Assembly (NCBI GenBank): GCA_965261085.1
Contig: OZ253442.1
Coordinates: forward strand, 2,080,001 to 2,144,000
DNA from: a bacterium
GTDB lineage: Bacteria > UBA8248
Direction: 5' to 3'
DNA length: 64,000 bases
Part shown: positions 1 through 64,000 of the stretch, one piece after another
Layout of the letters: each line of letters starts with the position of its first letter
Position numbering within the stretch: position 1 is the first letter of the stretch
Program-made: the position numbers and the translations under genes
The notes under the pieces: model-generated
The model's database searches: none
Told to the model about the DNA's origin: nothing
What the model saw: the letters and a program-made list of their open reading frames with translations, nothing else

Positions 1-1
1 G

Positions 2-538
2 GGCGGGGCGGAGGGGCTCTCCCTGCCCATCCTCCGGCAAATCATACCGCTCTACTTCGCGATGGGGCTCACGGCGCTCTCGGTTTTCCTCGTGATGCGG
101 TGGCTCGAATCGAGCCGCTTCGGCCTGAGGCTCCTCTCGATTCGCGAGGACGAGACGGCGGCGGATACGCTGGGGACGAACACGACCCTCTACAAGCTGG
201 TCGCCTTCATCATGAGCGCGTTCTTCCCGGGCGTCGTGGGGGGGATTTACGCCCGCTACATCACGTATATCGACCCCGAGACGGTGTTCAACATCCTCTT
301 CAGCGTCCAGATGGTGCTCATGTGCATCCTGGGCGGGAGGGGGACGGCGTGGGGTCCCGTTATCGGGGCGACGGTGCTCTATCTCATTCTGGAATTCACC
401 TGGGCGAATTTCCCCCACTTCCACAAGCTGGCGTCGGGGACCCTGATCGTCCTGATCATTCTCTACGCGCCTCGTGGGATCATGGGCTTTATCTACGGGA
501 GGGGGCTCGCGCAGTTGCGGCCCTCATTCAAGAATTGA
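2..538 (+). CDS. Branched-chain amino acid ABC transporter permease (LivM-like), 5'-truncated by window edge
   Basis: Hydrophobic ORF with the motifs SIREDETAADTLG and ILGGRGTAWGPVIGA; frame stays open to the window start. Confidence 0.85.
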   Translation, partial: GGAEGLSLPILRQIIPLYFAMGLTALSVFLVMRWLESSRFGLRLLSIREDETAADTLGTNTTLYKLVAFIMSAFFPGVVGGIYARYITYIDPETVFNILFSVQMVLMCILGGRGTAWGPVIGATVLYLILEFTWANFPHFHKLASGTLIVLIILYAPRGIMGFIYGRGLAQLRPSFKN

Positions 539-607
539 CCCCCCACCGCATCAGCCTTCGCCCAAAACGCTCGGCTTCTGCGACTCCCCCTCAAGGGGGG
601 AGTAATT
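539..607. repeat. REP/MITE-like palindromic element, family A (core ACTCCCCCTCAAGGGGGGAGT)
   Basis: Core at 583-603; near-identical copy at 1907-1973. Confidence 0.75.
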
Positions 608-694
608 CTTCTCTCTCGTCGGTCGGCAATATTGCCCAAGGGGGGATTGATTCCAAAAAGGGGATGGGGCTCGTAAGGGCGCCGTAAGGTCGGC

Positions 695-1657
695 TTAATC
701 GACGTAAATACAGGTTCCCGCCTCTCCGCGCAGGGCCGGGAGGGCATCTTCCAGGGCGGCGATGCAGATGCGCTTGCCTCCCCCTTCGAGAAAGCGGATC
801 GCCGCCTCTATCTTGGGTCCCATGCTGCCGGGCGGGAAGTGGCCCTGGGCGTGATAATTCTTGATCTCGGATAGCGAAACTCTATCCAGTTCGCGCTGCT
901 GCGGCGTGCCGAAGTGGACGGCCACCCTGGGCACGGCCGTCAAGATCATCATGTCCTCTACGCCTAAGACGTTGGCCATGAGGGCGGAGGTCAAATCCTT
1001 GTCGATGACGGCGTCGAGCCCCCGACGCGCGCCGTCGGCCTCGCGCACGACGGGAATGCCCCCGCCGCCGCCCGCGATCACCACGGCGCCACTTTGCGCT
1101 ATGGCCTGGATGAGCGAGATGTCCACGATGTGTTTAGGCCTGGGGGAGGCGACCACGTGCCGCCAGCCGCGGCCCGAGTCCTCGCGCATCGTCCAGCCCA
1201 TCTCCTTCTCATACCGCCTGGCTTCTTCTTCCGTGTAGGTGTAGCCCACGAACTTCGTCGGCGCGTCGAAGGCCGGATCGTCGGGGTCGACCTCGACCTG
1301 GGTCAGGAGGCAAACCACGTGGCGCGGGTCGCCCGCGCGCCTGAGCGCGTTCTCGAACGCCTGCATGAGCAGGTAGGCGATTCCCCCCTGGCTGTGAGCG
1401 ACGCAGATGTCGAGCGTCATCGGCGTCACCTGCTCGCTCGAAATCGCCTGTCGCATGAGGATTTTGCCCACGACGGGGCCGTTTCCGTGCGTGATGATGA
1501 GTTCGTTCTTGAGTTGTAGGAGGGGCAGCAGCGCGCGGCCCGTCGCCGCAGCGATGGCGGCCTGCTCCTCGGCGGTGCCGCGTATCTCGGGCGGATGGGT
1601 CGCGTTGCCGCCCACGGCGACGAGGATGCGTTCGGGAAGTTCGGGCGGGGAGGCCAT
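695..1657 (-). CDS. arcC: Carbamate kinase
   Basis: Motifs VAVGGNA, ITHGNGP, GGGGIPV, AVIDKD, GSMGPKIEAA; start placed at ATG 1657 after a GGAGA RBS. Confidence 0.9.
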   Translation of the reverse strand: MASPPELPERILVAVGGNATHPPEIRGTAEEQAAIAAATGRALLPLLQLKNELIITHGNGPVVGKILMRQAISSEQVTPMTLDICVAHSQGGIAYLLMQAFENALRRAGDPRHVVCLLTQVEVDPDDPAFDAPTKFVGYTYTEEEARRYEKEMGWTMREDSGRGWRHVVASPRPKHIVDISLIQAIAQSGAVVIAGGGGGIPVVREADGARRGLDAVIDKDLTSALMANVLGVEDMMILTAVPRVAVHFGTPQQRELDRVSLSEIKNYHAQGHFPPGSMGPKIEAAIRFLEGGGKRICIAALEDALPALRGEAGTCIYVD

Positions 1658-1906
1658 CAGCGGTATCTCCCAATAAACCCCGGCCTTCGGAAGCGGCGGC
1701 ATACAAATGCGGGTACAAGTCCCGCGCCGTCCTAAAAGCCGGGAGGAACATCTTACAACAAGCGGGGCGTTGTGGGGTAGAGAAATTTTTTGGGGGCAAG
1801 CACGACTGATGAAGGAGCGATTGCCGATTGAGGAAGGTATCGGTTCGCAACTCCTCGCTCCTTGCTCCTCGCTCGAAAGAATTCCTCCTTCATCAGTCGG
1901 AATTCA

Positions 1907-1973
1907 CCCCCCACGCATCAGCCGTCGCACAAACCGCTCGGCTTCTGCTACTCCCCCTCAAGGGGGGAGTGAT
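1907..1973. repeat. REP/MITE-like element family A, copy 2
   Basis: CGCATCAGCC...CGCTCGGCTTCTGC.ACTCCCCCTCAAGGGGGGAGT as at 539-607. Confidence 0.75.
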
Positions 1974-2051
1974 TTTGGAATTTTCCTTGTTGGGATTTGA
2001 TCCGCTCGGTTGGAAACCCTCATTCTTTAATTGTCATTGACCCGCATTGGG

Positions 2052-2121
2052 AATCACTCCCCCCTTGAGGGGGAGTCAGTGAGGTAAGGGCGTAAGCCCG
2101 CAAGCGAACTGGTGGGGGGTG
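2052..2121. repeat. REP/MITE-like element family A, inverted copy
   Basis: ACTCCCCCCTTGAGGGGGAGT core at 2056-2076; the flank is the reverse complement of 58213-58250. Confidence 0.7.
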
Positions 2122-2266
2122 AATCGCGACCGAGAAGGGAGCGATTGCTCCTTTTCAAGTCAGGCAGCCCCTCCTTCATCAATCGGGTTTGGCCCACACC
2201 CCCCGTTCATCCATACTCAAGCGGCGGATGGCGACGCGTAAGTCGCGCGCGAGTCGAAATAAGGGC

Positions 2267-2296
2267 TTGACAAGAATGGAAAATTTACCGCATTAT
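2267..2296 (+). promoter_or_regulatory. Putative sigma70 promoter for the long lipoprotein leader
   Basis: TTGACA (2267-2272), 18-nt spacer, CATTAT (2291-2296). Confidence 0.55.
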
Positions 2297-2302
2297 CCTA
2301 AT

Positions 2303-3100
2303 GCCGAGTAATTACACGAGAGCAGCCGCCCAAGGGACGCTCGCTGAATGCAGGACGGGCCTCATTCCAGAGGGCCGGAACGGGCGGGAACCACCTTGCG
2401 AAGTATGCACTCGCGTATGGCTTGGCGAAGCCCGGAAGACGACGACCCGGAAGGTTCCGGGCTTCAGTAGCAAATATCACGAGGCTAGAGGACTCGACTC
2501 ATCATGAAGCATGCCGCAAATCCCTCTCCAGTCTCGTGAATCAGTCAATCAGACGGCCCGGAGTTTTTCGTTCGCGCAAGCGGAGGCGCTCCGGCGCAGG
2601 GAAAGACGGTAAGCCCGGCGGGAGCCGGAGAAGCAGTAAATCACGAGGCTAGGCCAGAGGACTCGACCCGCGATGAAGCACGCCACGAATCCCCCTACCA
2701 GTCTCGTGAATTCACAGGCCATCGGCCCGGAGGCCCGGTTTCGCGCAAGCGGCGGCCCGGCCCCGGGAAAGATTGAAACCCGGGCAACGCCCGGATAAGG
2801 AGAATCGAAATTTCGGCTCGGGCCGGAGCGGTTTCATATCACGAGGCTGGAGGACTCAAACCATGATGATTCCTGAAAAGACTCCCACGCTAGTCTCGTG
2901 GATAAGCCGGCAACCGGCCCGGACTCGGCTGTCCGGGCCGGGGGCCTCGCGCTCCGGCGCCTGCCTGAAACGAATAAAAGCCCGATAACGGATGAAAGTC
3001 GGAAAGACAAACAGAAAGGAGGTTGGTTAAATCCAGACACTTCGGTTTTGTAGTAGCCAAAGTTCTTTAATAATATCACGAGACTAGGAGGACTCAAAAA
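2303..3100 (+). ncRNA. Candidate long structured 5' leader or ncRNA with three tandem RBS-sequestering hairpin units
   Basis: Hairpins TCACGAGGCT...AGTCTCGTG(A) at 2477-2539, 2641-2709 and 2839-2901, each enclosing GAGGACTC plus an ATG; many GNRA/UUCG-capped stems between them; no credible long ORF. Confidence 0.65.
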
Positions 3101-4633
3101 GTGATGAAACTCACCAGTAATAAAATCTTTTCATTCATGCTGGCGGCGGTGTTTGCGCTGACGCTCGCCGGCTGCGGCGGCGGCGGCGGCGGTACGGCTG
3201 CGGTGGATCCGGATCCTCCGGTGGTGACGCCGGAGCCTACCCCGCAGGAGATGTGCGCGGCGGATGGCGGGCGGTTTGAAGACGACGGGTCGTGCACCTC
3301 GGCCGCCGATCTCGAGACAGAACGTATAGCGGCGGAGGAGGCGGCAGCGGACAAAGTAGCAGATGCTACGAAATCGGCCGGTACGAAAGAAGAGGCCATC
3401 GGCGACGAGGCCGAAAGCGACGGTGCTGGCGGTCTCGGCGGCGCTACCGCTACTGCTCTCGACATCGAACACAAAGACGGCGCTGTGTCGATCGCGGTCA
3501 GCAGAGGCACCGGCGATGATAAGGTGGATTTCATGTCGGCCATGGATCTGACCGGCGTGGATGGCAGCACAGGCAGCATGAACTTGCTCGGCCCCAATGA
3601 TGACGACGTGACGGAAATCGCTATCGTCTACACCGACATCGACACGCCCACGCCCACGAAGTTCGGGGATGAGGGCACGGATGTCACGCTGAACGCCAAC
3701 CCTAAAACCACTAACGGCGAAGACTTCCAATCTGTCACTATCATCAATGATGATTTGGCGAAGATAGCGACGGATGGCATTACCGCTACAGGTGCTGGTG
3801 AGATCACTGTCCTGGCGGCAGTCGAGGACAACGACCAAACGGCGGATGTGGATGAGACCGTTGCGGCGTTTGAAACCGATGCCACCTTCGACGGCGCGGA
3901 TGGCAAATTGAAGTGCGCCCGCGACACCAACTGCATGGTCACGCTCGACGCGGACGGCAAGATAACTGATTTCAGCGCCGGATGGGAGTTCACACCCGCC
4001 GATGGCGCTAAGATCGACGTGGAGGACACTGACTACCTCTGGTACGGCGCCTGGCTGATGAAGACGGCGCAAGATGATGGCTCGGATGAATACAACCAGG
4101 TCGAGACCTTCGCGGATTCGACGCTTGTTGAGGCGAACAACGTTGGTAATGTCGATGGCAGCGCGGAATATAAAGGCGGCGCGGCAGGCGTGTACGTGAG
4201 AAACGTGTACGTACCATCAACTACGGGTGAGCAGAAACTCGACTATGCCAACTCCGGCCACTTCACGGCGAACGTCAATTTGACGGCGACCTTCGGTCAG
4301 ATGAACGCAGAGGGTTGTACTGGTGCTAACTGCGGCACCATCGCTCCCAACTTGATCAACACCGTAAGCGGAACCATCGACAACTTCAGCTTGTCCGGCG
4401 GCGAGGATGCGAGCGGCTGGGGCGTGGATGTGGCAGCCGGTATCAACGGCGCTGATCTTGAGAACGGAACGGCCAAGGGCGGTGGAGGTGATGATGGGTC
4501 GATTTCCGGAAACTTCCGCGGTACCGATACCGATGATGACGGTGCCATCGCGCCGAAAGCTCTGGTCGGCGAGTTCAACGCCGAGTTCACGAACGGCTCC
4601 GTGGCCGGTGGTTACGGTGCGAGAAGGCAGTAG
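3101..4633 (+). CDS. Surface lipoprotein 1 with C-terminal TbpB/transferrin-binding-like beta-barrel (possible Slam substrate)
   Basis: AGGAGG RBS at 3086-3091; signal peptide with lipobox LAGC then poly-Gly; C-terminus GSAEYKGGAAGVY...GEFNAEFTNGSVAGGYGARRQ. Confidence 0.8.
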   Translation: MMKLTSNKIFSFMLAAVFALTLAGCGGGGGGTAAVDPDPPVVTPEPTPQEMCAADGGRFEDDGSCTSAADLETERIAAEEAAADKVADATKSAGTKEEAIGDEAESDGAGGLGGATATALDIEHKDGAVSIAVSRGTGDDKVDFMSAMDLTGVDGSTGSMNLLGPNDDDVTEIAIVYTDIDTPTPTKFGDEGTDVTLNANPKTTNGEDFQSVTIINDDLAKIATDGITATGAGEITVLAAVEDNDQTADVDETVAAFETDATFDGADGKLKCARDTNCMVTLDADGKITDFSAGWEFTPADGAKIDVEDTDYLWYGAWLMKTAQDDGSDEYNQVETFADSTLVEANNVGNVDGSAEYKGGAAGVYVRNVYVPSTTGEQKLDYANSGHFTANVNLTATFGQMNAEGCTGANCGTIAPNLINTVSGTIDNFSLSGGEDASGWGVDVAAGINGADLENGTAKGGGGDDGSISGNFRGTDTDDDGAIAPKALVGEFNAEFTNGSVAGGYGARRQ

Positions 4634-4646
4634 AAACAGAACAGAG

Positions 4647-4722
4647 CAAGACGCCTGTGGTCTCGGGGCTTGACGATGAGCCCCGGGGCCGGGGCGAACC
4701 TAACAAGAAAGAAAAGGGGATT
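4647..4722 (+). other. Conserved 3' hairpin downstream of lipoprotein 1
   Basis: GGTCTCGGGGCT/AGCCCCGGGGCC stem followed by AAGAAAGAAAAGGGGATT; homologous to 8138-8211. Confidence 0.6.
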
Positions 4723-4747
4723 GCAAAGCAAGGCGAGTGACGCATTT

Positions 4748-4854
4748 TGGGGGTTACTCATTGGTTGCTCTCTATCGTCGGGAGCAAATTTACCGACCCA
4801 TGCTACAGAGTTTGAGTCCTCTCGGTGTGGGGAGGGAATAATGAGTAACCCCCA
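4748..4854 (+). ncRNA. Candidate 3'-derived small RNA carrying an anti-RBS loop
   Basis: Perfect 15-bp stem 4748-4762/4840-4854 enclosing two inner hairpins; TTTGAGTCCTCTCGGT (4811-4826) is complementary to the lipoprotein RBS regions. Confidence 0.55.
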
Positions 4855-4913
4855 CCTCTTCGCTATACCCGGTTTCCCCAAGTTTGGCAAGCTCAGGTTG
4901 GATTGATTCACAG

Positions 4914-4948
4914 AGGCGGTCCCGAGAGAAGGGGCCGCCTTTTGTTTT
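4914..4948 (+). terminator. Intrinsic terminator
   Basis: AGGCGGTCCC-loop-GGGGCCGCCT followed by TTTGTTTT. Confidence 0.75.
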
Positions 4949-5004
4949 GGTGTGGGGAAGAATGCAAACGCTCCCGCATTGGTCTCGGCAAACGCTCCTT
5001 TCTC

Positions 5005-5196
5005 GGGGTTGTTGAAAAAGACCCCTTTTTAGAGACTAGAGGGGACACCCCTTTCGACTGGTAAAAGCAACCCCCCTGTCCCCCCTTGTCAGGGGGGCTT
5101 TTCTTCCACCCCCTCGTCGGGGGGCATCGCCTTTACCCCCCTGACAAGGGGGGACAGGGGGGTTGCTCCCTTGACAAAGGCTTTTTCAACAACCCC
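5005..5196. mobile_element. MITE with IS1182-type ends enclosing a 32-bp perfect inverted repeat
   Basis: 16-bp TIR GGGGTTGTTGAAAAAG/CTTTTTCAACAACCCC matching the ends of the IS at 8275-9796; internal IR 5066-5097/5136-5167. Confidence 0.75.
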
Positions 5197-5364
5197 TCTT
5201 CGGTCAGAATTGACCCTCAAGGGGGGAGTGAATTTCCTCTCTCATCAATCGGCAAACGCTCTCGCATTGGTCGCGTCAAACACTCATTCATCAATCGTGT
5301 TTGACCTTCATCGGTCGGAAGAATTCCACCCTGATCGGTCGCGTTTGCTCCTCATCGGTCGGAA

Positions 5365-5394
5365 TTGACGAAGCGCGCGATCTGTTCATATAGT
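5365..5394 (+). promoter_or_regulatory. Putative sigma70 promoter of the small membrane protein gene (duplicated at 9966-9995)
   Basis: TTGACG-N18-TATAGT. Confidence 0.55.
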
Positions 5395-5441
5395 AATGGA
5401 TGTCCCGAAGCGCCGGAGGACCCGTCGCCAAGGAGAAACGC

Positions 5442-5687
5442 ATGACGACGTATGAATACCTGAACCTCACCGCCTCCTACGGCGGCCTTGCGCTGATCTG
5501 CTACGGCATCCGCGTCATGGCGAAGGGCGCCGAAATGCGCGCGACCGACTCCGAGCGCAAGCACGAGCAGGTGATGACCGCATCCGAGCGCAGGCACGAG
5601 GAGTCGATGACGTCCCTGCGCGAACTCATCGACGGGCAGGCGGAAAGCCGCATGGCCCTGCGCAAACTCATCGAGCGAACCGGATAG
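5442..5687 (+). CDS. Small protein (81 aa), N-terminal hydrophobic helix plus coiled coil, unknown function
   Basis: AAGGAG RBS before ATG 5442; hydrophobic LTASYGGLALICYGIRVM; internal repeat SERKHEQVMT/SERRHEESMT; duplicated. Confidence 0.65.
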   Translation: MTTYEYLNLTASYGGLALICYGIRVMAKGAEMRATDSERKHEQVMTASERRHEESMTSLRELIDGQAESRMALRKLIERTG

Positions 5688-5699
5688 CGAACCACAAGG

Positions 5700-5808
5700 T
5701 CGTCATTCCGGCGCATGCCGGTGGCGACCGTGAGGTTGACCAGAACCAAAGTGGAACGTCCGGCGTCGGGCGTTTCTGCACCCCGGATAAAACGCTCCGG
5801 GATGACGA
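5700..5808. repeat. GTCATTCCGG-type palindromic REP-like element (second copy ~10301-10410)
   Basis: TCGTCATTCCGG ... CCGGGATGACGA terminal inverted repeat. Confidence 0.6.
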
Positions 5809-5870
5809 GCCAAACCTTTATCCGCCGCAGCAAACTCTCTCGCGTTTGACGCGTTTGATCTCACTCGGTT

Positions 5871-5900
5871 CCCTGCCGGAACCGGCAGGGGGCTTTTTTT
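5871..5900 (+). terminator. Intrinsic terminator upstream of lipoprotein 2
   Basis: CCCTGCCG-GAAC-CGGCAGGG then GGC and T7. Confidence 0.6.
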
Positions 5901-5966
5901 GCTCGAACGCGAGTGAGGAGAGGGGGTCAATATGTTATTATAACGAGACCAGAGGGGACTCAAAAA

Positions 5967-8126
5967 GTGATGAAACTCACCGGTAATAAAATCTTTTCAT
6001 TCATGTGGGCGGCGGCCTTCGCGCTGACGCTGGCCGGCTGCGGCGGCGGCGGTGGTGGTGGTGCGTCGGACGATACCATGACGACACCGTCAGTACCCGA
6101 CCAGGCGATCATGGCGGCGAAAGATGCGGCGGCGGAAGCTGCGGCAGAGGCTACGGCGGCGCTGAATGCAGCGAAGGAGGCCGTAGACGGCGCCAGTGCA
6201 GACCAGGATTATGACGCCGTGCACTACGCTCTCGCCACTACCGAACTGGGCAAGGCCAAGGATGCCAAGGCGGCTGCGGAGGCCGCACAGGCGGACGCCG
6301 AGATGTTCGCCAAGGCGGTTGCGGATGCCAAGAAGGCTGCGCCTCCGGCTTCTTCGGATCAGGCCGAGTTTGAAGCAAGGCTGGCCCTGGCGGATGCCAA
6401 GACTGCAACGGCGAGCGCCGTAGCGGCGGCGGGTGCGGCCGTGACGGCGACGAAGGCGGCTGCGAGAGCGGCGGCGGCTGCGGTGACCAAGGCGACGGCG
6501 GCAAGGACGAATGCCGCTGGAGCCGAGGCCGCGAAGAAGGCGGCGGATCAAGCGGCGAAGGACGCGGCGGCCGCCAAGAAGACGGCGGATGCGGCGAAGG
6601 CCGCCGTAGCGAAACTCAATGATGACGGCATCGGCACCAGGAAGGGTGCTGCGGACCTCGAGTCGGCTGCGGACACTGCTGCGGGCAATGCAGCCACCGC
6701 CATGAGGAAGGCGAATGAAGCCAAGGCGGCTGCCGAAAAGGCGCGGGACGATGCCATGGCTGCGGCTAACACGCACGTTCTGGGCTTGTTCAAGGCGGCG
6801 AATGGAGACGATATTACATTTGTCGGCAGTGAAGATGATGCGGATATCGCCTCTGCTCTCGGAAGAGCGAAATCCGCTCGGAGAAAGGCCGTTATCGAAG
6901 CAATCGGAACAGCGGCGGACGCCCGACTCGGAGCTGAAGTTGTGATTAAGTGGCCTGCCGACGTGGCAGCCAATCCTGATGCTGCACCACCTACGGAGGC
7001 CGTGCCCGGAGCGCTTTCGATTGAGGTCATCCCCACCGGCGGCTCTGAGATTCCCTTCCGCGCGGAAGCCGTGGAGGATGACCCTTTTACGGATCGAGAC
7101 GAGTCCATGTCGAAGACGGCCACCAAGATCGACGGGTTGCCCGGCTTCAAACACGGGTATGCAGTTTCGGATGGCGGGTCCCATACAATCGTCTTCACCG
7201 ACAAGGAACAGTCGACTCCGGCCGTTCCGGAGAAGACCGTCACCTTGACCTTAGATAACCGGCCCGTGACTGCTTCTCGGGTTGTCCTGCCGGAAGGTGC
7301 AACCACTCTTTCAAACGCCACCTACGATCATGACGGTGACCCGGATACGTTTGGGGTTACAGCCACATTCACGTGTGGTTCAACCAACCCGAGTGATTGC
7401 TCGTTTTCAATTCAAGACGGGAAACTGACATCTCTTGTTGGATATGTAGTTGATGTCTCTGTAACCGATTTTCTACTAGCTGCCGCAAAAGATGGAGTAG
7501 ATGATAATGACTACCTCGCCTTCGGCGTCTGGCTGAGAGTCGACGAGGACGGCAACACGGATGGCGAGCTACCGGCCGTCGGCGTATTCGCAGACGGCGG
7601 AACGCCTTTCGCTACGTCTGCAGCTCTTATCGGTACGGCGACTTACCGGGGCGCTGCTACGGGCGTTTATACCCAGGGAAGCGCGGTTGATTACTTCCAA
7701 GGCAGCGCCACCTTGACGGCCAACTTCGGCACGAAGCCCGAGATGGGTGAAGACGACATGATGGGAGCCATCACCGGCATGATTCACGACATCGTGGCGG
7801 GTGGTGTTTCCATGCGCGATGTTATTCTCCTGAACGCTGATTTTACGAATGCTGATGGTAAGCCCGTGGATAACATTACTGCGGCAGGCGGCTTCACCGG
7901 AATGGCCCGCATGGGCGCGCCCACCGTGACAGGCGACGTGGCCTCGCACCCCTACAACGGCGCATGGGGCGGGCAGTTCTACGGTCCGGCTGCGGATGAA
8001 GACGCGACAGGCGTAGATGCCCTTCCGCCTGCGGTTGCCGGCGCGTTCGGCGTGACCGGCGCCACGGGTGAAGGCGATGCCGCCGTCACCAGAAGTTACG
8101 TGGGCGCGTTCGGCGCGCGCAGGTAG
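5967..8126 (+). CDS. Surface lipoprotein 2 with Ala-rich coiled-coil stalk and TbpB-like C-terminal barrel
   Basis: Nearly the same RBS, GTG-ATG start and signal peptide (LAGC-GGG) as gene 1; Ala/Lys-rich helix ~6110-6770; C-terminus GTATYRGAATGVY...SYVGAFGARR. Confidence 0.8.
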   Translation: MMKLTGNKIFSFMWAAAFALTLAGCGGGGGGGASDDTMTTPSVPDQAIMAAKDAAAEAAAEATAALNAAKEAVDGASADQDYDAVHYALATTELGKAKDAKAAAEAAQADAEMFAKAVADAKKAAPPASSDQAEFEARLALADAKTATASAVAAAGAAVTATKAAARAAAAAVTKATAARTNAAGAEAAKKAADQAAKDAAAAKKTADAAKAAVAKLNDDGIGTRKGAADLESAADTAAGNAATAMRKANEAKAAAEKARDDAMAAANTHVLGLFKAANGDDITFVGSEDDADIASALGRAKSARRKAVIEAIGTAADARLGAEVVIKWPADVAANPDAAPPTEAVPGALSIEVIPTGGSEIPFRAEAVEDDPFTDRDESMSKTATKIDGLPGFKHGYAVSDGGSHTIVFTDKEQSTPAVPEKTVTLTLDNRPVTASRVVLPEGATTLSNATYDHDGDPDTFGVTATFTCGSTNPSDCSFSIQDGKLTSLVGYVVDVSVTDFLLAAAKDGVDDNDYLAFGVWLRVDEDGNTDGELPAVGVFADGGTPFATSAALIGTATYRGAATGVYTQGSAVDYFQGSATLTANFGTKPEMGEDDMMGAITGMIHDIVAGGVSMRDVILLNADFTNADGKPVDNITAAGGFTGMARMGAPTVTGDVASHPYNGAWGGQFYGPAADEDATGVDALPPAVAGAFGVTGATGEGDAAVTRSYVGAFGARR

Positions 8127-8137
8127 TAGAAGAAAAA

Positions 8138-8211
8138 GCAAGACGCCTTTGGGCCTCGGGCTTATCAAGCCCCGGGGCCGGGGGCGATCCGATAAGAAAG
8201 AAAAGGGGATT
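8138..8211 (+). other. Conserved 3' hairpin downstream of lipoprotein 2
   Basis: GGCCTCGGGCTT/AAGCCCCGGGGCC stem plus AAGAAAGAAAAGGGGATT; homologous to 4647-4722. Confidence 0.6.
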
Positions 8212-8274
8212 TCCGAAGCGGGGAGGGAGAGCGTCGAAGGGGAGCGCGCCCTTCGATACAAACGCTCCTTTCTC

Positions 8275-9796
8275 GGGGTTGTTGAAAAACCCCTGACTCT
8301 ATGCTTGGATGTATGGATATTACGCGCCCGAGAAGGGAATATCCGCGATGTTGGGACGCAAGAACCGCGCCCAGATGGATTTGTTCATCACCGGTTCGCT
8401 GGAGAGGTTGATTCCCGAGGATCACATATTGGCCCGCGTGAACCGCGTTCTGGACCTGAGTTGGCTGCGCGAGGAAGTGGCGGATTGTTATTGCGCGGAC
8501 AACGGCCGTCCTGGGATCGACCCCGAAGTGGCGGTTCGGTTGATGTTGGCGGGCCTTCTGCTGGGGTTCGTGCACGACCGTCGGTTGATGCGCGAGGCGC
8601 AGGTGAACATCGCGATCCGGTGGTTCATCGGTTACGGGCTGGAGGATCGGCTGCCGGATCATTCGAGCCTGACGCGGATACGGCAGCGCTGGGGGGAGGC
8701 CCGGTTCCGGGAGATATTCCGCCGCACGGTCCGTGCGTGCCTGGATGCGAAGGTGGCCAAGGCCGAAGTCGTGCACGTGGACGCCTCATTGATCCGCGCG
8801 GACGTGAGTTGGGAGAGTCTGGTGGAGCGTCACGTGGACGAGGTGATAGCGGAGAACCCCGTCGAGGAGGAGGCCGGGAAGAAGGGTGGAGGAGGCCGCC
8901 GTGGCGGGGGTTCCGGGAAGGTGAGCCGGACGGACCCGGACGCGCGGCTGGCGAGAACGGGCGGGGGATTCGAGCCGAGCTACAAGCAGCACGCTGTGGT
9001 GGACGACACGCGCGGGGTGGTGCTCGACGTATCGGTGACGGAGGGTACGGTGAACGAGCGTGAGGTGCTCGAATCGCAGGTGGAAGCGGTATGCGAGGTA
9101 TCGGGGCGCGCGCCCGCGATGGTGACGGCGGACTCTGGCTACGCCTACTCGAAGGTCTACGCGGCCCTGGAGCGCCGGGGTGTGGCCGCGCTCATTCCGG
9201 CGAAGAGGGAACCCTCGCAGAGCCGTGTTCCGTTGCGCCTGTTCCGCTACGACGCGCGGCACGACATCGTGAAGTGTCCGCGCGGCAAGATACTGAGCCC
9301 CCGTCGGCCCGCAAAGGGGGGGCGTTATTATCGTTCGAAGACCCGTGATTGCGCGGGCTGCGCGCTTCGCGAGGATTGCCTGCCGAAGGCGTGGTCGAGC
9401 AAGGTGGTGTTGGTTCCGCATGCGTATCCGGCGCTGTTGCGCGCGCGCCGGCGCCATGCGCGATGGAGGGAGGAGGAGCGGCGGATGTACCGGCGTCATA
9501 TGTGGCGCTCGGAGGGCTACCACGGCGAGGCGAAGACCTGGCACGGGCTTGCGCGCGCGGTGCGGCGCGGTCTTGAGAACATGAAGATACAGTCCTACCT
9601 GACGGCGGCGGCGATCAACCTCAAGCGGCTCTCCGCCGCACTTGCTGCAAGGTTATTCGCCCTCTGGAGGGCCTGGTCGGCCCGGGAAGAGCCTCTGTGC
9701 GTCCATCGCGGCCTCGCAAGCTGCGCGGGCTTCCTGTCCGCCGCCGCGTGACCCTCCATACCGCCCGCTCCCGAAACCGGGTTATTCAACAACCCC
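8275..9796 (+). mobile_element. IS1182-family insertion sequence
   Basis: TIRs GGGGTTGTTGAAAAACCC / GGGTTATTCAACAACCCC; 5-bp direct repeat TTCTC at 8270-8274 and 9797-9801. Confidence 0.9.
8348..9751 (+). CDS. IS1182-family DDE transposase
   Basis: GRPGIDPEV, PDHSSLTRIRQR, HVDAS, TADSGY, CPRG...C-x2-C-x4-C, EGYHGEAK. Confidence 0.9.
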   Translation: MLGRKNRAQMDLFITGSLERLIPEDHILARVNRVLDLSWLREEVADCYCADNGRPGIDPEVAVRLMLAGLLLGFVHDRRLMREAQVNIAIRWFIGYGLEDRLPDHSSLTRIRQRWGEARFREIFRRTVRACLDAKVAKAEVVHVDASLIRADVSWESLVERHVDEVIAENPVEEEAGKKGGGGRRGGGSGKVSRTDPDARLARTGGGFEPSYKQHAVVDDTRGVVLDVSVTEGTVNEREVLESQVEAVCEVSGRAPAMVTADSGYAYSKVYAALERRGVAALIPAKREPSQSRVPLRLFRYDARHDIVKCPRGKILSPRRPAKGGRYYRSKTRDCAGCALREDCLPKAWSSKVVLVPHAYPALLRARRRHARWREEERRMYRRHMWRSEGYHGEAKTWHGLARAVRRGLENMKIQSYLTAAAINLKRLSAALAARLFALWRAWSAREEPLCVHRGLASCAGFLSAAA

Positions 9797-10042
9797 TTCT
9801 CAGTCGCGTTTGACCTTCGGCGGCTACTCAGGGTGAGGTCGATACGGTGGCCATGCAAGACGAGGGGAACACGCTCGCTCCCAGGGCCGGGTTTTTCAAC
9901 AGCCCCTCCTCACTCGGATTTGATATTCATCACTCGCGTTTGACACTCCCGCGCATCGGTCTGGATTGACGAAGCGCGCGATCTGTTCATATAGTAATGG
10001 ATGTCCCGAAGCGCCGGAGGACCCGTCGCCAAGGAGAAACGC

Positions 10043-10288
10043 ATGACGACGTATGAATACCTGAACCTCACCGCCTCCTACGGCGGCCTTGCGCTGATCT
10101 GCTACGGCATCCGCGTCATGGCGAAGGGCGCCGAAATGCGCGCGACCGACTCCGAGCGCAAGCACGAGCAGGTGATGACCGCATCCGAGCGCAGGCACGA
10201 GGAGTCGATGACGTCCCTGCGCGAACTCATCGACGGGCAGGCGGAAAGCCGCATGGCCCTGCGCATACTCATCGAGCGAACCGGATAG
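10043..10288 (+). CDS. Small membrane/coiled-coil protein, copy 2
   Basis: Identical to 5442-5687 except K to I near the C-terminus. Confidence 0.65.
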   Translation: MTTYEYLNLTASYGGLALICYGIRVMAKGAEMRATDSERKHEQVMTASERRHEESMTSLRELIDGQAESRMALRILIERTG

Positions 10289-11003
10289 CGAACCACAAGG
10301 TCGTCATTCCGGCGCATGCCGGTGGCGACCGGGAGGTTGACCAGAACCAAAGTGGAACGTCCGGCGTCGGGCGTTTCCGGATACCGGATAAAAACACTCC
10401 GGGATGACGAGCCAAACCGTTATCCGCCGCAGCAGAATTCCTTCTTGATCAGTCGGCAAACGCTCTCGCGCATTGGTCGCGTTTGATCTCACTCGCTCGC
10501 GTTTGACGCGCAATTCCCCGCATTTGGCGTCGCCGCGCCCGTAGCGGGATGCGCGAGAATGCCGTCCGCAAATGCAGTTTCCCGCTTGCACTTGAGCATC
10601 ATGAGGAAGGCACGATGAAAAAGGGAATTTCAGGGGATCATTTCTTCCGCACGCACCTGGCGAATCCCTCGCGGCGGTCGCAATCGCATTTGGCGGACCT
10701 CGCGCGCTACCCGCAGGCCGACGGCTCCGTCGGGGCGATGGAAAGGCGCGGGGGCGGGAGGAGAACGGGGGTTTCGGAATTGATGAAAAATACGATAAAT
10801 ATCGATTAATACATGAAAAGGTTTATGGCTCATCCTACCAGGACAATCTATTATAATTCATGTAATTGTAGAGTTATATTAAAGTAGTACATTATAGAAT
10901 TATCGAAATTTATCGAATTGAAAACTTTTCTCAAACCCCCGCATTTGCCCGCATTTCCCCGCACGGAGTCATCGTTTCAGCAGCCACCAGGTGAACCGGG
11001 GGG

Positions 11004-11537
11004 TCACCTTTTCAGCAGCCACACGCCGTCCTCGCCATCCACCTCGCGCATCCTGACCTGAATGTGCTCCTGTAAGGATGTGGGCACGTTCTTGCCGATA
11101 AAATCGGGCCGAAACGGCAATTCCCTGTGGCCGCGGTCTATCAGGGCGGCGAGCCAGATTTTACGGGGCCTCCCGAGCTCCATGATGGCGTCGATGGCCG
11201 CGCGGGCCGTCCTGCCCGTGAAGAAAACGTCGTCGACTAGTAATACTCCCCGATCCGTCAGGTCGAAATCGATGAGCGTGGGCTCGAAACCGCGCCCCTC
11301 GGTGGGGTGCCCCGCGTCGTCGCGGTGGACGCCGATATCGAGCGCGCCCAGGGGGGGCGAGATGCCTTCGAGTTCCTCGATATGCCCCGCAAGCCGCCTG
11401 GCGAGCGGTTCTCCCCGGGTGAGCACCCCGATGAGAGCGATGTTCTTATCCGCCGCGCACGCCTCCATCATCTCGGAGGCGATTCTCTTGAGCGAGAGTT
11501 CAAGCTCTTGCGCCGTCATGATGGATATCGGAGCCAT
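11004..11537 (-). CDS. pyrR: PyrR paralogue (pyrimidine regulator/uracil phosphoribosyltransferase)
   Basis: [18 protein letters not shown] motif; LIDRGHRELP.RPDFIGKN. Confidence 0.8.
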   Translation of the reverse strand: MAPISIMTAQELELSLKRIASEMMEACAADKNIALIGVLTRGEPLARRLAGHIEELEGISPPLGALDIGVHRDDAGHPTEGRGFEPTLIDFDLTDRGVLLVDDVFFTGRTARAAIDAIMELGRPRKIWLAALIDRGHRELPFRPDFIGKNVPTSLQEHIQVRMREVDGEDGVWLLKR

Positions 11538-11603
11538 GCAGGGTACCTGGAGTTGTCGGAAACGGATTCAGGTCATCCTAGAACTTATGGGTTCGCGGAT
11601 CAA

Positions 11604-12929
11604 TCAATCATTCTTCGGAACCGGAAAATTCCGCCGGGCGAAGTCCCTGGCCTCCTCGGTTGTGGATATGCGCCCTTCGAGCTGCTCGTCTTCGAGCGCA
11701 AAGAGGATTTCCCCCAGCCCGCGCCCCGCCGGATAGCCTATTTCCATGAGTTCGTGGCCATCGAGCAAACGCGGCGGACGCAAGCCTTCCTCGTAAAGCT
11801 CGCCAAGTTTTCGCGTGCAGAATTCATACGTTCTTAAATTCCCGTGACTGGCGAGGCAATCGATACGGTGGAGTTCCAGCAATTCCTCGAAATACGGCTC
11901 GCGCAGGAATCTTTTCAGGCGGCTTTCGCGCATCTTTTCCACGTGCATGAAGCGCATGTGATTGGCGACCAACTCGTGGATTCTCGATGCGCGCGCTCTG
12001 GGCATGCGGAGCCTTTCGCAGATGCCCAAGCTCATCGCCGCGCCCGCCTTGTCATGCCCGTTGAAGCGGATTCTGTCGGTTTCGGTGTATGTAACCGGTT
12101 TTCCGACATCATGGAGCAATACGCCCCACGAGAGCGTCGGCGAGGCGGCGCGCTTGATGCGCAACATGGCGAGGACGTGCGTCCACACGTCCCCTTCTGG
12201 GTGAAATTCCGGCGGTTGCGCCACGCCCTTCATGGCGGCGACTTCGGGAAGGACGTATTCCAGGAGCCCCGAGGCGGCGAGCATGGCGAAGGCGCTATCG
12301 GCATTCTCGTGGGTCAGCATCATCGTCAACTCGTCACGAATCCTCTCCGGGCTTATTTTCCCGATGTTCTTCGCATGGGTTTCGATGGCGACGGCTGTCT
12401 TGGACTCGAGCGCGGAACCGAACCTCGCCGAGAAGCGAACCGCTCTCAGCATCCGCAAATGGTCTTCGCAGAACCTGAGATTCGCGTCTCCGATGGCCCG
12501 AATGATTCCGTCTTCGAGATCGCGCAGGCCGCCGACGTAATCGAGGACCCGGCTCGTCGATACGTCATAAAACAACCCGTTGATCGTGAAATCACGCCGC
12601 TTCGCGTCCCCTTCCTCATCGGAGGGCCGAACCGAGTCGGGATGTCTTCCGTCCCTGTAGGCGCCGTCTTCGCGAAATTGCGCCACTTCAAACTCCTGGC
12701 CATCCATGCGCACGAGCACCACGCCAAACTGCGCTCCCACCGCGATGGTTTTCTCGAAGCGGCCTTGCACGATTTGCGGCGTTGCATCTGTGGCGATATC
12801 CCAGTCTTTCGGTTGAGACCCAAGCAGGGCGTCCCTCACACACCCGCCCGCAAGAAGCGCTCTATGACCCGAGGCCTCGAGGGTCTGGATAATCTGAATC
12901 GCCGCATCCGGAGGCTTTATGTTCAGCAT
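11604..12929 (-). CDS. CCA tRNA nucleotidyltransferase / poly(A) polymerase family with HD domain
   Basis: GGCVRDALLG...DWDIAT, RRDFTING, EDHLRMLRAVRF, HPEGDVWTH, LLHDVGK. Confidence 0.9.
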   Translation of the reverse strand: MLNIKPPDAAIQIIQTLEASGHRALLAGGCVRDALLGSQPKDWDIATDATPQIVQGRFEKTIAVGAQFGVVLVRMDGQEFEVAQFREDGAYRDGRHPDSVRPSDEEGDAKRRDFTINGLFYDVSTSRVLDYVGGLRDLEDGIIRAIGDANLRFCEDHLRMLRAVRFSARFGSALESKTAVAIETHAKNIGKISPERIRDELTMMLTHENADSAFAMLAASGLLEYVLPEVAAMKGVAQPPEFHPEGDVWTHVLAMLRIKRAASPTLSWGVLLHDVGKPVTYTETDRIRFNGHDKAGAAMSLGICERLRMPRARASRIHELVANHMRFMHVEKMRESRLKRFLREPYFEELLELHRIDCLASHGNLRTYEFCTRKLGELYEEGLRPPRLLDGHELMEIGYPAGRGLGEILFALEDEQLEGRISTTEEARDFARRNFPVPKND

Positions 12930-13064
12930 CGTCTACTCACCGTGGTTGAAATATCCAAATCATCAATACTACGATAGGCCTAATCCTGAGTGCGGGCAAA
13001 CGGTTGTTCGTGGAGATGCTCGCCCTGTTCCAGACGCGGTCGCCGACTGTCTATTGGAGTAACG

Positions 13065-14081
13065 ATGGTAGGCCATCATATGAGAGCGTTGATTTTTTTC
13101 GTCTTTTTCTTGATGCCAGCGAATATTAGTTATGCCGCGTCTTTGGATGAGAAATCAATCAACACAGGGCTCGAGCAGGTCGCCGCGGGTGATTATTTGC
13201 CCGCCTCGGATACGTTTGATCGGGTAGTCTCATCGGCACCCGAGCGCCCGGAGGGGTATTTCTTCAAGGCTTCTGTTTTCCACATTCTGAAAGGGCATAT
13301 CCGGCGCAAGGACTATTATGAAACTTGGCGAAAAAACACCGCAAAAGCGCTCGCCCTCTCCGAGGCTTTGTTGGAGAAAAACCCAAAGGACACGAGAGCG
13401 CTACTCATGGCCAGTTTAGTGGAAGGCATGCGGATTGTCGATGCGCTCGATAACAGCAGTTATCTCTCCGCATTCCTGCGGGCGGGAGCCATGGAGAAAC
13501 ATCTGGAAAAGGCCGTCGGACTGGAGTCGAAACTTTACGATGCCTACTACGGGCTGGGGATTTACCACATCAGGGGAAGTACGGAGAGCTGGGTGAGAAT
13601 GTTCCGGTTTTTCATCGGCGATACGAGCGAGAAGGGCAGAACCTATCTGCGTCGCGCTGTAGATGGAAACGGCTGGATTTCCAATTCGGCGCGTTTGGCT
13701 CTCATATGGGCGCTATTCCGGGTGAAAAGATTCCAACAGGCGAGAAAAGACGTCGAGTTTCTGCGTGGGCGCTATCCGAAGAACCCCTTGTACGACATAG
13801 CTTATGCGGAAAGTTTTTTTATCGCGGAGGATTACACGCGCGCGCGTGCGGAATATGGGAGACTGCTGTCTCGCTTGAATCAACCCAAAGATGATATTTT
13901 CAGACTGTATCGGCAGTTTTCAAAATGGCGGATTCGTCGTTGTGACTATGCTTTGGGCAATCGTAAAGAGGTGAGTGAAGAAACCGAGGAGTTGCTCACC
14001 GAAAAACACATGTATGCCTCCCTGATTGAACAGATTCGTCTGGAACTAAAATCCGCTTCTGGTGTTTTGACAGGGAAATGA
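13065..14081 (+). CDS. Exported TPR-like protein
   Basis: Signal-like N-terminus; helical TPR-like repeats (YDAYYGLGIY); start uncertain (13065 or 13080). Confidence 0.65.
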   Translation: MVGHHMRALIFFVFFLMPANISYAASLDEKSINTGLEQVAAGDYLPASDTFDRVVSSAPERPEGYFFKASVFHILKGHIRRKDYYETWRKNTAKALALSEALLEKNPKDTRALLMASLVEGMRIVDALDNSSYLSAFLRAGAMEKHLEKAVGLESKLYDAYYGLGIYHIRGSTESWVRMFRFFIGDTSEKGRTYLRRAVDGNGWISNSARLALIWALFRVKRFQQARKDVEFLRGRYPKNPLYDIAYAESFFIAEDYTRARAEYGRLLSRLNQPKDDIFRLYRQFSKWRIRRCDYALGNRKEVSEETEELLTEKHMYASLIEQIRLELKSASGVLTGK

Positions 14082-14120
14082 TTCTCCGGTGATTCACGAA
14101 AATCCAAGACGAGGGCTGAA

Positions 14121-14975
14121 ATGATGTTTTATCTGACCGTGCGAAGCGGTCTGGTGGTTTTCATGATCATCTTCGCGTTCTTCCTGCATTCGAATTTCGC
14201 ATGGTCTGCTCAGGTCAGCGTGGATTTGGAACTTGTACTGGCCGTCGATGTTTCCGGCAGTGTGGATGAAGTAGAGGGGAAGCTACAGCGGATGGGATAT
14301 GTGAACGCCTTTCGCTCCCCGTCTATTTTACGCGCCATCCAATCGGGAAGACACAAAAGCATTGCGGTCACTTACATGGAGTGGGCCGGTTTCGATACCC
14401 AGCGAGTCGTGGTGGGCTGGAAACAGATTCACGATGAGGCGAGTGCTGAGGAGTTCGCCTCCCTGCTCTCCCGCGAACCAATAGGGGTGGGTCCCTATAC
14501 ATCTATCAGCGGCGCGATTGAATTCGCGCTGCCGATGTTCGAGAACAACGGATTCACTAGCGAGCGTCGTGTTATTGACATTTCCGGCGATGGCCCGAAC
14601 AACAGCGGAGACTACGTGACCAATGCGCGGGAGAGGGCTATACGGACCGGAGTGACGATAAATGGGTTGCCGATTACAAATAACCGGCCGAGTCCCTGGG
14701 GAAGGATGCCGATGCCGAATCTGGATTTATATTACAGAAAATGCGTCATAGGGGGTAGGCGCTCTTTTTTGGTGGTCGCGAATGATTTCAAATCTTTCGG
14801 GCGTGCTATTCGTAGAAAACTGATTCTGGAGATTGTCGGCTTGCCGATGACGGAAAAATCGCGCCAGGCCCTTGACGTGCGAAAAGAAAAACGAACTCCT
14901 GTTTTGATCTCCAGAGTGGCGCCCCCATGTGATGCCGGCGAGAGGCGCCGCAGAAGCTGGTCGGAGGATTTTTAG
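14121..14975 (+). CDS. DUF1194 (vWA-like) exported protein
   Basis: VDLELVLAVDVSGSVD MIDAS-like motif; RRVIDISGDGPNN. Confidence 0.85.
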   Translation: MMFYLTVRSGLVVFMIIFAFFLHSNFAWSAQVSVDLELVLAVDVSGSVDEVEGKLQRMGYVNAFRSPSILRAIQSGRHKSIAVTYMEWAGFDTQRVVVGWKQIHDEASAEEFASLLSREPIGVGPYTSISGAIEFALPMFENNGFTSERRVIDISGDGPNNSGDYVTNARERAIRTGVTINGLPITNNRPSPWGRMPMPNLDLYYRKCVIGGRRSFLVVANDFKSFGRAIRRKLILEIVGLPMTEKSRQALDVRKEKRTPVLISRVAPPCDAGERRRRSWSEDF

Positions 14976-15071
14976 GTTTTTCTCGTTTGTTCATATAAGA
15001 TGCGAGACGAATCCTTTGTGTTATTCAATGATATTCGGATTGGTTCCTAAAACTGGGGAGTGAAAATTCTG

Positions 15072-16046
15072 ATGAAAGCCGTGCGTGTGCATCAATTCAA
15101 TATGGACGTTCCGATGCGGGTGGATGAGGTAGAAGACGCAAAACCACAGCCTGGCGAGGTGTTGATAAAAGCCAGTGCAGTCGGCGTCAACCCGGTGGAC
15201 TTGGCTATTCGGGCGGCCAAACACCCCTATGCCAAACTGGTTACGCCGCCTTATATCCCGGGAGCCGAGGCGGCGGGAGAAATTATCGCCTTGGGCGATG
15301 GCGTGGAGGGCTGGCGGATCGGGCAACGTGTATATGGCCGAGCCATGGGCGGAAGCTATGCCGAGAATGTGCGGCTCGTGGCGGATGCCACGGCGGAGTT
15401 GCCCGAGGCCTATTCTTTTGAAGAAGGTGCGTGTATCACGGTGGCGTTCTATACGGCCTGGAACGCGCTCGTCATCAAGGCGCAGGCGGGCCCCGGCGAG
15501 ACGGTGCTGATTCAAGGGGGTGCGGGAGGCGTCGGCATGGCGGCCATTCAACTCGCCAAGCGCCTGGGATGCCGGGTTTTCGCCACGGTGAGTTCTGATG
15601 AGAAGGCAAAATTCTGCAAGTCAATGGGCGCGGACGAGACGATCAACTACCGCGAGGAGGATTTCGCTGAGCGTTGTATGGAACTCACCGGTGGACGTGG
15701 CGTCGACATCGTCGTCGAGCTTTGCGCTTGCGATAATTTCGATAAAGATTTGGATGCCATCCGCGTGGACGGAAAAATCATCGTAATCGGCACGGGCACG
15801 GGCAAAGGCCCGGGGGCTGAATTTCGGGTTCCGGCCGTCATGACGAAAGACGCCGTGGTGCTGGGCCTGGCCGTTGTGAATCTGTTTCCGAAAATGCCGG
15901 AGCTGGTGCGCCGCTTCACGCCTTTGCTGCGTGAGGGAGCGTTCCGGGTCAACGTTGATAAGACGTCGAGTTTCGAGGATGCGAACGAAGCGCATGACTA
16001 TGTTCTGGAAGGTCAATTCTTGGGCAAAGTAGTCTTGGTTCCATAA
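15072..16046 (+). CDS. NADPH:quinone oxidoreductase (zeta-crystallin/MDR family)
   Basis: GVNPVD, PYIPGAEAAG, LIQGGAGGVG. Confidence 0.88.
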   Translation: MKAVRVHQFNMDVPMRVDEVEDAKPQPGEVLIKASAVGVNPVDLAIRAAKHPYAKLVTPPYIPGAEAAGEIIALGDGVEGWRIGQRVYGRAMGGSYAENVRLVADATAELPEAYSFEEGACITVAFYTAWNALVIKAQAGPGETVLIQGGAGGVGMAAIQLAKRLGCRVFATVSSDEKAKFCKSMGADETINYREEDFAERCMELTGGRGVDIVVELCACDNFDKDLDAIRVDGKIIVIGTGTGKGPGAEFRVPAVMTKDAVVLGLAVVNLFPKMPELVRRFTPLLREGAFRVNVDKTSSFEDANEAHDYVLEGQFLGKVVLVP

Positions 16047-16076
16047 AAACAGGCTGGGGCGCAAAAGGAGTGTGAG

Positions 16077-17051
16077 ATGAAAGCTGTACGAGTGACGCGG
16101 TTCGGCCTCGAGCATCCGATGGTCGTAGAAGATGTGGGAGAGCCGACGCCCGGGCCGGGTGAGATGCTGGTGCGTATAGCGGCCGCGGGGGTGAATCCTC
16201 TTGAAATTGCGATTCGCTCGGGAAATCATCCGCGCGCCAAGGCGATGACTCTCCCCTATACGTGTGGCACGGACGTCGCAGGCGAGGTGGAGGCGGTGGG
16301 CGAGGGCGTCGAGGCCTTTGCTCCGGGTGATCGAGTCTGGGGTCGTGCTTCCACGGGCGCATACGCCGAAAAAGGCTTGCTGCCCGCAGGCTCGACGGGA
16401 AAACTACCGGATTCGATGTCATTTTCGGACGGGGCCGCATTGCCCATCCCGCTGCTCACGGCTTGGAATGCCGTGGTTGTAAAAGGAGAAGCGGCCCCTG
16501 GCGATTGCGTGCTCGTACAAGGCGGAGCGGGTGGCGTGGGCTATCTGGCCATCCAGCTTGCCTGCACCATAGGTTGCCGGGTGTTTACGACGGTCAGTTC
16601 AAGGGAAAAGGCGGATTTTTGTCTTGCGGCAGGTGCCGAGGCGGCCATCAACTACAAAGAAGAAGACGTGCCAGAACGCGTGATGGAACTTACTTCCGGC
16701 AGGGGCGCCGACATCGTGGTTGAGACCGTAGGCTGCGATAATCTGCCTTCGGATCTCAGGCTCAACGCTATCAATGGCCGAATCGTCATCGTCGGCACGG
16801 GAACGGGCAAAGGCCCGGATGTGACGATTGCGCTGCCGGCGGCCATGGGCCGGGACGCCAGGATTCTGGCGCTCTCTTCCGGCAATTTGAGCCCTCTCGT
16901 CCCGGGTATTTTGAGGCGTCTGAACCCTTTGCTGGAGAGCGGAGCCATCAAGCCCCATATCGGAGGAAAACTCCCGATAGAGCAGGCAAATGAATCTCAC
17001 GATATTCTTCTGAGCGGAAAGTTTTTCGGGAAAGTGAACTTGGTGCCCTAA
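16077..17051 (+). CDS. NADPH:quinone oxidoreductase (MDR family), tandem paralogue
   Basis: GVNPLE, LVQGGAGGVG; colinear with the upstream gene. Confidence 0.88.
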   Translation: MKAVRVTRFGLEHPMVVEDVGEPTPGPGEMLVRIAAAGVNPLEIAIRSGNHPRAKAMTLPYTCGTDVAGEVEAVGEGVEAFAPGDRVWGRASTGAYAEKGLLPAGSTGKLPDSMSFSDGAALPIPLLTAWNAVVVKGEAAPGDCVLVQGGAGGVGYLAIQLACTIGCRVFTTVSSREKADFCLAAGAEAAINYKEEDVPERVMELTSGRGADIVVETVGCDNLPSDLRLNAINGRIVIVGTGTGKGPDVTIALPAAMGRDARILALSSGNLSPLVPGILRRLNPLLESGAIKPHIGGKLPIEQANESHDILLSGKFFGKVNLVP

Positions 17052-17087
17052 TAGGGAATAACCACATTTTAACGAGGTGATGGAGAG

Positions 17088-17777
17088 ATGCTCCTGCTCA
17101 ACGATCATGAAATCGACCTGTGTTTGTTCGATGCCTACGGCACGTTGTTCGACGTATCCGCTGCTGCGGCGGAAAAACAATCCGAGCTGGGCGATCAGTG
17201 GCAGGCGCTCTCCTCGCTTTGGCGGACCAAGCAGATTGAATACACGTGGCTGCGAAGCCTCATGGGCTGTCATGCGGATTTTTGGCAGGTTACGGGCGAT
17301 GCGCTCGATTTCGCTCTGGATACGCTGGGAATGGAGAAGCCGGGCCTTCGCGAAGAACTGATGATGCTCTACAAGCAATTGAGCGCGTACCCTGAAGTGA
17401 AAGGTGTGCTCAAAAAGCTGCAGGAAAATGGGGAGAGGGCCGCGATTCTCTCTAATGGTTCTCCCGAAATGCTGGATAGCGCGGTGAAAAACGCCGGAAT
17501 CGAGGAATATCTCGAAGAGATTTTATCCGTAGAGAGTGTCGGGATATTCAAGGTGCATCCATCGGTCTATCAACTGGCGGTGGATAGGCTCCGCGTTTCG
17601 GCCGATAGAATATGCTTTTTCTCATCAAACGCCTGGGACGTCGCGGGTGCTTCCTATTTCGGATATCACGTCGTCTGGGTCAATCGGTTTGCACATAAAA
17701 AAGAGCGCGTTCCGCACGAAATCGACGCGGAAATTACCTCGCTCGATGAGCTGGGGAGGGTATTGATTCAGACGTGA
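17088..17777 (+). CDS. Haloacid dehalogenase type II
   Basis: FDAYGTLFDV, WRTKQIEYTW, ILSNG, FKVHPSVY, SSNAWDV. Confidence 0.9.
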   Translation: MLLLNDHEIDLCLFDAYGTLFDVSAAAAEKQSELGDQWQALSSLWRTKQIEYTWLRSLMGCHADFWQVTGDALDFALDTLGMEKPGLREELMMLYKQLSAYPEVKGVLKKLQENGERAAILSNGSPEMLDSAVKNAGIEEYLEEILSVESVGIFKVHPSVYQLAVDRLRVSADRICFFSSNAWDVAGASYFGYHVVWVNRFAHKKERVPHEIDAEITSLDELGRVLIQT

Positions 17778-17791
17778 AGCTCTTTTGTCGC

Positions 17792-18376
17792 CTATGATAC
17801 GCTCAGCGCCTTTCTGAGGGTTTGAATTCTACCCGCATGATTGGAATGGTTGACGGGCGGAAGTTTCTCCTTGTTCGTCACGGGCAACACAATGAAATGA
17901 GGGCCCGCCTCGGTGAGTATCCGGGGCAGGGCGTCCCGAAACGCCTCGAGAGAATTGATGCGCGCTACTTTGCCTTTTCCCGTTGCGCCGCCACCCTCGA
18001 ATCCTGCGGCATGCGCCAGTTCGACGAAATCGACTCGGGGGGGGAGTTCTTGCCCGCCCACCATCTCGTAGCTCCTGTTCTCGAGCAGGAAGACGATCAG
18101 GTTTTCAGGCGCATACCGAGCCAGAGTTACCAATGAGCCCAGGCTCATCAGCATGCCTCCATCGCCTTTCCAGACGATGGTTTTTCGCTCGGGCCGGGCG
18201 ATGGCGAGGCCTAGGCCGAAGTCGGCGGCGTGCCCCATGCCGAACGCAAGGAAATCGAAATCAAGGTCGCTTTCTGATACCAGCGGCCACTGCAGGGTGG
18301 CCGTCATGGTCATCACCACGATTTCATTCGTTCTTTGCTCCGCCACAGTCCGGAACAGGTCCATGCGCTCTATCAA
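17792..18376 (-). CDS. TPP-dependent decarboxylase beta subunit (sulfopyruvate/phosphonopyruvate decarboxylase ComE-like)
   Basis: GDGGMLM...N TPP-binding motif. Confidence 0.75.
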   Translation of the reverse strand: MIERMDLFRTVAEQRTNEIVVMTMTATLQWPLVSESDLDFDFLAFGMGHAADFGLGLAIARPERKTIVWKGDGGMLMSLGSLVTLARYAPENLIVFLLENRSYEMVGGQELPPRVDFVELAHAAGFEGGGATGKGKVARINSLEAFRDALPRILTEAGPHFIVLPVTNKEKLPPVNHSNHAGRIQTLRKALSVS

Positions 18377-18389
18377 GGTAACCCGCCTT

Positions 18390-18926
18390 TCAAGATTTGA
18401 ATGCGTAGCCGGTGATTACGGCCGCCGGATAAGAAGTTTCTGACGCCGTTTGGTCCATCAATTCGAGGGTTCCCAGATCATCGTCCGACATGAGTCGCCA
18501 GGTCGGGATTTTCCACGCACCGAGCAGCGGCTCCGTGAAGGTATAGGCCGAATCGAGCGGCAGCTTGCCGGCCATCGCTCCGCCGTATCCCCGCCAGCCG
18601 ACCATCATGCGCAAGGGCACTTTGGGTCCTGCGCCGCAGCCTCTCAGGGAATCTCCTGCCTCCATGAGGCCTGTGTTCTGGATCACGAGCAATGGTTTTT
18701 GTCCACCCGTCCAAAGCCCGGCTGCGATGGCGACCGATTCTCCCTCCCGGCAGGGAGTGAGCAGGTCGATTTTCGGGTCGTTTTCCAGGGCATCGTATAA
18801 ATGGCGGCTCTCGCTGTCCGGGATCATGAGAACGTGCGTGAATCCGAGTTCATGAAGTTTCGCAACTGTTTTATGCGCACTTGCGCCATTTTCGCTCAAG
18901 GATTTTCCTCTCGGTGAGAATTTCAT
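18390..18926 (-). CDS. TPP-dependent decarboxylase alpha subunit (ComD-like)
   Basis: IPDS, CREGESVAIAAG, IQNTGL; adjacent to the beta subunit. Confidence 0.75.
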   Translation of the reverse strand: MKFSPRGKSLSENGASAHKTVAKLHELGFTHVLMIPDSESRHLYDALENDPKIDLLTPCREGESVAIAAGLWTGGQKPLLVIQNTGLMEAGDSLRGCGAGPKVPLRMMVGWRGYGGAMAGKLPLDSAYTFTEPLLGAWKIPTWRLMSDDDLGTLELMDQTASETSYPAAVITGYAFKS

Positions 18927-19081
18927 ATTCTTTCATATTGAGAGACCCATCTTCGGTGTCGCGCATCGCCGAAGTCAAGAGTTCCGGGTGAAATAATCTC
19001 TCGAATCGAAAATGCGGGGATATGATAACCTGCCCGAAGTGATATGCTCGGGCTTTTTCAAGGGTATAAGATTTCCCACGC

Positions 19082-20140
19082 ATGACTCGCAAAGAAAGAA
19101 AAGGAGTCGCGTTGAAACGACGACCCGTAATTGCCATGACCATGGGGGATCCGGCGGGGGTAGGGCCCGAGGTTTGCCTGAAAGCCGCTCTGGAGGCGAA
19201 GGTTCAAAGAAAGTGCATCCCTCTTATCGTGGGCGATATGGCCGTGCTCAGGAAACACGCCCGGCGGATGAAGATTCCGGCGCGGCTGACACGGGTGACG
19301 GACGAGAGCAAGCTCCCGCAATACCAGGGGACGGCCCTCACGCCAGTGATCGATCTAAAAAACGTCGCTCCCGAACACCGCGTATTTGGAAAAGTTCTCC
19401 CCGAACTGGGCGCGGCGGCGGGCCGGTACATCGAAAAAGCCGTCTCGATGGTGCAGGCAGGCTGGGCGGACGCCGTTGCGACTGCGCCGATCAACAAGGA
19501 ATCCTTACAAGCCGGGGGGTACGACTATCCCGGACATACCGAAATGCTCGCCGCTCTGTGCGGGGAAGGGCGGCCCGTCATGATGCTGGCGCACCGCAAG
19601 ATACGCATTGCGCATCTGTCCACCCATTGTCCGCTCAGTGTGGCCCTGCGGCGTGTCAAGCGAAAAAGAATCGTCTACGTGGCTCAAGTTCTGGACGACG
19701 CCCTGCGTCGGCTTGATCGCAAGCAACCCAGAATCGGCATCGCGGGCTTGAATCCCCATGCGGGCGAGGCCGGCTTGTTCGGAAGAGAGGAAATGGAGGA
19801 AATCGCGCCTGCGGTCTCAGATCTAAGAGAGATGGGCATTGATGCGCATGGGCCCGAGCCGCCGGACACGATTTTCGGCAAATTGCGCGGCGGCTATTAC
19901 GGCGGCGTCGTGGCCATGTATCACGATCAGGGCCACATTCCGGGAAAATTGATGTGTTTTCGCTTCGACTCCCAGGGGCAGGCGAGCGTGCGCGGCGTCA
20001 ACGTGACGCTGGGCCTTCCCATCATCAGAACCTCGGTGGAGCACGGGACGGGCTACCCCATCGCAGGGCAGGGCATTGCCGATCCCTCCAGCATGGTCGA
20101 TGCGCTTATTTTCGCCGCCAGAATGTCCGCAAGTAGCTGA
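19082..20140 (+). CDS. pdxA: 4-hydroxythreonine-4-phosphate dehydrogenase (PdxA/PdxA2)
   Basis: MGDPAGVGPE, TAPINK, GHTE, GLNPHAGE, AMYHDQG, RTSVEHGT. Confidence 0.9.
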   Translation: MTRKERKGVALKRRPVIAMTMGDPAGVGPEVCLKAALEAKVQRKCIPLIVGDMAVLRKHARRMKIPARLTRVTDESKLPQYQGTALTPVIDLKNVAPEHRVFGKVLPELGAAAGRYIEKAVSMVQAGWADAVATAPINKESLQAGGYDYPGHTEMLAALCGEGRPVMMLAHRKIRIAHLSTHCPLSVALRRVKRKRIVYVAQVLDDALRRLDRKQPRIGIAGLNPHAGEAGLFGREEMEEIAPAVSDLREMGIDAHGPEPPDTIFGKLRGGYYGGVVAMYHDQGHIPGKLMCFRFDSQGQASVRGVNVTLGLPIIRTSVEHGTGYPIAGQGIADPSSMVDALIFAARMSASS

Positions 20141-20413
20141 TAATAAAAGAGATATCACTTTACATTCCATTCATTTATTTATCGAAAAACCCCGTGAATT
20201 TATCGATATTTTCATCAATTCGTTTTCCCGTTTCCAGAGGCGAGGCGCCGTTTTCTCTCGCCGGAGCGCAAGGGAGTTTCGCTGAACATAGTGCATGGAC
20301 CAGAGCGAGCCCGCACCGAAAATGCAGGAAAAAGCAGAGGGTCTCGCTATGCCTTTTACGGGGTGGGCGAGATGCAAAACCAGCATGTGGCAGTGCAGGT
20401 TTTCCCGTGGTGC

Positions 20414-22717
20414 TCATGAAATCCCGGAAACACCCTGCGCCGCTTTTTCCTCGATGTGTTTGAGGATGTCCGCAGCCACTTCGATCACTTCCGCCGGTGC
20501 GCGAACCGTCTCGCCGGAATATTGACGCAGAGCGACGATAAGGGGAGCGAGCGTGTCGGATTTCTCCTCGTCGCTCGTGAGAATTTCGACAAGCTCATGC
20601 GCCGATGCGCCGGCTGCGATCAGGTCCGGTACAACCCATAGCATCTCTTGCGTCATCTTTTCATTATCGAGTACAAACGCGTAATACGCGGAACGGAACG
20701 CTTCCATCGCGGCTTGGTGTTTTCCCTTTAATAGTAGCGCCATTGCTCGCGTGTGCATTACTCGCCACCTGAACTCGACTTCTTGTTCACCAGTTAAAAA
20801 TGTCCCGAGTCTTCGTTCGAGTTCAGCGCATGTGCTGAGGGCTGCATCCGCGTCACCGGTTTGAGTTTGTATCATGCTCTTGTTGATTAACGCCGTAGCG
20901 ATCCAGCATTGGATTTCCGGCTCGTCGCTGTCACTAAAACGTTTGACGACTTCTTCACAGGCCATAATAGCTGCTCTGAAATTGCCGAGTTCTTCTAGTG
21001 TATTTCCTTTACGAACTAACGCTATAGCGACAAGCCGCTGTATCTCCGCTATGTTGCTGTCGCCAAAGCGGGTAACTACATTTTCATATGCTGCAATGGC
21101 TTCTTCGAACTCGCCGAGCTTCCGGTGCGCATTTGCCTTCACATTCAATAGCACAGCGTCAAGTGGTTGTAGCAATCGAGACAAAAGTGCGCCATAGGGA
21201 GCCAAAGCGCGGTTTGCGGTAATAACAAGCTTCCCCAGTTCACTCTCGTTGAGCGCTGTAGTGATCCCTTGAAAGAGACTCCCCAAGCGATTTACGGTCT
21301 TAAGAACCTCTCCAAATTCCCCCTTATTGAACGTTACAGCAATCCTTTGCAAAAGGCGCATCCACTCGTCGCTTGTAATGCTCAATTGAGGAGACCGTGT
21401 ATCTTTTGGAATTCCTTGGCTCATACTGGAATACAGATTGTCCAACTCCGGAAGCCTGGCCGCTGCCCTGTCAAGACCCTCACGAATGGCCGATGATTCC
21501 TCCGCCTCCTGAATGAGCTTAGGGAACACTTCTGCTTGTTCTTTTTCGTTGTAGAACACCACCATGAAGCGGATCAGATTCTCCACGACGGCCGCCTCGT
21601 CGCGTTCGCGCCGCAGTTTGTAGTAGATGCTGTAGAGACGTTCTGCGGCAGCGTACAGGCGCTTCCTGCCGCTTCCTTCCACGATAATCGCGCCCCGCTC
21701 GACCAGCCGCCCGAGCATGGTCGATACGGTTCGAACGTCCATGCGCGCGCGCACCGCGATTTCGGCGGTGCTCGATGGCCGCCAAAGGTCGATCGCGGCG
21801 AGATAGACGCGGCGTTCAGTCTTGGCCAAGACTTCCAGATGGCTACGAAAATACTCGGTATGCTCGTCGATTAGCGTCACCAACTCTTCCATCAGTTGGC
21901 GCAGGGAGTGATGACGTGCGAACCCGGCGACGATGACGAGCAGGCGGGGGCTACCGCCAGTCAATATCTGGAGGGGTCTGATCTCGCGCCCGCTCACCGC
22001 GTCCCCGCTTACCACTTGCCACAGGCGGCGGCATTCTTTGTTGGAGAGAGGTTCCAGGCCGATGATTCGAAACAACTCGAAGAACGGTTGTTCTGCATCG
22101 TCCAGACTCTCGAAACGGCTGGTGGCGGAGGCGAGCAGCACGATCTGGGGTTCTGATTGCAACACCCCACGAAGCTTCCAGCCGAAATCCTTATCCACGC
22201 TCTCGCATAGGGATTGTAAATTCTCGACCATGAGTACGAGTTTTCGATCCAATCGGTCCGCCGCCGCGAGAACGGCGGCGCGGGCATGAGCCTCCAGCGA
22301 CTGCTCGCGCCAGCGGGTGGACAGGTCGGCGTGCGTTTCTCGCAGTTCCCGCGCGAGTTCGGGATCGTGGGCGGCGCTTTCTCTTGCGAGATGGAACAGC
22401 GTTTCGAGCCAGAAGTCGGCGATGTTGAAAATCTCCTGGCTCTCTTCCATGAAACGGACCGGCAACAGGCGTCCGGCGAGTTCGCCGTCGGTGCATATTT
22501 CCGCAGCGGCTCGGGCCAGAAGCATCGTTTTTCCCCGACCGCGAGGGGCGACGACCAGAACGTGTTGACACGAGGGCGACTCGATGTTCCCGCGCAGCAC
22601 CTCGAGCACGATGCCGAATTCATGTTTTCGGACAACGAACTGCTCTATTACCTCTTTGTCGGACTGGAATGTGCCCGGATTGAACTTGCGAATTTGCCTA
22701 TTGGATGTTTCGTTCAT
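20414..22717 (-). CDS. P-loop ATPase with winged HTH and C-terminal TPR repeats (STAND-like)
   Basis: APRGRGKT Walker A, LMVENL Walker B variant, GGSPR, HTH (TAEIAVRARMDVRTVSTMLGRL), TPRs EEAIAAYENVVTRFGD. Confidence 0.8.
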   Translation of the reverse strand: MNETSNRQIRKFNPGTFQSDKEVIEQFVVRKHEFGIVLEVLRGNIESPSCQHVLVVAPRGRGKTMLLARAAAEICTDGELAGRLLPVRFMEESQEIFNIADFWLETLFHLARESAAHDPELARELRETHADLSTRWREQSLEAHARAAVLAAADRLDRKLVLMVENLQSLCESVDKDFGWKLRGVLQSEPQIVLLASATSRFESLDDAEQPFFELFRIIGLEPLSNKECRRLWQVVSGDAVSGREIRPLQILTGGSPRLLVIVAGFARHHSLRQLMEELVTLIDEHTEYFRSHLEVLAKTERRVYLAAIDLWRPSSTAEIAVRARMDVRTVSTMLGRLVERGAIIVEGSGRKRLYAAAERLYSIYYKLRRERDEAAVVENLIRFMVVFYNEKEQAEVFPKLIQEAEESSAIREGLDRAAARLPELDNLYSSMSQGIPKDTRSPQLSITSDEWMRLLQRIAVTFNKGEFGEVLKTVNRLGSLFQGITTALNESELGKLVITANRALAPYGALLSRLLQPLDAVLLNVKANAHRKLGEFEEAIAAYENVVTRFGDSNIAEIQRLVAIALVRKGNTLEELGNFRAAIMACEEVVKRFSDSDEPEIQCWIATALINKSMIQTQTGDADAALSTCAELERRLGTFLTGEQEVEFRWRVMHTRAMALLLKGKHQAAMEAFRSAYYAFVLDNEKMTQEMLWVVPDLIAAGASAHELVEILTSDEEKSDTLAPLIVALRQYSGETVRAPAEVIEVAADILKHIEEKAAQGVSGIS

Positions 22718-23957
22718 GGCGTCCGCTCCCTTGGCTTATCGTCGGGACGGCGGTTTTCGAGGGGAATGTGGTGGTCACGGAAACGCGCCGACCACCAGTC
22801 CTTCAGTAACTTTGATGGGAAACGATAGCTACCGTCATCGGCTTCGAGATAGCCGTCGTGGGCAAGAATTTCGAGAGCATCCGCGATACGCCCGGGCGCA
22901 TCTTCCACTAACGCTGAATACAACCGTTCGAGACAGCGTCACGCGGCTGGCGTGAACACCTCCTGAGTCGCCGCTTCGGCAAGAATTTCCATGGCGATGG
23001 AGTAGCTCTCGTCTTCGAGTCCTTCTTTTAGGCGTGTCTCGTAGTGCACGAGATCGTTCTGACCCGAGGGTCCTAAAAGCGCGGTGCGATAGAATCGTCG
23101 ACATCTTCCACAGTCACTCGGTCCCGCCCCTGCATTATGGCGAAATCCCGCAAGCGCGCAAAGAAGGACTGCACGTGGTGAGGTATGCCGACTCCCAAAT
23201 CTTCGTAGACTGCATCCGCCACACCGTCTTCGACGGATAATCCGTAACTCTTCGAGAGATACTCGAAACACTTGATGCTGGTGTCGCGGTTCCACGGACC
23301 CAGGCGAAAGGGGTATAGGTGGTTGATGCGATCGGGTAGGCCGAGTTGTTTCATAAGAGGTTCCAGCCCGATGCTGCCCGATAATATGAGGACAGGAGAG
23401 GCGTCGCCGAGAGCCTGAAGCACGCCACGCAGCCAACTCATGAACTCGTCCACCCGCCGCGCGTCGCCGTCTTGATGGAGCATCCTTTTAAGGAAGATCG
23501 GCAACTCGTCGATGACGAGGAGAATCGGCTTCTCATACTCCGCGCAATTGCGGAGCAATTGCTCCCCGTGACGCCGCCAGCTTCCGGCATCCAGCCCGGC
23601 GCGGATCTTCACGCGAAACTCGAGCGCGTTGATCTCCTCGATGTTGTCGGTAAACCAGCGCCCCGCCCAGACGGCAAAACGCGACGAGAGTGCGCGAACT
23701 GGGTGCGCGGCCTGGGCGATTTCGGCGATTACGTCCTCCGGACAAGTCGCGCCCTCGACGTCGGCGAAGAGGAATACCCAGCCTTTGGTTTCGAGCCGCC
23801 TACCGAGTTCTCGGGCAATACTGGTCTTTCCCATTCGTCGTTGCCCGGTCAACAACACATGGTTGCGCTCCCGAACCCGGGTTTCCAGTACACTTAACTC
23901 GGATTCGCGATCGAAAAAGTCGTCGCCGCTTACCCACCGGCCTGTAGATAATCTCAT
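22714..23957 (-). pseudogene. AAA/archaeal-type ATPase broken by a frameshift and a premature stop
   Basis: GQRRMGKT Walker A, LLVIDE Walker B; ~1-bp deletion near 23093; in-frame TGA at 22939-22941; C-terminus YRFPSKLLKDWW ends in an ATGA overlap with the next gene. Confidence 0.75.
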
Positions 23958-24215
23958 GTGTTCTCCTATACCTATGCTCTTTTCAACAAATCTGTTGAAT
24001 TTAATCATACAACATAATTGTTGTCAACTGTTTTGTTGACAACAGTATTGTTTTTACTCGGAATGCTCATTTCTGGGTGAATTCGTTATTTGTATCGTGA
24101 CTTTTTGATGCTCTAACCCGCAGGAAAGGTCGCGGCCTGTCCCTACTATCAGGATAACGAATTACCGCCCCACGGGACGAGGACGCACCCCCCGTACAGC
24201 GAAACCATACACCCC

Positions 24216-24971
24216 TCAAGAGCGGCAGATGGTGAGCAGGTGTACCGTTTCGGCGCCCGCTTTTTTGAGTTCCCGGGCGCAGGCCGAGGCGGTCGAGCCG
24301 GTCGTGACGACGTCGTCGACGAGGATGCACGTGGCCGCCTCGAGTTCCCGGCGCGCCTGGTTTGGGCGGACTCTGAAGACGCCCCGCATGTTGCGGCGTC
24401 GTTCCCTCCCGGATAAGCCCGTTTGTGAGCGGGTCTCCTTCGCGCGCTCGAGACAATCCGCGTGGGGCTTGCCCAAGTGTTCCGCCGTCCTGAGGGCGAG
24501 CAGCATCGCCTGATCGAAACCCCGGACTCGCCAACGGACGGGGTCGATGGGCACGTGCGTCAAAAGCACCTTTCGGGCGTCCTCACCCGCCCCGAATTCG
24601 TCCGTCGCGAGTTTGGCGAGATGGGGCGCGAACTCGCGCGCGAGTTTCGTGAAGCCCTGGAACTTGAAGAGGTGGACCGATTCCCGCAGCGAGTCCTCAT
24701 ACGCGCCGATGGCGCGGGCCATGTCGTAGTGATGCCCATTTTCCAGGCAATCCGAACAGACGTGGGCCGGGGAATGGGCGAGGGTGGTTAGGGAGTGAAA
24801 AGGATTCCCGCACCTGGGACACCAGGGCGGTTCGAAACGCTCGAAGGCATCCGTGCAGGGCGCGCATATCGCATGGGGGTCGCCGATTTGCATGGAAGAT
24901 GAACACAAAAGGCACTTCGGGGGGATGAGGAAATCCGTCGCTGCGCCGATGAGCCTGCGGAGATAACCCAT
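24216..24971 (-). CDS. comF: ComF family protein (double zinc ribbon plus PRTase)
   Basis: CxxC pairs, RGFDQA, LVDDVVTTGST. Confidence 0.88.
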   Translation of the reverse strand: MGYLRRLIGAATDFLIPPKCLLCSSSMQIGDPHAICAPCTDAFERFEPPWCPRCGNPFHSLTTLAHSPAHVCSDCLENGHHYDMARAIGAYEDSLRESVHLFKFQGFTKLAREFAPHLAKLATDEFGAGEDARKVLLTHVPIDPVRWRVRGFDQAMLLALRTAEHLGKPHADCLERAKETRSQTGLSGRERRRNMRGVFRVRPNQARRELEAATCILVDDVVTTGSTASACARELKKAGAETVHLLTICRS

Positions 24972-25052
24972 GATCCCTGGGATGCACTCGCTTCGGGTCC
25001 TGGGTATAGGGGAATGTGGCCCCCTCGCGCGGGCCGTTTGCGGCTGGACGTT

Positions 25053-26198
25053 CTAGGATTTTCTTCTGAGTTGCACCCTTTTGCTGCCCGTGCCCTCGCT
25101 CTGCGCCTCGCCCCGGCGGCGGTGGCGGATGAGTTCGGCGACGACGGCGACCCCGATCTCTCCCGGCGTATCGGCGCCGATGTCAAGCCCTATGGGCGCA
25201 TGGACGCGCTGGATGAGGTCGCTTCGGTCGTAGCCCCTGTCCTGAAGATGGCGGTAGGTGAGCAGCACCTTGCTTTTGGAGCCAATCATCCCGATGTAGC
25301 GTGCGGGTGTCTTCAACGCCCATTCGAGGACGACCTCGTCGTTCGAATGGCCCCGGGTGATGATGGAGAGATAGTCCGACTCGTCGACCGGAATTTTCTC
25401 GAAAATTTCAGGAAATTCTCCGACGTAGAACGACTCCGCCATCGGGAAGCGCTCCTTGTTCGCGAACGAGGGTCTGTCTTCGACAATCGCGACCCGGAAA
25501 CCTGCGAGGTAGGCCGCCTGCGCCACGCAGAATGAGACGTGCCCGCCGCCGAACATATAGACGAGCGGCTGGCCGGTTATGGGTTCGACAAAAATTTCGG
25601 TCGCCCCTTCGAGCGTGGGCCTTTTCCCGCTCTCGCGCCCGGCGTCCCGGTTGAACTGCAAGAGAGTAGGACTGCCGTTGCGGATGATTTGCGTGCTCTC
25701 CGCCCAGATTTCCGTTGAATAGTTGGGAATCTCGCCCACCGCGCTGCCGTCGCGCCTGAAGAGCATTTTTCTGGCTTCCGGCGTCGGTACATCGAGTCCG
25801 CCGGGCTGAACGATGGTCGCAAGCGCCGCGCTGCCGCCCTGGTTTCTGATCTGGTTGATCTCATCGAGCAGCTCTTCCTGAAACGCCTGGAAGGGTTCTA
25901 CGAGTATTTCCACGACGCCGCCGCAGATATGCCCGCTGTCTTCGGCTTCCTGCTGGGTGAGGTCAAAGGTGAGCTTTTCGGGTTCGCCCGACTCGATGAC
26001 GCTCATGGCGGTTTCCCAGACCTCGGCCTCGAGGCAACCGCCCCCGACGGTGCCTTCCGTGCTGCCGTCCTCGCGCACGAGCATCTTCGCATCGCCGCTC
26101 ATGGGTGCGGACCCCTTGCGGGCCACGACGGTGGCGAGCGCGCCGCTCTGGCCGTCTCCCTTGAGCTTTGCCATTTCCCTGAATACGTCCTTGCTCAT
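25053..26198 (-). CDS. xdhC: XdhC/CoxF family molybdenum cofactor insertion chaperone
   Basis: GTVGGGCLE, HICGG, FGGGHVS, YIGMIGS, HAPIGLDIGADTP. Confidence 0.88.
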   Translation of the reverse strand: MSKDVFREMAKLKGDGQSGALATVVARKGSAPMSGDAKMLVREDGSTEGTVGGGCLEAEVWETAMSVIESGEPEKLTFDLTQQEAEDSGHICGGVVEILVEPFQAFQEELLDEINQIRNQGGSAALATIVQPGGLDVPTPEARKMLFRRDGSAVGEIPNYSTEIWAESTQIIRNGSPTLLQFNRDAGRESGKRPTLEGATEIFVEPITGQPLVYMFGGGHVSFCVAQAAYLAGFRVAIVEDRPSFANKERFPMAESFYVGEFPEIFEKIPVDESDYLSIITRGHSNDEVVLEWALKTPARYIGMIGSKSKVLLTYRHLQDRGYDRSDLIQRVHAPIGLDIGADTPGEIGVAVVAELIRHRRRGEAQSEGTGSKRVQLRRKS

Positions 26199-26229
26199 TT
26201 TCCGCTCCGCTTGCGTGGAATTACAGTTG

Positions 26230-27057
26230 TTACGCATCCGGTATGATCCGTATGAATACTTCACATTCGTTGTTCATACAAGACGTGAAGAAGATGCCGT
26301 CCGCCGGACCATGAGGCTTTCCGGCTAATTTCCATATAGTATAGGCCGTTTTTTTTAATTTTTCCACCGAGGTTTCCAGATCGGCCTTGTTGATGACGAT
26401 CCACTTGCGCGCGCCGGCCTCCACCTTGTGAAAAAGACCGGCGGGATGCGCGCACAACTTCCCGACTGCCTCTGCCGTTATCTCCTCGCCCTCTCCCAGG
26501 CCGCATATGCGTGAAAACGCCTCGGGACGAAAAACATGTGCCTCGCTCAGGGGCGCGCCCACCGCGTCCAGCCCCACGACGCCCAGCACGGCGTCGAGGC
26601 CTTCGGGGAGTAGGGGTTCATCGGGACCCGGCGCCTTGATGGGCAATCTTCTCGCGCCGTCCGCCTCGATGAGCGTGAGGGCGCCGCTTAGCTGTACGCG
26701 CGCGATTTCCGAAGGCGCGAAGCCGCTCAACTTCATGCGCTTCTCACTCTCCTGGCCCGGAACCGGGACTTTTCCCTCTCGTCTGCGGGCGAACCAGGAG
26801 ATTCCGCATTCGTTCATGTAATGCTCGATGTTTTTGGAGAGTGTCTCTACGTCGCCCAGTGCGAGTTGAAGCCCTTCCTCGGGGAGCGGCGCGAAAATCT
26901 TGGTGGTCGTCGTGAGAACTACAGGTTTTCCGCTTTGTGCGTGAAACTGTCTGGCGAGGGCCGTCAGCAGGCTCGTCTTTCCGCCCCCGCCGACCGCCGC
27001 GACGCATTGGCCCGGCCCGATGCCGAGAGAGCGGATGATGTCGTCTTCCGCTACCAA
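26230..27057 (-). CDS. yqeC: Selenium cofactor biosynthesis protein YqeC
   Basis: VGGGGKTS, VLTTTTKI, IEADGARRLPIKAP..EP. Confidence 0.85.
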   Translation of the reverse strand: MVAEDDIIRSLGIGPGQCVAAVGGGGKTSLLTALARQFHAQSGKPVVLTTTTKIFAPLPEEGLQLALGDVETLSKNIEHYMNECGISWFARRREGKVPVPGQESEKRMKLSGFAPSEIARVQLSGALTLIEADGARRLPIKAPGPDEPLLPEGLDAVLGVVGLDAVGAPLSEAHVFRPEAFSRICGLGEGEEITAEAVGKLCAHPAGLFHKVEAGARKWIVINKADLETSVEKLKKTAYTIWKLAGKPHGPADGIFFTSCMNNECEVFIRIIPDA

Positions 27058-28823
27058 GTGTGGCTCTCCACGCCGCCGAGCAGTTCGCGCCTTAGAATGT
27101 TCACGAGTTCGGTGGAGAGCTGGGAGAGGTCCTTCACCACGATGTGGTTGGGGTAGATTTGCTCGACGAAGGGGTCCACCACGCCGACGCCGATGACGCG
27201 GACGCCGAGCTTCTGGAGCCGGTTCACCGTGTTCACGAGGTGGGACGCATCCCCGTTGGGCTGGCCGTCCGAGGTGATGATGATGATTTTCTCCTCCTCG
27301 GGCCGCTGGATGAGCCTCCGGTAGGCGAAGAGCAGGTGTTCCTCGTCCCAGTTGTTGAAGCGCGGGTAGATGTTGACGAGCCTGTTTTTCACCTGGGCGA
27401 ATTGATCTTCAAAACCCTTGTAGATGCGGTGTTGCAGGGGAGAGTGCCGGATGTGGCGGAACTTGAACGCGGGTATGTGGCCCAGGGCCGCCGCCATGGC
27501 GGCTTCTGAACTCTCGGTGGAATAGCCGATGACCTCGAAGGGCACGTCGAGACGATCGAGCGCTTCGGCGAAGAATATGGTCGCCTCCCTGGCGGCCATG
27601 TATTTCGACTCGCGGTTCATGCTGCCGCTTTCGTCCACGAGCAGCGTGAAGCACACGTCGAGCTTGTCGGGTTCTTCTTTCCGGTGGAAGAGATGGAATT
27701 TCCCCAGCCGCTGTTTCCACAGCTTCGGGAGGTTCAGCTTGCCCGAGCGGTGCGAGCCGCTGAAGCGGGTGTAGGTTCTCTCCTGGATGATCTGCATGAG
27801 CTTCCACACCAGCACCTTGATTTGGCTGCCCGCATTGTCGATGACCGCCGCGTATTCCTCGGCCTTGCCCTCGGGCGGCAATACGATGGTCCGCTCGTCG
27901 GGATAATCTGCGGTGGGGTGAATTTCCTTTTTGTTGCCCTCGAGTTCGAACCAGGGAGCGGCCCAGTGACCGAGCGCGGCGAGTTCCTCAGGACTCAGTT
28001 CGACTTGCTCTCCCACGTCGTCCTCGTCGATTTCCTCGGCCGCTTCGGGGTGCAGCATTTCGAGTGGTTCGTCGTCTTCGCCCTCGAGGTTTTGGCTCTC
28101 GATTTTCTGGAGAATCTCTTCGGGAATCTCCGAGAGGTCCTGATCCTCATTCATCCGGGAGAGTTGTTCTTCGGTGAAATAGCGCTGGATGGCGTCATAG
28201 ATTTCATTGGCGCAATCGAAGGCGGTTTTGGGGTCTTCGGCGGCGCAGGCGCGATCTATCAGCGGGATGAGTCTGTGAAAAATCTGAACGACGGCGGAGT
28301 CGAACCAGGCCGCCGGCAAATCTCCGGGCCGCGAGGAGGGGACGCCGGGCGTCTGCCCGATCCCGGCGAGGTAAAGCCCCCATTGAATCTGCAAAAACAA
28401 GGGGAGTTGTCCGCTCATCTGGTTGCGCTCGGCCGCTTCGATGGCCGGGAGAATGAAGGCGCGGAAGTTTTTTTTGGTGCCGGGAAGCGATTCCGCGAGG
28501 CGGTTTTCGCACCGCGCGTCCTCGAGCGTGTGCCATATGTGGAAAAGGCCCGGTCTTTTGCGGTTCGCGAGCGCGGCGCGCCCCGCCCAGCGGAACGTCC
28601 CCTGGATTTTGTGGGCCACCTCGATGAGCGTCATCCCCTTCTGGTATCTGAGCACGTGCTCGTCGTTCAGCCCGCCGCCCAGGCGCGCCAGGGTTTGTTC
28701 GGGGTCTTCGACGTGAATGGCGTCTTCCCCGTTCTTCGCCTTGGGGCCGAAGCTCAGGGCGAGCTCGTAATCGTGCGCGGTCACCTGCGCGAGCGCTTCG
28801 AGACGGGCGCGTCGGCGCTCCAT
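27051..28823 (-). CDS. VWA-domain protein (CobT/NorD-like partner of a MoxR ATPase)
   Basis: HTLEDARCE, acidic linker, LLVDESGSM MIDAS, ITSDGQP. Confidence 0.8.
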   Translation of the reverse strand: MERRRARLEALAQVTAHDYELALSFGPKAKNGEDAIHVEDPEQTLARLGGGLNDEHVLRYQKGMTLIEVAHKIQGTFRWAGRAALANRKRPGLFHIWHTLEDARCENRLAESLPGTKKNFRAFILPAIEAAERNQMSGQLPLFLQIQWGLYLAGIGQTPGVPSSRPGDLPAAWFDSAVVQIFHRLIPLIDRACAAEDPKTAFDCANEIYDAIQRYFTEEQLSRMNEDQDLSEIPEEILQKIESQNLEGEDDEPLEMLHPEAAEEIDEDDVGEQVELSPEELAALGHWAAPWFELEGNKKEIHPTADYPDERTIVLPPEGKAEEYAAVIDNAGSQIKVLVWKLMQIIQERTYTRFSGSHRSGKLNLPKLWKQRLGKFHLFHRKEEPDKLDVCFTLLVDESGSMNRESKYMAAREATIFFAEALDRLDVPFEVIGYSTESSEAAMAAALGHIPAFKFRHIRHSPLQHRIYKGFEDQFAQVKNRLVNIYPRFNNWDEEHLLFAYRRLIQRPEEEKIIIITSDGQPNGDASHLVNTVNRLQKLGVRVIGVGVVDPFVEQIYPNHIVVKDLSQLSTELVNILRRELLGGVESHTW

Positions 28824-28837
28824 GCCTCATCTCCCGG

Positions 28838-29722
28838 CTAGAAGTGGTTGTCTACGATGTCCTCGAGCACTTTGGCGTCGAAAGAGTTGACCTTGCTGAA
28901 GATGGTCGAGGTGGCGGCTTCCATCGGGTTGAACTGCGCCGCCATGCGCGCCCAGTCGATGAGACGCCGGGTGCTGAACGTGCAGAATACCTTTTCGTTC
29001 AGCATGGCCTCACGCACGTCGTGGCCCACGCGCACCATGCGCTTAATCAGCTCCTCGTCGCGGTTCCCGCTTTGCTGCATGATAACCTCGACTTCCGCCT
29101 CGAAGGGCAGGTAGTCCATCTTCACGGTGACCGGAAATCGATCCAGCAGCGCCTCGTTCAGGGGTTTGGTGCCGCTGTACCTGCGGTCCTCGTGCGGGTT
29201 CATGCTGGCGAAAAGCCTGAAGTTCGGGTGAGGCTTGACGATGCGGCCGTCGTATTCCGATAAAACGATCATGTGGTCATCATCAAGCAGGCTGTGCAGG
29301 CAAAAGGCGATTTCGGGCAGACACGCATTGATCTCGTCGATGAGCAGCCAGTCGCCCGATTGCATGGCGTCGACCAGAATGCCGTTCACCCAGTAGGTGC
29401 CCTGTTCGTTGATCATCAGCTTCCCCACGAACTCATCGACCGTGGTCATGCCGTTTAGGTTCACGCGCCGGAAGCCGTTGTTGGTCATGTGGGCGAGATG
29501 GCGCACCGAGAGAGTTTTGCCGACGCCTGTCTCCCCCACGAGGAGGACGGGCAGGTTCTGGCTCACCGCCCAAGCGATGCGCTCAAGCGCATCACCCGCC
29601 GCCAGGTAGAATTGCGCGGGTGGAACGAAGGAGTTGCCGTTGGTTTCGTTGATGGGAATTTCACTGCGCCCGATGCTGTAGGCGCCGTTTTCCACCGTTT
29701 CGGTCAAGATTTCGGTACTCAA
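28838..29722 (-). CDS. MoxR-type AAA+ ATPase (CbbQ/NirQ/NorQ-like)
   Basis: GETGVGKT, LLIDEIN, HPNFRLFASMN, LNEALLDRF, STRRL. Confidence 0.85.
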   Translation of the reverse strand: MSTEILTETVENGAYSIGRSEIPINETNGNSFVPPAQFYLAAGDALERIAWAVSQNLPVLLVGETGVGKTLSVRHLAHMTNNGFRRVNLNGMTTVDEFVGKLMINEQGTYWVNGILVDAMQSGDWLLIDEINACLPEIAFCLHSLLDDDHMIVLSEYDGRIVKPHPNFRLFASMNPHEDRRYSGTKPLNEALLDRFPVTVKMDYLPFEAEVEVIMQQSGNRDEELIKRMVRVGHDVREAMLNEKVFCTFSTRRLIDWARMAAQFNPMEAATSTIFSKVNSFDAKVLEDIVDNHF

Positions 29723-30573
29723 TTCGCATACTCCATGGCTGAAACGCCGAACAGGAACATCATGATGGCCTCGAGCGCGCCGCCGCCGATGGCGCGCGAT
29801 TTATCGGATATCGTGCAGCAATGAACGGGCTCGGCCCTCGGGTCGACGTCGCCCACCTTAAAGCCTGCGCTCACCTCGATGCCGTCTCTCAACAGCCCGC
29901 GCAAGACACCGTCGATGGCGGAGCGCACCTCCTCGCGATTCACACGGGCGACGGCCTCTCCCGCGCTCACCACATCGCCGATCTTGGCGATGGACGTAAA
30001 TATACCGGCTTGGGGCGCGCGCAGCAGCCGCTCTGTGGTGTAGCCGCCGATGGGGCCCGGAACGCCCGTGTTAGGCTTCGCAGCTCCCTCCAGAATTACC
30101 CTCCCCAGGTCGTGTCCCCGAGAAGTCTCGATGACGGCGTGGCAATCAACGCCCGCGGTGAAGCCCGGCCCCAGGCCGATGACGACCTCCGCATCGTCGA
30201 TGCGCGTGCCGAGGTTTCGCTTAGCCAGAATCGCATCGACCACGACAGCGGGCCGAACTTGCGCGACCACCTCGGCGCGCGGGTCCACCATCACCGGAAT
30301 CGAACCCGCATCCAGGATGGCGCGCGCGCTCGTCGCTTTTTCCGCAGGCGTTTCGCCGTCCGCCCGGGCGGAGGTTACACCCTCTACTTTCCATTCATCC
30401 GCATACAGGCACTCGGCGAAGGAAACGGTGCGCCTCACCATTGTGGGGTTCTCGATTTCGGTGATAATGACCGGAAAACCCGCGCGGTGTAAGCGATGCG
30501 CCACGCCGGTGGCGAGGTCTCCGCCTCCCTTGACGAGCACGAGCGTCTCGGCAATGGACCTGCGGTTGCTCAT
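29719..30573 (-). CDS. yqeB: Selenium-dependent molybdenum cofactor biosynthesis protein YqeB
   Basis: KGGGDLATG, VRRTVSF, VDAILAKRNLGT, ETSRGHDLG, KVGDVDPR, ISDKSRAIGGG. Confidence 0.9.
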   Translation of the reverse strand: MSNRRSIAETLVLVKGGGDLATGVAHRLHRAGFPVIITEIENPTMVRRTVSFAECLYADEWKVEGVTSARADGETPAEKATSARAILDAGSIPVMVDPRAEVVAQVRPAVVVDAILAKRNLGTRIDDAEVVIGLGPGFTAGVDCHAVIETSRGHDLGRVILEGAAKPNTGVPGPIGGYTTERLLRAPQAGIFTSIAKIGDVVSAGEAVARVNREEVRSAIDGVLRGLLRDGIEVSAGFKVGDVDPRAEPVHCCTISDKSRAIGGGALEAIMMFLFGVSAMEYAN

Positions 30574-30971
30574 GACGCCTCATCTTCCACGAAGGCCACC
30601 GCGTCGATCTCGATGAGCCATTCGGATTTCGCCAGTCCGCTCACAATCAGGAGCGTGCTCGCCGGGTAGGGCTCGTTGAAACAGGTTTGCCGCACTTCCA
30701 TGCTGCCGGGAAAATTCGCATGATCGGTGAGGTAGACGGTCAGGCGGATGATGTCCTCCATCCCCGCTCCCGCCGCCTCGAGTGCGGCTTTGATGTTCTC
30801 GTACACCTGCCGGGCCTGGGCCTTGATGTCGTCGCCCCCGACGGTGTTGCCGTCCACGTCGGTCGCCACCTGGCCCGCCAGCATGATGAGATGTCCGTTC
30901 GACACTTTCCAGCCCGTGGAATACGCGCCGACCGGCTTTACCTTCTCTGAGTTAATCTGTTGTTTTCCCAT
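30570..30971 (-). CDS. RidA/YjgF family protein
   Basis: GAYS, AGQV, YPASTL, LIEIDAVA. Confidence 0.85.
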   Translation of the reverse strand: MGKQQINSEKVKPVGAYSTGWKVSNGHLIMLAGQVATDVDGNTVGGDDIKAQARQVYENIKAALEAAGAGMEDIIRLTVYLTDHANFPGSMEVRQTCFNEPYPASTLLIVSGLAKSEWLIEIDAVAFVEDEAS

Positions 30972-31273
30972 GGGTTCTCCCTCTCGGATCTCATCAGAAA
31001 AGAAACCTCATCTTTCCCCGAAACGGAAATCTAGCACGGGGCCGAACCCGAGGCAACGCAAACGAGCGGATTTATTGCACGGCATAGGGCAAAAAAGAAC
31101 TTTGCATAGAGGCGTATAAGCGCCTCCGGCAATCGCCCGAAAAGGCGCGATATTTCGTGAAATGTGATTGTTCGTGTGATATGCTTCGCCCTGTATGATG
31201 ATCTGACCCGCCAAACCGGAATGAGGCATACGGGGAAATTTCATGCTTCACCGGGCAAACGAAGAGAGGACCC

Positions 31274-31879
31274 ATGGGTAAATTGCCAAAGTTCGACATG
31301 GACGAGATTTTGATTAAAACAATGGACCAGTTCTGGCGTCACGGGTATTCGGCAACGTCGATTCGCGATCTCGAGAACGCAACAGGCCTTTTCCGAGGGA
31401 GCTTATACCACGCCTTCGGCGGCAAGCGCGAGATGTTCTTCCGGGCGCTCCACCGTTACGACCAACTCTACCGGGAGATCCCGATAAAGGAACTCGAAAA
31501 GCATCCCTCGCCGCGACAGGCGGTGTTGTCCGTGTTCGAGGCCGCCTTGGAGGTGACGGAAAACGGTTCCAGCGACGGCTGCCTCGAAGTGAACGTCGCC
31601 CTGGAGCTTGGTGCGCACGATGCGGACGTGGCTTCGTTCGTGGCCAGCGCGTTCGCCGGCATGCAGAAGTTTCTTCGCGCTTGCATCGAGCGGGGCCAGG
31701 CCTGCGGGGAGATATGCCCCGAAGTCGAGCCGGACCAAACGGCGAAGTCACTGCTCGGTCTGTTCCTCGGGCTCAGGGTGCTGGCGCGCGTCTCTCCCGA
31801 TGTGAGCTTTCTGCAGTCTGTCGTTAGCCAAGCCGAGGCCCTCTTGCCGCCGCCGACCCCGGTTTCTCAGGCTTCGTAA
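31274..31879 (+). CDS. TetR/AcrR family transcriptional regulator (NemR-like)
   Basis: FWRHGYSATSIRDL...GSLYHAFGGK; GCL. Confidence 0.9.
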   Translation: MGKLPKFDMDEILIKTMDQFWRHGYSATSIRDLENATGLFRGSLYHAFGGKREMFFRALHRYDQLYREIPIKELEKHPSPRQAVLSVFEAALEVTENGSSDGCLEVNVALELGAHDADVASFVASAFAGMQKFLRACIERGQACGEICPEVEPDQTAKSLLGLFLGLRVLARVSPDVSFLQSVVSQAEALLPPPTPVSQAS

Positions 31880-31933
31880 AAAAAGACCGGTCCGCGGGAC
31901 CGCGCTTCTTCCTTTTCGGTTGGGATTGATTTC

Positions 31934-32016
31934 CTAGGGACGAGCCCGCCTGTCCGCCCGCCTCGTGTGCCGCCAGGAAGAAAACGTGGGTGGCGGACAT
32001 ATATGTCCGACCCTAC
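31934..32016. repeat. GTAG-family REP-like pair between convergent genes
   Basis: TAGGGACGAG...TGTCCGCCC and GGCGGACATATATGTCCGACCCTAC; similar CCCTAC-ending palindromes near 24130-24146, 58087-58138 and 58601-58627. Confidence 0.5.
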
Positions 32017-32042
32017 AAAAAATCAATGCAAATCCTGCCTTA

Positions 32043-33119
32043 TCAGCCGATATCGATCCGCCGGGTCACCGAGCGCGTGGGGCCGAAGGTGGGCATGTAG
32101 CACGAGTGCTTGCCGGCCCCGCCCGTCACGATGAGGAGTAAGTCTTGGGGCCCGTCGAGAAGCGGGATCTCGAAGTCATCGTCGCCTTCGTTTTTCGCTA
32201 TCTCCTCGCCCCAGGTCTGCATCCCCCACATGGCGCCGCGCTTTAACTGGCGCACGGGCTTTCGGGCGAGCTCGACAATTCTCTGCTTCACGTCCGCTTT
32301 CGTGAGGCCGTCTCCCGCTATGGTCGCCGCGTGCTCGGGGCCGAGGGCGAGAACGGGTTCGCCGCGCAGATAGAAATTGTTGCTCCCCATGATTGACATG
32401 GTATCGGCGGCGGTGGCGAGGATTCCCTCCGCCGTGTGGCTCACGTGATCATTGATGTTGTGGGGTCCCTCGCAGCCCACGAGCGTCACCACACTTTCCT
32501 CAGGCGCAAAACCGCGCTCTACGTGCAGCGGCTCCCAGGGGGAGGCTTCTTCGTTCTCGGCGATGCAGAATGCGTATTTCGCAGGGGATCCTTGCGTGGC
32601 GCGATCCAGAACGCCGGGGCTCGCGCCCCCGATGTTCAGAAGCGCCAGGCGCATCGCGCGGCCTATCGTCGCGTTCGCCCGGTTGCCGGGGGCGAAGCAT
32701 CCATATTCGGCGTTGAGACCGATTTCCTCGACGATGGGGCCGTTCACGATGATGAGAGGCGCCACCGGGTGGGTCGTCGCCTGAATCGCGTGTAGCGAGA
32801 ACTCGGGCTCGAGCACCGCCCGGACCGCTGCCACCAGAACGGGCATGTAAGCCGGCAGACAGCCGGCCATCACGGCGTTCACGGCGAGTGCTTCGGTAGT
32901 GATGATTCCTTGTCGAGGCGGCATGAGGCCGATTTCCGCATCAGGGGCCAGTCCCGCGCCCTCCACCATCCGGGCGACGCGCTCTTGCGTAGGGGGAACG
33001 ACGGGCAGGCCGTCGCCCCATCCTCTGGCTTCCAGCAGGCGCGCGAGCGCCTCGGGCGTGTCGCGAACCTTTACGCGCTCGCTTTCAAGTGCAAGATTTT
33101 CCTGAGAGTGGTCGTTCAT
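32043..33119 (-). CDS. UGSC-associated conserved protein (GDGLP.VPPT family)
   Basis: GWGDGLPVVPPT, VNAVMAGC, GNRANATIGRA, ENEEASPW. Confidence 0.8.
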   Translation of the reverse strand: MNDHSQENLALESERVKVRDTPEALARLLEARGWGDGLPVVPPTQERVARMVEGAGLAPDAEIGLMPPRQGIITTEALAVNAVMAGCLPAYMPVLVAAVRAVLEPEFSLHAIQATTHPVAPLIIVNGPIVEEIGLNAEYGCFAPGNRANATIGRAMRLALLNIGGASPGVLDRATQGSPAKYAFCIAENEEASPWEPLHVERGFAPEESVVTLVGCEGPHNINDHVSHTAEGILATAADTMSIMGSNNFYLRGEPVLALGPEHAATIAGDGLTKADVKQRIVELARKPVRQLKRGAMWGMQTWGEEIAKNEGDDDFEIPLLDGPQDLLLIVTGGAGKHSCYMPTFGPTRSVTRRIDIG

Positions 33120-33132
33120 ACCGAAGGCCCGC

Positions 33133-33741
33133 CTATGCGAAGAGCGCCTTGTGGCGCACCGTCTTTCGGGGCGGGACGTAGGCGCGCTCGCGGTATTCTT
33201 TTCGGAGCGATTCGGCATCGCTCGTGAGTATGCGCCGCACCTCGTCCATCGCGCCGTCTCCCAGAGAGCGCGCTTTTTCGGGCGCAATTCCCCCCACCGG
33301 ATGCGCCACGACGACTATCGGGAGGCCGGGCATCCCCAAAGCCGTTCTCTCGTTCGCGCCAAGGGCCGAAAATTCGCTTGAACAGAACGTGGCCGTCGGA
33401 ACGCCTGCCTTTTCCATCTCCACCGAGTCATGGATACTCCATGACGTGCAACTCCCTCAGTCGCCCACCGCGCAGACTGCCACGTCGATTTGTTCGATGA
33501 ATTCTTCCAGTCGATCCTCGGGCAGGGTCGGGTTCGGCTTTCCCCAGCGGATGAAGCGCAGCGTTTCGTCTTGTTGGGAGAAAAGCTCCTCGATTCGTTC
33601 CAGCAAAACGTCGGCGTTCGGCTTGTTGTTGTGGAAAAAGCCGATTCGGAGTCCCCCCAGGTCTTCGGGGCGCTCCGCCAGGGGGTGGTCGCCCGCGCGA
33701 ACGAAGGAGGTGGGTTTTACGATTTCAATCATCTGGTTCAT
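33133..33741 (-). CDS. UGSC-family selenoprotein (202 aa, Sec at TGA 33457-33459)
   Basis: Two in-frame ORFs joined by TGA: AVGD-U-GSCTSWSIHD; hairpin GTCATGGA-GTA-TCCATGAC just after the UGA. Confidence 0.85.
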
Positions 33742-33769
33742 CTCGAATCTCCGTAATGGGGAACTTGAA

Positions 33770-34936
33770 CTATAAACTTAATAAATTCTGGGCGATGACC
33801 ATCCGCTGAATCTGGTTGGTTCCCTCGATGATTTGCAGTTGCTTCGCGTCTCTCATGAACCGCTCGAGCGGATGGTCTTTCATGTAGCCCGCGCCGCCCA
33901 AGACCTGAACGCCGTCCACGGCGGCCTTCATGGCGGCGTCGGTGGCGTAGCATTTCGCGGCGCAAATGAAATGCACGTGTTCTTTTTGGTAGTCGCCATT
34001 ATCCACCATCGAGGCGGCGCGGTAAACGAGCAGACGGGCCGCCTCGGTTTCCATGAACATGTCGGCGAGCATGAATTGAACGGCCTGGTGCTGGGCGATG
34101 GGTTTTCCAAAAGCCTCGCGTTCTTTTGCGTACCCGGATGCGTAATCGAGACATCCTTGCGCCAGACCCACGCCCCGCGCGCCGATGGCGGGCCGCGCCT
34201 GGTTGAAGCCGAGCATGGCGGTCTTGAAGCCCCGGCCCCGCTCGCCGATCATGTTTTCCAAGGGAACGCGCGTGTTTTCGAGGAAAATCTCACACGTCGG
34301 GATGCCCCGCATCCCCATCTTCCGCTCATGGCGGCCCACGCGGAATTCGCCCCTGGGAACGATGAAAAAAGAGATGCCCCTCGCTCCCGTCCCGGGTTCT
34401 GTCTTCGCCGCCACGGTGATGAAATCAGCCACGCTCGAACCCGTGCAGTAGCATTTCTGGCCGTTGATCACCCACGAATCCCCATCCTTGACCGCCCTCG
34501 TCGATATGTTCGCGGCGTCAGAACCCGCGTGCGGCTCGGTAAGCGAGAAGGCGGGCCGCAACTCGCCCCGGGCGACGCCGGCAAGATAGGTCTTCTTCTG
34601 CGCCTCGCTTCCGCCGACCGCGATGGGCCGCGTGGCGAGCAGGTGGACGGAAAAGAAAAGGGGGGAGTTCGAGCAAAATCGAGCCATCTGTTCGATGGTG
34701 ACGCAAGTTTCCAGGATGCCGAGACCCGCCCCGCCATAAACTTCGGGAACGTAGAGGCCGAGCAGGTCGTGGGATTTCAAGAGCTGAAAGACGTCTTCCG
34801 GGTATTCGTTGTTCTCATCGATTTCGGCGGCGCGCGGCGCGATATGGCGTCGGCTCAGCTCATACACCGTCTCGCCCAGCATCCGCTGCGCCTGATCGAG
34901 TTCGAACGCGCCTCCAGAATCCGGACTTCCCATCAC
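33770..34936 (-). CDS. Acyl-CoA dehydrogenase
   Basis: FSLTEPHAGSD, NGQKCY, KMGMRG, REAFGKPI, QVLGGAGY, IEGTNQIQR. Confidence 0.92.
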   Translation of the reverse strand: MMGSPDSGGAFELDQAQRMLGETVYELSRRHIAPRAAEIDENNEYPEDVFQLLKSHDLLGLYVPEVYGGAGLGILETCVTIEQMARFCSNSPLFFSVHLLATRPIAVGGSEAQKKTYLAGVARGELRPAFSLTEPHAGSDAANISTRAVKDGDSWVINGQKCYCTGSSVADFITVAAKTEPGTGARGISFFIVPRGEFRVGRHERKMGMRGIPTCEIFLENTRVPLENMIGERGRGFKTAMLGFNQARPAIGARGVGLAQGCLDYASGYAKEREAFGKPIAQHQAVQFMLADMFMETEAARLLVYRAASMVDNGDYQKEHVHFICAAKCYATDAAMKAAVDGVQVLGGAGYMKDHPLERFMRDAKQLQIIEGTNQIQRMVIAQNLLSL

Positions 34937-34949
34937 CCTCGGCTTGCTC

Positions 34950-36122
34950 CTAGAGGTCGAGTAGGTTCCGGGCGATGATAATCCGCTGTATCTGGCTCGT
35001 TCCCTCGACGATCTGGATTTGCTTGGCGTCGCGCATGAATCGTTCGAGCGGGTGGTCCTTCATGTAGCCCGCTCCGCCCAGGACCTGAATGCTGTCTATC
35101 GCGCACTTCATCGCCATGTCGGCCGCGTAGGTCTTGGCCGTCGAGAAATACCTGGCGTTCTCCTTGCCGATCTGCCCCGCGTCCACCATGGCGGCCGCGC
35201 GGTAGACGAGCAGCCGCGCCGCCTCGATGTCCATGAACATGTCTGCGAGCATGAACTGTACGGCCTGGTGCTGGGCGATGGGCTTTCCAAACGCCTCGCG
35301 CTCCTTGGCGTAGTTGGCCGCGTAGTCGAGACAGCCCTGGGCCAGACCCACCGCGCGCGAGCCGATGGCGGGCCGCATCTGGTTGAAGCCGATCATCGCG
35401 GTCTTGAAGCCCTGGTTCAACTCACCCACCTGGTTCTCGAGCGGGACGGCCACGTTGTCGAGATTCAGCATGCAGGTCGAGATACCCCGCATTCCCATCT
35501 TGCGCTCGTGCTTGGCGACGCTGAAGCCCGGCGTGTCGGTGGGCACGATGTAGTAGGTGATTCCGCGCGTTCCCGCGTGAGGGTCGGTCTTGGCGGCGAC
35601 GGTGATGAAGTCCGCCTTGTCGGGCCCCGTGCAGAAGCACTTGGTGCCGTTGATGACCCATTCGTCGCCCTCTTTGACGGCGCGCGTGCGGATGTTGCCC
35701 GCATCGGAGCCCGCGTGAGGTTCGGTGAGGGCGTAGGAGCCTCTCAACTCGCCTTTGGCGAGGCCCGTCATGTAGTGGTTTTTCTGCTCCTGCGTGCCGC
35801 TCAAGTCGATGACGCGGCTCGAGAGCATGTTGAGCACGATGAAAAGAGGGGAGTTCGAGCAGACGCGCGCGATCTCCTCGATGGCGATGCAGCCGCCCAG
35901 AAAGCCCATTCCGCCGCCCCCGTATTCCTCGGGGAAGAAGATGCCGAGCAGTCCGTATTCTTTTTGCAGTTGGTAGATGTCTTCGGGGTATTCCTCGTTC
36001 TCGTCGATGTCGGCGGCTCGCGGGGCGATGTAGCGCTCCGAGAGCTCGCGGACCGTCTGGCGAAGCATCTTCTGGGTTTCGTCGAGGTCGAATTGCAGCG
36101 TGGTTTCCGTTTGCAGGCTCAT
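34950..36122 (-). CDS. Acyl-CoA dehydrogenase, tandem paralogue
   Basis: YALTEPHAGSD, REAFGKPI, VEGTSQIQR. Confidence 0.92.
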   Translation of the reverse strand: MSLQTETTLQFDLDETQKMLRQTVRELSERYIAPRAADIDENEEYPEDIYQLQKEYGLLGIFFPEEYGGGGMGFLGGCIAIEEIARVCSNSPLFIVLNMLSSRVIDLSGTQEQKNHYMTGLAKGELRGSYALTEPHAGSDAGNIRTRAVKEGDEWVINGTKCFCTGPDKADFITVAAKTDPHAGTRGITYYIVPTDTPGFSVAKHERKMGMRGISTCMLNLDNVAVPLENQVGELNQGFKTAMIGFNQMRPAIGSRAVGLAQGCLDYAANYAKEREAFGKPIAQHQAVQFMLADMFMDIEAARLLVYRAAAMVDAGQIGKENARYFSTAKTYAADMAMKCAIDSIQVLGGAGYMKDHPLERFMRDAKQIQIVEGTSQIQRIIIARNLLDL

Positions 36123-36307
36123 TTCATGGCTCCAGCGGTTTGATTATTTCGGATAGTTCTCTCTGTTGTTTGGCTCCATGATCCGCCCCGCGGCGATTGC
36201 ATGTCAACGCCCGTGGCGGAATAATGCCCCGATCCCGGTCTTTGGACTTATCCGGCGCTCGCCCGTGATTGAGGCGCGCGCCCCGTTTCGTCGAAGGAGT
36301 CTTGCAA

Positions 36308-37462
36308 ATGGACCTCGTCATACGAGGCGGGTATGTGGTCGATCCCTCACAGAGTCTGGAGGGGACGATGGACGTCGAAATCGCGCGCGGCCGCGTGCGG
36401 CGGGTGGCTCCCCACATCGAGCCGGGGGGCAGGCGGACGCTGAACGCCAAGGGAAAAATCGTCACCCCCGGTCTGGTCGACCTCCACTGCCATTTTTATG
36501 AGGGTTTTACGCACTACGGCGTGAACCTGGAGGCCACCATGCTCTCGCGCGGCGTGACGACGGCGGTCGATACGGGCAGCGCCGGCGCGCAGACGTACCC
36601 GAGTTTTCAGGAATGGTTTCTTGATAAAGCCCGTCCTACGGTGCGCGCTTACTTGAACATCTCGGAGGGCGGGCTCCTGGTCGACGGCCTGGGCGAGAAC
36701 ATCGACATGCGCGCGCTGCGCGTGGACAGGGCGGTGGAGTGCTACCAGACGAACCGGAAGTACCTCATCGGCATGAAGGTGCGCCTGAGCGACGACGTGG
36801 TTGAGCGCAGCGGCATGAGGCCCCTGGACGCGGCTCTCGAGGCGGCGGAGTTCCTGAAAGTCCCGCTCATGGCGCACGTGGGCAACACGCCGTCTTCTTT
36901 GCCGAGCATTCTCAAGCGCCTCCGCCCGGGCGACGTGCTCACGCACGCGTTTCACGGCAGAAGAGAGAACATACTCGACAAGAGGGGCCGCGTGCGCCGC
37001 GCGGTGTGGGAGGCGAGGGATTCCGGCGTTCTGCTCGACGTCGCCCACGGGCGCTCGAGCTTCAGTTTTGAGATTCTGGAGCGGGCCATGGAGCAGGGCC
37101 TGATGCCGGGGAACCTGAGCACCGACCTTCATACGCACTGCGTCCACGGTCCGGTGTATGATTTCCCCAGCCTTATGAGCAAGTTTCTGGCTTTGGGCTT
37201 TCCTCTCGCCGAAGTAGTCCGGCTCAGCACGCAGACGGCGGCGGAGTGGATTGGCCTTAAAGGAAAGGTGGGAACGCTCAATAAAGGCGCCAGGGGCGAC
37301 GTGGCCGTGTTCCGGATGCGCGAGGGCAGGTTCGTTTTTGAGGACTCCATGGGGGCGCAGCGCAAGGGAAACCAGATGCTCGAGGCGACGCACGTGGTTC
37401 TGGGCGGCCGGCTGTTGAGGCCGTCGGGGGCGGGACGGCGCAGACTCACCGAAGTGTCGTGA
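36308..37462 (+). CDS. Amidohydrolase/deacetylase family metallohydrolase (dihydroorotase-like)
   Basis: PGLVDLHCH, VDTGSAG, GMKVR, MAHVG, THAFHG, STDLH. Confidence 0.85.
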   Translation: MDLVIRGGYVVDPSQSLEGTMDVEIARGRVRRVAPHIEPGGRRTLNAKGKIVTPGLVDLHCHFYEGFTHYGVNLEATMLSRGVTTAVDTGSAGAQTYPSFQEWFLDKARPTVRAYLNISEGGLLVDGLGENIDMRALRVDRAVECYQTNRKYLIGMKVRLSDDVVERSGMRPLDAALEAAEFLKVPLMAHVGNTPSSLPSILKRLRPGDVLTHAFHGRRENILDKRGRVRRAVWEARDSGVLLDVAHGRSSFSFEILERAMEQGLMPGNLSTDLHTHCVHGPVYDFPSLMSKFLALGFPLAEVVRLSTQTAAEWIGLKGKVGTLNKGARGDVAVFRMREGRFVFEDSMGAQRKGNQMLEATHVVLGGRLLRPSGAGRRRLTEVS

Positions 37463-37580
37463 AAGTCGAAAGAACCTGAAAATTTCCGACGCCGGGGGTT
37501 GACTACCTGCTTTTGCAGGACTATTTTACGGCCTTGTTTTTCAGATAATTAAAACGTTTGAAATTACAAAGGCGGGCATC

Positions 37581-37658
37581 ATGCGGACGATGAGAAGACA
37601 TGGCGATGGATATTGCTTTTTCGGCTTTATCACCGTCCGTCTGCGCGCCGTGATGTAG
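37581..37658 (+). CDS. Putative aroF leader peptide [25 protein letters not shown]
   Basis: 25-codon uORF with clustered Tyr/Phe codons (TAT TGC TTT TTC GGC TTT) upstream of a terminator and aroF. Confidence 0.65.
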
Positions 37659-37713
37659 AAACAAACGGCGGGCGGGTGGACAACCCGGTCGCCACGGACA
37701 AGTAGAGAAACAT

Positions 37714-37746
37714 TCGCCGTGGGACAGCCTCACGGCGATTTATTTT
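37714..37746 (+). terminator. Attenuator terminator upstream of aroF
   Basis: TCGCCGTG...CACGGCGA followed by TTTATTTT. Confidence 0.7.
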
Positions 37747-37788
37747 GAGAAACAACTGAAATTCCGAGAGGGAAAAAGGAGATTTGTT

Positions 37789-38808
37789 TTGATTATCGTG
37801 ATGAAGCAGGGCGCAACGGATGATGAGATAGGGAAAGCCGTCGCAAGGATCAATGAACTCGGTTACCAGGAGCACGTCATCAAAGGGGTGGAACGTACGG
37901 TGATCGGGGCCATCGGTGATGAACGGGGGAAATACATGCTGGAGTCGCTTGTTTCTTTGAATGGAGTGGAAAGCGCGATGCCCATTCTCAAGCCCTTCAA
38001 ACTGGCGAGCTCGGAGGGCAGGCCAGAGCGCAGCCAGTTGCCGATGGGCGAGGGAGTGGAAATCGGCGGTGAGCAGATCATTATCATCGGCGGGCCGTGC
38101 TCCGTGGAGAGCAGGGAGCAGATTATGGAATCCGCCGAAGTGGTACGGGCGGGCGGCGGCCACGTCCTTCGGGGCGGCGCGTATAAGCCGCGCACCTCGC
38201 CATACAGCTTCCAGGGCATGGCGGAAGACGGCCTCAAGCTCCTTGCCGAGGCGCGCGAGAAGACGGGGCTTCCCATCCAGACGGAGGTCATGGATTCAGA
38301 AGACATCGATGTGTGCTGCGAGTATGCGGACGTGCTGCAAATCGGCGCGCGCAACGTGCAGAACTTCTCCTTGCTGAAAAAAGTCGGCAAGACGAACAAG
38401 ACCATTTTCCTGAAGCGCGGCATGTCCACGACCATCGAAGAGCTCTTGATGTCGGCCGAATACATCATGAGCCAGGGGAACCCGAACGTCGTGCTGTGCG
38501 AGAGGGGAATACGCACCTTCGAGACGGCCACGCGCAACACGCTGGACATCAGCGCCGTGCCCGTGCTCAAGGAGCAGACGCATTTGCCGATCGTGGTGGA
38601 CCCGAGCCACGCGGCGGGCGCCTGGCGGTTCGTCGCGCCCCTGGCGAAGGCGGCCGTGGCGGTCGGGGCGGACGGCCTGATGCTCGAAATGCACCCTGAG
38701 CCAGAGAAGGCGATGAGCGACGGCCCGCAGTCGCTCAAGCCGAAGAAGTTCGCCGCCCTGGTCGAGGAACTCAAGGTGTTCGCAGAGGCCGCCGGAAGAA
38801 CGATATAG
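37789..38808 (+). CDS. aroF: 3-deoxy-7-phosphoheptulonate (DAHP) synthase, type I-beta with N-terminal regulatory domain
   Basis: [46 protein letters not shown]. Confidence 0.92.
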
Positions 38809-38809
38809 C

Positions 38810-39679
38810 ATGTCCGTTCTTTTCGTGTTCGTGGACGGCCTGGGCATCGCCCCGCCGGGACCGGGCAACCCGCTGTCTCGCGTGGGGGAGCCTCCGCTGG
38901 GGCTTTTGTGCGGAACCGAGGCGCCCGGTTTCCGGCTCATCGAGGCGGATGCCCGCCTCGGCGTCGAGGGCATCCCCCAGAGCGCGACGGGCGGCACGGC
39001 CTTGTTCACGGGAGTGAATGCGCCCAAAGCGGTGGGAAGGCACCTTCAGGCCCTTCCGAATACGCAGTTGCGCCGCATCATCGCACGAAACGGACTCTTG
39101 AGGCGCGCCCGCGAGAGGGGCGCCGACATCGGATTCGCCAACGCATATACGCCTCGTTTTTTCATGCGCCGCAGAAACCGCATCCGCTCGGTGACCACGG
39201 TGATGGCCGAGAGCGCGGGGATTCGGCTGAATCGCCTGGAGGATCTCCTCGAGGGCAGGGCCGTTTATCGCGACTACACGAACGGGCTCATCGCCGGGCA
39301 GGGCCATGATGTGGCGAAGCTCGACGCCGAGGAGGCGGGCGTCCGCCTCGGAGAATTGGCGCGCACAAAGGATTTGCTGCTCTATGAATTTTTTCAGACC
39401 GATCACGTCGGACATCGCGGAACCGCTGAGGATGCCTTTGAGGTTTTGGCGGATTTGAACCGGTTTTTGCAGGCCGCGCTCCGGCATATCGACCCGGATG
39501 TGGATACGTTCATTCTGAGCAGCGACCACGGCAACGTGGAGGATATGGAAACGTCCGCCCACACGACGAACCCCGTTCCCATCCTGCTCTACGGCAAGGG
39601 TGCGGAAACCTTGCTCGCAGATGCCGCGAATCCGAATATCTGTCACGTAACGCCCTTGATTCTCTCCATGATTACGTAA
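38810..39679 (+). CDS. Alkaline phosphatase superfamily metalloenzyme (phosphoglycerate mutase-like)
   Basis: FVFVDGLG, PQSATG, TDHVGH, SSDHGN, HTTNPVP. Confidence 0.8.
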   Translation: MSVLFVFVDGLGIAPPGPGNPLSRVGEPPLGLLCGTEAPGFRLIEADARLGVEGIPQSATGGTALFTGVNAPKAVGRHLQALPNTQLRRIIARNGLLRRARERGADIGFANAYTPRFFMRRRNRIRSVTTVMAESAGIRLNRLEDLLEGRAVYRDYTNGLIAGQGHDVAKLDAEEAGVRLGELARTKDLLLYEFFQTDHVGHRGTAEDAFEVLADLNRFLQAALRHIDPDVDTFILSSDHGNVEDMETSAHTTNPVPILLYGKGAETLLADAANPNICHVTPLILSMIT

Positions 39680-39826
39680 AGATTTTTTGATGCGTCATTG
39701 ACGGGCTTCATTCGGAGGGAGAAAGGCGGCCCCCACCTTTCCAACATTGACTTTCCAACCGATTATAAATAGACTCGCTTCCCATAATTCGGGTCGTTTT
39801 TGTTTGATTTTGGCGAAATGGGGCGC

Positions 39827-40969
39827 ATGATGGAAAATCTCGACCCGACACTGATGGCGCGAATCGAAAAAGAAGGTGTAGGGCCTTTCTTACGACGTGT
39901 GCGTGAGGGAAAAGACGTACCTCTCCGTTCGATCTCCGAGCAGACGCGAATCCGTACATACTATCTGGAAAGTATCGAAAACGGTGATTTCGATAAATTG
40001 CCGACGGGTCCGGTGGGTCTGGGTTTCGTCCGCGCTTTTGCGGACGCGGTCGGGGTGGACGCCAAGGCCGTCGCCGCGAGCTATAAACGCGAAATTACAG
40101 GCGGTGTTCCATTAGAGGAGTATGGGCTGGAGCCCGAGACTCGAATCCTTTTCAACGCCGCCCCCCGGGTGAATCGATTCTCATCCGTTGCCACTTTTGT
40201 TTTCGTATTGATTTTTCTTCTCGCCGGTGGCGGAATTTTATGGTTCATGAAGGGAAGAACGGAGCAGCTTGTTCCAATTGGATCGATTGTCGACAGGGTC
40301 AAGACCGCTGTTGCGCCCAAGGCGGATAAACTCCCTCGGGTGAGTGGGGTGAATGAGAAAGCGAAACATGAAGATGGCGCGGAGAAAGAAACTGCCGTTG
40401 TCGAGAAAAAGGCTTCCGAGCAGACTCTTCCACCTGCCTCGACCGTGAATTTGAAGGAGCCTCCGGTTGTAAAGAAGGAGGAAAAACCTTCTCCGGCTGA
40501 GGAGAATCATCCGGATCAAGCGAGCGTTCCCGTTCAGGAGAATCAGTCCCCTCCCGCTCAGGGAAGTCCACCGGCCCAGGGTGAAGTAAGTCCGCCTGCC
40601 TCGCAAAACCCTTCGGCTCAAGTGAGTGCTCCAGCCGAGGAGAAAGTCGCCCGCAATGCGGCATCGAACACTCAAGCCGCGGCGCAAGGGCGGCAGGCCA
40701 CGGCGGCTCCCGGGGAACTCCCCCTGACGTTGAAGATTTTTGCGACGGAAGACACATGGCTGCGAATCGTGGTCGATGCGAAAACCACGCAAGAATTCCT
40801 CTTGCTGGCGGGCAAGGAAAGAAATTGGAAGGCGTTGGAAAAATTTTCCCTTACCGTGGGGAACGTGGCGGGAGCGCAGATATCCCTGAACGGCGCGGAC
40901 ATCGCGTTGCCCAAGAATGACTCCAACGTGCTCCGGGATTTCATTATCACCAAGAAGTATTTGAATTAA
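39827..40969 (+). CDS. rodZ: RodZ-like HTH / TM / DUF4115 protein
   Basis: N-terminal HTH (ISEQTRIRTYYLESIENG), TM helix, Pro/Gln linker, C-terminal TWLRIVVD...VGNVAG. Confidence 0.75.
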   Translation: MMENLDPTLMARIEKEGVGPFLRRVREGKDVPLRSISEQTRIRTYYLESIENGDFDKLPTGPVGLGFVRAFADAVGVDAKAVAASYKREITGGVPLEEYGLEPETRILFNAAPRVNRFSSVATFVFVLIFLLAGGGILWFMKGRTEQLVPIGSIVDRVKTAVAPKADKLPRVSGVNEKAKHEDGAEKETAVVEKKASEQTLPPASTVNLKEPPVVKKEEKPSPAEENHPDQASVPVQENQSPPAQGSPPAQGEVSPPASQNPSAQVSAPAEEKVARNAASNTQAAAQGRQATAAPGELPLTLKIFATEDTWLRIVVDAKTTQEFLLLAGKERNWKALEKFSLTVGNVAGAQISLNGADIALPKNDSNVLRDFIITKKYLN

Positions 40970-41057
40970 GGGTTTTTCTGAAATTTCTCATGCTATACGT
41001 GACGTTCCAACATACTTCATCGCCTGATGTTCGATTTGAAATCTGAAATTTCACATC

Positions 41058-44000
41058 ATGAATGAATCCTTGTTATCGCTTCAGAATCTCGATGGGGCCA
41101 AGCGGGTTCACTTGCGTGGCGCGAACGATGCGTCGACCGCCTGGTGGTTGGTCCGAATTGCGCGTGAACACCCTGGACCCGTTATTATCGTCGAGAGCGA
41201 ACAGCGTCGCCTCGAAGTGGTCAAAGCGAACATGAAGCTGTTCATCGGCGCTTCGGGGAAGCGGGATTTGCCGATCCTGGGGTTTCCGGCATGGGATGTG
41301 TATCCCTTCTCCCGTTTGTCTCCATCCAATGAAATCGTCGGCGAAAGGATGTCCGCGCTGCGATTTTTGCGCAGCGGGGAACAAGGCGTCGTGCTGACGA
41401 GCGTATCCGCCATGGGGACGAGAGTACCCCCGCCCGAACGACTGAACGACGCCATGATTCACTTGCGCGAAGGTATGGCGATTGAGCGTGATCCGTTCAT
41501 CGGTTCGCTCGAATCGTTGATGTACGAGAGGAGGTCGTTGGTCGAATCCCCCGGAGAATATGCCGTAAGAGGAGGCATTCTGGATTTTTTCTCTCCCCAG
41601 AACGCATATCCGACGCGCCTGGAATTTCGAGGAGATGAACTCGATTCCTTGCGAAACTTCCATCCCCAGACGCAGCGGAATCTGGACACGCTTCAAGGCG
41701 TGGACGTTTTTCCATCGAAAGAGATTGTTTTCTCGCCGGAAGAACTGGAGAGGGGCCGCCTCGCCCTTTCGGAAGTCACCGCGCCGGAAACGAGTGAACG
41801 AGTAGAGCGCCTTCTCGAATACCTGGATACAGACGGACATTTTTCGGGTATGGAGGGTCTCGCGCCCATATTCTTGTCCGACATGACGACCTTGTTCGAC
41901 GTTGCGCCCGGAAGCGCGCTCTGGATTTTGAACGAAGCGGAAGACATCGACGAAGCGATGGATAAGCTGTGGAGCGAAGTGAACGAGGAGGCGCGTCTTG
42001 CGCCCGAGAGGGGCCTCGTCTCATTCGCGCCTGAGCGTTTGTGGCTCGCCCCTGAGGAGATTCGCGAGGAGTTGTCCATCTGGCCGCGTCTCAAGTTCGA
42101 CTCACTCGGGCTGGACGTCCCGAATTCCGAGGAGGGCTTCGAGGCGGGCGAGGCCTTGCGCGCGGAAAACATCAACCCCTTCAGAGGCAGGGTGGAGGCG
42201 TTCGTCGACCAGCTGCGTTCATGGCGCAGGGAGGATGAAAGCGTCGTCATCGTGGCGGAGGAGAAGACCCTCGCGCTGAGGATACAGGCATTGTTGCGCG
42301 AGTATGAGGTGGGCGTGGAAATTTTGCCCGGAGGCGCTTCGTTCATGGAGGAGCGTCACGAAGTCGCTCTGGCGGAGGGGAAACTCGGCGCCAGCTTCAG
42401 GCTTCCTGAAGAGAGGAGGGTGTTCTTTCGCGCCCAGGACTTGCTGGTCGGCGCTTTGGGCCGGGATTCGCGCCGCCGCCCCCAATCGAAGCCTGGCGAG
42501 GGCTTCAAGGATTTGATTGAGAACGACCTCGTAGTGCACGTGGAGCACGGCGTTAGCCGCTATATGGGCACGCGCGTCATCGAGCATCGAGACGGGGAAA
42601 ACGAATTTCTCGCCCTTCAGTATGCGGGGGGTGACAAACTCTACGTTCCGATGGACGACGTCGAGCGCATCCACAAATACCGTGGAGCCGGGGCCGAGCC
42701 GCCCCTGGACAAATTGGGCGGGAACCGGTGGAGCAAGACGAAGAACAACATCAAGAAATCGCTCCGGGGAATCGCTCGCGATCTGGTGCGACTGTATTCG
42801 GAGCGAAGCGCCGCCGAGGGGCACGCCTTTTCTGCGGAAGGCGCATTCGATCATGAAATATCCGCTGGCTTCGGGTTTGAGGAAACGCCGGATCAGGAAC
42901 AGGCCATTCGCGACGTGCTGGCGGATATGGAGCGCGCCCGTCCGATGGATCGCCTCATCTGCGGGGACGTCGGCTACGGAAAGACGGAGGTGGCGCTCAG
43001 AGCCGCCGCCCGGGCGATTTCGGCGGGCAAGCAGGTCGCCGTCATCGTGCCGACGACGCTGCTGGCGCATCAGCATTGGGACACCTTTCGCAAGCGATTC
43101 GAATCGCTGCCTGTTCACGTGGAGATGCTCTCGCGCTTCAGAAGCAAAAAACAGCAGGGCGAAGTGGTGGAAGGGCTCTCCGCCGGGCGTGTGGACATCG
43201 TCATCGGCACCCATCGGTTGTTGCAAAAAGACGTGTCGTTTCGCGATTTGGGACTTCTTGTCATCGACGAAGAACATCGCTTCGGCGTTTCCCACAAGGA
43301 GAAGGTCAAGAAACTTCGTGTCGACGTGGACGTTCTGACGCTCACGGCCACGCCCATTCCCAGAACCTTGCAGATGGCGCTCTCGGGCACGCGCGATTTG
43401 AGCGTCATCGAAACGCCCCCGCGTCACCGGGTCGCGCCGCGGACGTATATATCCCGCTTCAGCGAAAAACTCATCAAAGACGCCATCACCAAGGAAATCG
43501 ACCGTGGGGGGCAGGTGTTTTTCGTGCACAACCGGGTGAAAAGCCTCCCCGCCATGCGGCGGCTTCTCACGAAACTCGCGCCGGACGCGCGAATTCTCGT
43601 GGGCCACGGCCAGATGAAAGAAAGGGATCTCGAAGAGGTGATGGAGCAGTTCGTGACCCGCCGGGCCGACGTGCTGCTCTGCACCACGATCATCGAAAGC
43701 GGTCTCGACATCCCCTCGGTGAACACGATCGTGATTAACCGGGCGGATATGTTCGGCATGGCGCAGCTCTACCAGTTGCGCGGCCGGGTGGGACGCGACA
43801 GGTTCCAGGCGCACGCCTACCTTCTGGTCTCGGGCGCAGGTTCCCTGACGAAGCCGGCCAGAGAGCGGCTCCAGGCGCTCGAGGAGTTGAGCGAACTGGG
43901 GGGCGGCTTCAAGCTGGCCATGCGCGACCTGGAAATTCGCGGCGCCGGACATTTGCTCGGACATCGCCAATCGGGACAAATTTCGGCCGTGGGGTTCGAC

Positions 44001-44519
44001 ATGTATTGCCGCCTTTTGGAAGAAGTCGTGCAGGAGGCCAAGGGCGAGACGGTCGATCGGCGTGAACCCGAGATCGTCGCGCCGGTGGCTGGCACGCTGC
44101 CCCCTTCGTGGATTCCGGCCCAGGCCGAGCGACTGGATGTATATCGCCGGATTGCATCGGCGCGGGCGCCGGCCGAATTGAGGGAGTTGGGCGTAGAACT
44201 CAAGGATAAATACGGAGAAATGCCGACGCGCGCCCTCCACCTTCTGGAACTGGGGGAAATCCGGTTGCGCGCCCGCCTTTGCGGAATCAAGGCTCTCCAA
44301 ATTCGCGGCAAGGAGGCGCATCTGGAGATTTTCCCGGGAGACTACGAATTGACGGCCGCATTTCTCGATATGCCGGGGATGGTGTTCACCGACACCCATG
44401 CTTTTCGCGCAAGCATCAGCGGGCGCTGGCCGGAGGATTTTGACTTTCTCGTTCAAGTGCTGGATGCTTTGGAAGTGTGCAAAGTCTCCGAAGGCGAGTT
44501 GGCGGCGGAAGAAGCATGA
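41058..44519 (+). CDS. mfd: Transcription-repair coupling factor
   Basis: VRGGILD, VVHVEHG, CGDVGYGKT, IDEEHRFG, TATPIPRT, QLRGRVGR, DLEIRGAG. Confidence 0.95.
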   Translation: MNESLLSLQNLDGAKRVHLRGANDASTAWWLVRIAREHPGPVIIVESEQRRLEVVKANMKLFIGASGKRDLPILGFPAWDVYPFSRLSPSNEIVGERMSALRFLRSGEQGVVLTSVSAMGTRVPPPERLNDAMIHLREGMAIERDPFIGSLESLMYERRSLVESPGEYAVRGGILDFFSPQNAYPTRLEFRGDELDSLRNFHPQTQRNLDTLQGVDVFPSKEIVFSPEELERGRLALSEVTAPETSERVERLLEYLDTDGHFSGMEGLAPIFLSDMTTLFDVAPGSALWILNEAEDIDEAMDKLWSEVNEEARLAPERGLVSFAPERLWLAPEEIREELSIWPRLKFDSLGLDVPNSEEGFEAGEALRAENINPFRGRVEAFVDQLRSWRREDESVVIVAEEKTLALRIQALLREYEVGVEILPGGASFMEERHEVALAEGKLGASFRLPEERRVFFRAQDLLVGALGRDSRRRPQSKPGEGFKDLIENDLVVHVEHGVSRYMGTRVIEHRDGENEFLALQYAGGDKLYVPMDDVERIHKYRGAGAEPPLDKLGGNRWSKTKNNIKKSLRGIARDLVRLYSERSAAEGHAFSAEGAFDHEISAGFGFEETPDQEQAIRDVLADMERARPMDRLICGDVGYGKTEVALRAAARAISAGKQVAVIVPTTLLAHQHWDTFRKRFESLPVHVEMLSRFRSKKQQGEVVEGLSAGRVDIVIGTHRLLQKDVSFRDLGLLVIDEEHRFGVSHKEKVKKLRVDVDVLTLTATPIPRTLQMALSGTRDLSVIETPPRHRVAPRTYISRFSEKLIKDAITKEIDRGGQVFFVHNRVKSLPAMRRLLTKLAPDARILVGHGQMKERDLEEVMEQFVTRRADVLLCTTIIESGLDIPSVNTIVINRADMFGMAQLYQLRGRVGRDRFQAHAYLLVSGAGSLTKPARERLQALEELSELGGGFKLAMRDLEIRGAGHLLGHRQSGQISAVGFDMYCRLLEEVVQEAKGETVDRREPEIVAPVAGTLPPSWIPAQAERLDVYRRIASARAPAELRELGVELKDKYGEMPTRALHLLELGEIRLRARLCGIKALQIRGKEAHLEIFPGDYELTAAFLDMPGMVFTDTHAFRASISGRWPEDFDFLVQVLDALEVCKVSEGELAAEEA

Positions 44520-44529
44520 GGTTTTCATC

Positions 44530-45516
44530 ATGGAAATCGGGAGGAGCGCGCGGCGTCTGATTCGAGGCCGCCGAACCCGGTGGGCGTGGGTTTGTTCGAT
44601 GGCGCTGCTCATCGCCGCGGGTTGTGATTCTTCGCTTCAGACGAGAAGCGAGAAAAAAAAAGGTACCCTGCTGGTGCAGGTGAACGGCGAGCCGATTACC
44701 CGGCAAGATGTGCGCGCGTATTACATGGCGCGCGGGGATGAGGAGGTTTCGGGCAAGGCCGAAAAAGCCATCCCCAGGGTCTTGCTGGATCAATTCGTGG
44801 AAAGACGGCTCCTGCTTCAGCGCTTCCGGGAGACGGGAGAATATGTGAGTGAGGGGAGGGTGAGGCGTTTCGTCGAATTCGTTCGCCGCCAATACGGCGG
44901 ACAGGATTTTAATGCCGTCATGAAAGAGCAGGGGATCGACGAGGAGTCATGGCTCAAAACGATGCGCGAGACGCTCGAGATTGAATACCTGCTGGATAGG
45001 GAAGTGTATTCAAAGTTGAAGGTCTCAGATTCCGAGATAGAAGATTACTATAACCGCAACAAGGAGAAATTCCGGGTCGGAAAACGTTGGCGGGTTCGCC
45101 AAATCATCGTCTCTTCGGCTAAAATGGCTTCTCATCTGAGAAAGCGTGTTCTCGAGGGGAAATCGTTCGCGTCTCTTGCGCAGAAACATTCCATCGGCCC
45201 CGAGCGCGACGAGGGCGGCGATTTGGGTTATTTCCAACAAGGGGAGTTGCCCGAAAACATCGAGAACGTGGTGGAATCACTGATGTTGGGCGAGGTGAGC
45301 CGGGTTGTCAGGAGTCCGGCGGGCTTCCACCTCCTGGAGGTCTCGGAGAGAAGATTGCCGATCCAGAAAACGTTGGCCTCCGCGAGGGATAGCATCAGAA
45401 AACGGTTGCTGGCGGATAAGGGTAGAGCGAGACTCGAAGGGTGGCTCGGAGAACTCAAGCGAAATGCGAAAATCAAATACTATTGGGAAAATCTTGAAAA
45501 TGTCGTATCGGGCTAG
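44530..45516 (+). CDS. Parvulin-type peptidyl-prolyl isomerase (SurA/PrsA-like, probable lipoprotein)
   Basis: AAGC lipobox-like, VNGEPIT, FASLAQKHS...GGDLG, SPAGFH. Confidence 0.8.
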   Translation: MEIGRSARRLIRGRRTRWAWVCSMALLIAAGCDSSLQTRSEKKKGTLLVQVNGEPITRQDVRAYYMARGDEEVSGKAEKAIPRVLLDQFVERRLLLQRFRETGEYVSEGRVRRFVEFVRRQYGGQDFNAVMKEQGIDEESWLKTMRETLEIEYLLDREVYSKLKVSDSEIEDYYNRNKEKFRVGKRWRVRQIIVSSAKMASHLRKRVLEGKSFASLAQKHSIGPERDEGGDLGYFQQGELPENIENVVESLMLGEVSRVVRSPAGFHLLEVSERRLPIQKTLASARDSIRKRLLADKGRARLEGWLGELKRNAKIKYYWENLENVVSG

Positions 45517-46990
45517 GCGTTTCTGTGTTTTGGCGATTGCGTTATGCGTCCTGGTGGGCGCGCCCGTCCCGGCGATGTCCGCCGCCGTGACGATCGAGAG
45601 AATCATTGCGAAGATTGACGATGACATCATCATGCTCTCCGAGCTTCAGGATTTCGTGAAACCGAGCGTCGATAAGTTGAGGAGGAATTTCAGGGGAGAA
45701 CAACTGAATCGGCGAATTCGCGAACTCGAACTCGAGGCGCTCGATGCCATGGTCCAGAGAAAACTCATATCGAAGCGCTCCTCTGCTCTCGGGTTGAACG
45801 TCAGCGAAAAAGAAATTGAAAACGCAATCGCGGGCATACTTCGCCAGAACAAAACGACGACGGCCGGATTGCGCGATTTTTTGTCGGCGCAGGGAATGAG
45901 TATGGAGAAATATCGTGAGGAGCTTCGCGAGAAGCTGCTGGCGCGAAAAGTGGAGAACATGGAAGTCGGCGTGCGCGTCTCGGTGGTGGAGCAGGAAATT
46001 GCGGATTATTACGACGCGCATTCCGATGATTATCGCGAGGCCGAGCGCCGGGTGGTGCGGCAGATCTTCTTTCCCGTGAGCAAGGGCGCTTCCGCTGCGG
46101 AAATCGAAGCGCAGCGCAAAAAAGCGGACCTCGCATACGAAGAGGCCGCCAAGCCCGGTGCGGATTTCCCCAAGCTGGCCGAGAAGTATTCCGAAGGTCC
46201 CGCCAAAAGCCGGGGCGGTTCGTTGGGTTCCATGAAGAAAGGCGAGGTTTTTCCCGAACTCGAACAACTCATTTTTTCGACGGCGAAGGGCGAGACGAGC
46301 AAGCCGACGAGAACGAGGGTGGGCTTTCACATCGTCCACGTCGATGAGGTGAAGCCGGGGAAAGTGATTACCCTCGACAGGGTGGCCGGCAAAATCCGCA
46401 ACAAACTCTTCAATGAAAAATTCACCAAGAGACGCCGCGAATGGATAACGGATCTCAAAAGAGCCGCTTTTCTGGAAATCAACTATGACCCCGTCGCTTC
46501 GCCGGGCGGTTTGTCTTCCGTGTTCAAGAATGTTCGCGAACAGATTACCTTCAGGCTGGTCGGCATCAAGCTCAAACAAGGCGGAGGGTTGTTCGGGCAG
46601 GACAGGGTTTTGTGGGCCTATGGTTCGAAGAGGGAGAAGCCTCGCTGGAAATCGGACAAGGTGAAAGTGGGCGAGGGGGCCAGTGTGGGGAAAGACGCCA
46701 TCGGAGCCCTGGAGGCGGGGCACCGGTTGTTCGTGAATCCCGACCCATCGGCGAACTTCTATTTATTCCGCTACGTGTATCTGCTGCCCGACTCGTATGT
46801 CGGCAAAATCAGCTTTGCGGATATGATCAAGGCGTTCTCGGACCAGTCGAAGGACGAGAGCAAAGAGCAAAAAGCCAAAGCGAAGATAATGGCCTTCGAC
46901 ACGGAGAACAAGGCCGCGCGGCTCGAATTCGAGGTGGAGGTTCAAAGGACGCGCAGCATCGTGGCGGATCCCAAAGAAATCACCCAATGA
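45500..46990 (+). CDS. SurA-like chaperone/PPIase with C-terminal extension
   Basis: ERIIAKIDDDII SurA N-terminus; FPKLAEKYS...GGSLG, TRVGFHI. Confidence 0.8.
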   Translation: MSYRARRFCVLAIALCVLVGAPVPAMSAAVTIERIIAKIDDDIIMLSELQDFVKPSVDKLRRNFRGEQLNRRIRELELEALDAMVQRKLISKRSSALGLNVSEKEIENAIAGILRQNKTTTAGLRDFLSAQGMSMEKYREELREKLLARKVENMEVGVRVSVVEQEIADYYDAHSDDYREAERRVVRQIFFPVSKGASAAEIEAQRKKADLAYEEAAKPGADFPKLAEKYSEGPAKSRGGSLGSMKKGEVFPELEQLIFSTAKGETSKPTRTRVGFHIVHVDEVKPGKVITLDRVAGKIRNKLFNEKFTKRRREWITDLKRAAFLEINYDPVASPGGLSSVFKNVREQITFRLVGIKLKQGGGLFGQDRVLWAYGSKREKPRWKSDKVKVGEGASVGKDAIGALEAGHRLFVNPDPSANFYLFRYVYLLPDSYVGKISFADMIKAFSDQSKDESKEQKAKAKIMAFDTENKAARLEFEVEVQRTRSIVADPKEITQ

Positions 46991-46999
46991 CGATGCAGA

Positions 47000-47314
47000 A
47001 TGCGCCTCGACCAGTTTTTGCGCTATAGCCGCCTAGTCAAGCGCCGTCCCCTCGCCAAGAGCCTGGCGGACGGGGGCGCCGTGGATATCGAGGGGAAAAC
47101 GGCCAAAGCCTCCGCTCAGGTGGAAATCGGAGACGTGCTGAGGCTGAGGCTCGAGAACAAGACCCTGCGCATCCGCGTACTGGGGGAGGCGAAACGCAAT
47201 TTGTCGAAAAAAGACGCCTCCGCCCTGTTCGAGGTTCTTGAGGAATCCGCTTACGCCCTCGATGAGAAAGAGAGTCTCTCGGGCGCGCCGATGGATTTTT
47301 TGAAGCGCCCCTGA
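47000..47314 (+). CDS. S4-domain RNA-binding protein (Hsp15/YabO-like)
   Basis: MRLDQFLRYSRLVKRR...AKASAQVEIGD. Confidence 0.85.
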   Translation: MRLDQFLRYSRLVKRRPLAKSLADGGAVDIEGKTAKASAQVEIGDVLRLRLENKTLRIRVLGEAKRNLSKKDASALFEVLEESAYALDEKESLSGAPMDFLKRP

Positions 47315-47411
47315 TTTCCCTCTTGCTCTTTCCCGGAAAGACTGTTAGTTTTGAGGAAATGGCCCGGCTGGATGCTGCGCCGGGTGGAAATGACATGGTG
47401 ACATAGAAATT

Positions 47412-47444
47412 CCCCTTTAATGTCGTCCCGTGAGGCGGCGAAGG
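47412..47444 (+). promoter_or_regulatory. PyrR-binding RNA element
   Basis: CCTTTAA TGTCG TCCCGTGAGG CGGCG AAGG matches the CUUUAA...UCCNGNGAGG PyrR site. Confidence 0.8.
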
Positions 47445-47484
47445 AGGAAACCCGGATGCTTGCCATCTTCTCGTCTGTTCTCCG

Positions 47485-47520
47485 AACTCCATGCCCTTTG
47501 GGCATGGAGTTTTTTTTGTT
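47485..47520 (+). terminator. pyr attenuator terminator
   Basis: AACTCCATGCCC-TTT-GGGCATGGAGTT then a T-run. Confidence 0.85.
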
Positions 47521-47559
47521 CTTTTTTAATACCGGGCCGCCCGAACATCGGATTTTGCC

Positions 47560-48090
47560 TTGACGATGAAACAACTCGATGCCGAGCAGTTAAGGCGCAC
47601 CTTGAGGCGTCTCTCGCATGAAATACTGGAGCGCACGGCGGATCTGTCGGAACTGGTGTTCATCGGTATTCGCACGAGGGGCGTGCCGCTCGCGGAAAGA
47701 CTGGCCGGGGAGCTTCAGTCGCTGGTGGGCGTACGTCCGCTGGTGGGCGCGCTCGACGTGACGCTCTACCGCGACGATTTGAATCAGGGAGGCGGGGTGA
47801 GAACCGGTCTCAAGAAAACGGATCTCCCCTTCTCGTGCGAGGGCAAGGACGTCGTTTTGGTCGACGACGTGCTCTACACGGGCCGGACGGCGCGCGCCGC
47901 TCTGGCCGCGCTCGTCAACTTCGGCCGGCCCCGTAGGGTGCGGCTCGCCATTCTGGTGGACAGGGGAGGGCGGGAACTGCCCATTCGCGCCGATTTCGTG
48001 GGGAAAAACATCGAAGCGATCCATCCCGAGGAGGTGCGGGTGCATCTGGAGGAAACCGACGGCCAGGATGCCGTTTTCAAACGATCATAG
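47560..48090 (+). CDS. pyrR: Bifunctional pyr operon regulator / UPRTase
   Basis: [47 protein letters not shown]. Confidence 0.92.
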
Positions 48091-48121
48091 AAGCCGGGGC
48101 GTTACCAGGGGGGGGAATGAT

Positions 48122-49136
<1,015 letters not shown>

Positions 49137-49153
<17 letters not shown>

Positions 49154-50459
49154 GGGAGGACGCCTCATCGACCCCTCAGGCGGCGTCGATGAGAAGTGCG
49201 ACATCCTGATTGAAGAGGGAAAAATCACGCACAGAAAAAAGAACATATTGCCGCGCGGCGGGGATGAAATAATCGACGCCGAAGGACTCGTCGTGGCTCC
49301 CGGGTTCATCGACATGCACGTCCATTTCAGGGAACCGGGGCAGGAATACAAGGAAGACATCGAGAGCGGCACCCGCGCCGCCGCCGCGGGCGGCTTCACC
49401 GGCGTGGCGTGCATGGCGAACACCGACCCGGTCAACGATACGAGTTCGATCACCGAGCGCATCCTGAAGCGCGCGCGCGAGGTGGGTTCGTGCCGCGTGT
49501 TTCCCATCGGCTCTGTTTCGGTGGGTTTGAAGGGTGAGGAACTGAGCGAGATGGCCGAGCAGAAAGAGGCGGGCGCCGTGGCCTTCAGCGACGACGGCGT
49601 ACCCGTCAAGACGGCCGCACTGATGCGCGCAGCCCTCGAATACGCCGGAATGCTGGGCGTGAGCGTGCTCGATCATGCAGAGGATATGACGCTCTCAGGC
49701 GGCAAGATGATGAACGAGGGAGCGATGTCCACCCTGCTCGGCCTGGCGGGCAACCCGGCGGCGAGCGAGGACATCTGCGTCTATCGGGATATCCGCCTCG
49801 CGGAACTGACGGGAGGCAGGCTCCACATTCTGCATATATCCTCCGCAGGCGCGGTGGACCTGGTTCGGTGGGCAAGGGCGCGCGGCGTTCGCGTGACGGC
49901 GGAGGTGACGCCGCACCATTTCTCCCTGACCGATGAGGTGATTCAGGACTTCGACTCATCCGCCAAGATGGCGCCTCCGCTCAGGGACGAGGCGAATAGA
50001 CAGGCGCTCCTGGAAGGCTTGAAGGACGGCACGATTTCCGCCATCGCCTCGGACCACGCGCCGCATTACGAGGCGGAAACCCAGCGGGAGTTCGACGCCG
50101 TGCCGTTCGGGGTCGTGGGCTTGGAGACGGCCGTGTCCCTCGCGCTGGACAGGCTGGTAGGCGGGGGCGTGCTCACGCTACCCGAGATGATCGCAAAATT
50201 CACGGCGGGGCCGTGCGAGGTGCTGGGCCTGCCCTACGGCACCCTGAAAGAAGGCGCTCCCGGGGACGTGACGATTTTAGACCCCGGGCGCGAGGTGGTC
50301 GTCGACCCCGACACTTTCGAGAGCAACGGGAGGAACACCCCCTTCGCCGGCTGGAAGCTCAAGGGTTGCGCCGTGGCCACGGTCGTTGCCGGAAACCTGC
50401 GGATGAGCAGGCTTGCGGGTGAAATGAAAATCTCCGCACAAGAGGCCCTCGTTTCATGA
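49137..50459 (+). CDS. pyrC: Dihydroorotase
   Basis: [30 protein letters not shown]. Confidence 0.95.
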
Positions 50460-51547
50460 AAGGTCGAAAAATAAAACCGGCGCTCCTGGCCCTGGAAGAC
50501 GGCAGAGTCTTCCGGGGCGCAAGTTTCGGGGCGGATTCCGACGCAGAAGGGGAACTCGTCTTCAACACGGCGATGACGGGCTACCAGGAAGTGCTCACCG
50601 ATCCCTCCTACCGCGGCCAGATGGTGGTGATGACGTACCCCCACATCGGGAATTACGGCGTCATCCCGGGCGATGAGGAATCCCGCCGCGTCTGGGTCGA
50701 GGCATACATCGTGAAAGAAGTGTGCAGGCGCCACAGCAATTTCCGCGCGAACGAGGATTTGGACACCTATCTCAAAAAAGAGGGCATCCCCGGCATCGAG
50801 GGCGTCGATACCCGCGCGCTCACGCGCCACATCAGGGAAGCGGGCGCTCTACGGGCGATACTCTCCTCAAAGGATATGGACGAAAAAAACCTCATCACCC
50901 GCGCCAAGGCGAGTCCGGGCCTCAATGGGCGCGACATGGTGCGCGACGTGACTTGTGAGGCCGCGCACGCCTGGGGCGAGAGAAAAGGCCGCCCGCTTTG
51001 CGTGGCGTATGACCTGGGGGCCAAGAACAACATTTTTCGCGAACTTGGGCGAAGGTTCGATCTCGAAATCGTGCCGGCTTCAGAACCTGCGGAGAGCGTG
51101 CTGGCGAGAAAGCCCGCCGCCGTTTTCCTCTCAAACGGCCCCGGCGACCCGGCGGCGCTCGGCTACGTTGTCGAAAACGTAAAAAACATCATGGGCCGGG
51201 TTCCCGTCGTGGGAATCTGCCTGGGCCACCAGATTCTGGCGCAGGCTTTGGGCGGCAGAACCTATAAGCTCAAGTTCGGCCACCACGGGGCGAACCATCC
51301 CGTGCAGGATTTGAATACGAAAAAAGTGGACATCACCTCGCAGAACCACTCCTTCGCCGTCGACCCCGAGAGCCTGCCCGCAGGCGTGGCCGTCACGCAT
51401 TCCTCCCTGAACGACAGCACCTGTGAGGGTCTCAAGTCGGAATCTCCCAAAGTGTTCAGCGTGCAGTACCACCCCGAAGCCTGCCCCGGCCCGCACGACG
51501 CGGGCGCGCTGTTCGATGAGTTCTACAGCTTCTGCGTGGGGGAGTAG
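50456..51547 (+). CDS. carA: Carbamoyl-phosphate synthase small subunit
   Basis: FNTAMTGYQE, SNGPGDP, GICLGHQ, QYHPEA. Confidence 0.95.
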   Translation: MKGRKIKPALLALEDGRVFRGASFGADSDAEGELVFNTAMTGYQEVLTDPSYRGQMVVMTYPHIGNYGVIPGDEESRRVWVEAYIVKEVCRRHSNFRANEDLDTYLKKEGIPGIEGVDTRALTRHIREAGALRAILSSKDMDEKNLITRAKASPGLNGRDMVRDVTCEAAHAWGERKGRPLCVAYDLGAKNNIFRELGRRFDLEIVPASEPAESVLARKPAAVFLSNGPGDPAALGYVVENVKNIMGRVPVVGICLGHQILAQALGGRTYKLKFGHHGANHPVQDLNTKKVDITSQNHSFAVDPESLPAGVAVTHSSLNDSTCEGLKSESPKVFSVQYHPEACPGPHDAGALFDEFYSFCVGE

Positions 51548-51649
51548 GGAGCGCGCGCGACGGATTCAGGTAAGGACGATAAGAAATTGAATCAACGGAA
51601 ATTTGAAACTTCTCATGTATTTCCCTTTATAGAGCGAGTGGCCTGATAC

Positions 51650-54901
<3,252 letters not shown>

Positions 54902-54977
54902 CGATTTTCATCCTGCGGTTCAAGGTGTAGAGTAGCGTTTTTTGAGACTCTCGCCGCACCTCGTGAGGCCCGGGCGC

Positions 54978-55250
54978 ATGTTTCGATTTATTTTTTATCT
55001 GGTTTTATCCTGGCTGATATTCTATCTTGTACGCAGCCTTTTCAGCGGCTTCGGGAGAGCGGCGAAAAAAAATCGTGAGGGTGAAGACGTCGTGGACGAT
55101 GAAATGCTGAATTGTCCCGAATGCGAGACGTTCTTCCCGTCCCGCATGGGGATTACGAAACGCGCGGGCGGTGGGCGGCATTCGTTCTGCAGCGTCTCGT
55201 GCGCGGAGCAATTCGCCGAAAGAGGCGGCCCGCCCGGGTCGGAGGTTTAG
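54978..55250 (+). CDS. Small membrane protein with C-x2-C...FC-x3-C zinc/TRASH-like motif
   Basis: TM N-terminus; MLNCPECETF...HSFCSVSC. Confidence 0.7.
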   Translation: MFRFIFYLVLSWLIFYLVRSLFSGFGRAAKKNREGEDVVDDEMLNCPECETFFPSRMGITKRAGGGRHSFCSVSCAEQFAERGGPPGSEV

Positions 55251-55389
55251 AGCGCATCTTTTCGGTTTGTCGTATATAATTTGGTATCATGCGGTTCGAT
55301 GAAAAACGAAAGGACCCAGGCGAGCGCCTCGTGAAGACCCGAACGCCGGAGGCTTAAGTGCGGGCGATCGCCAAAACGGGAGATACGCG

Positions 55390-56124
55390 ATGGCGACGGA
55401 AGCAAGCGGCCCGAACGCGCGTGATGGAGACGGAGCCACGGCCTTGCACCATGCGGTGATGGGCAACGATGCCCTGGAAGCCGCAGGTGACCAGCTCGAG
55501 GCCGGGGCCGAGGTGGACGCGCGCGACAAGAACGGATGGACGCCGCTCCACTGGGCGGTGCGCTACATCCAAGACCCGGCTGTTTTGAGGATCTTGATTC
55601 GGGCCGGCGCCGATGTGGAAGCGCGCGACAGAAGGGGCGCGACGCCGCTTCACACGGCGGCGGCGTTCCGCGCGGAGCCTGCCGTTCTGGAGGCGCTCCT
55701 CGAAGCAGGCGCCGACCCCAACACGGAGGGCATATACGGATGGACGCCCCTTCATGCGTCGGCGGCCTTTGGTAGAATTGGCGCCAACGTGGGGATACTG
55801 GTGCGCGGCGGCGCACGGGTGGACACGCCGGACAGAAGAGGCCTGGCGCCCCTGCACTGGGCGGGGATGCGCAGCACGGCTCCCGCCGTCGTGAAGGCCC
55901 TCCTCGCGGCGGGCGCGAACCCCGACGCGCGCGACAAGCGTGTGCGAACCCCGCTTCACTACGCGGCGGCGAAAGACGAAGTCCTCATCGAAGTCCTCGA
56001 AGCCCTCCTCGACGCAGGCGCCGACCCCGCCGCAAAAGATTCCGAGGGCAAAACCCCCATCGAAGGCGTCAAGCCTGACTCTTCGTTTCTGGGAACGGAG
56101 GCGTACCGGAGGTTGGGGGGGTAG
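55390..56124 (+). CDS. Ankyrin repeat protein
   Basis: About six TPLH.A...LL.AGAD.NARD repeats; GGGAG RBS. Confidence 0.9.
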   Translation: MATEASGPNARDGDGATALHHAVMGNDALEAAGDQLEAGAEVDARDKNGWTPLHWAVRYIQDPAVLRILIRAGADVEARDRRGATPLHTAAAFRAEPAVLEALLEAGADPNTEGIYGWTPLHASAAFGRIGANVGILVRGGARVDTPDRRGLAPLHWAGMRSTAPAVVKALLAAGANPDARDKRVRTPLHYAAAKDEVLIEVLEALLDAGADPAAKDSEGKTPIEGVKPDSSFLGTEAYRRLGG

Positions 56125-56347
56125 GGGGGAGGGCGACAATCAAGCGTAATAATTGCAATATAATACATCCAATTTTTGGTATATAAACATCATTCAACTG
56201 TGATGATTAGCATTGTACGGGAATAGCAATTGATTTTGAGATATTATTAATGATAAATTCGCTTTAGGTACTGCCCGCGCTCAAAACCAACCTGAATAGC
56301 TTCATCAACAGTTAAGAAACAAGCCTACAATCGAGGTAAAGTATTAG

Positions 56348-57904
56348 ATGAGCGGGTCTGATAATCTTAAGTCATTACGCCTAGTAATAACTGAGAATTT
56401 AAGAGTACAGCGTGGTGGCTCAGAATCGATACCATATATTGATATCTCAAATGTTCTCAATGATATGACAGCGCGACAGAATCATGCGATTTTTGGGAGA
56501 CGTGGGTGCGGAAAAACTCTTCTGCTCCATTTTTCAGAAAAAAAGTTGGACGATTCGGTTAAATGTATTTACCTGAATTGTGAAGATTTCAAGAGACACT
56601 CGTTTCCTAACGTACTAATACAAATAATAGATGCCTTATTTGAGGAACTCCAGCGCAACTTAACTGGTTGGTTCGGTCGAAAGCTGAAATCGAAACAACT
56701 AATTGAAAAGATTCGATCAAGATTAAGTGAATTAAGCAAGTTAGCGGATCAACAAGAACAAAAAATGCGCGAACACACATCTAGGGAAAATTCGAGTTCT
56801 GGAGAAATAAATGGCGGGATATCGAATCCATATGTGACATTGAAAGCTGGCACTTCTGCTGCGACCTCATATAAATCAGAAATAGAAAGAAGTTATACAA
56901 AGCATGATGACAAACTCCATGAATTAAACATGTGGCTCCCAGATTTGAAACGTCAGGTACGTGAATTTTTTGATCTATCAAACAACGTTTCTGCAATATT
57001 TCTTCAGATCGACGATTTCTATCACCTAAATAGAATCGATCAACCCTTCATTATGGATTACATACATCGTCTCTGCAAAGATTTGCCGTTATTTTTCAAA
57101 ATTGCCACTCTTAGACATGCAAGTATTCTTTATGCAGATCGACATGGACAACCAATAGGGGCGCAGGAACGTCATGATTATCAACCGATAAACATCGACT
57201 TTACATTGGCGAATCTGAATAAAACACGGGATCAAAATAAAGCTATTCTTCACGCATTTGGTAAACTTGCTAGTATGACGAAGGTCAGGATAGACGGTTT
57301 GTTTAAGGGAGAAGGATTTGAGCGCCTAATCTTAGCAGGGGGTGGTGTGCCACGTGACTGCCTAAGTCTTTTCTTGGAAGTAATAGATACTGCCACATCA
57401 ACGGGAGGTGACGGCCGTATTGGAAAAGATGATGTTCGGATTTTGAGTCGCTCGAATTTCGAGCGGAGAATTGAGGAGTTAAAACAAGACTCAGAAGAGG
57501 GTCGAGAACAAGACGCACTAATACGTGGGATTTATGTGTTACGGAAATTCTGTATCGAAAAGAAAACTAATGTATTCATGGTTTCAGAACAAATGATGCA
57601 ACAAGAAGATCGTATTAGAGAACTTGTTCATAGATTACTGGATTATCGGATTATCCATAATTGTGGCGTAGCATTAACACATAAATCACAAGCAGGGACT
57701 TACCAAGCTTTTGCTATAGACATTGGGTGCTATGCACATATGCGGAAGCTAGATGGTCGATTAGTCGAACTGGATCTATCTAAATCGGATGCTAAGGAAA
57801 GAATGCGCTCAACACCAATTCTTTCAGAAAAAGAATTTGATTCTCTGTGGCATGATGCTCCGGAAGATATAGAGAGAGTGTTACTTGATGAAGACGATAC
57901 ATAA
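56348..57904 (+). CDS. Low-GC P-loop ATPase (STAND/ORC-CDC6-like), probably horizontally acquired
   Basis: GRRGCGKT Walker A, LQIDDF Walker B, GGVPRD; visibly AT-rich codons. Confidence 0.75.
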   Translation: MSGSDNLKSLRLVITENLRVQRGGSESIPYIDISNVLNDMTARQNHAIFGRRGCGKTLLLHFSEKKLDDSVKCIYLNCEDFKRHSFPNVLIQIIDALFEELQRNLTGWFGRKLKSKQLIEKIRSRLSELSKLADQQEQKMREHTSRENSSSGEINGGISNPYVTLKAGTSAATSYKSEIERSYTKHDDKLHELNMWLPDLKRQVREFFDLSNNVSAIFLQIDDFYHLNRIDQPFIMDYIHRLCKDLPLFFKIATLRHASILYADRHGQPIGAQERHDYQPINIDFTLANLNKTRDQNKAILHAFGKLASMTKVRIDGLFKGEGFERLILAGGGVPRDCLSLFLEVIDTATSTGGDGRIGKDDVRILSRSNFERRIEELKQDSEEGREQDALIRGIYVLRKFCIEKKTNVFMVSEQMMQQEDRIRELVHRLLDYRIIHNCGVALTHKSQAGTYQAFAIDIGCYAHMRKLDGRLVELDLSKSDAKERMRSTPILSEKEFDSLWHDAPEDIERVLLDEDDT

Positions 57905-58212
57905 GAGTCGAACTATTCATTTCCTAGTTTACTACTTTGAAAGAATACCATTGAGATCTCTTCCGCACATAAATACCCCGAAACCAAAAGCATTCTAACA
58001 ACAGCCCACCTCTTACATAGAGTAACTGTCCGTTGTGTAGCTCGAGAACCGCCCGCCTGAAACATAGACAGAGCCGTTTCCCGATGGCGGGCGGACACTT
58101 TCGAACTCTCCTTCCTCGGGGAAGTTCGCCACCCCTACGCGATTCCTCTTCATCAGTCGGCAGCCCCTCCTTAATTAGTCACGTCGAACCCTCATTCATC
58201 AATCAGGTTCGA

Positions 58213-58300
58213 CCCCCCACCGGCTCGACTTCGGGCTTGCGCCCTTACCTCGTCGACAATCCCTTATTCTTCAATCGGAACTGACCCTCAAGGGGGGAGT
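58213..58300. repeat. REP/MITE-like element family A copy
   Basis: CCCCCACC...CGGGCTTGCGCCCTTACCTC...CCCTCAAGGGGGGAGT. Confidence 0.65.
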
Positions 58301-58375
58301 GGTTTAGAGCCTTCTTCTTCTTTTCGGGGAAGCCCGCTCCTCAAGTGGCGGAGTGATTCCGAAAGGCATTAACCC

Positions 58376-58498
58376 AAAGCCTTCGTACAGGCCGTCAGGA
58401 GGAACATAGATCGCTTCCCGGCAGATTTCATGCTTCAGCTCACGAAACAGGAATTCGACGACTTGAGGTCACAAATTGTGATCTCAAGTTGAGGCGGC
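58376..58498 (+). pseudogene. ORF6N-domain gene fragment
   Basis: Translates KAFVQAVRRNIDRFPADFMLQLTKQEFDDLRSQIVISS*GG; no upstream start. Confidence 0.75.
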
Positions 58499-58750
58499 GG
58501 GCTCTATCCGCTTCATCCGCTCTGGCCAACCTCTCGGTTGTCACCAGCATGCGCCGGAATGACGGCGTTGTAGCCGCAATGACGAGGGGCCATACATAAG
58601 CGGGCGGACACGTAGGTCCTCCCCTACGTCGTTCCCCCTCTTTTCTGTCGAGGGCATGATGTAGCCGCCGCGTCTGCGGGACGGGGCCGGATTCACCTGA
58701 GCGCAAGAACGCTCTTCGCCTCGATTCGCCGGTCGAGTCGGCTGGGGTTT

Positions 58751-59584
58751 TCAGCCGCCGAACGAGCGGGAGACGAGGTAGGCGCCCAGCGCAAGCAGGG
58801 AGAGGAAAAATATTTTCCGGAACAACTGCTCGGAGAGTTTTTTTCGAATTCGTTGCCCGATGATCATTCCCGCCATCGCCGGCAGCAGGGCCATGGTGGA
58901 AAGGGCGCCGTGCTCGAGCCGCAGCAGGCCGTTGGCCTGAAGAGCGAAGCCCAGCGCCAGCGTAGATACCATGAAAAGCATTCCCATCGCCTGAATCAGC
59001 GCGTCTCTCGATAGGCCGAGCGCCTGAAGGAACATCACCCCCGGCACGACGAAGGATCCCGTCATGCCGGTCAGCACTCCGTTCACGAGTCCGACCAACG
59101 GGCCCACCCACCTTTCATGGAGGGCTTGGACCTGGAATCGCAGTCCGAGCAGATTCGCGGCGGCGTACGCCACGAGCAGCAACCCGAGAAGCGCGGACAG
59201 CAGTGAGAGATCGACGCGCGTCAGCGCAGACGCTCCGAGCCGCACGGTGATCGCCGCCACCAGCAAAAACAGCCAGATCCGGCGCAGAAGGGCCCAGCCG
59301 TGGCCGCCGACCATCGCCTGCCAGACGTTGGTCACGAAGGATGGGACGAGAAGCAGGGCCATCGCATTCGGCAGATTGATCGCCACCGCCAGAAGGGCGA
59401 GGCTGACCGTCGGAAGGCCAAGACCGATGACCCCCTTGACCGCGCCCGCGAGCAGGAAAGTTCCGGCGATTGCGAGGATGGTGGCGGCGTCAAGAATACC
59501 GTTGTTCCTTTGGCGGCGTTCGTCGATGCGCCCGCGGTGAGCCGCTCTCCCCGTCGGGTGATGGTTCCACCGCTTCAGTATCAC
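58751..59584 (-). CDS. Sulfite exporter TauE/SafE family membrane protein (start uncertain)
   Basis: AGAVKGVIGLG, PSFVTNVWQ, GVLTGMTG; multiple TM helices. Confidence 0.8.
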   Translation of the reverse strand: MILKRWNHHPTGRAAHRGRIDERRQRNNGILDAATILAIAGTFLLAGAVKGVIGLGLPTVSLALLAVAINLPNAMALLLVPSFVTNVWQAMVGGHGWALLRRIWLFLLVAAITVRLGASALTRVDLSLLSALLGLLLVAYAAANLLGLRFQVQALHERWVGPLVGLVNGVLTGMTGSFVVPGVMFLQALGLSRDALIQAMGMLFMVSTLALGFALQANGLLRLEHGALSTMALLPAMAGMIIGQRIRKKLSEQLFRKIFFLSLLALGAYLVSRSFGG

Positions 59585-59917
59585 ACAGGCGACGCGTCGG
59601 CGCAGGGCGGGGAGGTGCGTCGTCGGCAGGCGGCCCCTGTTTCGCCGCCGCGCTCCACCATGCCAAGGAGGGTTTGCTGCTTGCCGGATGGCCCGCGCTT
59701 ATCGTCATCCCTTCACTTGGACTTGTGTTTGTTGCTCCTTGCCGCCGAGGCCTCATCCCATTCGACCTCGGAGCCGAGCAGTCCGCCCGCCACGGCGTAT
59801 GCTTCACGGATGCCCACCGTTTGCTCTTTTGCCTCAGTTGTCATCAAAAACCCCCTTGTGTAGTGTTGATCTAACGCAAAGATCGATTCTCTGAAATCCT
59901 GCGCGGGGGAGGATGCC

Positions 59918-61306
59918 ATGGCTGCAAAGCCCAAGGTGGATGTCCTGATTGAGAACGGAACCGTCGTCACCGTGGACCCGCAGCGGAGGGTCATCCGCAA
60001 CGGCGCCGTCGCCATTGCGAAGAACCGGATCAAGGACGTCGGGAAGGCTTCCGCCCTCAGGAGAAAATACGAGGCCAAACGGACCTACGACGCCACCATG
60101 AAGCTCGTCACCCCCGGCCTGATCAACGCGCACATCCACTTCTACCACCACATGCACCGGGGCCTCTCGCCCGAGACCCTGGCGGGGATGCCGTGGTCCG
60201 ACTTCGTCCACCGCCGGGTCGCCACCATCGTGAGTGCCGAGGACGAGATCTGGGGCGGTCTCGGGATTCTGGTCGAAACCCTCAAGACGGGGGTGACGAC
60301 CTTCCTCGAGGCGGGCTCCTACAACCCCGGCCCCGTCATCGAGGGCGTCTCCCGGATAGGAATGCGGGGCTTGATGGGCCGCAGGTCCTTCGACATGGTG
60401 AGCCAGGGCCACAACATGCTGGTCGAGAGCACCCGAAAGTGCCTGAGCGAGAACGAGAAGTTCATGAAGGACTACCGGGGCGGGGTGGGGCTCGTAAAGC
60501 CCTGCGTCGTCCTCGTCGGGATGGGGCGCTGCTCGGACCGGCTCTACCTCAAGTCCAAGGAGATGGCGGACAAGTACAGGACCATCCTCCACATGCATCA
60601 GGCCAACATGATCGAGAACGTCCAGGAGAGCCTGAACCTGAACGGCGCCCGCCCCATCGAGCATCTGTATAATATCGGCGCCCTCGGAAAGAACGTGGCC
60701 CTCACCCACATGATCCACGTGAGCAGCAAGGAGATCGGGCTTCTCGCCGAGACGGGGACGAACGTCCTGCATTGTCCGAGCACCGCCATGAAGATCAGCT
60801 ACGGCCTCTCCGCCTTCGGGAAGTTCCCGGAGATGATGGAGGCGGGCGTCAACGTCGCCATCGGAACCGACGCTTCGGACTGCTCCAACTTCAACGACAT
60901 GGTGCGCCTCATGTATCTGGCGGCGGCGACCCCGAAGGACTACCGCTACGACCCGGCCGCGGGAAGCGCCGAAAAGGCCATCGAGATGGCGACCATCAAC
61001 GGCGCCAGGGCGATGAACATGGAGAAGGAGATCGGTTCCATCGAGCCGGGCAAGAAGGCCGACATCGCCATCTTCGACATGAAGCGGCCGGACTGGGTCC
61101 CCCTCTACAACGAGCTCCAGAATTTCGTCTATTCGGCCCAAGGGAGCAGCTGCGAGAGCGTCATGGTCGACGGGAAGTTCGTGATGGAAAACCGCGAGGT
61201 CAAATCGATAGACGAGATGGAGATCGTGGAGCGGATCGGGCACCGGGCGAAAGAGGTCTTGAAGAGGAGCAAGGTGCCGCTCTACAGCCCGTGGAAGTTC
61301 ATCTAG
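59918..61306 (+). CDS. Amidohydrolase (MTA/SAH deaminase / AtzA-TrzA-like)
   Basis: PGLINAHIH, LHMH, THMIH, HCPS, IGTD, ATINGA, GKKAD. Confidence 0.85.
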   Translation: MAAKPKVDVLIENGTVVTVDPQRRVIRNGAVAIAKNRIKDVGKASALRRKYEAKRTYDATMKLVTPGLINAHIHFYHHMHRGLSPETLAGMPWSDFVHRRVATIVSAEDEIWGGLGILVETLKTGVTTFLEAGSYNPGPVIEGVSRIGMRGLMGRRSFDMVSQGHNMLVESTRKCLSENEKFMKDYRGGVGLVKPCVVLVGMGRCSDRLYLKSKEMADKYRTILHMHQANMIENVQESLNLNGARPIEHLYNIGALGKNVALTHMIHVSSKEIGLLAETGTNVLHCPSTAMKISYGLSAFGKFPEMMEAGVNVAIGTDASDCSNFNDMVRLMYLAAATPKDYRYDPAAGSAEKAIEMATINGARAMNMEKEIGSIEPGKKADIAIFDMKRPDWVPLYNELQNFVYSAQGSSCESVMVDGKFVMENREVKSIDEMEIVERIGHRAKEVLKRSKVPLYSPWKFI

Positions 61307-61352
61307 CCGGGCGGCGGGCATTCCCGGCCGGTCGGACGAGGAGGAGGCCCTC

Positions 61353-62486
61353 ATGACTCGCATCGCCACCACCCACGTCGGGTCGCTTCCGCGAAGCCGG
61401 CGGGCGCTCGATTTTCTCTTCGCCCGCGACCGGGGCGAGCCCTACGACCCGGCCGACTTCGCCGCCTGCATGGCGGAGGAGTGCGCGGAGGCGGTTCGCC
61501 GGCAGGTCGAAGCCGGTATCGACATCGTCTCGGACGGCGAGACGTCCAAGATTTCCTACACCACCTACGTCAAGAACCGCTACACCGGCTTTTCCGGGAA
61601 CAGCGAGCGAAGCGTTCCGGGGGACCTGAAACTCTTTCCGCGCTATCTCGAACGCCTCGCGCGGGAAGGCGGCACCCCGAAGCTCGCCCGCCCGAGCTGC
61701 ACCGGGCCGGTAGCGCCGAAGGACGACGCCGACCTCCGGGCCGACATCGCCAATATGAAGAACGCAATGGCGGTGCACGGCGCGCAGCGCGGATTCTTGA
61801 ACGCGGCGTCGCCCGGCGTCATCGCGCAATTCCTTCCGAACGCCTACTACCCCTCTCGCGAGGCCTACCTCGAGGCCCTCGCCGACGCGATGAAGCCGGA
61901 GTACGACGCGATCCTCGCGGCGGGCTTCGACCTGCAGCTCGACTGCCCGGACCTCGGGCTCGCGCGCCACGTGCTGTACGAGGATCGTTCCGACGCCGAG
62001 TTCGGCGAGATCGCGGCGGCCAACGTCGAGATACTGAACCACGCGCTGCGCGACACCGACCCGGCGCGGGTGCGGGTCCACATCTGCTGGGGAAACTACG
62101 AGGGGCCTCACGTTTGCGACGTCGCGCTGAATCACGTGTTCTCCGCCTTGATGTCGGCCCGCGCCCGCTACGTCCTGTTCGAGAACGCCAACCCGCGGCA
62201 CGAGCACGAATGGACCGTATTTCGCGACCGGCGGGCCGATATCCCCGACGAGATGATCCTCGTGCCCGGAGTCATCGACTCGACGAGCAACTTCGTGGAG
62301 CATCCCGAACTTGTCGCGCAGCGGATCGGGCGCTTCGTGGAGCTCGTGGGTCCGGAGCGGGTCATCGCCGGAACCGACTGCGGGTTCGGGACGTTCGCCG
62401 GTTTCGGATCGGTCGATCCCGACATCGTCTACGTCAAGCTCGCGGCGTTGGCGGAGGGCGCCGCCATGGCGTCTGAGAGAATATAA
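61353..62486 (+). CDS. Cobalamin-independent methionine synthase II family protein (epoxyalkane:CoM transferase-like)
   Basis: THVGSLPR, SDGE, QLDCPDL, HICWGN, GTDCGF. Confidence 0.85.
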   Translation: MTRIATTHVGSLPRSRRALDFLFARDRGEPYDPADFAACMAEECAEAVRRQVEAGIDIVSDGETSKISYTTYVKNRYTGFSGNSERSVPGDLKLFPRYLERLAREGGTPKLARPSCTGPVAPKDDADLRADIANMKNAMAVHGAQRGFLNAASPGVIAQFLPNAYYPSREAYLEALADAMKPEYDAILAAGFDLQLDCPDLGLARHVLYEDRSDAEFGEIAAANVEILNHALRDTDPARVRVHICWGNYEGPHVCDVALNHVFSALMSARARYVLFENANPRHEHEWTVFRDRRADIPDEMILVPGVIDSTSNFVEHPELVAQRIGRFVELVGPERVIAGTDCGFGTFAGFGSVDPDIVYVKLAALAEGAAMASERI

Positions 62487-62823
62487 CGCGCGTCGGAACC
62501 GGCGGTCGCGAGCTTTGTTGTGACGTTTTGAATAGAGGAGACAGGTGGTTCTCACGGGCTCAATCCGCCCGCCCAGCGATTCGCCCCCGTTCAAACGATG
62601 GGTATTTTGACGCGGCTCTGTTTTCAAAAAGAGTGGGGCGGAAAAAGCAGCAGGTTCAGGACGCATGCAATATCGCCGGGATCGGCCGCTTTCCCGCCAG
62701 GTGATGCGAAGCCCGAGGGCGGCGATTTCCAAGGCGAACTTCACTCCGAGCCCCCGGCCCGCCCTCGATACCGGGGATGGGCCGGGGGCCTTTGTTCGGC
62801 CTGGCGCAACTTCCGCCAAGCGG

Positions 62824-63786
62824 CTATTTCTTCTTCACAAGCTTGTCCACGAGCGCCTTCATATTGCCGTTTTCTTCCACCATGAAGGATTCGAAATCCT
62901 TTCCGCTCATGTAGATCACTCGCTCGCCCATGCGCTTCACCATGGATTGGAAGGATTTGTCCTTCACTCCCTTGTCGAAGGCCGCCCGGAGCTTCGCCAG
63001 GATGTCCGCGGGCGTCTTCTTCGAGGCGAAAATCGTCCGGAACATGGCGAATTGGACGTTGTAGCCCTGCTCCTTCATCGTGGGCAGGTTGGGAAGCTGG
63101 GGCAGCCGGTCGGGCGCGGTTATAGCGAGAACGCGGACCGTTCCCTTGGAAAGAGAGGGCATCACCGTGGAGGCGAAGGCGGGGACGATGTCGATGTGCC
63201 CGCCGAGGAAGGCCTGCCAGGTGGGGCCGCCGCCTTGGAACGGAACGAACTTCAACTTGATGCCTGCCTTCAGCGAGAGAAGCTCCATGGGAATCTGGTC
63301 CACCCCCAGGCCGGGGACGCCCCCGAAGGAGATCTTGCCCGGCCTGCGCTTGGCGTCCTCGATCAGATCGCGGAGGTTCTTCCAGGGGGCGTCTTTCTTC
63401 ACGGTAATGAGAAGGGGGCTGTAGTTGATTCGCCCCACCGGCACGAAGGACGCCGAGGAATAGGGAAGGCTCTCCAGGAGAGGCTTCACCAGGATGCTCT
63501 GCTGGTCGCCCAGGATCAGGGTGTGCCCGTCCGCCCGCGCGCGGGCCACGAAGCTCGCTCCGATGGAGCCTCCGCCGCCCGCCCGAATGACCGCGAGCAT
63601 GGGTTGGCCCAGATAGGGTTCCATGACGCTCGCGAAGGCGCGCGCGTGCGCGTCGTGCGAGCCGCCCGGCGAATAGGGGATGACCAGCCGGACGGGCTTG
63701 TTCGGGAACTTAGCGGCCCCCGCGTGGGTTGGCGCCAGCCAAAGAGCCATGGCCGCGATGAGTAATACTGCCGAGAGTCGTTTCAT
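62824..63786 (-). CDS. Tripartite tricarboxylate transporter substrate-binding protein (TctC/Bug)
   Basis: FPNKPVRLVIPYSPGGSHD, GGGGSIG, VPFQGGG, PTMKEQG. Confidence 0.9.
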   Translation of the reverse strand: MKRLSAVLLIAAMALWLAPTHAGAAKFPNKPVRLVIPYSPGGSHDAHARAFASVMEPYLGQPMLAVIRAGGGGSIGASFVARARADGHTLILGDQQSILVKPLLESLPYSSASFVPVGRINYSPLLITVKKDAPWKNLRDLIEDAKRRPGKISFGGVPGLGVDQIPMELLSLKAGIKLKFVPFQGGGPTWQAFLGGHIDIVPAFASTVMPSLSKGTVRVLAITAPDRLPQLPNLPTMKEQGYNVQFAMFRTIFASKKTPADILAKLRAAFDKGVKDKSFQSMVKRMGERVIYMSGKDFESFMVEENGNMKALVDKLVKKK

Positions 63787-63855
63787 GGGAAGTTCCTCCT
63801 GTGTGTTGTTCCTGCCTTCTCTGAAATCATGCGCCCCGATATGGTGAAACCCTCC

Positions 63856-63999
63856 TCATTCATCGCCGGCCAGCGGGGATCGGCGGCGGGCGCCCCAGAC
63901 GACGACACCTGCGGCCAGCAAAATGAAGACGAGCGAAATAGGCCTGCGGACGAACAGGGAGAGGTCACCGTCTCCCATAATGAGCGATTGTCCGAGGGA
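63856..63999 (-). CDS. TctA-like permease C-terminus (truncated by window edge)
   Basis: Translates SLGQSLIMGDGDLSLFVRRPISLVFILL...; upstream of tctC. Confidence 0.7.
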   Translation of the reverse strand, partial: SLGQSLIMGDGDLSLFVRRPISLVFILLAAGVVVWGARRRSPLAGDE

Positions 64000-64000
64000 A

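Follow-up and report, generated by a model that had tools for sequence, protein, structure and literature searches.

Tandem hairpin-masked copies of a gene's own translation start region in the probable regulatory leader of a TbpB-like lipoprotein gene

We analysed the region upstream of lipoprotein 1, a gene at 3104 to 4633 (+ strand) of the window, that is, the whole 64,000-nucleotide stretch of DNA under study. The gene is preceded by diverged, hairpin-locked copies of its own translation start region, as an initial annotation of the sequence had proposed, and selection on this leader acts at the RNA level, on the + strand. The leader probably controls translation of the lipoprotein gene in a way that is new to description. 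We tentatively favour, with slightly less than even confidence, the reading that positions 2303 to 3106 are a long cis-acting 5′ leader whose masked anti-start-site strands are able to switch to the true start site.

Anatomy of the array and its promoter

The motif TCACGAGRCT was found on the + strand at 2477, 2641, 2839 and 3076, with the spacings of 164, 198 and 237 nt already listed in the initial annotation, and its reverse complement was found at 2530 and 2700. These six matches compare with 0.27 expected, and none of 100 shuffles reached six. A third 3′ arm, at 2892 to 2900, matched in 9 of 10 bases. Each 5′ arm is followed by GAGGACTC and then by ATG. Copies 1 to 3 of the motif are closed by a 3′ arm into hairpins of 62–69 nt, and copy 4 is the true start. 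The predicted folds of hairpins 1, 2 and 3 had energies of −21.5, −26.1 and −21.2 kcal/mol (z = −2.8, −3.9 and −2.5), versus −11.6 kcal/mol (z = +0.17) for the region of copy 4, in agreement with the earlier distinction between three hairpin-locked copies and one real start.

The repeat unit is larger than the hairpin, and the element as a whole begins with the promoter, at 2267, and takes in a 5′ domain of 160 nt. This domain (2303 to 2465, + strand, as are all parts of the leader) consists of a closing stem (2303–2309 with 2420–2426), an inner GC stem and a hairpin at 2427–2465, whose arms form a perfect 11-bp inverted repeat (2427–2437 and 2455–2465). Hairpin 1 (2477 to 2539), of type A, pairs a start-region copy, made up of the 5′ arm, AGAGGA and ATG, with a C-rich antisense 3′ arm, and scored 86 bits with R1, a covariance model of the hairpin. 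It is followed by tail alpha (2540 to 2640), the 3′ end of which is a 5-bp hairpin with a GNRA loop (2615–2628). Hairpin 2 (2641 to 2709; 65.9 bits) is also of type A and carries a 5-nt insertion in its 5′ half; it is followed by tail beta (2710 to 2838), which in relatives ends in a small hairpin and a U run. Hairpin 3 (2839 to 2901; 74.1 bits) is of type B, with GGAGGA in the 5′ arm and UGG instead of UGA at the end of the 3′ arm, and a type B hairpin is the last one in 11 of 12 species. In the predicted hairpins, the GGA of each unit pairs with the C-rich strand, and the loop CGCC.CAAA.CCC is kept even in the degenerate copies of G015.

An 18-bp GC-rich stem with a variable 6-nt loop (2906 to 2950) and an A/G-rich spacer (2951 to 3075) separate the array from the gene. 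The spacer holds GAAAGGAGG at 3014–3022, 60 nt 5′ of the true SD, which fully matches the 3′ end of the 16S rRNA (...CCTCCTTTCT) and has no start codon behind it. This sequence is kept in 11 species and is also present in the leaders of a second lipoprotein subfamily. The true translation start region (3076 to 3106) comprises TCACGAGACT, AGGAGGA and then GTG at 3101 or ATG at 3104. It is identical in all 12 species and carries A where the hairpin arms carry G. Its predicted consensus fold is a weak, small local hairpin with the SD in the loop.

A sigma-70-type promoter, TTGACA-18-CATTAT (2267 to 2296, + strand), agrees with the consensus at 10 of 12 positions and was the sole + strand promoter-like site returned by a consensus scan of 2100–3300. 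The −35 box and the promoter region are kept in 12 of 12 species, the same site being found in G008, and a transcript start near 2303 is predicted. About 14 bp 5′ of the −35 box lies a GC-rich 10-bp palindrome (2240 to 2256, + strand), a candidate regulator site. Most species have TTGCGCGCAA at this point and this genome has TCGCGCGCGA; the change is symmetric and keeps the palindrome, which is present twice in G015 and is not a genome-wide motif (8 copies versus 5 expected in the genome). Two other promoter candidates were discarded. A −10-like TAATAT just 5′ of the true start, evaluated by eye and by scan, is without a −35 box at conserved spacing, and a − strand promoter-like site at 3097–3070 was judged to be due to chance because it is absent in species whose leader reads AATGTCACG.

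From this layout we infer one continuous RNA running from the promoter through to the gene. No + strand terminator-like site was found between promoter and ATG in this genome or in G013, tail beta included. A terminator-like site does lie after the second tail and before the last hairpin in G008, which hints that part of the RNA could end before the gene in some species.

Distribution of the element and its target gene

The block comprising promoter, 5′ domain, hairpins and true start (2267 to 3106, + strand) occupies a single locus in each of 12 among 23 species of one uncultured Nitrospinota genus. In every case the orthologous lipoprotein gene, the same gene each time, follows directly, and the block contains 2 to 4 hairpins per species. 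In this genome R1 detected the three known hairpins only, and BLASTN of the units found no further copy in it; the hits upstream of paralogous lipoproteins that had been anticipated did not appear here, and the hairpin is unique to its locus. Run over the genus and over eight further genera of its family, R1 matched those 12 of 23 species again and none of 19 other genomes. Three weak extra matches (about 30 bits) were obtained in G015. Two were inspected, both of them 5′ of other lipoprotein genes, and no significant structure emerged when these two leaders were folded.

A scan of the whole collection for an 18-nt hairpin pattern returned 99 stretches. The single matches listed in unrelated taxa were about at chance level (estimate roughly 140), and among the stretches listed multiple matches per stretch occurred in Nitrospinota-type MAGs only. 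A metagenome scan for the element yielded just 2 further contigs. The initial annotation had recognised no known RNA class, and a cmscan of window positions 1–12000 against Rfam release 15 (E up to 1) likewise returned nothing relevant over the array; the lone overlapping match was RT-3, at 20.2 bits versus a gathering score of 40.5 (E = 0.28). A literature search found no published equivalent of the leader among the papers covered.

The product of the downstream gene, lipoprotein 1, has a signal peptide with a lipobox. The N-terminus contains LAGC followed by a Gly run, with L21, A22 and C24 invariant in 40 homologues. No sequence match was found in Pfam, NCBIfam or PDB. A structure model (pLDDT 83) shows a handle and a C-terminal beta-barrel fold like that of TbpB, HpuA and NHBA, and the top 30 Foldseek matches were to TbpB, HpuA, NHBA, fHbp and LbpB; the best of these (NHBA C-domain, HpuA, TbpB, LbpB and fHbp) had E-values of 1e-5 to 1e-3, probability of about 1 and TM to target of up to 0.58. 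A Slam-type (SlipAM) gene (PF04575, 90.7 bits) is located at G000:C1:65677-66546, and lipoprotein 1 is only a putative client of it. The start region of a neighbouring paralogue, lipoprotein 2 (5943 to 5973, + strand; CDS to 8126), has a leader like the hairpin 5′ arms and no array. A pattern search of the genus found this leader type in no genome but this one; the pattern was one base too long for the main leader, so that the result covers the paralogue leader alone.

We considered whether the array is a separate or excised noncoding RNA, with the 3′ halves and tail hairpins serving as trans-acting anti-start sRNAs on lipoprotein mRNAs or with the whole RNA serving as a sponge. In G008 the tail before the last hairpin forms a terminator-like hairpin with a U run, similar U runs occur in most relatives, and the 5-bp GNRA hairpins at the tail ends could shield 3′ ends. 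The paralogue's leader matches as well. A precedent exists in the tandem LhrC sRNAs of Listeria, which pair C-rich motifs with the RBSs of surface-protein mRNAs (PMC8079631). Nevertheless, we regard a trans-acting RNA as unlikely. The units are without promoter-like sites of their own, this genome and G013 are without a terminator-like site, the gene to which the array is fused is the same in every case, and the antisense strands are masked within hairpins. A matching leader was found at that gene only, plus one paralogue in one genome, which disagrees with the suggestion in the initial annotation that small RNAs processed from the array control a surface-antigen family; for this the single locus per genome is a further obstacle. 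A decoy sponge for an anti-RBS sRNA or an RNA-binding protein had also been suggested. For a sponge that takes up a CsrA-type protein or an sRNA dependent on Hfq we found no support: the single-contig genome, which is 96% complete, gave no match to CsrA/RsmA (PF02599, for which control genomes do match) or to Hfq (PF17209), and the GGA motifs are located in stems.

Selection on the leader acts at the RNA level

Identity among species over the hairpins and the start site was 0.82–0.94, versus 0.60–0.65 at fourfold-degenerate sites of the neighbouring gene. The lipoprotein coding sequence itself falls to 0.35 or less past about position 3300. Within the leader, two pairs of the 5′ domain show compensatory changes in an RNAalifold analysis of 12 species: pair 8–144 is UA in 7 and CG in 5, and pair 10–142 is AU in 6, GC in 3 and GU in 2. 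These compensatory changes may trace to just one or two events. Of the cells in the hairpin stem, 90% are paired, versus 35–53% with the partner slid, and one-sided changes are all G-U. One-sided changes in the 18-bp stem are likewise all G-U or U-G, and its loop is free to vary (RNAalifold, 11 species). The tail hairpins keep a GNRA loop in 14 of 15 cases from 12 species, in five different sequences.

The hairpin stems showed no statistically significant covariation because both arms hardly vary. Covariation among homologues, on which the initial annotation had made its proposal depend, was therefore absent from the hairpin stems and present in the leader as a whole, through the 5′ domain. 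The annotation's further point that all three hairpins share a G-U wobble was borne out more widely: among 34 distinct hairpins, stem position 7 is G-U in 30 and G-C in 3, and A-U does not occur. In all 12 species the equivalent position of the true leader is A. U alone pairs with both G and A.

These data bear on the possibility that there is no RNA device at all, and that the repeats are decaying duplicates of the 5′ end of the gene or DNA sites such as recombination or copy-number repeats or operator half-sites. Start regions are still being duplicated in tandem in this genome, where another lipoprotein gene (G000:C1:68.7-69.0 kb) carries a recent copy of its own start site together with the 5′ coding part, and the copy number of the hairpin varies from 2 to 4 across species. 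However, the hairpins are far better conserved than neutral sites, changes compatible with G-U pairing are seen on the + strand only, GNRA loops and compensatory pairs are maintained, and the arms are 43–49 bp apart, unlike a paired operator. We consider this explanation highly improbable.

Reading frames begin within the hairpins. The initial annotation stated that they differ in frame and length, as they do in this genome (11, 41 and 41/40 aa). Across the 12 species, however, the frames recur, so that the statement holds within this genome only: 18 of 27 type A hairpins contain a frame of 11–12 codons with its UGA stop within the 3′ arm, and all 11 type B hairpins have a frame of 33–47 codons. 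Such frames recall the erm, cat and mgtL leaders, in which a short frame is translated and its ribosome decides between hairpins. Ribosomes on the hairpin frames, Pro-rich in type A, might in the same way select pairings, and the SD-like motif 8 nt ahead of the ATG and the PSP or PPP encoded by the C-rich strand are in favour of this. Against it, a start codon is missing from 7 of the 27 type A hairpins, another 2 carry a frameshift, and the SD-like motif is paired in the hairpin. Variation at codon positions 1, 2 and 3 was 15, 7 and 17, third positions showing no surplus, and the majority of changes are residue replacements; in type B, the variable bases are at unpaired positions of the RNA and alter the amino acid. 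The hairpin frames were rejected as coding on this codon-position pattern, in line with the earlier view that the peptide is not what is conserved. The lengths of the tails differ between species by non-multiples of three. Attenuation by leader-peptide translation is very unlikely in our judgement.

Predicted pairings and comparison with known systems

The complementarity of the 3′ arms to the real leader, noted earlier, was confirmed, and we calculated duplex energies for the possible partners. For 27 type A 3′ arms, the predicted duplex with the arm of the same hairpin averaged −22.6 kcal/mol. With the true start site the same arms gave −24.5 kcal/mol, which was better than their own arm in 24 of 27; for the last hairpin's 5′ arm the mean was −27.4 kcal/mol, an improvement on the own arm in 24 of 25. 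In just 1 of 27 did the best of the three partners lie in the same hairpin. Random 27-mers of the same loci averaged −10.5 kcal/mol. For the last hairpin, the true start site beat the own arm in 5 of 11 species only, and in two or three hairpins with G-C at the wobble position or with broken arms exchange is not possible. Shared descent of the copies could by itself be reflected in such an energy ranking.

In minimum-energy folds of the full leader, the true start was paired with an array arm in 10 of 11 species, with a summed ensemble probability of 0.59–0.87 across the 11, under equilibrium folding, which ignores kinetics and under-penalises long-range pairs. The multi-step relay suggested in the initial annotation is consistent with these folds and with the order of energies, in which the own arm is weakest and the real start is exceeded by the 5′ arm of the last hairpin; both are predictions. 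In the leaders of the second lipoprotein subfamily, a purine-rich strand is predicted to mask a C/U-rich strand just 5′ of the SD, and this masking design is invariant in 19 loci.

A cis-acting leader might also work with no strand exchange, if the units are stabilising modules or bind a protein or ribosomes, for example protecting the RNA from RNase E or Rho or offering a 30S landing platform. The full SD match without a start codon in GAAAGGAGG, shared with the second subfamily, resembles the STAB-SD stabiliser of cry3A (PMC4113751), the hairpin loop sequence has survived in degenerate copies, and RNase E/G is present in the genome. This reading is nonetheless quite unlikely, as it leaves unexplained that the own arm is almost never the best partner and that G-U is kept and never A-U. 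Moreover, no candidate binding protein is known, and RNase J (TIGR00649), the 5′–3′ exonuclease against which a STAB-SD guards the mRNA, gave no match in the genome.

Our preferred reading, strand exchange within a cis-acting leader, would work as follows. The array would have originated by tandem duplication of the gene's own start region, comprising a short leader, the SD, the ATG and the first codons. The downstream half of each copy would then have turned into a C-rich strand antisense to the start region, so that each copy folds with a start-site mimic masking an anti-start-site strand. During transcription, each hairpin would close locally and leave the true start site open, and translation would therefore be on. 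Since both the last hairpin's 5′ arm and the true start are predicted to bind the masked strands more tightly than the strands' own partners do, a register shift could pass along the array: arm 1 would shift to the next 5′ site, and so onward until the last arm covers the true start and SD and translation is switched off. Slow refolding, a factor on the 5′ domain or the first mimic, and ribosomes loading on the mimics are candidate triggers. The strand exchange and its translational effect are what we infer from these models. Because the number of hairpins varies from 2 to 4, no fixed step count would be needed.

A stricter form of this proposal, in which the leader is a natural strand-displacement cascade and each anti-start strand prefers the next downstream 5′ site, leading stepwise to closure of the RBS, appears doubtful. 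If it were true, each mRNA would be translated only for a fixed time or up to the arrival of a signal, and the delay or gain would depend on how many units there are. To our knowledge, multi-step RNA switches and timers of such a kind have so far existed by design only. Should strand exchange be real, the leader would be a natural multi-step RNA switch or timer and a regulatory RNA evolved through duplication of its own target site. The element suggests that the TbpB-like surface lipoproteins of this uncultured genus, a fast-evolving family, are under strong post-transcriptional control.

The SD is hidden by alternative pairing in translational riboswitches, in RNA thermometers and in the rpoS leader with its anti-antisense sRNAs. 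The present leader would resemble these in that the SD and a third strand compete for one anti-SD, and control would be at initiation. It differs in that the competitor is a cis copy of the gene's own start, repeated 2–4 times, and in that there is no recognised ligand domain, no Rfam match and no strong local hairpin at the true start. ROSE and fourU thermometers pair the SD of the controlled gene in an imperfect local hairpin that opens on warming. Here the true site folds weakly alone, and the imperfect hairpins with G-U pairs are the decoys.

The mRNA of meningococcal fHbp contains two anti-RBS sequences within the coding region that act as a thermosensor (PMC4999090). The likeness is a surface lipoprotein of the same fold class and a C-rich anti-RBS in the same mRNA that acts on the start, here by prediction; the difference is that the present anti-RBS strands are upstream, in an 800-nt leader, and each is masked by a mimic. 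LhrC1-4 of Listeria are separate genes for RNAs of 105–121 nt with terminator loops, encoded away from their targets (PMC8079631). They share with the array tandem homologous units and C-rich motifs that pair with surface-protein RBSs, which is predicted here. By contrast, the units of the array have no promoters of their own, are fused to the target gene and mask the C-rich strand. Siblings of the LhrC or Qrr type have a promoter and terminator per unit, and here one promoter-like site was found for the whole block. The cry3A STAB-SD is likewise a non-initiating SD-like sequence in the 5′ UTR matching the 16S rRNA 3′ end (PMC4113751), but it would account for one small part of the leader, and RNase J is the enzyme that it blocks. 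The sponges CsrB and RsmZ expose their GGA motifs in loops, unlike the stem-paired GGA of the array.

The hok mRNA is inhibited by folding back, its start site being shut by long-range pairing after refolding, and has no repeated units. The target-mimic and decoy RNAs of which we know act in trans on a small RNA. With these systems the leader shares a copy of the target site that competes for an antisense strand and, by prediction, a start site shut by long-range pairing, and it differs in that mimic and antisense are within one hairpin. Control of translation by hiding the RBS is well known; what would be new here is that one leader masks several antisense strands, and that the mask is in each case a copy of the start site of the gene itself.

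Architecture of the start-site array

The initial annotation described four tandem copies of a translation start region upstream of the lipoprotein 1 gene, the first three locked in hairpins, and this description held. TCACGAGRCT occurs on the + strand at 2477, 2641, 2839 and 3076 (spacings of 164, 198 and 237 nt) and in inverted orientation at 2530 and 2700; these 6 matches compare with 0.27 expected, and the number was reached in 0 of 100 shuffles. The third 3′ arm, at 2892, has 9 of the 10 motif bases. GAGGACTC followed by ATG lies downstream of every 5′ arm. Hairpins were predicted for units 1–3, with folding energies between −21 and −26 kcal/mol and z from −2.5 to −3.9. No such hairpin was obtained for unit 4, where the 509-aa lipoprotein actually starts. 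At 3014-3022 there is also a complete SD match that no start codon follows.

The 5′ half of each unit is a copy of the true start region, comprising the arm, an SD-like AGAGGA or GGAGGA, 8 nt and ATG, after which the codons resemble the lipoprotein's own MK.T.N; the 3′ half is a C-rich antisense of this copy. Type A hairpins end in UGA and type B, always the last hairpin, in UGG. Short frames recur in 18 of 27 type A and all 11 type B hairpins, 7 hairpins have no start codon, and no codon-position bias was found in the variation of these frames. Leader-peptide attenuation is graded as improbable.

Conservation and selection on the RNA

Of the 23 species in the genus, a group of uncultured Nitrospinota MAGs, 12 keep the whole block (2267-3106, + strand). 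It occupies a single locus per genome, always directly 5′ of the orthologous lipoprotein gene, with 2–4 hairpins. No further units were found outside the array in the source genome, a single 4.27-Mb contig containing the window. A covariance model built from 36 hairpins matched the same 12 species and none of 19 genomes from eight other genera of the family. The same architecture was present on two additional metagenome contigs, and in a collection-wide pattern scan, among the stretches listed, more than one match per stretch occurred solely in these Nitrospinota MAGs. Compared with four species whose fourfold-degenerate sites in a neighbouring gene are 0.60–0.65 identical, identity was 0.82–0.94 in the hairpins and start site, 0.45–0.8 in the tails between hairpins, and 0.35 or less in the lipoprotein coding sequence past about 3300. 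The true leader does not differ among the 12 species.

The sole promoter-like site found on the + strand of 2100-3300 is TTGACA-18-CATTAT (2267-2296), in a region conserved in 12/12 species; upstream lies a 10-bp palindrome whose symmetry is preserved by a paired change in the source genome. Transcription probably starts near 2303. No + strand terminator-like site was found downstream of the promoter in the source genome or G013, another species of the genus; in G008, a third, such a site follows the second tail. About 85 nt 5′ of the main promoter lies another promoter-like site, TTGACC-17-CATAAT (L008:962-990 in G013, aligned to about 2180-2215 of the window), which is conserved in several species but weak in the source genome; its transcripts would take in the palindrome.

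The closing stem of the 5′ domain (2303-2465, + strand) begins at the predicted transcript start, and the domain shows compensatory changes at one pair (UA in 7 versus CG in 5) and at a second (AU in 6, GC in 3, GU in 2). Of the cells in the hairpin stem, 90% are paired versus 35–53% with slid partners; covariation there did not reach significance, the two arms being nearly invariant. All one-sided changes in this stem yield G-U pairs, which would be mismatches if read on the opposite strand, and an 18-bp GC stem 3′ of the last hairpin behaves likewise. Non-RNA explanations are given very little weight. Terminal tail hairpins carry a GNRA loop in 14 of 15 cases, with five different sequences. 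An Rfam search over the array gave no match. The block is judged to be an RNA leader on the + strand, conserved and new in its architecture.

Predicted competition for the true start site

At stem position 7, 34 distinct hairpins have G-U in 30, G-C in 3 and A-U in 0, and the true leader always has A at the equivalent position. Thermodynamic prediction gave type A 3′ arms a mean duplex energy of −22.6 kcal/mol with their own arm; predicted pairing was stronger with the true start site (mean −24.5) and strongest with the last hairpin's 5′ arm (mean −27.4). In 1 of 27 cases the own arm came out as the best of these three partners. The 3′ arm of the last hairpin was predicted to pair better with the true start site than with its own arm in 5 of 11 species. 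In 10 of 11 minimum-energy folds of the full leader, likewise predictions, an array arm was paired to the true start site. Together, these patterns appear as signs of designed competition. During transcription, local hairpins would be expected to form before long-range pairs.

RNase E/G is present in the source genome, and CsrA, Hfq and RNase J were sought there and not found. That the array yields trans-acting or processed RNAs is an unlikely, if the strongest, alternative; that the leader serves as a stabilising or binding platform is somewhat less likely still. We tentatively favor, as the most likely function, cis control of translation, in which masked anti-start-site strands would be swapped.

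Related leaders and the putatively regulated lipoprotein

Degenerate hairpin units occur singly in G015, the species that diverges most (L103:473-535 and L104:198-263; about 30 bits with the hairpin model). They sit 20–90 nt 5′ of other lipoprotein paralogues, their loop motif better preserved than their arms. A second subfamily of lipoproteins with multiple copies (N-terminus MMFKEK...; G000:C1:1672419-1672770, L043, and loci L033-L052) occurs in seven genomes of the genus with about 110 nt upstream nearly invariant. Its leader has a complete SD match that lacks a start codon, then a predicted hairpin in which a purine-rich strand would mask a C/U-rich strand about 15 nt 5′ of the real SD; in three loci, a sequence perfectly antisense to the real SD takes the place of the upstream SD-like motif. 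Outside the window, at G000:C1:68600-69100 (minus strand), the start region of another lipoprotein gene has recently been duplicated in tandem, together with about 25 codons of the 5′ coding part; a Slam-type gene lies just downstream. This duplicate illustrates how hairpin arrays can arise.

Within the window, long palindromic REP-like elements on CCCCCTCAAGGGGGGAG-type arms (1943-2083 and 5062-5180) gave spurious sub-threshold Rfam matches to microRNA models. A carbamate-kinase-like gene of the amino acid kinase family (62-1702, minus strand) adjoins an ABC-permease fragment, a 95-aa ORF without a Pfam match (5400-5687) lies between the two lipoprotein genes, and a 480-aa DDE transposase (8309-9751; DUF772, DDE_Tnp_1 and DDE_Tnp_1_6 domains) lies just 3′ of the second.

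The Slam-type gene of the source genome mentioned above (PF04575) lies at G000:C1:65677-66546. No sequence-family match was found for the regulated lipoprotein; its predicted structure (pLDDT 83) matches the fold of the TbpB/HpuA/NHBA/fHbp lipoproteins.

Follow-up and report, generated by a model that had tools for sequence, protein, structure and literature searches.

The window, the whole 64,000-nucleotide stretch of DNA that was analysed, carries two paralogous lipoprotein genes, lp1 and lp2 (genes 1 and 2), and a structured RNA element lies within the 3'UTR of the first (Table 1). Protein comparison placed further lp1 paralogues in the source genome and elsewhere in the genus. Searches of Pfam, NCBIfam and PDB sequences with the family gave no matches, and the GAFGAxKQ motif at its C-terminal end may resemble that of TbpB-type barrels. 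The host of the element is an uncultured sponge-associated bacterium, and the relatives that a protein search returned are all MAGs of uncultured organisms; some of them carry the label Nitrospinota, and one the label Candidatus Binatia. Among 10 of 255 papers on these organisms, no title or abstract opening describes the RNA or the lipoprotein family. The five neighbouring ORFs that were scanned comprise an amino-acid kinase, an IS5-like DDE transposase and three ORFs without matches.

The lp1 reading frame closes with a TAG codon at 4631–4633, after which a hairpin (HP1), the RNA element and an intrinsic terminator follow one another. An initial annotation, made from the sequence alone, had placed a terminator-like hairpin 3' of the element; this hairpin is real, with its T-run, and its stem begins after a gap of 57 nt from the 3' end of the element. 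No sigma-70-like promoter was found between the lp1 stop and the element (4634–4748 scanned). Located at an mRNA 3' end, sharing the terminator of that mRNA and requiring no promoter of its own, the element is arranged as a 3'UTR-derived sRNA would be. Gene 2 was described at the outset as having neither the element nor the leader repeat array of lp1, and we find the same: it retains a counterpart of HP1 (8150–8180) and has no TCACGAG-type repeats.

Table 1 Features of the lp1 locus and of the RNA element in its 3'UTR.
Feature	Position	Strand	Description	Evidence
Lipoprotein gene 1 (lp1)	3101–4633	+	510 aa; signal peptide, LAGC lipobox, poly-Gly linker	ORF list, translation
Post-stop hairpin HP1	4659–4690	+	13-bp stem, no T-run	Minimum-energy fold; conserved block in seven paralogous 3'UTRs
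Three-way-junction RNA element	4748–4854	+		Folds, inverted repeat, covariance model (105.5 bits), covariation
P1	4748–4763/4839–4854	+	15 perfect pairs, helix closed by G-U	
P2	4765–4772/4780–4787	+	TTGCTCTC/GGGAGCAA, 7-nt loop	
P2 loop	4773–4779	+	UAUCGUC, with UCGU core; complements ACGA in the box ATCACGA, found just 5' of the family RBS	
P3	4793–4794/4834–4835, 4797–4804/4824–4831, 4807–4810/4819–4822	+	Long arm, AGAG/CUCU apex	
P3 apical loop	4811–4818	+	UUUGAGUC, 8 nt; with the next CUC, the anti-RBS core UGAGUCCUC	
Intrinsic terminator of the lp1 transcript	4912–4952	+	12-bp stem, hairpin 4912–4942, T-run	
RBS region of gene 1	3083–3098	+	ACUAGGAGGACUCAAA; complementary to 4811–4826, 12+3 bp	
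RBS region of gene 2	5948–5964	+	ACCAGAGGGGACUCAAA; complementary to 4811–4826, 16 bp, one bulge, one G-U	
RBS-like site in leader repeat unit 3	2849–2861	+	GGAGGACUCAAAC; complementary to 4810–4822	
Leader repeat units 1 and 2	2487–2495, 2656–2664	+	Both carry AGAGGACUC	

A covarying three-way junction of a new RNA family

Folded alone (4746–4856), the element reaches -54.8 kcal/mol with a z score of -6.89, and none of 200 shuffled sequences folded as well; the whole lp1 3'UTR gives a z score of -5.23. The 15-bp inverted repeat that first drew attention to the region (4748–4762/4840–4854) was recovered as perfect by repeat search, and the hairpin TTGCTCTC/GGGAGCAA enclosed by it is likewise real, one of its pairs being G-U. 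A second enclosed hairpin, ACCGA/TCGGT, had also been proposed and has to be abandoned, being absent from the minimum-energy fold and not conserved. The covariation-supported pairs of P3 are instead CC/GG, CCCAUGCU/GGUGUGGG and AGAG/CUCU. Because this fold pairs AGAG with CUCU, only UUUGAGUC is loop, and the suggestion that a loop displays the whole sequence complementary to the RBS is correct for UUUGAGUC and wrong for the adjoining CUC(U), which is stem.

The reading of the region as a structured RNA of the plus strand is borne out by several measures. The opposite strand folds at -43.4 kcal/mol, about 11 kcal/mol less stable than the plus strand, and the covariance model scores the element at ~105 bits in sense and ~31 bits in antisense orientation; antisense-strand matches in general score ~30 bits against ~105 for sense. 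G-U pairs are frequent among copies of the element, which together with the covariation fits an RNA read from the plus strand.

Covariation was assessed in an alignment in which 56 matches reduced to 46 distinct rows, and which leans towards the model structure because it was fitted to the model. Standard pairs fill 97.7% of its cells. Changes on both sides were observed at 19 of 30 pairs, compared with 10.1 ± 1.4 in shuffled alignments (none of 500 equalled it) and 4–12 in slid controls. All three helices covary, and in P1 an AU pair is replaced by GC at three positions in 16–21 of 45 rows. An independent MAFFT/RNAalifold analysis of 24 copies returned the same helices.

Conserved nucleotides are concentrated in the junction and the loops. 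The junction strands GG, GUA and GGGAA[CU] are near-invariant, as is the GAGUU flanking the P3 loop core, and the UCGU core of the P2 loop occurs in 43 of the 46 distinct copies. The initial annotation would have counted a loop that is not conserved behind homologous genes as a refutation, and here the loop clearly is conserved: UGAGUCCUC is found in all 32 distinct lipoprotein-linked copies, a count that takes in one distant copy from genome G042, within stems that covary. Exceptions among the 46 distinct copies are eight at a separate locus with UUGGGUCCUC and six with other loops.

Copies were sought with blastn and then with a covariance model built from 24 copies. Approximately 110 sense-strand copies were detected in 17 of the 23 genomes of the genus, five of them in the source genome; element-bearing genomes hold 3–16 matches each, and six genomes of the genus hold none. 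Outside the genus, a search of 51 genomes of the class yielded one copy only (44 bits), in genome G042 of another family, where it lies behind a lipoprotein gene plus a small ORF. We inspected 20 loci from seven genomes, a sample chosen from the blastn match list rather than drawn at random from the ~110 copies. At 19 of these a family lipoprotein ORF with a GAFGAxKQ-type C-terminal end lies 26–206 nt upstream of the element; at the remaining one the element follows a different ORF. Seven paralogous 3'UTRs align over ~330 nt, comprising HP1, the element and a long hairpin ending in a T-run, behind coding regions that are divergent. The lipoprotein C-terminal domain was found in 15 of 17 element-bearing and one of six element-free genomes, a comparison among kin and not among independent genomes. 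In the genomes inspected there is also a stand-alone locus, c2, which bears a promoter and two to three tandem elements and has no lipoprotein gene.

Known RNA families do not account for the element. Rfam 15 returned only PyrR (47410–47519) over the whole window, no match overlapping the element in a search of 2300–6100 at E up to 10, only a 12.6-bit chance match at the c2 locus, and no ribozyme match to the element. ARAGORN called no tRNA or tmRNA in positions 1–12000 of the window; its 53 genes genome-wide include none over the five source-genome copies. We considered a hammerhead-like reading and set it aside, as judged by eye against the hammerhead consensus: the junction GG / AAYUGUA / GAAY misfits CUGANGA/GAA, and the C varies. 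Coding potential was rejected because copies differ by 1–2-nt indels and by paired substitutions. That the element represents a new structured RNA family, absent from Rfam, with ~110 copies and good covariation, is well supported.

Complementarity between the loops and family leaders

The loop core UGAGUCCUC is complementary to the family RBS AGGAGGACUCA. In the icaR type of 5'-3' pairing, too, an mRNA has in its 3'UTR a motif that complements its own Shine-Dalgarno region. Within the window, each complementarity proposed at the outset was recovered. The duplex of 4811–4826 with the lp1 RBS includes two G-U pairs and one A/C mismatch (duplexfold draws it as 11+3), and that with the lp2 RBS has an A as its bulged base. 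Leader unit 3 offers a perfect 12-nt complement (2850–2861/4810–4821) that extends to 13 bp with G2849-U4822, and the 11-nt complement 3088–3098/4811–4821 is present.

The match extends beyond the window. At 18 of the 20 inspected loci, the unit lying upstream of the element opens with a gene whose RBS bears G[GA]GGACTCA, and this is so even when another lipoprotein gene, whose own RBS differs, intervenes; such second genes have UUAGGGGGCAA, which shows no complementarity. The motif AGGAGGACTCA was counted 103 times in the 17 element-bearing genomes (21 for the reversed-pattern control) and five times in the six element-free ones (control 2). Hand comparison of coordinates placed the motif 1.7–3.9 kb upstream on the same strand for 12 of 15 elements in genome G013 and 9 of 11 in genome G002. 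In the source genome, a GAGGA-type RBS continues as CTCA in only four of 1,207 candidates, three of which belong to the lipoprotein family, with dissimilar leader classes, and the fourth to an unrelated enzyme. The RBS motif that matches the loop is family-specific. These counts must be interpreted with caution because motif and element are duplicated along with the gene cassette, so that their co-occurrence is not independent evidence.

In type-B copies the P2 loop, CUCGUGAU, complements AUCACGAG of class-1 leaders; in type-A copies the P2 loop, CAUCGUCG, complements CGACGAUG of the leader at 68.7 kb of the source genome. The P2 loop in the window matches its own leader over only ~4 bp, and second-site complementarity between P2 loops and the box 5' of the RBS is suggestive only. 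The G042 copy has the loop AUUGAGUCCUCCCC, for which GGGAGAGACUCAA in its own leader is a possible pairing partner. A compensatory partner for the c2b loop was also considered, namely GUUGGGUCCUC with GAGGACCCAAC in a lipoprotein leader at 804335 of the source genome. It was rejected as not conserved: the 15-mer occurs exactly in one of 23 genomes, with two further one-mismatch matches, both in element-free genomes, and the 11-mer lies mostly at RBSs of unrelated genes.

Predicted pairing energies were computed as hybridisation energy plus opening energies. Opening the P3 loop costs 0.1 kcal/mol, and opening the CUC side of the core, which lies in the P3 stem, ~5 kcal/mol. With lp1 the net energy lies between -6.4 and -8.6 kcal/mol for segments centred on the loop and is -5.1 kcal/mol for the longest segment; with lp2 it ranges from -4.9 to -6.4 kcal/mol. 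The accessibility-corrected energies, -5 to -9 kcal/mol overall, are modest. Against shuffled sequences the loop scores z -4.1 with the lp1 RBS region and z -3.5 with the lp2 leader (0 of 300 shuffles as good in both cases), and z -3.0 with the whole 814-nt lp1 leader (2 of 300). The commonest combination, a class-2 leader with a type-B element, pairs over 9 bp and is at z 0.0 over a 300-nt leader, with 128 of 300 shuffles as good; its 9-mer is one of three found by blastn-short, at E 0.4. The G042 copy and the source-genome copy at 255 kb, with 40 and 25 of 300 shuffles as good, are not significant. RNAcofold, to which contact between a loop and a strand counts as a pseudoknot, drew 0–4 intermolecular pairs between element and targets for that reason.

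Lipoprotein RBSs had been expected to head a genome-wide target list, and they lie near its top without leading it. By plain hybridisation energy lp2 ranked 20th and lp1 95th of 16,160 candidate initiation regions (the top 0.1–0.6%), a set of crude ORF-based starts, many of them false, that was ranked with accessibility left out. Among 871 seed-bearing sites scanned, leader unit 3 was 8th and lp2 18th, and lp1 was not among the best 40. The latter ranking is of limited value because its best matches are GC-rich and lie on the stem side of P3.

Possible roles of the element

The fold, covariation, copy number, position, loop invariance, complementarity and family specificity of the element are observed features. 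We tentatively interpret them as an antisense module, icaR-like or 3'UTR-sRNA-like, acting on the family RBS, which we regard as plausible if short of probable. The element would be a lineage-specific RNA module of ~105 nt, transcribed within the 3'UTR of hypervariable surface-lipoprotein genes, whose long closing helix and conserved junction would present two hairpins, each with a loop that is conserved. Of these loops, that of P3 with its CUC would be antisense to the RBS, and that of P2, through its UCGU core, may be antisense to a box, ATCACGA, located just upstream of the RBS. On family mRNAs, pairing at the translation-initiation region would start from the accessible 8-nt P3 loop and could spread into the CUC side of P3, occluding the Shine-Dalgarno sequence and lowering translation or stability. 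That the element is transcribed, possibly processed, and would pair in vivo to some effect is inferred only.

Two routes can be envisaged for the antisense module. In cis, a 5'-3' contact would form within one mRNA, as in icaR. In trans, the 3'UTR would be cut off, as with OppZ and CarZ, and would act on gene 2 and other element-free paralogues. Points in favour of the trans route are that gene 2, which has no element, has the longest match; that the paralogue at 68.7 kb has both the motif and a P2-loop partner and no element; and that the c2 locus has a promoter and tandem elements and no lipoprotein gene. The stand-alone c2 copies, with their other loops, count against the antisense reading.

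Those same copies bear on a second explanation, possible though somewhat doubtful, in which the element is a structural or protein-binding part of the 3'UTR, such as an exonuclease barrier, a processing signal or a protein site for mRNA stability or localisation. Copies at c2 keep P1, the junction and the P2 loop and not the anti-RBS loop, and six of the 46 distinct copies have no GUCCUC. Under this explanation the RBS match would be incidental because CCUC meets GGAGG; CCUC-bearing loops pair with any GGAGG Shine-Dalgarno sequence. The chance-level RBS match of the commonest class and the better ranking of targets other than lipoprotein RBSs agree with it, as do the very stable closing helix, the conservation of junction strands as well as loops, which is also seen where an RNA has a defined 3D fold, and the placement of the element in a conserved 3'UTR of ~330 nt, flanked by the post-stop hairpin on one side and the terminator on the other. 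However, a pure nuclease barrier needs neither a conserved 9-nt loop core nor an invariant UCGU, and an incidental match leaves unexplained why ACUCA is kept after the Shine-Dalgarno sequence in three dissimilar leader classes and is nearly confined to the family.

The remaining readings are minor. A tRNA-like mimic, with a T-arm-like hairpin on an acceptor-like helix, might be read by RNase P/Z or T-loop modification enzymes and so mature or mark the mRNA 3' end. We consider this improbable, even though the P3 apex AGAG-UUUGAGUC-CUCU resembles the T-arm GGAGG-UUCGAGU-CCUCU of tRNA-Thr(UGU), the 11-mer GAGTCCTCTCG is common to that tRNA and the window copy, GAGTCCTC occurs in that tRNA only among the 53 tRNA/tmRNA genes called, and the element has three helices with paired 5' and 3' ends. 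ARAGORN calls none of the five source-genome copies, Rfam gives no tRNA, tmRNA or other match even at E 10, and type-B copies have only the 8-mer in common with the tRNA. Because the loop has eight rather than seven nucleotides and no conserved CCA or discriminator follows P1 (ACC, TTC, TCC, GCT and TGT occur there), we take the T-arm likeness as an unexplained resemblance.

A shade less probable still is an element acting as DNA, either a mobile palindromic repeat of the MITE or Correia-like kind or a homology block for gene conversion of lipoprotein cassettes, with the RNA fold as a by-product. The 15-bp inverted repeats at its ends and its multiplicity in each genome, where several copies can be identical (56 matches for 46 distinct rows), would suit such an element, and so would the IS and MITE-like sequences nearby and the very divergent coding regions between conserved 5' and 3' flanks. 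Yet the inverted repeats covary between copies, the internal helices do likewise, and many G-U pairs are strand-specific. Moreover, 19 of the 20 inspected copies are not scattered but occupy one fixed position behind one gene family, and no target-site duplication is evident by eye in the flanks inspected.

That the 11–12-bp repeat between RBS and loop marks a DNA inversion site, an alternative raised in the initial annotation, is so improbable that we reject it: the repeat alone favours it, whereas none of the 20 loci is inverted, each of the 18 loci with both motif and element shows the two in one and the same orientation relative to each other, the G013 and G002 coordinates show that orientation too, and no recombinase occurs among the five neighbouring ORFs scanned.

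If the antisense interpretation holds, the loop UUUGAGUC and the RBS segment GACUCAAA are the predicted pairing partners, and functional pairing would make the element a module of post-transcriptional control that accompanies every copy of the gene. Balanced or selective expression of dozens of variable lipoproteins without protein regulators could be explained in this way. A broader scheme may be imagined, in which antisense pairing by both loops (with the ATCACGA box and AGGAGGACUCA) is family-wide, highly expressed members silence their sisters in trans, and leader decoy hairpins and c2 tune the threshold of an RNA-only circuit resembling allelic exclusion, through which a symbiont would express one or a few of its surface variants; we think this unlikely. 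Even with another loop partner, the element remains a new structured RNA family. In either case, a fast-evolving surface-protein family of uncultured sponge-associated bacteria has kept one covarying RNA scaffold with a loop antisense to its own RBS.

Comparison with known systems

To our knowledge, examples of a bacterial 3'UTR acting as regulator of its own mRNA or of related ones come from only a handful of individual genes. Several better-known arrangements share single traits with the element. Correia and NEMIS repeats are short and multicopy, have terminal inverted repeats, often lie behind genes and fold in mRNA. In contrast to these, the inverted repeats of the element covary, it contains two internal conserved hairpins, and it keeps to one gene family and one position. 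In hok/Sok-type fold-back, long-range 5'-3' pairing closes the translation-initiation region; the lipoprotein locus, unlike hok/Sok, is not a toxin-antitoxin system. Kissing antisense RNAs of the OxyS-fhlA type touch two nearby sites with loop-presented antisense sequence, and the corresponding two-site pairing proposed here (P2 with the ATCACGA box, P3 with the RBS) would rest on complementarities of 7–9 nt.

The closest parallel in cis is the icaR mRNA of Staphylococcus aureus. A UCCCCUG motif in its long 3'UTR is reported to pair with its own Shine-Dalgarno region, and this 5'-3' pairing to block initiation and create an RNase III substrate (PMC3868564). The element resembles icaR in that a conserved 3'UTR contains a motif able to pair with the Shine-Dalgarno region of its own mRNA. 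It differs from the single-gene icaR case in that its putative antisense core is placed at the apex of one arm of a covarying three-way junction, in the loop, and in that it lies behind up to ~15 paralogues per genome and also matches element-free paralogues.

For action in trans, OppZ and CarZ of Vibrio cholerae are reported to be autoregulatory 3'UTR-derived sRNAs that pair with their own transcript and inhibit translation; they arise from the operon 3' end, share the operon terminator, are processed by RNase E, and are of the Hfq type with linear seeds (PMC7398697). Like them, the element is located at a 3' end and has its terminator in common with the mRNA. Unlike them, it would use as its seed the loop of a hairpin that belongs to a rigid scaffold, and it is associated with a gene family and not with one operon. 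An interaction of the 5'UTR with the 3'UTR that influences ribonuclease access has also been described for the hbs mRNA of B. subtilis, which is a single housekeeping gene and in that respect differs from the lipoprotein family considered here (PMC5737220).

Element copies and lipoprotein leaders elsewhere in the genome

The c2 locus carries the three-way-junction RNA element as two tandem copies that differ in their P3 loops, and it has no lipoprotein gene. A sigma-70-like promoter, recognized by eye, and a conserved leader block precede the two copies. The locus could be aligned in the six further genomes retrieved. Corresponding sites of other element-bearing genomes also carry tandem copies, with three in G006, another genome of the genus.

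Several lipoprotein paralogues have in their 5′ leaders a recurrent conserved block of ~100–130 nt, leader X, of which another occurrence adjoins a partial element fragment. The c2 copy of leader X had no Rfam match. This block could be a second structured RNA belonging to the lipoprotein cassette. Upstream of the element copy c3 lies a two-gene lipoprotein unit in which both genes are apparently frameshifted near their 3′ halves, and which represents either pseudogenes or assembly errors.

Coordinates of features in the window and elsewhere in the same genome
Feature	Location	Strand	Remarks
Lipoprotein unit of c3	own genome 1672512-1668809	-	two genes
c2 locus	own genome G000:C1:765504-766250 (locus L002 ~857-1603)		tandem elements
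Leader X, c2 copy	own genome 765581-765711		
Leader X, other copies	own genome 1673044-1672938; 804040-803941; 257306-257243; 4008438-4008319		
tRNA-Thr(UGU)	own genome 3948513-3948588	-	
Palindromic MITE-like insert	window 5005-5196		inverted repeats
Small ORF	window 5400-5687; second copy 10044-10290		95 aa
IS5/IS1182-like DDE transposase gene	window 8309-9751		Pfam DUF772, DDE_Tnp_1_6, DDE_Tnp_1
PyrR binding site, RF00515	window 47410-47519		55.8 bits, Rfam scan

Mobile and duplicated DNA around the lipoprotein genes

The transposase gene is inserted directly 3′ of the shortened 3′UTR of gene 2, which retains the post-stop hairpin HP1 and lacks both the element and the element's terminator. 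The MITE-like insert has a perfect 32-bp inner inverted repeat nested within an outer one of 16 bp, GGGGTTGTTGAAAAAG, and the outer motif recurs at 8276-8292, adjoining the IS. The insert also gave rise to spurious Rfam microRNA matches. Near-identical duplicates of a small ORF are found 3′ of each lipoprotein gene (gene 1 and gene 2); a family search with this ORF returned no match, and the promoter-like site at 5365-5394 belongs to its first copy.

Likeness to known RNAs

The PyrR site in the window scored slightly above the gathering score. The window element has an 11-mer, GAGTCCTCTCG, in common with the T-arm of tRNA-Thr(UGU), and units 1 and 2 of the repeats in the gene 1 leader, GAGGACTCGA, can be read as a T-arm of this kind in antisense orientation.
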